From NCBI GenBank assembly GCA_963693365.1, contig CAVNZM010000008.1:4736310-4800309 (forward strand): 64,000 nt of DNA. Reading direction: 5' to 3'. Shown one piece after another: positions 1-64,000 of this stretch. A program made the translations under genes and the position numbers. Source of the DNA: Amoebidium appalachense (taxonomy: Eukaryota > Protista > Ichthyosporea). Positions within the stretch are counted from its first letter, which is position 1, and the number at the start of each line of letters is the position of its first letter. The notes under the pieces are model-generated. The model did no database searches, had not been told where the DNA came from, and was given only the letters and a program-made list of their open reading frames with translations.

Positions 1-146
1 ATGCCTGTGTGCGTTCGTGAACGGGAGGAAGTGGGATTGGGCTTGCCAAACATGTCCTATTTTTTGGGCTCCCCCTCCACCCTCACTCCTTCAACCTTTT
101 CCCCCCCTCAGAAATACACATGCTAATATTTTTTATATGCCCACAG

Positions 147-18322
<18,176 letters not shown>

Positions 18323-18465
18323 TAACACCACGATGATCAGATATTGCAACACACGTAGGGCTAAAATCCACGGTTTTCAAGTTGATTGGCTTTTCATTTG
18401 TAAATCATGCGAATGACTCGAATAATGTGGCCGAAGGATTTTTTTATTTTTTTTATTTTTTTTAT

Positions 18466-18509
<44 letters not shown>

Positions 18510-19705
18510 TTGATTGTGGACATTGCAACCTATGAAGTTAGCTCGTGTGAAGTTAGCTACAGCTATCTATCTATGATGAATGGGGTTTATAAAAAAAAAA
18601 AAAATAAGGAGGAATGTGATAGGGCTGAAACCTCTCATTGGGTTCCTGCTTAGCGCAAGTGCCAACTTGATTTTCGCTCTCATTGCTTGAAATTTAGAAC
18701 CTCTTTCGTGATGGTTTATCTCGGTGCTCACGAGACCTGAACCCCATTTTTGAGTTATGGTTGCATACAGTACGCAATGGTTTGTACTAAGCACGAACGT
18801 TTCTATTTACATAGGATGGCTCTGTGTTGACTAGACTGTTTGATGTGTCTCTCATCGCATATGCACCCGCACTTCTGGAATGTATGCGCACAGTGCTTTT
18901 TCTCAAAGCCGCCGCGCTTTGGTTGCGTAAATCCTTTGTTCTGTTGTAATGGTTTTCATATGGACATATCCGTAAAACGTATGGGGTTGCTGAATCGATC
19001 CCCTTTTTTATTTTTCTCCATGCGTATAGATGGTAGAAATGTTGGGTCTCGGTCCCAGCATCAGTAATATCGGTAAAGATTAGGTGAGCTTGATTGCTCA
19101 TTTGCTCATTTATACAGTGCCACGTTGAGCTAAAAAAAATAATGTTGGCCGGATCCACCAACACAGATGGGGATGCTATCGGCTATGGTAGACGTACGGC
19201 TCTTGAGGTGGAGGTGGAGGAAAATATAAATGCAAGAATAAAACGGGAGGAGGAAATACACACAAACGCAAACGAAGCCGGTGTCACTTACACATGAACA
19301 CAACAGCGCCACAAACACATACACACGCATGTGTGTGCGCGGGCGCACATGCTGTGTGCACACACGTGCACGCTGTACACACACGCGCGCGTGCACGCGC
19401 GCACACACATTGTTACCGTACACACAAGTGCAACACGCACTCACCCCATGCACAGAACATGTTCACACTGTACACACGCACATGCATGTACCACATACAC
19501 ACACGTGAACACCTGGTCACTGTGACACACCCTTATACACACCGTCACACATGCTGCCACACGCACATTTTCGTAAAGGCACGCACACAGTGTGACACGC
19601 ACACATATACACTGTACACACATGCACATCATACCATACACAAGTCACACACTCAAACTGTCGGCTCAGAGACCGTCTCTCTGAGCCTCTTTCTCTCTCT
19701 CTCTC

Positions 19706-19755
<50 letters not shown>

Positions 19756-21089
19756 CCCCCCCCCCCCCCCCCCCCTCTCTCTCTCTCTATGTAGGCCTCT
19801 CTCTCCGCTCTCTCTTTCAATATTGGGTACCGGCCCCCAGGAGACCCGGCATCATAGTCCGTTTTATATCTGGATTACTTTGTAACGTATCCGGCAGACT
19901 AGATGTACCAATACATACAGTAGTGCTGCAGGGGAGGTCTAAAAATACATTTGCAAAGTGAGAACTAAGCAAAGACACCGTCGTATCATCAAATTGGTGG
20001 CACCATGCAACAATCCTCCTCCAACCCAAGGAACCCCCAGCCTTCTGGCAAACCACATGCCGCAATCCCTGCATTAGTTCTCAAACCCCCCCCCCCCCCC
20101 CCCCGAAGCTTCCCCTCCCCCCCCCCCCCCCCTTCTGTCGTGAAAGACACATAATCGTCTGTGCAAGAACAAAAGAAGAAGGCACACGCAGACAATCACT
20201 CGCAGCCTGTGGTACCGGAGCACTCCAAGACAAATTAAACTGCTCAAGGCACACCGTTTCGATCACCGACGCGCACACTGTGGCACACATACACACACAC
20301 ACACAGATATTGATATGTAACATAAATTCACACACACCTGCACACGCCACACACACACACACACATCATACACACACGCACACACAGAGAGACACATCAT
20401 CACCCACGGCCACCCACACACGCACACACACACACGCGCGCGAACACGCGTACGCATACATATATACACGCTGCCACCTACTGAGATGGCTCCTTATTTT
20501 TCCTTACACATTCAGCGAACACTGGACTCTATCGAACCGTCGAGGCGCCGCGACAGAAAGCATGCACGCGGTCGCGAAAGGTCTGCAGCGAACGTAAAGT
20601 TCATCGCAGCGCGTGCACACCGTCAGTACGTGTGAGATATACACGCTCAAACTCACGCATTGCCAAGCACAACCACGCGGCCACACACTATCACTGACGC
20701 AGACTGATCAGTTACTGTCACACGCACGCACGCACGCACGCACGCGCGGTCGGCACACACACACACGCACCCCTCCTCAGCAAAAGAAAAGAAACAGCAA
20801 CAAAGTTAGTGTCACCCGTGTCACGCAAAGTTAGTGTCACCCGTGTCACGCCAGGTGTCCCACTTATGCAAACACGCAAGCACGCAAGGACCCGCGCACC
20901 CACGCACGCACACACACACACGTCTGCTAGCGCTGGCACCGTGCACGTGGCACACGCACACACAGACGCGCACGCACGTATAATATACACCGTGGCACAC
21001 GCACACGCACACACGTGGCACTGCACCAAACTAACGCCACACATGCACTCACAAACACACACACAGAGAGACACACACGAATTGAACCG

Positions 21090-21158
<69 letters not shown>

Positions 21159-21980
21159 GTGACGCGCACACACATACACACACACACACATACGCACACC
21201 GTGACACACGCACACACGCGAGCGCGCGCGTGTACACACGCCGACCGTCGACGTGCATGCTACACCGTCAGCACTAGGTTTACACGGACGCCACCCATAG
21301 TACCCTAACAGGTGAGACACACACACGCACATTGGCACCTGTCCCCGTTCACACATACATGAATAAATGGTTTTTTCTTTTCTTTCTAATCCCCTTTTGT
21401 TCCCGGAGGGACCCCTAGGGGGCTCTCAGGGAAACTACAAACCCCTCCTGTATACGTACGTACCCTCGGCGACTAAGCTCTAATTATAAGGTTTCGAAGA
21501 TCTAGCTATAGGGTGCTACGTACATGCACGGTGCCGGCAACTAAAATAAATCGCGCACAATCTGTGTGACCCATCTGGTTTACCCCCACATGCATCGCCA
21601 AACAAAGCACAGTGACACATTGAAATTTGAACACAGCCTGAGAAAAATCTTTCTTTCTTTGTTGTTTTGAGCTCACATTCCTCGAGCGCTTTGGTATGCA
21701 TCAACATTCCAGGGTTAAAACTTTAACTTGCCTATGTCATCACACTTACGTGCTTGCGTGCGCCGGGTGCGCGCACGTGTGTCGAGCCTGTGCCGTTTGG
21801 CGGGTTGTTGGCCATGCATATGCATGGGTGACTTGGGCAAGACTGCACAATCACCCTCGGACGAAAAATGGAGTTGCAATGGATGGCTGGCCAATCGTGA
21901 TCACTCGCAAGTTGTTCAGAGTCAGTGCTGGCGTGTACATTAATTGGCGCTCGACTTGGCGTGCGCACATGTGAGTGTGT

Positions 21981-22091
<111 letters not shown>

Positions 22092-22640
22092 GGCCGTCAC
22101 ACATCCCTCACCCTGGCTCTGCCTTGTCGGTGCTCCAAAAAACACACAAATTCCCCTAGACTCGGCCTGCACATGGTCGCATTCACGTGCAGGTCACGTG
22201 ACACATGCACTGCCATACTGCCGTCTAGAGCAACAACCACGGCAGCATGTATACCGGCCCAGCACGAAATATACTTATCGGCAGCCCACTTCATGAACTC
22301 GCCCATTTTCTCTTTTTCATGTATAACCCTGCTTTTTTGTGAAATCACCCTTTTTGGCCTCCCGGTAGTGGATTTTGCAGGATTTGACTTCTTTGAGGTC
22401 CAAAAACCTCAAATTTTCCCCGGCCCCGGGGAGGGAGAATTCAAAAATTGCCCGCTCCTGATATGGTACCCGGGCCGTTTGAGCCGTTGCCGTAGGATTA
22501 GTACAACACGAGTTATTGGTTTTGCGACATGGGCACTTTGTCATGAAAAACGAAACAGTTAATTACTAAAACTTCAAAACTTCTAGGAAAACATAATAAG
22601 AACATCAATAGGCCGCACGAACTTCATGCTGCCTTCTTCC

Positions 22641-23122
22641 ACCATGACGAGCAGCACCAACACCCTGCTTGTCTAGTGTCCTCTACCATGCCGAGCAGCA
22701 CCAACACCCTGCTCTAGTGTCTTCTATCATGCCGAGCAGCACCAACACCCTGCTCTAGTGTCTTCTACCATGCCGAGCAGCACCAACACCCTGCTCTAGT
22801 CTTCTACCATGCCGAGCAGCACCAACACCCTGCTCTAGTGTCTTCTACCATGCCGAGCAGCACCAACACCCTGCTCTAGTGTCTTCTACCATGCCGAGCA
22901 GCACCAACACCCTGCTCTACTGTCTTCTACGTATACGATGCCGAGCAGCACCAACACCCTGCTCTAGTGTCTTCTACCATGCCGAGCAGCACCAACACGC
23001 TGCTCTAGTCTTCTATATGCCGAGCAGCACCAACACCCTGCTCTAGTGTCTTCTACCATGCCGAGCAGCACCAACACCTTGCAGTCTTCTACCACGCCGA
23101 GCAGCACCAACACCCTGCTCTA
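22641..23122. repeat. 41-bp minisatellite, 12 copies, plus one detached copy at about 23417-23468
   Basis: Unit ATGCCGAGCAGCACCAACACCCTGCTCTAGTGTCTTCTACC, with an internal inverted repeat GAGCAG/CTGCTC and no unique spacers. Confidence 0.95.
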
Positions 23123-23547
23123 ATGATGTTATGAACAGCATGTACAGCTTTACAAGCTCTTCTTCTGAGGGTGGCCACATTTTCTACTAATTTCTCGCCC
23201 ACTTCGAAAGATGCTGAGAAAAAAACTGAAAAAACTGAGACAGAAGAAAAGTTGAAAATAGAAAAAACGTTCCCGAAAATGTGACAGGCCCGGCTGGGTC
23301 GCCGAGCTTAATTGACCGGCCCGTGGCTCACGCATCTGTCCTGCCGACAGGCTGGGCGGAGGCGCCGCCGGGCCCATCGACATCTGGCCCGGGCAGCGGG
23401 CTGATCACACAGGTCCAGTGTCTTCTACCAATCCATGCCGAGCAGCACAAACACCCTGCTCTAGTCTTGCACCTCTTTTTTAAATCAAATAATGACAGTG
23501 GGACCGGGTTTAAAATATGTTACGAGGAATGGAATGTGGCAGTCGCT

Positions 23548-23643
23548 CCTGTGTTAAAACTCTAACAGGGTGTGTAATGTGTATGTTTCCTGTTTCCTCC
23601 TGTGTTAAAACTCTACCAGGGTGTGTAATGTGTATGTTTCCTG
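23548..23643. repeat. Tandem duplication of about 51 bp, part of a dispersed repeat also seen at 30640-30686
   Basis: cctgtgttaaaactcta.cagggtgtgtaatgtgtatgtttcctg occurs twice. aatggaatgtggcagtcg.tcctgtgtta.aac..ta.cagggtgtg occurs at 23528 and 30640. Confidence 0.85.
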
Positions 23644-23942
23644 CTTGTTCATACTTTACAGGCAATATATAGGGCTTGAATTCAGGCTCTTGAGTCGTGA
23701 CACTGAAAACACCGCCACAATCTCACTCATTCACGTTGTCTGTGCACTCTTTCAGTCACCCTGACAGACTGTTACACAGACTGACAGCCACATCTTCAAA
23801 AAAAGCAACAATAGCTGTATACGTACATTGTAGTGAATTGTCTGTCTGGCTGTAGAATTAGTACTACAGTAGAGTACTGTAGAGAGAGCCATATATCGCG
23901 GGAACTGAAACTGTCAAGGCACCCCGCACCACATGCATAATA

Positions 23943-24632
23943 ATGTGTCCCAAATTAGTCACCAAGTTACTCCTAGCGGCTGCCAGCTGCGCATTTTTCC
24001 TCTCCCCGACCATTCTAGCGGCAACCATTTCATCCTCTGAAAGCATCGCTTGTTTTTCAAAGTGTGAAAAGTTATACCTTGGAAGCCGCAGCACAGATCC
24101 CTCTTATGTACCGACCGATGACATTAAGAATGCCATAGCTGCGTGTGAGCGAGAGCTGTGCGGTGTGGGCGAATCAATACTACAGAAGTCTTGTAGGGAA
24201 ACGTGTACCTTGCGCCGCTCAAAGCAACCCGACCTAAACGACCCCAACTGTGAAAACGACTGTATTGAGACCGCTCAGATAATTGAGTGTTTCACAAAGT
24301 GTGAAAAGTTATACCTTGGAAGTAGGAGCACAGATCTTTCTTATGTACCGAACGATAGAGAGATGGAGGCCATTGCTGTGTGCGAACGAGAATCGTGCGG
24401 TGTTGGTGACTCGGCATTGGTGACGTCGTGTAAGGAATCGTGTTCAGACCAACGCGAAATTGACCAACCCAGCTGTGTACAAGACTGCGTTGCATACTCT
24501 GAAAGAATCAAATGCAACACAAAGTGTGAAAAGTTTATCCTTGGAAGCGACAGCACAAATTTTTCTTATGTACCAAACGAAAGAGAGACGGAGGCCATTG
24601 CTGCATGTGAGAGAGCGTCGTGCGGTGCTTAG
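23943..24632 (+). CDS. Intronless secreted cysteine-rich repeat protein, 229 aa, family not recognised
   Basis: Complex-sequence ORF from ATG to TAG. Hydrophobic N-terminus (KLLLAAASCAFFLSPTILA). Three copies of CxxKCEKxxLGSxSTxxSYVPxxxxxxAIAxCERxxCG alternate with two CxExC...CxxDC modules. Confidence 0.9.
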   Translation: MCPKLVTKLLLAAASCAFFLSPTILAATISSSESIACFSKCEKLYLGSRSTDPSYVPTDDIKNAIAACERELCGVGESILQKSCRETCTLRRSKQPDLNDPNCENDCIETAQIIECFTKCEKLYLGSRSTDLSYVPNDREMEAIAVCERESCGVGDSALVTSCKESCSDQREIDQPSCVQDCVAYSERIKCNTKCEKFILGSDSTNFSYVPNERETEAIAACERASCGA

Positions 24633-25148
24633 CGGTGACCCCGGGCTGATAATAGTCAAGCCTGTGAGTCCCTGACCCATGCAAACGGATTCTTCGGAGA
24701 CATCGTGGAACCTTGGGATTGTGCAAACCATATGGGTGCACTTCACCAGTAACCGTTTTTAGCAATAACATGCTTATCAACCCGTGGCGGATCATAGTGG
24801 CGAGGGTGGGTGATCGGATGGTAGTAAACGAGGAAACAACAGTGAATATGACGACTGGAAAGGGAAGAAATCCCGTGTGTACTGAAAATGATAAGTGAGA
24901 ATAATAATGATTATTGATGATCCCATAGTCATTCACCTTTATTTAATTGTTGATGGTCCAAGCAAATGTTGCAGATATCGATGTCTAGGCTAAGTTTTTA
25001 AGTTGTGTGGCTGAGTTTGTTTTGGAATGTTTCGCTGCATGGTATTTCAAATTAAGAATGCAACCTATATATTTGTTTTTGTGGAGTTTTACGGACATGG
25101 TTTTACCACCGGAGTGGTGCCCCCCCCCCCCCCCCCCCCCTCCCCCCC

Positions 25149-25180
<32 letters not shown>

Positions 25181-25809
25181 AAAAAAAAAAAAAAAAAGCA
25201 CCATGATCCATTGGCAAGGCTTCAAGTGTCGCACATGCTGTGTTTGAAAGGCTGACAAACAGATCCGTTGATGCAAACTCATGAAGACGTGTGCTTTTGA
25301 TCTAGAAGAGTCGCCAATGGTTTGTAGTACCAACCCCCTCCCCTCCCCTCCCCTCCTCGGAGTCCCCCCCCCCCCCCTTCTCCCCCCGAACAAATCTTGG
25401 CGAACCTTTTAAAAAGGTTAAGGGCATGCACCGTGCGCATGCCTACGGTTTTGGGTCACTCTTTATTCAGCATCTGTCGGAGATCACAGACTAGGTTTGA
25501 GTCGGATGGGGAGGCCCTGGGTGGGATCATGTGTGTTTTTTAAAGATACCCTGGCCCGGAGAGAAGATTGAGGCCTGGGGGTGAGAGGGGAAGAGTCACT
25601 TTTGGGAATCTCCTTTGATGGTCGGACGGTCCGAATCATCATAGGTGTATCAGATCAGTGGTGTGTGAAGAAATATCAAGTTGGATGTCATGAAGACTCG
25701 GTGTTGTCAAATTCCAAATTGATGTGAGAAGGGCCGGTTTCTTATCTCGAGAGAGTATACCTTATCCATACTTAGATTGTTTAGAAAGTGGCGTGCCACT
25801 CTTCGGAAA

Positions 25810-25826
25810 TTAGCCCGTCCCCGGCA

Positions 25827-25863
<37 letters not shown>

Positions 25864-25998
25864 GGACATTGTGTTCATAGAAGCTAGTTCTAGTGCACGT
25901 TGTTCCTTCTGTAAGTCAGAAATGGTTGCATCTTGTGAGGCCAACCTCTGCTCCAGTAGTTGGACTAGTTGCTGCAACTGTAAACGGTTGTCAGACAT
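25810..25998 (-). other. Coiled-coil-like ORF start interrupted by a poly-G run; possible decayed gene or transposon ORF
   Basis: MSDNRLQLQQLVQLLEQRLASQDATISDLQKEQRALEL has heptad character. A TATATAAAG lies on the minus strand at about 26114-26122. No long frame continues after the G run. Confidence 0.35.
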
Positions 25999-26627
25999 AG
26001 TGTCGTGTATGATGGGTAACTAGTCTATCACGGTGTTGTGTGCACTGAAAACGACAGTAGAAAAGTGTAAATCAAACGTTCTGCTTCCCATGTTTGTGAC
26101 ATGGGAGGCACTGCTTTATATAGTTGTTGGCCACCTCATGGTGGCCTCGTGTGCACCCTGGTGGTGGGCCATGTACAGCATGGCCGAAAAGAGAGCACAA
26201 TGAAAACAAGTCGTTAAAGATATAAAAGTTAACTGTGCACGTTGAGTGGCTAGTTAACTTGCACTAAAGCACACAAATAAACGTGTTTAAAACACCAATT
26301 GCAGTTAAACGTAAATCTTACTTCACACAACTAAAAATATTCTGAGAATATCCGGAAATAAAGCACACTACCACTCTAAGAATAGAATCCTGTGGCAAAT
26401 ATAGACATGACATCATCTGAACCGGGAATATTAATTAATGAGCACAATTAGCACGTTGCTAGTGAAGCTCGTCATTGGTACAGTTTTGGCTCAAACATAT
26501 AACTACCATATATGAATATGACCGTAAACAAAAGCTCTATGCACTCGAGTGAGTGTTGAAACAATTATTCAATTGCTCAGAACCATTCTCTAACAGACAT
26601 TGCTAGCCGGGAGTACCAGTGTACTCC

Positions 26628-26662
<35 letters not shown>

Positions 26663-26965
26663 ACCCACCCCCCCCCACCCCCCTCCCCGGTGCAGTTAAC
26701 TATTTTCTAGTCGGAAACCTGAAATGCACTAACATCCCCTCCCCTGGCCCCCCTCCCTCCCCTTTGCAGTTACTTATTCAAATCTAGTCAATATAAAACT
26801 GCACGGTAATACGGCTCCTCCACCCCCCCTTCCCCCCTCTCCATCCCATCCTCCAGCCACCCCCCTCTCTCCAGCACGCAGCTGCAAGGGGGAGAGGGGT
26901 TCATACGAAACTTGGCGTGGAAGACCCCTTTCTTTGATTAATTATTGGCCCCCAAAGGCTGTTTT

Positions 26966-32054
<5,089 letters not shown>

Positions 32055-32455
32055 ACGGTAGTTTCCCTAGTGGGTCTGCAGAAGTCCTCCAGGAACAAAA
32101 CGTGATAAAATAAAAAAGGAATAATTGGAAAGTCGATTAGGCAAATCGATTTAGCTTGAAGATAGGATAGTCCATATACTACTGAAACACCGTGCATGTT
32201 GTTATCAAACAACAAAAAAGTACTAAACATGCATATCATGAAAATATAAATAAGTGGGATTTCAAGGCTTTTCAAAGACTGCGGTAGGAGTAAAGGATTT
32301 GAAAAAGACTCATATTAATTGGCCACGGCCGAAAATCACGAATGATCTGAACACTGGCCTACCCCTTCCGCCTTGACACCACCACAGGGCATACATCACA
32401 CATCACTTGATACGTCGTCCGCCCCCTAGTCCCCCCCCTCCCCCCCCCAGCAGCT

Positions 32456-32523
<68 letters not shown>

Positions 32524-33200
32524 ACACACACGTACACACGCACGAAAAGAAGGGGGAAAAAAAAAACATTAGAAAAAACCGCAAACCCTGTGGATTGGGT
32601 GAAATGAGGCGGACACGCCAGGACTCCCCCCCCCCCCCCCCCCCCCCCCAAAAAGAAAAGAAAGAAACCCGATCAACACAGAGTTTCACCCTTGTGCACG
32701 TGACACACACAGACTGACAGACACCATGGTGCACCCTGTCCGGGCCCGGGTGCCTGAACTGCAACTGCAAAAAGGTGCAAGTGTGTGTGTGGGGGGGGGG
32801 GGGGGGGGGGGAGGGGGGGGGGGGGGGGGAGAGCGGGGAAGAGAAGGGGGCCTTGGATGGCACTCGGCAATTGCAAAGGCATGTCCCTGCGTAATGCGTC
32901 TTTCCCCCCTCAACGGTCCGTAAGCTTTGCATGTGCATCTGTGGTTGATCATATTGAATGTAGACAAATCCGGAACGTTTATTAGGCCACCATTCACGCG
33001 TATTCAATCAATGACACTCCATCGTCGACATGTGCACAAACATACGAATCTGGATGGCGTAACCCATTAACAGTAATAATCCGACGTGATTTCCAAATCA
33101 TGATGCCGTGTTTAGTTGTTGCTGTTGTGTGAGTGCAAGCGTGTTTTGTGCATTTTGTGTAAGTGCGCTTGCGCATGTGTGTAGGTGTGTGTAGGTGCAG

Positions 33201-33241
<41 letters not shown>

Positions 33242-33941
33242 CTCCCTCCCCAAAAAGAAAAAAAAGAAAAAAAAAAAAGAAAAAAAAAGGACAACACACA
33301 CTCTCACCCAAGGAATTCAATTCACCGAAAAAACAGAAGTTCATACACATACAGTAATCATATAGACGGCACAGGATATTTGGAACCAAACTTGCACGCG
33401 CTCACCACAATCATCCCTTTTGGCATTTTGCATGTTTTTGAAGCCAACCACACGAGTAACCTCTGATCTGACCACCAACACTAACATACATGTGCATGTA
33501 CACAGCATTCGGGCAAGGTCCACATATCTACTCTCAGAAGAACACATGCATGACTGACAGCCAATGGAAACCCAAATTTTTAGTTTTGAAAAGGATGTAC
33601 GGAGTTTTGGGTTGGTCGGTGCAGTGCTAAGAGCTGTAAATCCGTCCAGATTGTTGTGGACAGAGCGGTATTGGCAAATATATAACCAGGGGGATACAAC
33701 TCAATTTCCAACGGCAGATCCCTAATCGTCTGTGAGGGGCCAAGCCAATCACAATCCGAACAATTGCAGCCGGGTGCCTCCAGAAGTTTTCCGCCGTGTT
33801 CTTTAGCATTCCCCTCCCACCTCAAGCACGAAACCTTGACCCTGGGGGGGAATCAAGCGATAGCCCATTTGAAATTCCAGGATATCTCTCCCCAACCCAT
33901 TCAGATTTTCAAAGTTATCTCCACAGCAAACAGTTGAAATT

Positions 33942-42747
<8,806 letters not shown>

Positions 42748-43224
42748 GATGCAGCCAAGAGGGATAGAGGGTGTGGGTGTGGGTGTGGGTGTCAGTGGGG
42801 GTAGGGGGTATATTCGGATGGAAGTCTACAAGTGATTAGCTTTGATGAACAATGGGCAGGAGAGCCGGAGAGGGAGAAGATGTGTAAAAAGGACGGTTTC
42901 GAAGACTGAACTTAGTCTATGAACTATTAGCTGTCTTTGGCTTAGTGGCTCACTACTCATTTTGCGTAAACAGTATGCACTGAAATTACGCGGCTGACAA
43001 ATTTGCGCCAATAGCTGTTAGCATTATATATTTATATTGTTTGTAAAAACCTGTTATTTGAGAAGTAGTGTTGTCTGTGCTAGGCTACACAGTACAGCAC
43101 CACTCAATCAGAAACAGAACAAGCCTCAAAGAAAAGGGTGGATAGCATAGGAAGAAAGTTCTTCGTTGTGAACTACGAGTGTCAGAAGTTATTCTTAGTT
43201 GTGAATTAAAGAAAGGTGTCAGAA
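42748..43224. promoter_or_regulatory. Putative bidirectional promoter between UPF3 and BET3
   Basis: Only 477 bp separate the divergent ATGs (42747 minus, 43225 plus). The interval lacks long microsatellites and has an AT-rich ttatatatttata core at about 43024-43037. Confidence 0.6.
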
Positions 43225-43422
43225 ATGAGTCGAGGGGCGGTTAGGACGACGCCAGATGGCAAGAAAGTGGTATGTTTCAGTCCTACTGCTTCTTTCGTCC
43301 CGTCCCTTCCTCTGACCTGTGCCTGTGTTTTTTTGCCTTTTTCCTGGCTTGTTGTGCTCCAGGGGCAATCTCTTTGTTGTGGAGTGTGTGGCTTGCTTTT
43401 ATAAGTGATGGTAATAGTGTTA

Positions 43423-43499
<77 letters not shown>

Positions 43500-44043
43500 G
43501 GGAGAGAGAGGGAGACAGAGGAAGGTGGGAGAGCGAGAGATTTGGAGGGAGGGAGGTAGGGAGGGAAGGAGGGAGGGAGTGAGGAGAGGGAATAGGAGGG
43601 ATAAGAGAGAGAGAGTGATAGAGAGAGATGGAAACGGAGAGAGGGAGAGGGACACAGTCCTTTGCTTATATGTGTCGAGGGAAGCAGAGAGTCAGGAAGG
43701 TGATGGGACACGGGTTGGGGGGTGGGTGGTTGCTGTTTGTGTGTGGTGGGGTTTGGGAGGTGGGGGTGGGGGCTGGGGAGGCGGGGGTAGGGTAGGGGGG
43801 GCTGGGTGGGTGTTTGTGTGTGTGTTTGGGGAGGGGGGGGGGGGGGGGGTTGGCAGGTGGGACATAGCTCGAGAATTCGTTTCGTATTATGGCAATCACG
43901 TTGCCATAATACTAACTATTCACACCCACAACCACACGCAACCACACGCACACGTGCGAACAAGCGCACACATGCGTATACACGCACGGAAAGCAGCATG
44001 TTCGTGCATGCCTGCGTCCAGCACGTCTGCGTATATTTGTGAC

Positions 44044-44101
<58 letters not shown>

Positions 44102-44217
44102 AACACAAACGCACAGAATTTGGAGCTGTTCGTGCTCACATACGGAGCGCTAGTAGCTCAGCTTCTGAAAGACACGGGGGATGAGGAGACAGTCAACAAA
44201 ACTCTCGACAGCATGTA

Positions 44218-44254
<37 letters not shown>

Positions 44255-44339
44255 GGGAAAGCATCACCCGTGCTCGTGGGCACACACTATGCACATGCGC
44301 AAGCACACGCACACCCACAGATGCGTGCATGCACACACA

Positions 44340-44422
<83 letters not shown>

Positions 44423-44649
44423 CACAAAACACACATGAGTACAGGCAAAGAGACATGCACACTTCAAAAATATACGGGAAGGGGGGGCGGGGAGGGGGAA
44501 GGATGCTTTCTCTCTCCCCATCCTTCCTTGCTGCATTCTCGGTGCTGTCTTTTTGCTGTCTCCTGGGTCGTGCATGTCATTGTGCTAGTGTGTGCCCTGT
44601 GTTGTTGTACACAATGTTTACCCCCCTCCAACCTCTCTCCAACCCTCCC

Positions 44650-44680
<31 letters not shown>

Positions 44681-45794
44681 CCCCTCCCTCCCTCCCTCCC
44701 TCTCTCTCTGTCTCTCCCTCTCCCCACGCCTTCCCTCCGCCCCTCCTTCCTCCCTCATTCCCTCCCCCAACCCTCCCCCCTCCCCGTCGTAAAAACATAC
44801 TTCATACCCTGTAACACATTTTTACCCCCCCCCCCCCCCCCCCCCCCCCCCCAACCGTTCCAGTGGATACAGCATGGGTACCCGACTAGCCGAAGACTTT
44901 CTTTCCCGTATTGCCATCAGCCGGTGTACAGAGTTCAAAGAGACGGCAGAGGTGCTAACAAAGGTGGGTCCCTGGATATATCTAGGACGGGATACCTTCT
45001 ATCTTCTTGTTCGATGTGGTTTGTTTGCACATCTGTAATATTTGGAAATTTCATCCGGGATAGTTTGGCATATTTGGTAATTTCATCCGGGATAGTTTGG
45101 CATATTCGGTAGTTTCATTCGGGATAGTTTGACATTCTCCTCATTCAAACCGTGGACTGCTCATTTAGGTCGGTTAACGTTATGTGATTAGTGATTTGAT
45201 GTTTTTTTCCATGTGGGTTGTGTTTTTTTTGTGATAGTTCATAATTTACCGTGGGCTATTTTGATGTGTTATACAAGAAGAGTTTTTTGTTTTCAATTGG
45301 GATAGTTAGATGGTTGCCCCCAAGAGATCTTGTTACTACCTCGGGATAGTTAGAGATTCGTGTGTGGAATATTGGTATGTTTCTTGGCGGACAATTTGAT
45401 TATCGTGATGGGAGCAGAGAGAGGGTGAGAGAGGGTGTGTGTGGGTGTGTGGGTATGTCTTATCTTTCCTCCTTGTCTTTTATCCTTATCTTTCCCTTTT
45501 TTTTTTCTTTTTTTTTTGGGGGGGGGGGGGGGGGCGGAGGGGGGGGGGGGATGTCGATTCCGGTTCTATAATCGTGCATTACTTCTGCTTTATTTAGGGG
45601 CCATTGATGCATGTCATACCCCCCCCCTCCCCCCTCCCGCCCACCGTTCCACTCTCCCCCCCCTCCCCTCCCTCGTTCCTTCTAGTGTATTGATGTCCGC
45701 AAAAGCAAGAATTGCTTTCTTGTAATCTGCGTTTGCAGCACACAGGGTGTGTGCGCGCGGACACACACACACACATAAACGCGCTATCACCAAT

Positions 45795-45830
<36 letters not shown>

Positions 45831-47242
45831 GGCACTGTTCAAGTGTCTTCTGCCTGCACACTTCTCATTTTTGTGACGTTTTTGTTGTTGCTCTTTGTTG
45901 TCTCCTCCATATCTCCAAGCCTCTAACGCATACATCCCCCCCCCCCCCCCCCCCCCCGGGGGCTGGCAGCAGGTCCTTCTCACTGCGCCTTTAACACTCC
46001 CGTGCTCTTGAGCTCCACCCCCCCATATCCCGTCCCGTGTTCCTTTTTGACTCTGTCCCACTTTCCCCTTCTTCGGTCCTCCCCGTCCCTGCCTCTGTTT
46101 CTCCCCTCCTTCCCCCCCCCCCCCCTCCCCCCCCCTCTCTCGGGTTCTGTGGATGACCTGGGCCCCCCCTGAGGATGGGCTCTGCTTATTATGCATACTC
46201 TTTATGTATGGTTTGCATTCTGCATCGTGTTGTCCGTTGTTCTTGTGTACTTCGTACTTTATGTCGCATTTAAACCCCCCTCTCTTTCTCTATATACATC
46301 CCCCCTTTGTAGAAGCCCGGCTTATGCTCTACTTCTCTGCTTGTTTTCTTAGTTTTTTGCCTGCTTGCAGTTTTTGTAGACTCTATTTTCTGATTGCTGC
46401 TCCTTGAACAACCCTGCTCGTCTTTGGCCAAGACGGGTAGACTCGCCTATTGCTGTTGAAACAAAGTATGGGTTGGGAACCACACGCGAAAGGTTAAAGA
46501 GTCGAAACCCATGCTTTTGTGGAGACATAGGAACCCCCCTGATGATGGGCTCTGTTCAAGTGTCTCCTGCTTGCACGCTTAATTAGTTTGATTTTGGATT
46601 TCCCACTTTTGTAACGTTTTGTTGATGCTCGTTGTTGTCTCCTCCATATTTCCTACCCTCTAACGCATACATCACCCCCCCCCTCCCCCCCCCCCCCCCC
46701 CCCCCCCTTCTCTCTCCCTTTTTCTCTCTTACCTCGTCTCTCGCTGTCTCTCTTTTTCTCTCTCTCTGCCCCCTCTCTGCCCTCCCCCCCCCCCCCCCCC
46801 CCCCCCCCGGGGAATAGGTCGAAACTCGGGTACTGTGGATGACGTGGGCCCCCCCTGAGGATGGGCTCTGCTTATTATGCATACTCTTTATGTATGGCTT
46901 GCATTCTGCATCGTGTTATCCGTTTGTTCTTGTGTACTTCGTACTTTTTGACGCATTCAAAACCCCCCCCCGACCCCCGCCCCCCTCCGCCTCTTCCATT
47001 TCTGTTCATTATTATTTCCTGCCTGTGTTTTTTGACTTTTGGACTTCGTCTTCCGTGTCTTTATCTTTGTATTATTCAATGACCTCGCATTCATGGACAC
47101 CACATACTGACGGACACATTACTCCCTCCTCCCCCTCTTCCCCCCTCCCCATTCCTCCCTCCCTTGCTCCCTCTCACTCCCTCCGTCCGTCCGTTCCCCC
47201 CCCCAACCCCCACCCCTCACTTCCTCTTTCTTTCCCTCTCCC

Positions 47243-47297
<55 letters not shown>

Positions 47298-48877
47298 ACA
47301 CACCAGACGTTATTCAGCATGTACATGGGCATACAACCACCAGTCACAAACTGGAGTGAAGACAGCAAAGAGTTCTCAGTTCTGCTCCCAGACAACCCCA
47401 TGAACGACTTTATCGAACTGCCCCCAAACCACACAAAGATTCTGTTTTCAAACGTCATTGCCGGAATATTGAGAGGCGGGTTGGAAGCGGTATAGAACCC
47501 CCCTCCTCCCCCCCCCCCCCCCCCCCTCCTCTCCCCCCCTTCCACTCCTCCTTCGCATCTTTCCCCCCCCCCCCCCCTCCCCCTCCCCCACCACCACCAC
47601 CACTACCACCACCCCCCCCCCCCCCCCCCTCCCCCTCCCCCCACCACCACCACCACTACCACCCCCCCCCCCAGACATCTTTACTTCCATGCAACCGGGC
47701 ATGGTTGCTCTGTGTCGTGCATCTGTAAGCACATACGCGTTTGTCGCTGCACTGCATTAGTTTGCACACACATCTTCACCGTTTTGCTCACCTTGCTTGC
47801 ATAAGCAACCCTGCTCGTCTTTGATCAAGACGGGTTGACCCACCCAAGTTCAGTTGATGCTGCTGTCTGAGTTGGAGCGTCGTATATACGCGGGCTAAGG
47901 GGTCGAAACTCAGACGCAATTGATGACTTGGGCCCTCCCTGAGGATGGGCTCTGCTTATGACGCATACTGTGCGCATGGCTGATGCTGCATACTTGAATG
48001 TTTGCCTTTGCATGTGTCCTGCATCATGCTTCTCATCGTCTATGCGTACTTCGTACTGTGTTCCGCATTCAAACCCCCCTGTCTTCTTTCAGAGGTGTCC
48101 TTTCAGGACAGACCACTGTGTGGAGACATCTTTACTTCCATGCAACCGGGCATGGTTGCTCTGTGTCGTGCATCTGTAAGCACATACGCGTTTGTCGCTG
48201 CACTGCATTAGTTTGCACACACATCTTCACCGTTTTGCTCACCTTGCTTGCATAAGCAACCCTGCTCGTCTTTGATCAAGACGGGTTGACCCACCCAAGT
48301 TCAGTTGATGCTGCTGTCTGAGTTGGAGCGTCGTATATACGCGGGCTAAGGGGTCGAAACTCAGACGCAATTGATGACTTGGGCCCTCCCTGAGGATGGG
48401 CTCTGCTTATGACGCATACTGTGCGCATGGCTGATGCTGCATACTTGAATGTTTGCCTTTGCATGTGTCCTGCATCATGCTTCTCATCGTCTATGCGTAC
48501 TTCGTACTGTGTTCCGCATTCAAACCCCCCCCCCCCCCCCTCCTCCCTCCCCCCGTTTTCTCCCTCTGGCTCCCCCCACCCCTTAAAAAGAAAACAATGA
48601 AAGAAACAAAAGGAAAAGAGTACAAATGATTAAGAAAGCGGTATTTGAATTGGGCTTCGTGTTCTTGGATGAGTGAGTTGAGACTCGGAAACTATGGATG
48701 GCTTGGGTATTGATTAGTAGATTTGCCTACTCCTTTTGCTTGTTCGTGTGTGTGTGTTCTGTCTGGTATATCTTCATGTGTGTCGTTGCTTTGAGTATGT
48801 TCTAGCACTATGTATCATTCGACCATTCGAACTCCCTCTCCCTTCCCCCCCCCCCTCCTCCCCCCCCCCCCCCCCCT

Positions 48878-48915
<38 letters not shown>

Positions 48916-48994
48916 AACCCCTCCCTTGAAGGATAGTTGGTACTACTTATGCCGCACACACATATATGTGGTTCGTTGTTCTACGCATCCCCCC

Positions 48995-49025
<31 letters not shown>

Positions 49026-49104
49026 AAAAAAAAAAAAAAAGAAAACACATACACACACACACACACACCCTTTCTGTGTCAGAAATTGGTCTCTTTTTTT
49101 CTTT

Positions 49105-49144
<40 letters not shown>

Positions 49145-49671
49145 TGTTTGTTTTTTGTTTTTGTTTTTTGGAGTTTGCCGAACGAACATCATGCAGATGC
49201 TTTCAATGGATATGCTCTATTCAGTATACCACAATGAGAGAACTATCTTGCCTTATTTCTCTGAAACCTCATTTGGTTCCTCGTGAAGCAGCCGATTGCC
49301 TGAACCCTTTTGCAGTACATTAGCGACCCTCTTTCTTTTTTGTCTCCTTTTTTCTTTCTTTTTTTTTTTCCCCTCTCCTCTCTCTCTTCCCCTTTGGGCT
49401 TCCTTGCTTGAATTTTTGTTGATTGTCAAGCCTCCCCCTCCAAATATCTCCTTTTTTTTTAATTTCGTTTTCTTCTCTTCTCTTTCCACCAATATCCCAA
49501 CTTTGCCGCCAAGTAACTATCTCACATGGTTTGAATTTTCCAATTTTTCAGATGCAGCTAAAATGCGATGTGTGGTTCGTGCAAGACGTACTCCGTGGGG
49601 ACAAGGAGACGGAAATCAGGCTGAGGCTCAAAGAAGTTCTTGATGACGAGGTACCCCCAAGCGACGACTGA
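43225..49671 (+). CDS. BET3: TRAPP complex subunit Bet3/TRAPPC3, 181 aa, 5 exons
   Basis: Exons 43225-43269, 44117-44214, 44864-44963, 47307-47489, 49552-49671 give KKVNLELFVLTYGALVAQLLKD...VNKTLDSIGYSMGTRLAEDFLSR...RCTEFKETAEVL...DNPMNDFIELP...FSNVIAGILRGGLEAMQ...FVQDVLRGDKETEIRLRL...EVPPSDD*. Confidence 0.97.
45038..45133. repeat. 32-bp tandem repeat, 3 copies
   Basis: atatttggtaatttcatccgggatagtttggc, three copies with few substitutions. Confidence 0.9.
45836..46970 (+). repeat. Alternating B-A-B-A tandem array of the hammerhead-like repeat family (BET3 intron 3)
   Basis: CTGA(G/T)GAtgggctct at 46169, 46539 and 46855. gtcGAAAC at 46501 and 46818. A-type bodies after 46169 and 46855 are near-identical, and B-type bodies at 45836 and 46552 are similar. 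Confidence 0.9.
46445..46553 (+). ncRNA. Candidate permuted hammerhead ribozyme, copy 1
   Basis: Stem III aaagtatgggt (46463-73) pairs with acccatgcttt (46507-17). GUU site ends at 46474. Stem I ggg/ccc. GAAA at 46504-07. CTGATGA at 46539-45. Stem II ggctct (46548-53) / agagtc (46498-503). Confidence 0.65.
47843..47953 (+). ncRNA. Candidate permuted hammerhead ribozyme, copy 2
   Basis: Stem III gtctgagt (47865-72) / actcagac (47908-15). GUU ends at 47873. Stem I ggag (47874-77) / ctcc (47935-38). GAAA at 47905-08. CTGAGGA at 47939-45. Stem II ggctct / ggggtc is rich in G-U pairs. Confidence 0.65.
48294..48404 (+). ncRNA. Candidate permuted hammerhead ribozyme, copy 3 (same sequence as copy 2)
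   Basis: Same motifs shifted by 451 nt: GUU ends at 48324, GAAA at 48356-59, CTGAGGA at 48390-96. Confidence 0.65.
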
Positions 49672-49899
49672 GAGATACACGAATTTTCAAATCTGAAGAT
49701 TGGATAACCTCAAATTCGCTAGGGGATGTGGCCTGCGCAGGTTCTCGCCGGCTCGGGATACTCAATCGGAATATCGTCGAGTCTGATAGGACTACGCGAA
49801 TTTTAGATTACGTGTGAATATCTGGTGCCTAGGCATGGTAGGATGTATCTAGATATTCGAATTAGCCGACGTGTTGTTGACACGATCGCTAGAAACGTA

Positions 49900-49946
<47 letters not shown>

Positions 49947-50125
49947 AGAAAAAAAAGTAATAAAAAATAAAAAATAAAAAAAAATGAGAAAAACACATGC
50001 ACACACACGCACACACGCTCCTCACCAGACACGTGCGCGTGCGCGTGATCTCCCTCGTCTTTTCCTTCCTTGTATCCTTTCCTTTTCGGTGTCCACGTAT
50101 GAATACGCGGAGAAGCGGCCGGGAA

Positions 50126-50157
<32 letters not shown>

Positions 50158-50173
50158 GGGGTTGCTTCTTTTT

Positions 50174-50208
<35 letters not shown>

Positions 50209-50843
50209 GGGGGGGGGGGGGGGGGGGGGGGGGGGAGTAGTGTATGGGCATTGGTTCTGTTGTAGTTGTTTCCGGGATTGTGTGTGTCAGCGTGTTGTGA
50301 TGTTTTGACAGAGCATGCGCAAAGGAGTATTATCGTCAAAAGGCAGCTGGTCTGCTGGTAAAACCGGACAATAAAACTAATTTGGACATTTGAGATTGGG
50401 AAGGTGGATGGGAAAATGCATCAAAACACAAACTTTCAACTAGTGTGTGCATGCCTGTTCGGCAGTATGAAGAGGGACTTCGTTACTCATGTCGTCCGTA
50501 TGCTTTGAAGTAATGGGGTAGGGGTGGGTTCTATGTAGACTGTTTATCCCCCCCCCCCTCCCCCCCCCTCCAAAAAAAAAAAGAAAGAAAGAAAGAAAAA
50601 GAAGAAGGAACGAAAAAAAAAACATCCCTAACTCGCACTTCTACTTAAATTATCGAAGTTGAAGTTATCAGTCATGCATGCATGCATGTATGGAACTGCA
50701 GCCCCTCCCCCCTTCCCTCTTGATCCCCCCAGACCGCCCCACTATCAGTGGCAAACAGCAGTGCCGTGGCGCACGGACACCCACATCCACCCACCAACCC
50801 GCACATGCGCGCACCGTGGCAAGGTATTGCACGTACGCGCGCG

Positions 50844-51022
<179 letters not shown>

Positions 51023-51396
51023 GGAGAGGGAGAGGGAGAGAGAGAGGGAGAGAGGGAGAGGGAGAGAGAGAGGGAGAGGGAGAGAGGGAGAGAGGGAGAG
51101 AGGGGCCGGGGGAAATAACGAGACAGAGAGAGAGAAGACAAACACATGTGCTAAACACATGGGTATAGATGATGATTATTATACCCTCCAGAACCTCATA
51201 ACTAATCCACTTAATTTGCCGGTACGAGTATCAGGCAATACATTTTGAAAAGACCGGTAGTTCTGTAACATTCACCAAGTTATGTAGTACGTGTACATAC
51301 GATGTACGGCAAGGCTTCGGGCTCGGAGAGGTCCGGAGAGGTCCGGAGACCTCCGAACGCATATCAAGTTGTAGTTTCTTGATGGTGCGCTATCTC

Positions 51397-51622
51397 CCAA
51401 TCCGTGACGCCAATAAGTTGAATAGATCCAGAGAAATTCAATAGGTTAGATTGTAAGCCAATCACAGCACAAACGAAAGATGATTGGTTATGGGGATCAA
51501 GAGCGCCAAAATCAACCAATCACTGTAATATTCGCAGTTCTTTTGAATCAGACTACCACATCTTGGTGTGTGCGTCAGACAGATTGCTCTTGTCTCTTAC
51601 TTTATGCCTTGGAGTATATAAA
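51397..51622 (+). promoter_or_regulatory. CCAAT-box cluster plus TATA box upstream of the secreted-protein gene
   Basis: CCAAT at 51397, 51410, 51458 and 51516; ATTGG at 51483; TATATAAA at 51615-51622; ATG at 51791. Confidence 0.6.
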
Positions 51623-51790
51623 CAACGGAAAGAACGGGGCCCCTTCCGCCACAAGTGTCTATCATTGATCTATACTATTACTTTACACTTGTATTCTCCT
51701 TCCCGGTCAATACTAATGAACATTCAGAAACCGGAATCCAAGCGTGCACACACCACAACAAGATCTAATAAAATTTTCAAGACTCTCATC

Positions 51791-52863
51791 ATGCCTAGGT
51801 TTCTGTCCGTTCTACGGCCTTGTGCCTTCCTGTGGCTAGCGTGTGTGATCCTGCCACCGCAAGCTTTTACCTACGCGTTTGCTACACGCAGTGGGCTCGG
51901 AGACAAAGCAGAGACAGGAAGTACAGGAGAGCTCATGAGCAATGAAGAAGTGATGAAGGTGCTCGCTCAAGGCTTGGGCCTTGCTCTACCGGAAGAAAAC
52001 AACGTAGCTCTTGCAAATTCAACACATGGTGGAGAGAAAAAGAGAAGAGGTCGTAGGAGTATTGGAGGTTATGCTCTTGGTCCGGAAGTTGCGGAGGCGC
52101 TGGTGGAGAGACCAAGATATGGTACGGAACTTTCTTTCTCAGCATGGGATCCCGGAGACTCTGTTTGTGTGGGCCCACAACTTTGCTGATATGTGTGCAA
52201 GCGTGTGTGCGTGTGTGTGTGTGTACATGTGCATACATGTGTGTGTGCGTGATTGTGCGCAATTATGTGTTTATGCGTGCGTGTGTGCGTGCGTGTGTGT
52301 GTGCATGCGTGCGTGCGTGCGTGCGTGTGTGCGTGCGTGCGTGCGTGCGTGCGTGTGTGCGTGATTGGGTGTGTGCGTGCGTGTGCGTGCGGGTGTGTGA
52401 CACTGTGCGCGCACATGTATGTGTGTGTGTGTGTATGTGTGTGTGCGGGTATGTGTGTGCGCGTGTGCTTGTGTGTCTGTGTGCGCCTGTGTTGTATGTG
52501 TTTGTGAGTGTGTGTGCGCGCGCGCTCGTGGTGTGTGTGTGAGTGACTGTGTGTGTATGTTTGTGTGTTTGTGTTGTGTGCATGTGTGTGTGTGTGCGTG
52601 TGAAAGTGCGTGCGGGCGTTTGTATGGTATAGTAATACATTTTGACGGTTCATGATGTTGCATGTGTCTTTGTGTGTATGTGGGCTGTTTTTTTGTGCCA
52701 CTGGTTTCGCTTGGTCTTTCTGTACATGTTTATGTGGTTTGTGTCTCTAAAATTGGGTTGTCATAATGGTTCGGTGTGTGCCTGTGGGCCTGTCCCTGGG
52801 TGTTTTGCATTGGAGTTCACCGTTTTTACAATTTAATAATGTGGTGTTCTTGGGCTTTGGGGT

Positions 52864-52894
<31 letters not shown>

Positions 52895-53041
52895 CTTCTC
52901 TCTCAGCACGACGGTCCCCATTTTGGGCTGTGACTAGATCTAACTCTGGTGGTCTAAATGTACTGAAACCAAAGCCTCTATGCTTCCACCATGGGCCATA
53001 CCTTTAAACGACCATATCTCATTATGGTATGATATCCATGA

Positions 53042-53077
<36 letters not shown>

Positions 53078-55552
53078 ACTCTCATTCCATTTGTGAACAC
53101 AGGCGAGAAAATGATGGAAACACTAGCACGCACAAACCCGGCATTCGGCCAAACCCAACGTGCCCTGGAAGAGAAATACGACCGGCCCACCCTCTGTCGC
53201 CTGCCCTCGCTCAGTTCCGAGTCCCGCACGTGCCTCTGTGATTCCGCCCGTCCCTTCCTCCAGTGCATGGCGTACGTATGTCGGGATTTTGCCGAATTTG
53301 CAAGCGAGTTGGAGAGCTCTGATAGGCCCCCTCTGTCTGAGGCACTTGAAGGTGTTGTGGGGGCAGATTTTTTGGAGGAGGAAGAGACAACTAGGTGAAT
53401 ATCTCAGCACATCCCTCCCCCTCAACCCCTCCTTTCATTCCGCCCCAACAACATAGACAGTAATACCAACAACAACAGCAACTCTAACAAAAACAACATA
53501 ATCAACTTTGAACAACCTCCCCCCCCCCTCCCCCCCCCCCCCTCCTCCCCCCGTGTCCCTATTTTTTAAAAAGGGATGAAAACAGAATAAACTAAAGAAA
53601 GAGAGACCTCCGAGAGAAAATGCACTTGCTTAAGATTTGCGACAAGAGATCTTTGAATAAGAAGTGAAATCAATCAACACCACCACCCAAGGGGGGTGGT
53701 GTTGATTGATTTCACTTTTTTTTTTTTTTTTTTTTTTTTTTTGGGGGGGGGGGGGGGAGGGGGGGGGGGTAGCAAACATGCATTACAGTTTACCTCGAAA
53801 AGAAAAAGGGGTTGGAGGATGGGGGGGTTTGGGGAAAGGGGGGGGGGGGGGGGGGGGGGGGGGGAATGGGGTTGTACTTAATTCTTTGCCTCCAATCAGC
53901 ATTGACTATTCCCCGGTGGCCATCGAAGGGGGACGTTCTCTAGGGGAGCTCGCCACTAACGCCAAAACGACCATCACAGACCTGTTCTCGAAGGGGAAAG
54001 AAGGGTTCGAAGCAGTCTCGAAGGTGGTTAAAGAGTTCTCGAACCTTCCGTGCAAACCCAGCTTGGACGGAACACAGCGCGTCTGTTTTGGGTGCGAGGG
54101 GTGCATGACGACACCATATTTGGACATATGCTTGGGGGCGGGGACATGCGGGATTCCTTTAATGACCAATGATGGAAAGATTTGCTTTAATGGGCTTTCG
54201 ATCAAGGGGACGCACTTTTGCACACCGGCGCTAGATTCGCTAGCGGAAAATTCGACTGAGACCAAGATTGCGATGGAAAATGTAGATTTTGCTATGAATA
54301 CGGCCACTGTGACCGGCAGGATTAAGTTGTGTGCCCCCGGGACCAACGCTGCAGTAAGTAGTTCTCAAACCAGATGCCGCATTCCTACCCCCTCCCCCCC
54401 CCCCCCCCCCCCCCCCCCGCTACCTACCATCCCAATTATCCCCCCTCTTCCCCTTCCTTCCTTCGTTACCTGGTACGCGAATCCTTGCCATTGCTTTCAA
54501 AATGCTTGTGAACCCCATCTCCCCCCCTCCCCCCCCCCCCCCCCACCCCTCCCCTCCCCCCCCTCCCCCCCCCCCCCCCCCCCCCCCCCTCCCGCCCTTC
54601 CCCTCCCCCCCTTCCCGCTCCCCCACCCCGCTCTCTCCAAAAAAAAAAGGTACAAGAAAACAGGTGGCACTGAAATGGATGAAAAGGAAGAAAGGAAATC
54701 TCCCTCCCCCCCCCCCCCCCCCTTCTCCCCCCCTCCCGCTCCCCCCACCCTCTCGTTGTTGGCGCATCTCCCACCACCACCACCACAGCCATCACAACCA
54801 CCACCACCAATACCCCCCACCCCCCACCCCCACCCCACCCCCCCCCTTCCCCCCTACTCAGAGCACTTCCCCCCACCTACCCCGCATATTGATTCACCCA
54901 TACTCGAGCCTTTACACCATGCCTTTGCTACGGCTGCCTATGTACGAGCATCTTTGCTCGAATATCTCAGTTTGCAAATTAGTTTCTACACCTGTAGATA
55001 TGCAAACAGGCTCTATACCTTTAGATATACATTCGGTCTCTATGAATTAAGATATACCTACTGCCCCTGTGCCTCAGGTATACATACTGCCTCTATACCT
55101 TTAGACAAACACACTGCCTCTATACCTTTAGACATACACACTGCCTTTATACCTTTAGATATACATAATACCTCTATGTCTTTAGATATACATACTGCCT
55201 CTATGTCTTTAGATACACCTACTGCCTTTTTGCCTCAGATATACATACTACCTCTGTGCCTTTAGATATACATACTGCCTCTATACCTTTAGATATACAT
55301 ACTGCCTCTATGTCTGTAGATACACCTACTGCCTTTGTGCCTCAGATATACATACTACCTCTGTGCCTTTAGATATACATACTGCCTCTATAACTTTAGA
55401 TATACATTCTGCCTATATGTCTGTAGATACACCTACTGCCTTTGTGCCTCAGATATACATACTACCTCTGTGCCTTTAGATATACATACTGCCTCTATGC
55501 CAATTGCAATGTGGTTGCAATATGGTTATCCGCCCAAAGGTGTAGAAACAGA

Positions 55553-55583
<31 letters not shown>

Positions 55584-56507
55584 AAAAAAAAAAAAAGAAA
55601 AGGAATAAGAAAAAATCTCACTTTAGTACCCGTTTTTGCTACTATCTAATGGGTCACGATGGTAGACGTTTTCCTCACTTCTCTTGAAAGAGTTAGTTAT
55701 GCTTTTGGTCGTGTGTTCCACCTTCAGTGGTAACCCTTTTCAACTTCAAACTTTCAACACAGTTTGCACGAATTTTCTCACGTTTTTAATCATGTTTTTA
55801 GGCTCAATTTTCACAATTTTTCTCACTTTTTTTTTAATGTTTTTAGGCCGCCTTCAGCAAGGTGGTCAAGAAGTTCCACCTTGCCGCCTGCCCGTTGGAT
55901 CTTATCAACGGACAGATGTTCACCCTGCGTAAGATGCTCAAGGCAAACACGGCCATCCGACCCATCCCGTTTGTTCTTGAGTTGGGATTCAGGGGGAGGT
56001 GGCAGTATGGAGACCCATTGGAAAAGGTGTGTGTTTTGTTTTTCCTTCTTTTTCTTTTCTTTTTTTTTTTTTGTCTGTGTGTGTTGGGGAGAGGGTGGGG
56101 GGGGAAGAGGGAGGGGGTTGGGGGTAATGGGGGAGAGGAGGAGCGGGGAGGGGGGGGGGGGGGGGGGGGGGGGTTATGGGGAGGGAAAGGTGGGGGGACG
56201 GGGTGGGTTTCCGTGGGGTGGGGGAAGAGGAGGGGAAAGAGGGTTGGGGGTTGGGGTGGGGGATGGGGGGTGGGGGGGGGAAAGGGAGCAATGGGGAAAG
56301 GGGGGGAGGGGGGGGAGAGGGTGGGGGGGGGGGGGGGGAGGGGAAGGTGGGGATCTCGGGGGGAGCCTGTGTTAAGCTTTAGTATTTGAGGTTGGAGGTA
56401 CGGCGGAAGGGGAACCGGGGGGTGGGGGTGGGGAGAGCATGCTTGTTTGTGTGTGTCACAGTTGTTTGCGTTAACTGTGCTTGATTTTGAACACTTCCTC
56501 CGCGCCG

Positions 56508-56538
<31 letters not shown>

Positions 56539-56576
56539 ACCCCCACCCACCCACCCACCCACCCACCCACATGCAC

Positions 56577-56619
<43 letters not shown>

Positions 56620-56805
56620 CGGTTTCAGGTGTGTTCCCGCCACCCCTTCCGCTGTGCCGATTACTGCCGATACCGCAAGAATTACGGTGATGCAAATCTC
56701 TACGTTAAGCTTTTGAGTTTTTACGAGGCTGTTAAGGTAGATCTGTTCACGCCCGAAAAGGAAAAAATGGTGCCACTGCATCCTAGGTGCGATAACAAGC
56801 ATTGA
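51791..56805 (+). CDS. Secreted cysteine-rich protein of unknown family, 477 aa, 5 exons
   Basis: Exons 51791-52121, 53103-53394, 53900-54353, 55847-56026, 56629-56805 join in phase with GT-AG to a stop-free frame. Signal-peptide-like N-terminus, polybasic KKRRGRR|S site, and Cys clusters (CFGCEGC...C...C...C; CSRHPFRCADYC). Confidence 0.85.
54990..55500. repeat. Minisatellite of about 27 bp with higher-order variant units
   Basis: Unit ctttagatatacatactgcctctatac is interleaved with the 25-bp variant ctcagatatacatactacctctgtg, in intron 3 of the secreted-protein gene. Confidence 0.9.
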
Positions 56806-57382
56806 TATTAGTTGTCCGAAAATCTTGAAAAGTCGATAACTTAAAGGTGCACTCCTTTTAAAATTATTTTTAAGATATTCGAGAACCAAAATGTTGGTTG
56901 TCTCCAGAACTGAGGAGGAAGCCTAGGAGGCTAGAATAGGCCAAATTTGGCATGATGCGTGTTTGATTAAAAGTCTGTAGTTCTATCCATAGTTAATATC
57001 ATGACCACCGTGTTACCAGGTCCAGATCTTGGACCAAATGAACCAGTTTGAGCCAACCCATGCATACTTTGTGAGAACGTTATAAGTGAAATCGGTCGGG
57101 CAAACGTGACTGAAACCCGCAGGAATGCGGTGTTAAATGCAGAATACAATACACATGCTGCGGGAGCGCATGTGCGCACGTACGCACGCACGGTACACAC
57201 ACATACACATAAAACATGACTGCACAGGCCGATTGTTGCACACCCACAAACACACACACACATACACACATTCACGTTACCCGCCACAGCATGCGTACAC
57301 ACACCAACATAAAAACACATGTGCGACGGTAGTACAGCAATATGCTTGTATTTAAGAAACGAGCACACTATGCACCGACTAG

Positions 57383-57417
<35 letters not shown>

Positions 57418-57551
57418 CACAAACACGGAAACACGGGCACGTGTGCATGGGTGTAGGTACATCAAAAGTAGGCAGCAATCATTATAGTGGTGGCACTTGC
57501 ATGCTTCTATCTCTCTCTCTCTCTCTCTCTCAGAGGCTCTCTCGCTCTCTC

Positions 57552-57591
<40 letters not shown>

Positions 57592-58583
57592 TCCCCCCCC
57601 CCCCCCCCCCCATGCCCCCTGCTCCCCTCCCCCCCTCCCCCCTCCCCCCCTCCCCTCTCTCTCTAGATCTCCCCCCCCCCCCCCCCCCCCCGCCCTCCTC
57701 TCTCTCTCTCTGTCTCTGCCACGGTGTGTATGTGTCTCCATGGGTGTGCACTGTGTGCTTGTGTGTGTTCATGTGTGTGTGTGTGTAGGTGTGTGTGTGT
57801 GTTCATGTGTGTGTGTGCGTGTGTGTGCGTATGTGTGTGTGTGCACCTATCCCAGATTCACAAATACCCCTAGCCACGAAACCCCGATATCTCGGTCGAA
57901 GGTGTACTACAGAGCTGAAAAAAACAGCATTACATGAATAGAAAGCACACCACAAAACCAAAATACTAGAGCTTTTATGGTTTAGCACAGATGATAATCA
58001 GGGTCTTCAAATTTCGGGTATGTAGGAGGGGGTTAGAGTGCAACACAGAGTGCCAAGTACTACATTCATGAAGGACAACATACGGCACACACATCAACAG
58101 TAGAGCCCATTCCCCGGGTATGTGGATGTGTGTGTGTGTGTGTGTGTGTGTGGTGGGGGGGGGGGGGGGGGGGGGGAGAAAGAGGGATGGGGGCAAGTCT
58201 TCCACAGAACGGGTGGGGGAAGGGGGGAGGGGGGAGGGGGGGCAGGTTCATGGCCATCTTGAAGGAATATCTCAAGTTCTTTACTTTCTGTTTTTACACA
58301 CAAGAGGAGCATACGTGGCCACAGGCGCACTCGGCGATGTATATCCAACAGAAATACAGGATATATCTGCACCACCGTGCCACTTGGGTGGAAGCCAGCA
58401 CAAGAAAAACAAACACAAAACCACCAATGTTTATGTCACTCGCACCGAAGTGTCCATTGAAAGTATCCATTCACACACACACAAAAAAAAAAAAAAAATC
58501 ACACATACACAGACCAACGTGCACTTGATCTTATTGGCAGCATTGACAACCGGCCAGTGTTTCTCTCTACCGGATGAAGATGA

Positions 58584-58686
58584 AAATATGGGTGAGAGAC
58601 TTCTCATTTTATTTTTATAATGCATTTTATGTTTAAATATGGGTGAGAGACTTCTCATTTTATTTTTATAATGCATTTTATGTTTA
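58584..58686. repeat. Perfect 51-bp tandem duplication
   Basis: aaatatgggtgagagacttctcattttatttttataatgcattttatgttt starts at 58584 and 58635. Confidence 0.95.
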
Positions 58687-59134
58687 TCATGCATTTTATT
58701 TGATTCGGGGGAGAAGGTTCTGATAAGAATGGATATACCGCACAGTCGTCACATACACAACGAGATAGTCACTTAGATAGCTTCACCCATATATATCCGA
58801 GAATCACGAAATACGGAAATTCCACTTGTTCTCTGAAACTTCATGTATAAACTCAGCTAAGGTTAAGGGGGGTCAAGAATCACTAAAAGTGCGAGAGATC
58901 AAACATTATTATAGATCTGAAAGCTACCATATTTCGAAGTCTGGGATGCAAACCTTGGTTCATTTTCTCAGGCTCCACGCAAATTACCACTTATGGACAT
59001 ATGTAAAATTGGGCTGTGGGGGAGCGTGACAGAACCCGTTCATATTCTTGTGAGGCTTTGTTGTTGTTGTGTGTGGGTGTGGGTGTGCACGCGCGCGTGT
59101 GGCCGTGAGCGTGTGGGTGTGCGCGCGCGCGCGC

Positions 59135-59200
<66 letters not shown>

Positions 59201-61638
59201 TGGTTAAAGTGGTGGTTGTGGTTGTGGTTGTGGTGGCTGCGGTGCTTTTCTTTTTTTTTTTTTTGTTTTTCTTTCTTTCTTCTTTTCTTTTTCTTTTTCC
59301 TTTTCTTTCCTTTCCTTTTTCTTTTTCTTTCTTTCTTTTTTTTTGTGGGGGGGAGGGGTCAGTTGTGTGTGTTGGGAAGCGGGGGGATGGGCAGGTGTGT
59401 GTGTTTAAAATGTTTTTTTTTTTTTTTTTTTTTGATCGTGTCTTTTAAAGGGGGTTTCGTTTAGGCCCATTAATTGTCCCCATTCCAGCACATCCGGGTC
59501 AAGCCATTTGCTCAGCATATAAATCATGATATGAACTGCAACCTTCTTCCTAACTCTTTATTAATGTTATTCCCTTCTTTCTTTCTTTCTTTTTCCTCTT
59601 TTCTTTTTCTCTTTAGTTGTATTATGGCGCATCTGAACCTTGCTGTGGGCAAAACGATGGTGCGCAGCTGATGCGCAGCACGCCGTTCAGATAGCTAGAA
59701 TTCCCTCTGACCCGACCCGGCTCGAAAGTCTAAAAGAAAACCCCTTTAACTTTTTGGGTCTCAAAGTCTTCGCTTCCATGTTTCCACCCGGTCCTTTAAT
59801 GCCCCCCCTCCTCCTCCCCCCCCCCCCCAAAAAAAAAAAAAAAAAAAAAAAAAAACAAAACAAACAAACCAGCCAATAAAACACAAACACCGGCCCATCC
59901 CCCGCTTCCCAAACACACACAACTGACCCCTCCCCCCCCCCCCCCCCCCCCCCTCTCCCCCCTCCCCCCCCCCCCCCAAAAAAACAATCACATCCGCATA
60001 AGATACTACTGGTACAGAGCCATGATCAGCCGGGGGGGAAGGTGTGAATGTGTGTGTGTGTGTGCGCGCGCGCGTGTATGTGTTGTGTGGTGGTGGTGGT
60101 GGTGGTGGTGGTGTGTGTGTGTGGGGGGGGGGGGGGGGGAGGGGGGGGAGGATATTTGCTTAACAGGGTGCAGCATCTGTAGCATATGTATTAGAAGGCA
60201 AAAAGAAAACACACAGCAGACACCAAAACACATGTGAGGCAGAGGACACTTAAATTCAGTGTATCTATTTTTGGGAGGCGGGAGACGACAGACAGGGAGA
60301 GGGAGAGGGAGAGTGAAGAAGGGAGGGGAGGAGCAAGAGGGAGAGGCCGAGGGAGAGAAGAAGGGGAGTGAGGGGGTCACGGTTTGGGTGTGAAGGTGGG
60401 AGGGGAAGGTGAGGAGGGGGACGTGGGGGGACTGTAGGGCAAGGGCAACGAGAGTGATGCAACCCCTTTAGCTTTGCACTCATAAATTGAAACCTTGCTA
60501 CACAGAGGGCATGAGAGAAATCTCCAACCTTACGTCAGTTGCAAACATCACCCGTGGGAAGCGAACAGACCAAAACAGGATCGGAGCTGCTGGTGCCAAT
60601 GACCGGGTTAAGGATGAAGAATGTAAACGTAAAAGGGCGGGATCTATGTGGTGCCAACGTAGTTAGGATAAGTCGAGTGTACGAGGTGATGCAGTGTTTT
60701 TGTAGATAGTGGTGGTGGTGTGGGTGTGGATGTGGGTGTGTGTGTTTAATGGAGCGGGGGGGGGGGGGGGGGGGAGGGGGGTGGGGGGGGAGGACGGACG
60801 GGTGGGGGTGGGTGGGTGGGTGGATGGGAGTGTGGGAACGAGAGTGGGTGGGTGGGAGGGACGGAGGAAGGGTGGGGGGAGGGGGGGGGGGGGAAGGTGC
60901 TGGCAGACAGAGCAGAATAAATGACACAAGGAAAAGATGCTGCTTATATGTAAGAATCTCCACGCACGTTTCTTGCTGTTGTTGGAGTTGTGGATGTGGA
61001 GATTTTGCGCTTGCAGGACGTGCTTTTTTCTGTCCGCAACAAAAGGGTCTCTGGTAAGGCAGCATAAAAGCTTAATACAGTAGGTGAATATTAGATCTCA
61101 CACCAGATTAAGATGATTTCCCTCTTACCCTCAGGGGATACTTGCAAAATTTGCATAGGTAGTTTTAGGACTTTTGTCTACCTTGCCTAAGAGCCGAAGC
61201 GGCTCACTTGCGCACTACATTAAACTTGCTGTACCCAACCTTCTAGCTCTTATTTTTCAAGGCTGACAAAACTTTCCTTCCGAAGCGACGTGATCACGCG
61301 CCAACTCATACCCTTATAGTTTATCATACGGCAGCTGCGGCCACAGTCGCACGTGGCAGGTACACAACGGTAAACAAAAATCTTTTTGAGTGTCACACAA
61401 TCAGTGGCAATAATTGCAAGGAATCGCCTTTAGATTCCGTTTAGAGCAACTATAGAACTATAGGCAGAGCTGGTAAAGGACAACATAATACTTATACCCA
61501 CAGGGGAACCTAGACATCACTGCAATCGTGGAAGGGTTTAAAGATTACCCCGCTCAGTTAACTGCAAAGTAGTTCAGGTCTCCTGGTTTGCTAAATACTT
61601 AAGTTTTGAGAAGCAAGTTATTCGCGTAAAACATTACC

Positions 61639-63314
<1,676 letters not shown>

Positions 63315-63919
63315 GTGTGCCCCTCCCCCCCCCCCCCCCCCCCCCCCCCAACACAAACACACAACCCATCCCCCCCCCCCCCCCCCCCCCCCCCTTCCCC
63401 CCCCCCCCAGCCCGCATGCCCACCTGCCCGCCCTCCCGTTCCGCTGGCATGGACAACCCACAAAACCAAACACGTTTATGTGATTTTCCAACTTTTGTTT
63501 TTGATTTTTTTTTTTTGGAACTAGTGTGAAAGGGAGGAGACAAGGGGGAGGGTGGGGCGGGGGAGGGTGTGTGTGGGGAGGGTGAGGGTATGTGTGAACT
63601 GCGGGGGGGGGGGGGGGGGGGGGGGGGGTGGAGGGTGTGTGCTGTACGCTGTACGGCTCATGTGCGACTGCAGGAATCGCAGCAGTGTGCACGAGCTGAA
63701 TTCTACATTTTATATCTCCGCCCCCCCCCCCCCCCCCCCCCTTCCCCTTCCCCCCCCCCCCCTCCCCCCCCCGCAAAAATAAATAAATAATTAATTAATT
63801 AAAATAAAAAGAACAAAAGAAGAAAAGAAGAAAATATCTCCTTGCCCACCGGCTTTAAATGTGTACTACGTACTGTTTACCACATCCACTCCCCCTCCCC
63901 CCTCCCTCCCCTCCCTCCC

Positions 63920-63973
<54 letters not shown>

Positions 63974-64000
63974 GGTTAACCCAAGTCGTTCCCGTCTGCC

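Follow-up and report, generated by a model that had tools for sequence, protein, structure and literature searches.

Results

A high-copy repeat in and around TRAPPC3

The window, a 64-kb (64,000-nucleotide) stretch of the Amoebidium appalachense genome, contains the five-exon gene TRAPPC3/Bet3, which gives a normal spliced product (Table 1). Sense-strand copies of a repeat element sit in the introns of this gene. The element is a non-coding 451-bp high-copy repeat of Amoebidium (Ichthyosporea), to which 10,030 contigs of sequencing run X1 and 11,953 contigs of run X3 were matched. Twelve fragments were found in the 64 kb, including 1.9 units in tandem, with one ribozyme motif per unit. The junction of the two head-to-tail units was bridged by contigs from three sequencing runs. 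All 12 delimited fragments in the window ended in a C run, and nine of them did not carry the full ribozyme core. Contig depth increased toward the 3' end of the unit, and stacked truncated joints were present. Among the best-supported loose ends and joints listed, there was no pile-up of 5' ends at the predicted cut site.

Subfamilies A and C of the repeat were only ~62% identical, yet all core bases and helices were kept. No core base was variable among the contig-variant rows listed, in which the two multi-allelic sites, 47842 and 47878, each occupied the first unpaired position following a stem (II and I, respectively). The density of variant sites was not clearly lower inside the ribozyme domain (6 in 161 nt) than outside it (~17 in 343 nt). 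A Pfam scan of the unit and of 129 window ORFs, chosen by an entropy filter, revealed neither a reverse transcriptase nor a GIY-YIG endonuclease, so a mobilising partner is something that we infer.

Table 1. Coordinates of the host gene, repeat copies and predicted ribozyme elements in the window
Feature	Position	Strand	Details or basis
Stack of three 5'-truncated copies (A, C, B)	37285..37752	-	each with terminal C run
Host gene TRAPPC3/Bet3, five exons	43225..49671	+	intron 3, 44964-47306; intron 4, 47490-49551
Subfamily C 3'-end fragment	45862..45945	+	
Subfamily B 5'-truncated copy	46139..46282	+	
Subfamily C element copy carrying copy 1	46306..46675	+	TRAPPC3 intron 3, sense; C-run end; 5' boundary by eye
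Copy 1 (subfamily C), whole predicted ribozyme domain	46403..46560	+	folding, covariation
Conserved 10-bp hairpin directly before G10.1	46415..46439	+	pair probability 0.98 and 0.87
Upstream stem II strand GACUC (G10.1 = 46440), pairs with GAGUC 46499-46503	46440..46444	+	folding, covariation
Stem III, K-turn-like motif and return helix, copy 1	46446..46531	+	pair table
Block S: GUU triplet with predicted cut after 46474; GGG of stem I pairs with 46536-46538	46472..46477	+	descriptor
Block G: stem II 3' strand, GAAA, stem III start	46499..46509	+	descriptor
Stem I strand and CUGAUGA (C3-A9)	46536..46545	+	descriptor
Subfamily B 5'-truncated copy	46808..46967	+	block G, return-helix strand and CUGAGGA present; block S and upstream strand absent
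Subfamily A full unit, 451 bp, non-coding	47673..48123	+	internal C6 run 48074-48080
Copy 2, ribozyme domain	47800..47960	+	descriptor, folding, covariation
Second head-to-tail unit, 407 bp, identical to first	48124..48530	+	ends in genomic C run
Copy 3, ribozyme domain, identical to copy 2	48251..48411	+	G10.1 48288; predicted cut after 48324

Three complete hammerhead cores in the order S-G-C

We ran a relaxed descriptor for all six block orders on both strands of the 64-kb window. Three matches were obtained, all in the order S-G-C (a-c-b in the sequence-only reading, a first reading of this DNA), and none in 1350 block-wise dinucleotide shuffles of the window. The orders CGS, GSC and SCG (types I, II and III), with gaps of up to 60 nt, gave no match in the window. 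Chance is excluded as the source of the three hammerhead-like copies. Rfam returned nothing at the gathering threshold and no ribozyme at E≤10, and a twister reading was rejected. The sequence-only reading had described all three hammerhead strands in three copies, in a non-circularly permuted, pseudoknotted order that Rfam hammerhead models would miss, and in each of these respects it was borne out, with the strands in exact register.

The core nucleotides C3 U4 G5 A6 N7 G8 A9, G12 A13 A14 A15.1 and U16.1 H17 (core definition of PMC3088659) were complete in all three full copies. C3 of CUGAUGA/CUGAGGA lay at 46539, 47939 and 48390, C11.1 of C-GAAA at 46503, 47904 and 48355, and H17 of GUU at 46474, 47873 and 48324; cleavage predicted after these last positions, as proposed earlier, agrees with the placement of H17. 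GUU is a slower hammerhead triplet. Stem III (10 and 8 bp plus A15.1-U16.1) and stem I (3 and 4 bp) kept the register of a hammerhead exactly, and stems I-III directly adjoined the core (1.1-2.1, G10.1-C11.1 and A15.1-U16.1). Copies 2 and 3 do not differ over 407 nt, which leaves two independent full variants in the window, the number already recognised by the sequence-only reading.

A probable stem II partner upstream

The GUCGAAA strand paired better with a strand upstream of block S (GACUC/GAGUC, GACCC/GGGUC and GACCU/AGGUC), giving a perfect Watson-Crick stem II that starts at G10.1 in 3/3 copies. An outer helix was closed by the bases after CUGAnGA, and three of its changes are compensatory. 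Given copies 1 and 2, RNAalifold returned this helix without prompting, together with the upstream stem II and the hairpin that precedes G10.1. In these two copies the three elements comprised 25 pairs, 100% paired with 4 double-sided changes, and slid-register controls were 32-44% paired. The covariation score of the 25 pairs was reached by 42 of 500 shuffles, only two full independent sequences being aligned. Both upstream partners occurred in 28 and 17 of 20,000 conditional shuffles, in a test that was designed post hoc and that used homologous copies. By eye, loose contig ends of subfamily B gave the pair GACCU/AGGUC in run X9 and GACCC/GGGUC in runs X1 and X3, a linkage deduced across separate contigs, from which the two halves of this subfamily come. 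The covariation of subfamily C rests on the window copies, and run X1, possibly the source of the window DNA, is not independent. A search of sequencing runs listed no RNA run that carries the repeat, and run X9, only tentatively an RNA run, was not counted toward expression.

As the covarying stem II partner lies upstream, the catalytic strand is predicted to be split between A9 and G10.1, and the insertion of 1-2 nt after A9 that had been proposed is probably wrong. In the covarying model, G10.1 lies ~100 nt upstream of A9; a direct or 1-2-nt link between the two appears only under the weaker GGCUCU pairing. Since the upstream strand supplies stem II, the feature starts at 46403, ~40 nt upstream of the 46445 assigned to it before. 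As read from its sequence, the unit has the order stem II strand, cleavage site, GAAA, CUGAnGA, with every conserved hammerhead nucleotide present.

Predicted fold of the ribozyme domain

In the predicted copy 1 domain, two helices formed the closure: the outer one of 8 bp (46403-46410 with 46553-46560) and a second one of 3 bp (46412-46414 with 46547-46549). Stem III (46461-46473 with 46507-46520) is predicted to continue through a K-turn-like motif (bulge 46455-46457; GA 46458-46459 with GA 46522-46523) into a return helix (46446-46454 with 46524-46531, one mismatch and one bulge). Copy 2 had an outer helix at 47800-47807/47953-47960, a 9-bp counterpart of the hairpin before G10.1 at 47813-47835, G10.1 at 47837, stem II at 47837-47841/47900-47904, a K-turn-like motif at 47853-47858/47921-47923, the predicted cut after 47873 and CUGAGGA at 47939-47945. 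The kink-turn consensus consists of a 3-nt bulge (purine first, U last), tandem G.A/A.G pairs and flanking helices; it was matched in the pair tables of copies 1 and 2 and, by eye, in subfamily B. With stem III being 14-16 bp to the kink, the 1-nt link from stem II to the 9-bp return helix is tight by a rough estimate. The closing helix, the hairpin before G10.1, the K-turn-like motif and the mobile-element context had been missed in the sequence-only reading; the small linker hairpin that it had placed between stems I and II was weak, with a mean pair probability of ~0.2.

With the pseudoknot strands held open, both copies folded into the proposed frame at a cost of ~10 kcal/mol. Stems I and II returned ~19 kcal/mol of stacking in copy 2 and ~16 kcal/mol in copy 1, loop entropy excluded and the stem II part of copy 1 taken from a manual nearest-neighbour sum. 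In copy 2 the pair probability was 0.98 for the outer helix and 0.99 for stem III. In free folds the core was closed in small local hairpins, and in copy 1 a competing downstream hairpin cut the outer helix probability to 0.14. The pair GGAGACAU/GUGUCUCC in copy 1, considered as the published helix 'I', had no good counterpart in subfamily A and was assigned to a competing fold. The monomer circle folded moderately better than shuffles (z -2.0, 5/200).

Relation to published hammerheads and Penelope-like elements

The order, of which the sequence-only reading knew no described example, is that of type SGC, which cleaves in vitro and is known from metatranscriptomes only (Eckert et al., 2023, PMC10085705). 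The Amoebidium motif shares with HRIMA-1 and the SGC variant of that study the full core, the order cleavage site, GAAA, CUGAnGA, the GUCGAAA/GAC stem II, a short S-to-G linker and pseudoknotted stems; GUU triplets also occur in the SGC variant alignment. Published SGC ribozymes have an unbroken block C in a closing hairpin, a stem I of ~5-7 bp and a linker of ~3 nt, whereas the Amoebidium motif has its stem II strand upstream with block C split at A9/G10.1, a stem I of 3-4 bp, a linker of 21-22 nt, a K-turn-like arm and a location in nuclear DNA. It lies outside the limits of the SGC descriptor (unbroken block C closed by helix 'I', stem I of at least 4 bp, S-G linker of at most 8 nt, III-I gap of at most 15 nt), and the published RNAMotif SGC pattern cannot match it because of the linker length and the split block C. 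Eckert et al. assume that block C is interrupted by no more than 1-2 nt (PMC10085705), and we found no tested example of a split-core hammerhead in the literature. Type CSG, represented by two metagenome sequences (PMC10085705), belongs to the same cyclic block-order class. Breaking CSG between A9 and G10.1 and placing its first part at the 3' end gives the Amoebidium wiring, although CSG itself has a whole block C and no K-turn arm.

Animal non-LTR retrozymes are likewise non-coding, with units of 150-450 bp (Cervera and de la Pena, 2020, PMC7229834; Li et al., 2026, bioRxiv 10.64898/2026.07.22.740005). Like the Amoebidium repeat, they carry one hammerhead per unit in tandem and dispersed copies, and a dependence on Penelope-like elements has been proposed for them, as we infer here. 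They contain type I hammerheads and have been described from animals, whereas the Amoebidium repeat, in which the descriptor found no type I hammerhead, belongs to an ichthyosporean, has a non-circular split form, targets C runs and is mostly 5'-truncated. Chlamys elements target (C)n and (CA)n and leave copies that are 5'-truncated or partly tandem (Craig et al., 2021, PMC8557442), features of microsatellite targeting, truncation and tandem arrangement that the Amoebidium repeat shares. Naiad and Chlamys encode a GIY-YIG endonuclease and a reverse transcriptase (PMC8557442), whereas no such ORF was seen in the unit or among the 129 window ORFs. Craig et al. (PMC8557442) reported that Naiad and Chlamys lack canonical hammerheads, which are possibly dispensable, and do not mention ichthyosporeans in the main text. 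By eye, eight passages of the published Naiad consensus sequences held type-CSG motifs, and the ends of two octopus Naiad consensuses showed the same split, K-turn-braced wiring as Amoebidium; such a motif was not seen by eye in the Chlamys consensus passages returned by motif searches. We found no literature report of the split wiring or of CSG motifs in Naiad.

Discussion

We consider it fairly likely that the repeat is a self-cleaving ribozyme in a non-autonomous Penelope-like (retrozyme-type) retroelement. The outer helix and the hairpin would hold the two ends of the split catalytic strand together, and the fold would reproduce the hammerhead active site and cut after GUU. Cleavage of tandem transcripts would release monomers of 451 nt; the long stem III arm would keep their ends together, and circles could form by ligation. 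The repeat may be mobilised by a reverse transcriptase/GIY-YIG enzyme of Penelope-like type that is encoded at another locus. This enzyme would use as primer the G strand of a (C)n tract, base-paired with the C run of the RNA; usually it would stop early, leaving truncated copies, and sometimes it would run past one unit, as in the 1.9-unit copy. More tentatively, and with slightly less than even confidence, we suggest that two stacked helices stand in for the A9-G10.1 link during catalysis, with the K-turn arm bracing stems I and II, and that the split form and CSG are the 'missing' ribozymes of the Naiad/Chlamys branch, retrozymes included. As the wiring is present in ichthyosporean and octopus elements, it would then predate animals or have moved between lineages.

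In the model of the sequence-only reading, which we regard as quite improbable, the hammerhead is a contiguous type SGC, and GGCUCU, following a UG insertion, forms the active stem II. All 6/6 pairs with block G are possible in copies 1-3, the stacking is similar (-10.1 and -9.2 kcal/mol) and published SGC ribozymes frequently have a U after A9 (PMC10085705). However, this pairing shows no double-sided changes, its strand staying invariant while the partner varies; it retains, by eye, only 4 pairs in subfamily B and only 2 bp in the octopus Naiad consensus ends. The same bases serve the covarying closing helices, the upstream GAC strand compensates in three subfamilies, and the GGCUCU stem II is probably wrong. 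It is unlikely that the same ribozyme is active only in tandem or dimeric RNA, the K-turn arm keeping monomers and circles off. In that case the next unit could supply the stem II strand and outer helix, making a true SGC with a large insert behind A9, or a conventional double hammerhead could be built from blocks of adjacent units. The head-to-tail units and their junction-bridging contigs are real, the tight stem II link would disappear, and small Penelope hammerheads cleave as dimers; intronic sense copies would be harmless as monomers, and the host product is normally spliced. On the other hand, strong local helices such as the outer helix and stem III of copy 2 would fold first, the partner strand in the next unit is ~340 nt away, and the descriptor found no standard block order locally.

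It also seems rather improbable that the fold, though conserved, lacks or has lost catalytic activity, being either a ribozyme in decay or a structure of a SINE-like repeat that is recognised by protein (K-turn, reverse transcriptase docking). The short stem I, the GUU triplet, the split core and the competing folds would suit this explanation, as would the lack of a full core in 9/12 window fragments and the coexistence of sense-strand intronic copies with a spliced host product. However, all core positions and three registered stems survive ~38% divergence, which is hard to explain without catalysis. A tRNA-derived SINE was rejected, since ARAGORN found no tRNA in the element and GUCGAAAC, a T-loop look-alike, has by eye no conserved T stem; a C/D snoRNA was likewise rejected, the box C/D-like words being accounted for by the core and the K-turn. 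Very improbable, finally, is an endogenised viroid-like circular RNA with an SGC hammerhead, or mobilisation by an enzyme from outside the Penelope group, for instance that of a HERO-type non-LTR element. The SGC motifs published so far come from viroid-like metatranscriptome contigs (PMC10085705), and the unit size is compatible; against this, Rfam and the descriptor detected no opposite-strand ribozyme, and the minus strand of the unit folded no better than shuffles (z -1.3). Scans with the family patterns returned nothing or chance matches in coding sequence that had no stem III: one locus, in an integrase ORF, in the metagenome collection, nine loci and then none in a further scan in viral contigs, and four in prokaryote genomes. 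The C-run targeting and partial tandems match Chlamys/Naiad.

So far, environmental sequence and a single doubtful case in bacteria have been the only reported sources of non-circular hammerheads. If functional, a split-core hammerhead present on chromosomes in thousands of copies would overturn both the environmental-only view and the assumption that block C cannot be split, and would offer a new scaffold for ribozyme engineering. The question of Naiad/Chlamys hammerheads would become testable, as the motifs seem to be present but invisible to standard descriptors. Retrozyme-like elements would be extended to a unicellular relative of animals, prompting the question of how genes cope with ribozymes on the sense strand of their introns. 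For the repeat itself, self-cutting of its RNA would likely help it to spread.

A hammerhead-like motif in three copies

The window was searched on both strands, in six block orders, with a descriptor of the full core and stems I (at least 3 pairs), II (at least 4) and III (at least 6) in register. The only matches were three copies with predicted cleavage after 46474 (copy 1), 47873 (copy 2) and 48324 (copy 3), as located in the sequence-only reading, all ordered cleavage site (block S), GAAA strand (block G), CUGAnGA strand (block C). The same descriptor gave no match in any block order in 1350 local dinucleotide shuffles of the window. Copies 2 and 3 were parts of a head-to-tail repeat with a period of 451, with 407 nt identical. 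An Rfam search of the window recognised no ribozyme, in agreement with the earlier claim that covariance-model searches for the standard types would miss the motif.

The sequence-only reading knew of no described example of this block order; it is type SGC of Eckert et al. 2023, who named the blocks S, G and C (PMC10085705). In the available sections of that paper, cleavage of type SGC is validated, the type is found solely in metatranscriptomes, and, save for one doubtful GCS case, no non-circular hammerhead is reported to have been found in genomes of known organisms (PMC10085705). The search pattern used there (stem I of at least 4 bp, linker of at most 8 nt, CUGAUGA(U)G) therefore cannot find the Amoebidium copies (PMC10085705). 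In a literature search covering few subscription papers, Eckert 2023 was the only source for type SGC. The search turned up no account of hammerheads with a split core or a K-turn, of permuted hammerheads carried by Penelope-like elements, or of any ribozyme in Amoebidium. The retrieved sections of PMC13725137, PMC10162972 and PMC3088659 contained no split-core, K-turn or permuted form.

A predicted split core and K-turn arm

In copies 1–3, the block G strand had a perfect Watson-Crick partner, beginning at G10.1, directly upstream of the stem III arm. This was the sole perfect partner within 250 nt in copies 2 and 3, and copy 1 had a second at 46379. By eye, loose ends of subfamily B, a group of related repeat fragments, carried GACCU with AGGUC in sequencing run X9 and GACCC with GGGUC in runs X1 and X3, the halves lying on separate contigs. 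Bases 3′ of A9 paired with CCC and an 8-bp strand farther upstream (CUUGAACA/UGUUCAAG, CAUAAGCA/UGCUUAUG).

RNAalifold applied to copies 1 and 2 returned, unprompted, these closing helices, a hairpin preceding G10.1 and the upstream stem II. The 25 pairs of the helices were 100% paired with four double-sided changes, compared with 32–44% pairing in slid registers; their covariation score was reached by 42 of 500 shuffles because only two sequences were aligned. By manual register, further double-sided changes fell in stem I (one), in stem III (two) and in the return helix, which lies beyond the K-turn-like motif (two). The sequence-only reading had formed stem II from GGCUCU after CUGAnGA; that pairing showed 0 double-sided changes, whereas the upstream partner compensates, and it is probably incorrect.

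The stem III arm contained a 3-nt bulge (GUU, GUU, AGU) and tandem G.A pairs, followed by the return helix; the bulge and G.A pairs match the K-turn signature. The return helix ended 1 nt from stem II and 2–4 nt from stem I. When the pseudoknot strands were kept unpaired in folding, copies 1 and 2 adopted the proposed frame at a cost of about 10 kcal/mol. The upstream stem II and the closing helices argue for a hammerhead of the CSG/SGC class that is opened at the A9/G10.1 step, with the predicted order stem II strand, S, G, CUGAnGA.

Several points stand against the split-core fold. Stem I is short in the copies, GUU is a suboptimal cleavage triplet, the core is concealed in free folds of copies 1 and 2, and a competing hairpin occurs in copy 1. 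Variation among subfamily A copies in the contigs of the runs was not clearly lower within the predicted ribozyme domain than outside, and no clustering of 5′ ends at the predicted cut site was seen among the contig ends listed. By rough geometry, the 1-nt connection to stem II seems tight; this may be eased if part of the return helix opens. Alternatively, the stem II strand may be supplied by the next tandem unit instead of its own. The alternative hairpin of copy 1 (GGAGACAU/GUGUCUCC, 46521–46568) covaries also in a fragment at 37592; as a competitor of the K-turn arm, it is possibly a switch.

Related motifs in Penelope-like elements

In the portions obtained of Craig et al. 2021, Chlamys elements have (C)n/(CA)n targets, are 5′-truncated and form partial tandems, and for Naiad/Chlamys elements no canonical hammerheads and eight cases of a 'half core' are reported (PMC8557442). 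Consensus passages were retrieved by selected 8-9-mers, which miss matches broken at line ends, and were read by eye with no denominator. Complete type-CSG hammerheads could be read in eight passages (File S5, parts 13–16): stems I and II had 4–6 bp, the closing helix had 8–13 bp, and one passage had a GUU site (PMC8557442). Adjacent headers and file order indicate that these are eight nematode Naiads, five placed directly before a named header and three by file order only. Type CSG was previously known from two metagenome sequences.

Further passages came from supplement part 24 and parts 17–19. By eye, two octopus Naiad ends showed split wiring as in Amoebidium: stem I and the upstream stem II each had 6 bp, G10.1 was preceded by a hairpin, and a K-turn and CUGAUGA-UGG were present. 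In a spider Naiad the blocks stood in S-G-C order, the linker being a long hairpin, and ostracod Naiads had S-G-C motifs; both were partial or decayed. No such motifs were seen among the Chlamys passages matched by the 8-9-mers (PMC8557442). Separately, a Physarum consensus end (part 51) can be read as a minimal hammerhead of type I whose loop 2 is long; it is absent among the HHR rows listed.

The repeat family and its surroundings

The copies sit on the sense strand of a TRAPPC3/Bet3 gene, in its introns 3 and 4. After splicing, this gene encodes a protein identical to one in the transcriptome of Amoebidium parasiticum, an ichthyosporean, which places the window in Amoebidium or a very close relative. 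Twelve family fragments of at least three subfamilies (A, the 451-bp unit with copies 2 and 3; B; C, with copy 1) were delimited in 64 kb. The full core was present in three and a terminal C run in all 12. Scaled to the 202-Mb genome reported for A. appalachense (bioRxiv 10.1101/2024.01.08.574619), this density leads us to infer tens of thousands of fragments.

Contigs of four runs were placed on the A unit (X1, possibly the source of the window DNA, 10,030; X3, 11,953; X9, 12; X13, 19), where depth does not equal copy number. Contig depth climbed towards the 3′ part, and truncated copies formed stacks behind C runs. The unit junction was bridged by contigs from X3, X9 and X13. No reverse transcriptase or endonuclease was found among 129 window ORFs.

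Fragments at 4116–10985 (+), 37285–37752 (−) and 45862–48530 (+) all appear to be sense to host genes. The sense-strand introns of TRAPPC3 held 17 C runs versus 4 G runs, and target polarity may explain the sense bias. A 44-nt spacer with two small hairpins (48080–48123), found after a C run and only between tandem units, recalls the 30–40 bp 'tail' of Penelope-like insertions. ARAGORN matched a tRNA-Ser(GCT) at 5170–5243 (+), followed by a T run and without a long variable arm, which may be a tRNA-derived SINE.

Table. Upstream stem II strands and other features in the window
Feature	Position	Strand	Remarks
Upstream stem II strand, copy 1	46440		GACUC, pairs with GAGUC
Upstream stem II strand, copies 2 and 3	47837, 48288		GACCC, pairs with GGGUC
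Exons of UPF3-like gene	39296-41654	-	
Exons of WD40 gene	61630-61750	+	LST8-like
Multi-exon gene	9292-9894	+	family not assigned
Minisatellite	7332-7783		period 28, 16 copies
Minisatellite	22635-23122		period 41, 12 copies
249-aa intronless cysteine-rich ORF	23883-24632	+	likely signal peptide, three internal repeats, no Pfam match

A proposed life cycle

Animal non-LTR retrozymes, as described in the sections available, consist of short units in tandem, each bearing a single type I hammerhead; their RNA is cut to monomers and circularised by RtcB in vitro, and they are probably mobilised by Penelope-like elements (PMC7229834; bioRxiv 10.64898/2026.07.22.740005). In Amoebidium, cuts after 47873 and 48324 would release a 451-nt monomer. 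In its circular fold, which had a z of −2.0 versus shuffles, the stem III arm would keep the two ends together. Priming at a C run would give common 3′ ends, and early stops would give truncated copies. A 1.9-unit copy reads through the cut site, which would imply a circular template or an uncut multimer. We infer that the Amoebidium repeat may follow the same cycle as the animal non-LTR retrozymes.

Follow-up and report, generated by a model that had tools for sequence, protein, structure and literature searches.

Type SGC hammerheads (HRIMA-1 and its variants; Eckert et al. 2023, PMC10085705) carry all core letters in the block order S-G-C, with a 3-4 nt link into stem II and a helix that joins the far ends of stems I and II. 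The repeat described here has the block order, the core letters and the short link, and its outer helix is a candidate for the joining helix. In the excerpts available of that paper, cleavage depends on the joining helix and some members have no linker between stem III and helix I; the word 'dimer' is absent from its main text. Non-LTR retrozymes, as presented in parts of Cervera and de la Pena 2020 (PMC7229834), likewise consist of non-coding tandem units of a few hundred bases and, in parts of that paper and of the Li et al. 2026 preprint, have in common with the repeat one ribozyme per unit, a self-paired fold and many truncated copies. However, their ribozymes are type I hammerheads, whereas the repeat has the S-G-C order, and circular RNA has been demonstrated for them, whereas the repeat is known here from sequence alone.

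The dimeric double hammerheads of newt and axolotl satellites and the minimal Penelope hammerheads follow a like logic in the excerpts of PMC4209133 and PMC7229834, as the monomer is poor, the dimer is active and circles are proposed to be spared. These forms dimerise through a weak palindromic stem III (1-2 bp in the minimal dimeric Penelope hammerhead), whereas stem III of the repeat is strong, lies within the unit and comprises 8 bp plus an extension, which agrees with an earlier note that set this locus apart from the palindromic-stem-III dimer; a domain swap in the repeat would involve stems I and II instead. The repeat appears, from its sequence, to work like a hammerhead in a retrozyme without being a type I retrozyme or a minimal palindromic dimer. 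Finally, the Penelope-like Naiads were reported to have no canonical hammerhead, only 'HHR_core' and 'HHR_half_core', and Chlamys to favour (C)n and (CA)n as insertion targets, with head-to-tail derivatives that are non-autonomous (in the parts available of Craig et al. 2021, PMC8557442); the repeat may be akin to these elements, as its copies end in poly-C tracts and its wiring matches, by eye, that of seven Naiad records.

The repeat and its copies

The window (the whole 64,000-nucleotide stretch analysed) contains a repeat of 451 bp in two exact tandem copies (407 of 407 bases identical) with diverged relatives nearby. The insertion amounts to 1.9 units (47673-48530), runs into a poly-C tract where the unit has its own C-run and lies on the sense strand in an intron of the BET3/TRAPPC3 gene, directly after one of its exons. 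The unit is a non-coding tandem element of retrozyme-like size (150-450 bp or so) with one ribozyme domain each. Relatives are clustered at 45831-46970, with others elsewhere in the window; subfamily A is represented by the complete domain at 46403-46560, B by the tandem and C by truncated copies.

46139..46280 (+), 5'-truncated subfamily C copy with right arm and block C
46403..46560 (+), complete diverged domain of subfamily A ('copy 1'), identified by pairing comparison, descriptor and family variants
46809..46970 (+), 5'-truncated subfamily C copy with block G, right arm and block C
47304..47492 (+), host-gene exon (TRAPP subunit BET3/TRAPPC3); next exon at about 49550-49668
47673..48123 (+), repeat unit 1 (subfamily B), 451 bp
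48074..48079 (+), internal C-run, the copy end point within poly-C tracts and a likely priming point of target-primed reverse transcription
48124..48530 (+), repeat unit 2, exact over 407/407 bases, stopping at the unit-internal C-run in a poly-C tract

The head-to-tail joint (48123->47673) is present in 4 of the 4 sequencing runs examined, two of them DNA, and half or more of the unit's words occur in 20 of 24 listed runs from 7 studies, none of which is recorded as RNA. The 1338 and 1256 contigs that cover 221 bases of subfamily A in two DNA runs point to an abundant and varied family. The unit is also present in two runs guessed to be RNA, one with a high summed depth, a figure that carries no information on expression. 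The truncated copies of the window, which are few and were selected on block C, begin 18-65 bases beyond the predicted cleavage site and none begins at it. At 37295-37752 (-), three truncated copies (B, A and C-like) are nested with poly-C runs between them, resembling the nest at 45831-46970; on the basis of the two nests, poly-C tracts are repeatedly struck targets. More short copies with block C or its 3' side, at 6170-6206, 10826-10860 and 4116-4196 (+), probably belong to other subfamilies. A small perfect hairpin is predicted in the unit body at 48084-48110, close to the junction between the two copies.

The host gene extends over 43225-49668 (+) in five exons, and two of its introns are full of repeat-family copies, all on the sense strand. 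Its protein, which is on record in full, scores 199, 184 and 177 bits against three structures, which we take to be mammalian, yeast and fly, respectively; these matches point to a eukaryotic host that is probably not an animal, unlike the hosts of the non-LTR retrozymes. Elsewhere in the window, an exon-like stretch at 61630-61755 (+) is similar to the start of the TOR-complex subunit LST8, several exon-like stretches of one gene lie at 9540-11400 (+) with CA microsatellites between them, and 45038-45133 holds a 32-bp sequence in three tandem copies.

A hammerhead core in split wiring

Judged by its motifs, each unit is a carrier of all hammerhead catalytic letters in a scrambled, split arrangement. 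The blocks are ordered S-G-C, the order of type SGC of Eckert 2023, and each of the 3 complete domains retains every core letter (CUGAnGA, GAAA and GUU, with A15.1-U16.1 and G10.1-C11.1). The parts of the first unit of the tandem are as follows, together with the second domain.

47800..47811 (+), P0 5' strand, pairs with 47947-47960 and closes the basal junction
47812..47836 (+), hairpin that, like P0, lies in the insertion separating A9 from G10.1; its loop (47821-47828) is self-complementary
47837..47841 (+), stem II 5' strand (GACCC) upstream of the cut site, 5/5 Watson-Crick with 47900-04, in A and B
47843..47852 (+), left strand of the outer (C) helix, with 6 bp and then 3 bp on either side of a U bulge; in the position of Eckert's helix I
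47853..47858 (+), bulged strand of the predicted K-turn consensus (3-nt bulge followed by G, A, U), opposite 47921-47923
47859..47877 (+), block S: NC helix, stem III strand, GUU site and stem I 3' strand, predicted cut after 47873
47878..47899 (+), S-G linker with a 10-nt palindrome at 47881-47890
47900..47915 (+), block G: stem II 3' strand, GAAA (47905-08) and stem III, found by descriptor
47916..47932 (+), extension, right arm, comprising NC, the GA of the K-turn and the C helix, from pair comparison
47935..47945 (+), block C: stem I 5' strand and CUGAGGA, found by descriptor
47947..47960 (+), P0 3' strand, including GGCUCU (a possible alternative stem II strand), from pair comparison
48251..48411 (+), second complete ribozyme domain, every part at +451

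A descriptor of site, GAAA and CUGAnGA in this order picks out 3 complete domains across the window, and in all of them block G has a 5-bp partner upstream; the same descriptor gave 1 partial and 0 complete domains on 200 shuffled windows. The strand before GAAA is variable (GAGUC, GGGUC, AGGUC) and the upstream strand covaries with it (GACUC, GACCC, GACCU, the third variant being taken from a loose end in two sequencing runs). Stem II is accordingly formed with the upstream GACYY strand, with covariation across three subfamilies and seven Naiad records. The downstream alternative GGCUCU is invariant, with 6/6 pairs in A and B, 0 double changes and 4/6 pairs in C, and as a fixed strand with 0 double changes it was rejected as the evolutionary partner of stem II. 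CUGAnGA is thus not directly (within 0-2 nt) adjoined by stem II: two helices stand between, and the covarying partner lies upstream. Block C is without the covarying stem II strand, unlike in strict type SGC, and by its sequence the repeat therefore fails as a strict member of that type. Because the covarying partner of stem II is upstream and the strand after CUGAnGA itself pairs upstream, A9 and G10.1 are separated by an insertion made up of P0 and a hairpin. P0 has 8/8 and 3/3 pairs in A and B with 3 double changes among the 8, which 18 of 5000 shuffles matched.

Between A and B, 47 of 50 pairs are kept over ten helices, 14 of them via double changes, a count for which the bulges were placed by hand and which leaves out the K-turn pairs, the fourth stem I position (A.C in A), the sixth stem II position (purine-purine) and an extra outer pair of B. 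The pair counts were not derived from the MAFFT alignment, which misaligned the diverged arms. Double changes between A and B number 1/3 in stem I, 1/5 in stem II and 2/8 in stem III, with further ones in stems I-III seen by eye in subfamily C and the Naiads. A third left arm, found as a loose end in two runs, makes 23/23 pairs by eye with the window's subfamily C strands, and from this pairing fit we infer that they belong to one family; one other C copy and one loose-end variant show changes whose pairing partners are outside the visible sequence.

The loop of the inserted hairpin is palindromic in both A and B despite two changed letters, the linker of B holds a palindrome, and the majority letter at 46484 creates one in the linker of A. 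These hairpin-loop and linker palindromes may aid the association of units; predicted co-folding joins units via the palindromes or via P0, a result that does not speak for function. In three runs, 30-60 in 100 of the depth at 47821 has C in place of T, a variant that enlarges the hairpin loop to 7 nt without loss of the palindrome.

By eye, seven Naiad consensus 3' ends from four groups share the split wiring among the matches listed in the PMC8557442 supplement: two octopus and three Acropora records, one near part 12 and one near part 19, with names inferred from header order. Their upstream stem II makes 6/6 Watson-Crick pairs and no complement follows CUGAUGA in the supplement sequences read by eye. 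One Naiad record near part 8 is ambiguous in wiring by the same reading, and there is no Chlamys example among the supplement matches listed. Several nematode Naiad 3' ends (parts 14-15 of the supplement) read by eye as type C-S-G hammerheads; the excerpts of Eckert et al. give that type as found only twice, in metagenomes (PMC10085705).

Other assignments were rejected: hammerhead types I, II and III, since the block order does not fit; a minus-strand hammerhead, since the descriptor finds none; and the palindromic loop as a pseudo-core. The relatives from a pattern scan (28 metagenome, 2 plus 4 viral and 0 prokaryote-genome loci) were dropped as chance, because none of the first 30 is unit-like by blastn and 0 of 34 match the descriptor.

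No Rfam family matches the window at gathering thresholds, as expected because the form is permuted. The same null result would also suit a conserved structure whose copies are without meaningful cutting, or have another role such as reverse transcriptase binding or RNA dimerising. Precedents point the same way, since the excerpts available report no cleavage for 8 of 9 predicted Xenopus retrozyme dimers (10.64898/2026.07.22.740005) and weak cutting by minimal Penelope hammerheads (PMC4209133), and copies are tolerated in the host intron. We nevertheless find this explanation doubtful, as all core letters stay intact in every complete domain though the arms have diverged.

The long helix and its kink

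The earlier note described stem III as extending into a long imperfect helix, and its coordinates are confirmed: CCCAAGTT begins at 47843, GACTTGGG occupies 47925-47932, TCAGTT lies at 47850-55 and AATTGA at 47918-23. The CUGAGGA strand indeed begins 2 nt past the base of the helix (stem I strand from 47935, C3 at 47939), about 22 pairs from GUU (47871-73), and the copy 1 pairing of ccta..tgt..acaaa with tttgt..aca.tagg was correctly drawn, as a duplex calculation shows. The claim of a long helix holds for B, where the extension beyond the 8-bp stem III is matched by only 3/5000 shuffles and 0/5000 random window stretches; for copy 1 the extension alone is not above chance (638/5000 shuffles), and the entire arm including stem III is (0/5000).

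The 'imperfect' middle of the helix fits the K-turn consensus as defined in PMC8191799: a 3-nt bulge, then tandem G.A and A.G, between two helices. The pairing of tcagtt with aattga, though correctly placed, shares U47850 with the outer helix, and by subfamily comparison is better read as this K-turn. The consensus is present in A and B and, by eye, in C; it occurs anywhere in 628 and 736 per 20000 shuffled arms (A and B), or about 3-4 in 100. At the 3b:3n position, A and C have A:G, a permissive pair in the excerpts of the K-turn literature, and B has U:U. The -1b:-1n position is A:U in B and C, a combination that folds well. The U:U of B is box C/D-like. Copy 1 has one broken pair next to the kink, a change peculiar to this copy, as the pairing letter at 46525 is found in 99 in 100 of depth. 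A K-turn bulged on the right strand was rejected, with a poor fit to B and no fit to A.

The arm from core to kink measures 13 bp in all three subfamilies despite differing bulges, its last 5 bp being unseen in C, and the C helix consists of 3 bp, a U bulge conserved in all three subfamilies and 5-6 bp. In A and B the K-turn stands 16 bp from the core and the return arm has 8-9 bp. Going by the PMC8557442 supplement excerpts, the Naiad arms are shorter (proximal 5-12 bp; proximal/distal arms 5/8 in octopus, 6/8, 12/10 and 10/5, versus 16/8-9 in the repeat), and the octopus K-turn is oriented opposite to that of the repeat.

Predicted folding depends on context. Stem III of B reaches a probability of 0.99 in the local domain and in the circle, 0.37 in the tandem and 0.01 with poly-C flanks, and it is 0.0 for the whole of copy 1; we read the value of 0.37 as reflecting alternation with an inter-unit register. 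Stem I is only 3-4 bp long, and its 5' strand in B is predicted to be mostly in a local hairpin (unpaired 0.11-0.16).

Closing the core within or between units

In hammerheads, stem II is stacked coaxially on stem III. In the repeat, the outer helix is connected to the far end of stem II through one nucleotide, has the connectivity of a helix joining stems I and II, and covaries. In a stick model that assumes 2.8 Å per pair, a 9 Å radius, 6.5 Å per step and 50 degrees, the minimum gap in A and B with helices intact is 37-38 Å versus a linker reach of 13 Å; thus an intact unit would not close its own core, and inter-unit docking becomes the most likely route. The proposal that a unit's own CUGAnGA strand is out of reach therefore stands in the model for intact helices (37 Å versus 13 Å), whereas a partly open unit can close: with the outer helix of B open, the gap is 44 Å and the reach 58 Å. 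An 'obligate' inter-unit ribozyme, as first proposed, is for this reason more than the model allows, since opening the outer 6 bp makes closure in cis possible.

We propose, at a probability of roughly 45%, that a unit inserts its top loop into the basal junction of a second unit and that this docking is likely required for cutting. Each unit would fold into a kinked rod whose top carries the cut site together with GAAA and whose base carries CUGAnGA and the stem II strand; the RNA would be made and would cut while the outer helix stays paired as a bridging helix between stems I and II. Because that helix would bridge and stay paired, a lone folded unit or circle should be resistant, and tandem or rolling transcripts would be cut to unit length. 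A Penelope-like reverse transcriptase of Naiad/Chlamys type could then copy the circles back into poly-C targets, starting at the internal C-run. As the upstream stem II and P0 strands are needed, the docking partner would be the whole basal junction (47800-47842 plus 47933-47960); the earlier suggestion that a neighbour completes the core is retained as the most likely route, and its strand 47933-47953 would be insufficient alone. An oligonucleotide of that strand added in trans could cut through an alternative GGCUCU/GGGGUC stem and mislead.

Docking between units is favoured because type SGC cannot do without the helix in this position, because in all examples read only 1-4 nt part it from either stem, and because the arm lengths vary without the balance that a fold-back in cis would need. 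A close rival, which we consider possible and hold tentatively, is that the split core cuts in cis during transcription and the outer helix zips afterwards, locking the monomer or circle off. GACCC/GGGUC would pair once block G is made, stem III and the kink would follow, the outer 5-6 bp would stay open as linkers and block C would complete the core. The transcription order of the parts (X, S, G, right arm, C) suits such a sequence of events, the modelled linkers reach with the outer helix open (58 Å versus 44 Å), the U bulge conserved in three subfamilies divides the C helix into an inner 3 bp and an outer 5-6 bp, and the K-turn would direct the linkers back to stems I and II. Transient folding during synthesis is, moreover, a known viroid strategy. 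However, the outer helix would have to open, at a price of 11.4 kcal/mol in B (4.3 kcal/mol in copy 1), and its 1-4 nt linkers to both stem strands in every example resemble those of a bridging helix.

Alternatively, the K-turn, with or without a protein of the 15.5K/L7Ae family, might fold the intact rod back for monomer cutting in cis, the stick model being too stiff. The short-armed octopus Naiad form, with a modelled gap of 12 Å and a reach of 20 Å, agrees with this, and Eckert et al. allow in the excerpts available that helix lengths and angles may still suffice in linker-less SGC members (PMC10085705). Even at an angle of 0 degrees, however, the axis gap in the repeat is still 42-45 Å, and its proximal arm is 11 bp longer than that of the octopus form with a return arm equal in length, so we regard folding of the intact rod in cis as very improbable.

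Our confidence in docking between units is restrained by the co-transcriptional route, the cis-compatible octopus form, the weak stem I, the context-dependent folding and the tolerance of the intron. The geometry comes from a stick model whose rise, radius and angle are assumptions; closure in cis fits once the outer helix is open, at only 4.3 kcal/mol in copy 1; and one record of the octopus form, which fits folding in cis, is annotated 'no pLTR'. Stem I is weak, and bringing a unit into a docking-ready state costs 9.5-13.5 kcal/mol; for closure of a partly open unit, the price of opening the outer helix comes on top of 9.5-11.8 kcal/mol for freeing the docking strands. A further point against docking between units is that the tandem occupies the sense strand of an intron in a conserved trafficking gene, so that cutting triggered by the tandem would, if efficient, break the host pre-mRNA. 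The two helices between A9 and G10.1 also exceed the insertion of 1-2 nt known in hammerheads.

A bolder extension of docking between units, unlikely in our judgement, is a domain-swapping ribozyme in which each unit donates its substrate loop to the split core of the next and folded monomers are inactive. Rods of 33-34 bp from core to core (three helical turns) with K-turns of about 50 degrees could close two- or three-membered rings, perhaps nucleated by the palindromic loops, and such a self-assembling RNA polygon would meter unit-length RNA and be the missing Naiad/Chlamys-type ribozyme.

We found no publication with the split-core wiring, in a literature search light on subscription journals. 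Dimer-dependent cleavage that spares circles is already established in the excerpts of PMC4209133, and the 'copy-number sensor' proposed for this locus restates that idea of cleavage in multimers and its avoidance in circular monomers; a swap of stems I and II instead of stem III would be new. If a second unit is needed through stems I and II, this would be a second, independent route to dimer dependence in hammerheads, and cutting between units, if true, would bear on the puzzle of type SGC geometry left by Eckert et al. If cutting is instead transient in cis, the repeat would still possess a natural built-in off-switch. As read from its motifs, the repeat extends non-circular permutation of the hammerhead from environmental RNA to a eukaryotic genome, and it provides a candidate ribozyme for a large group of retroelements reported to be without canonical hammerheads.
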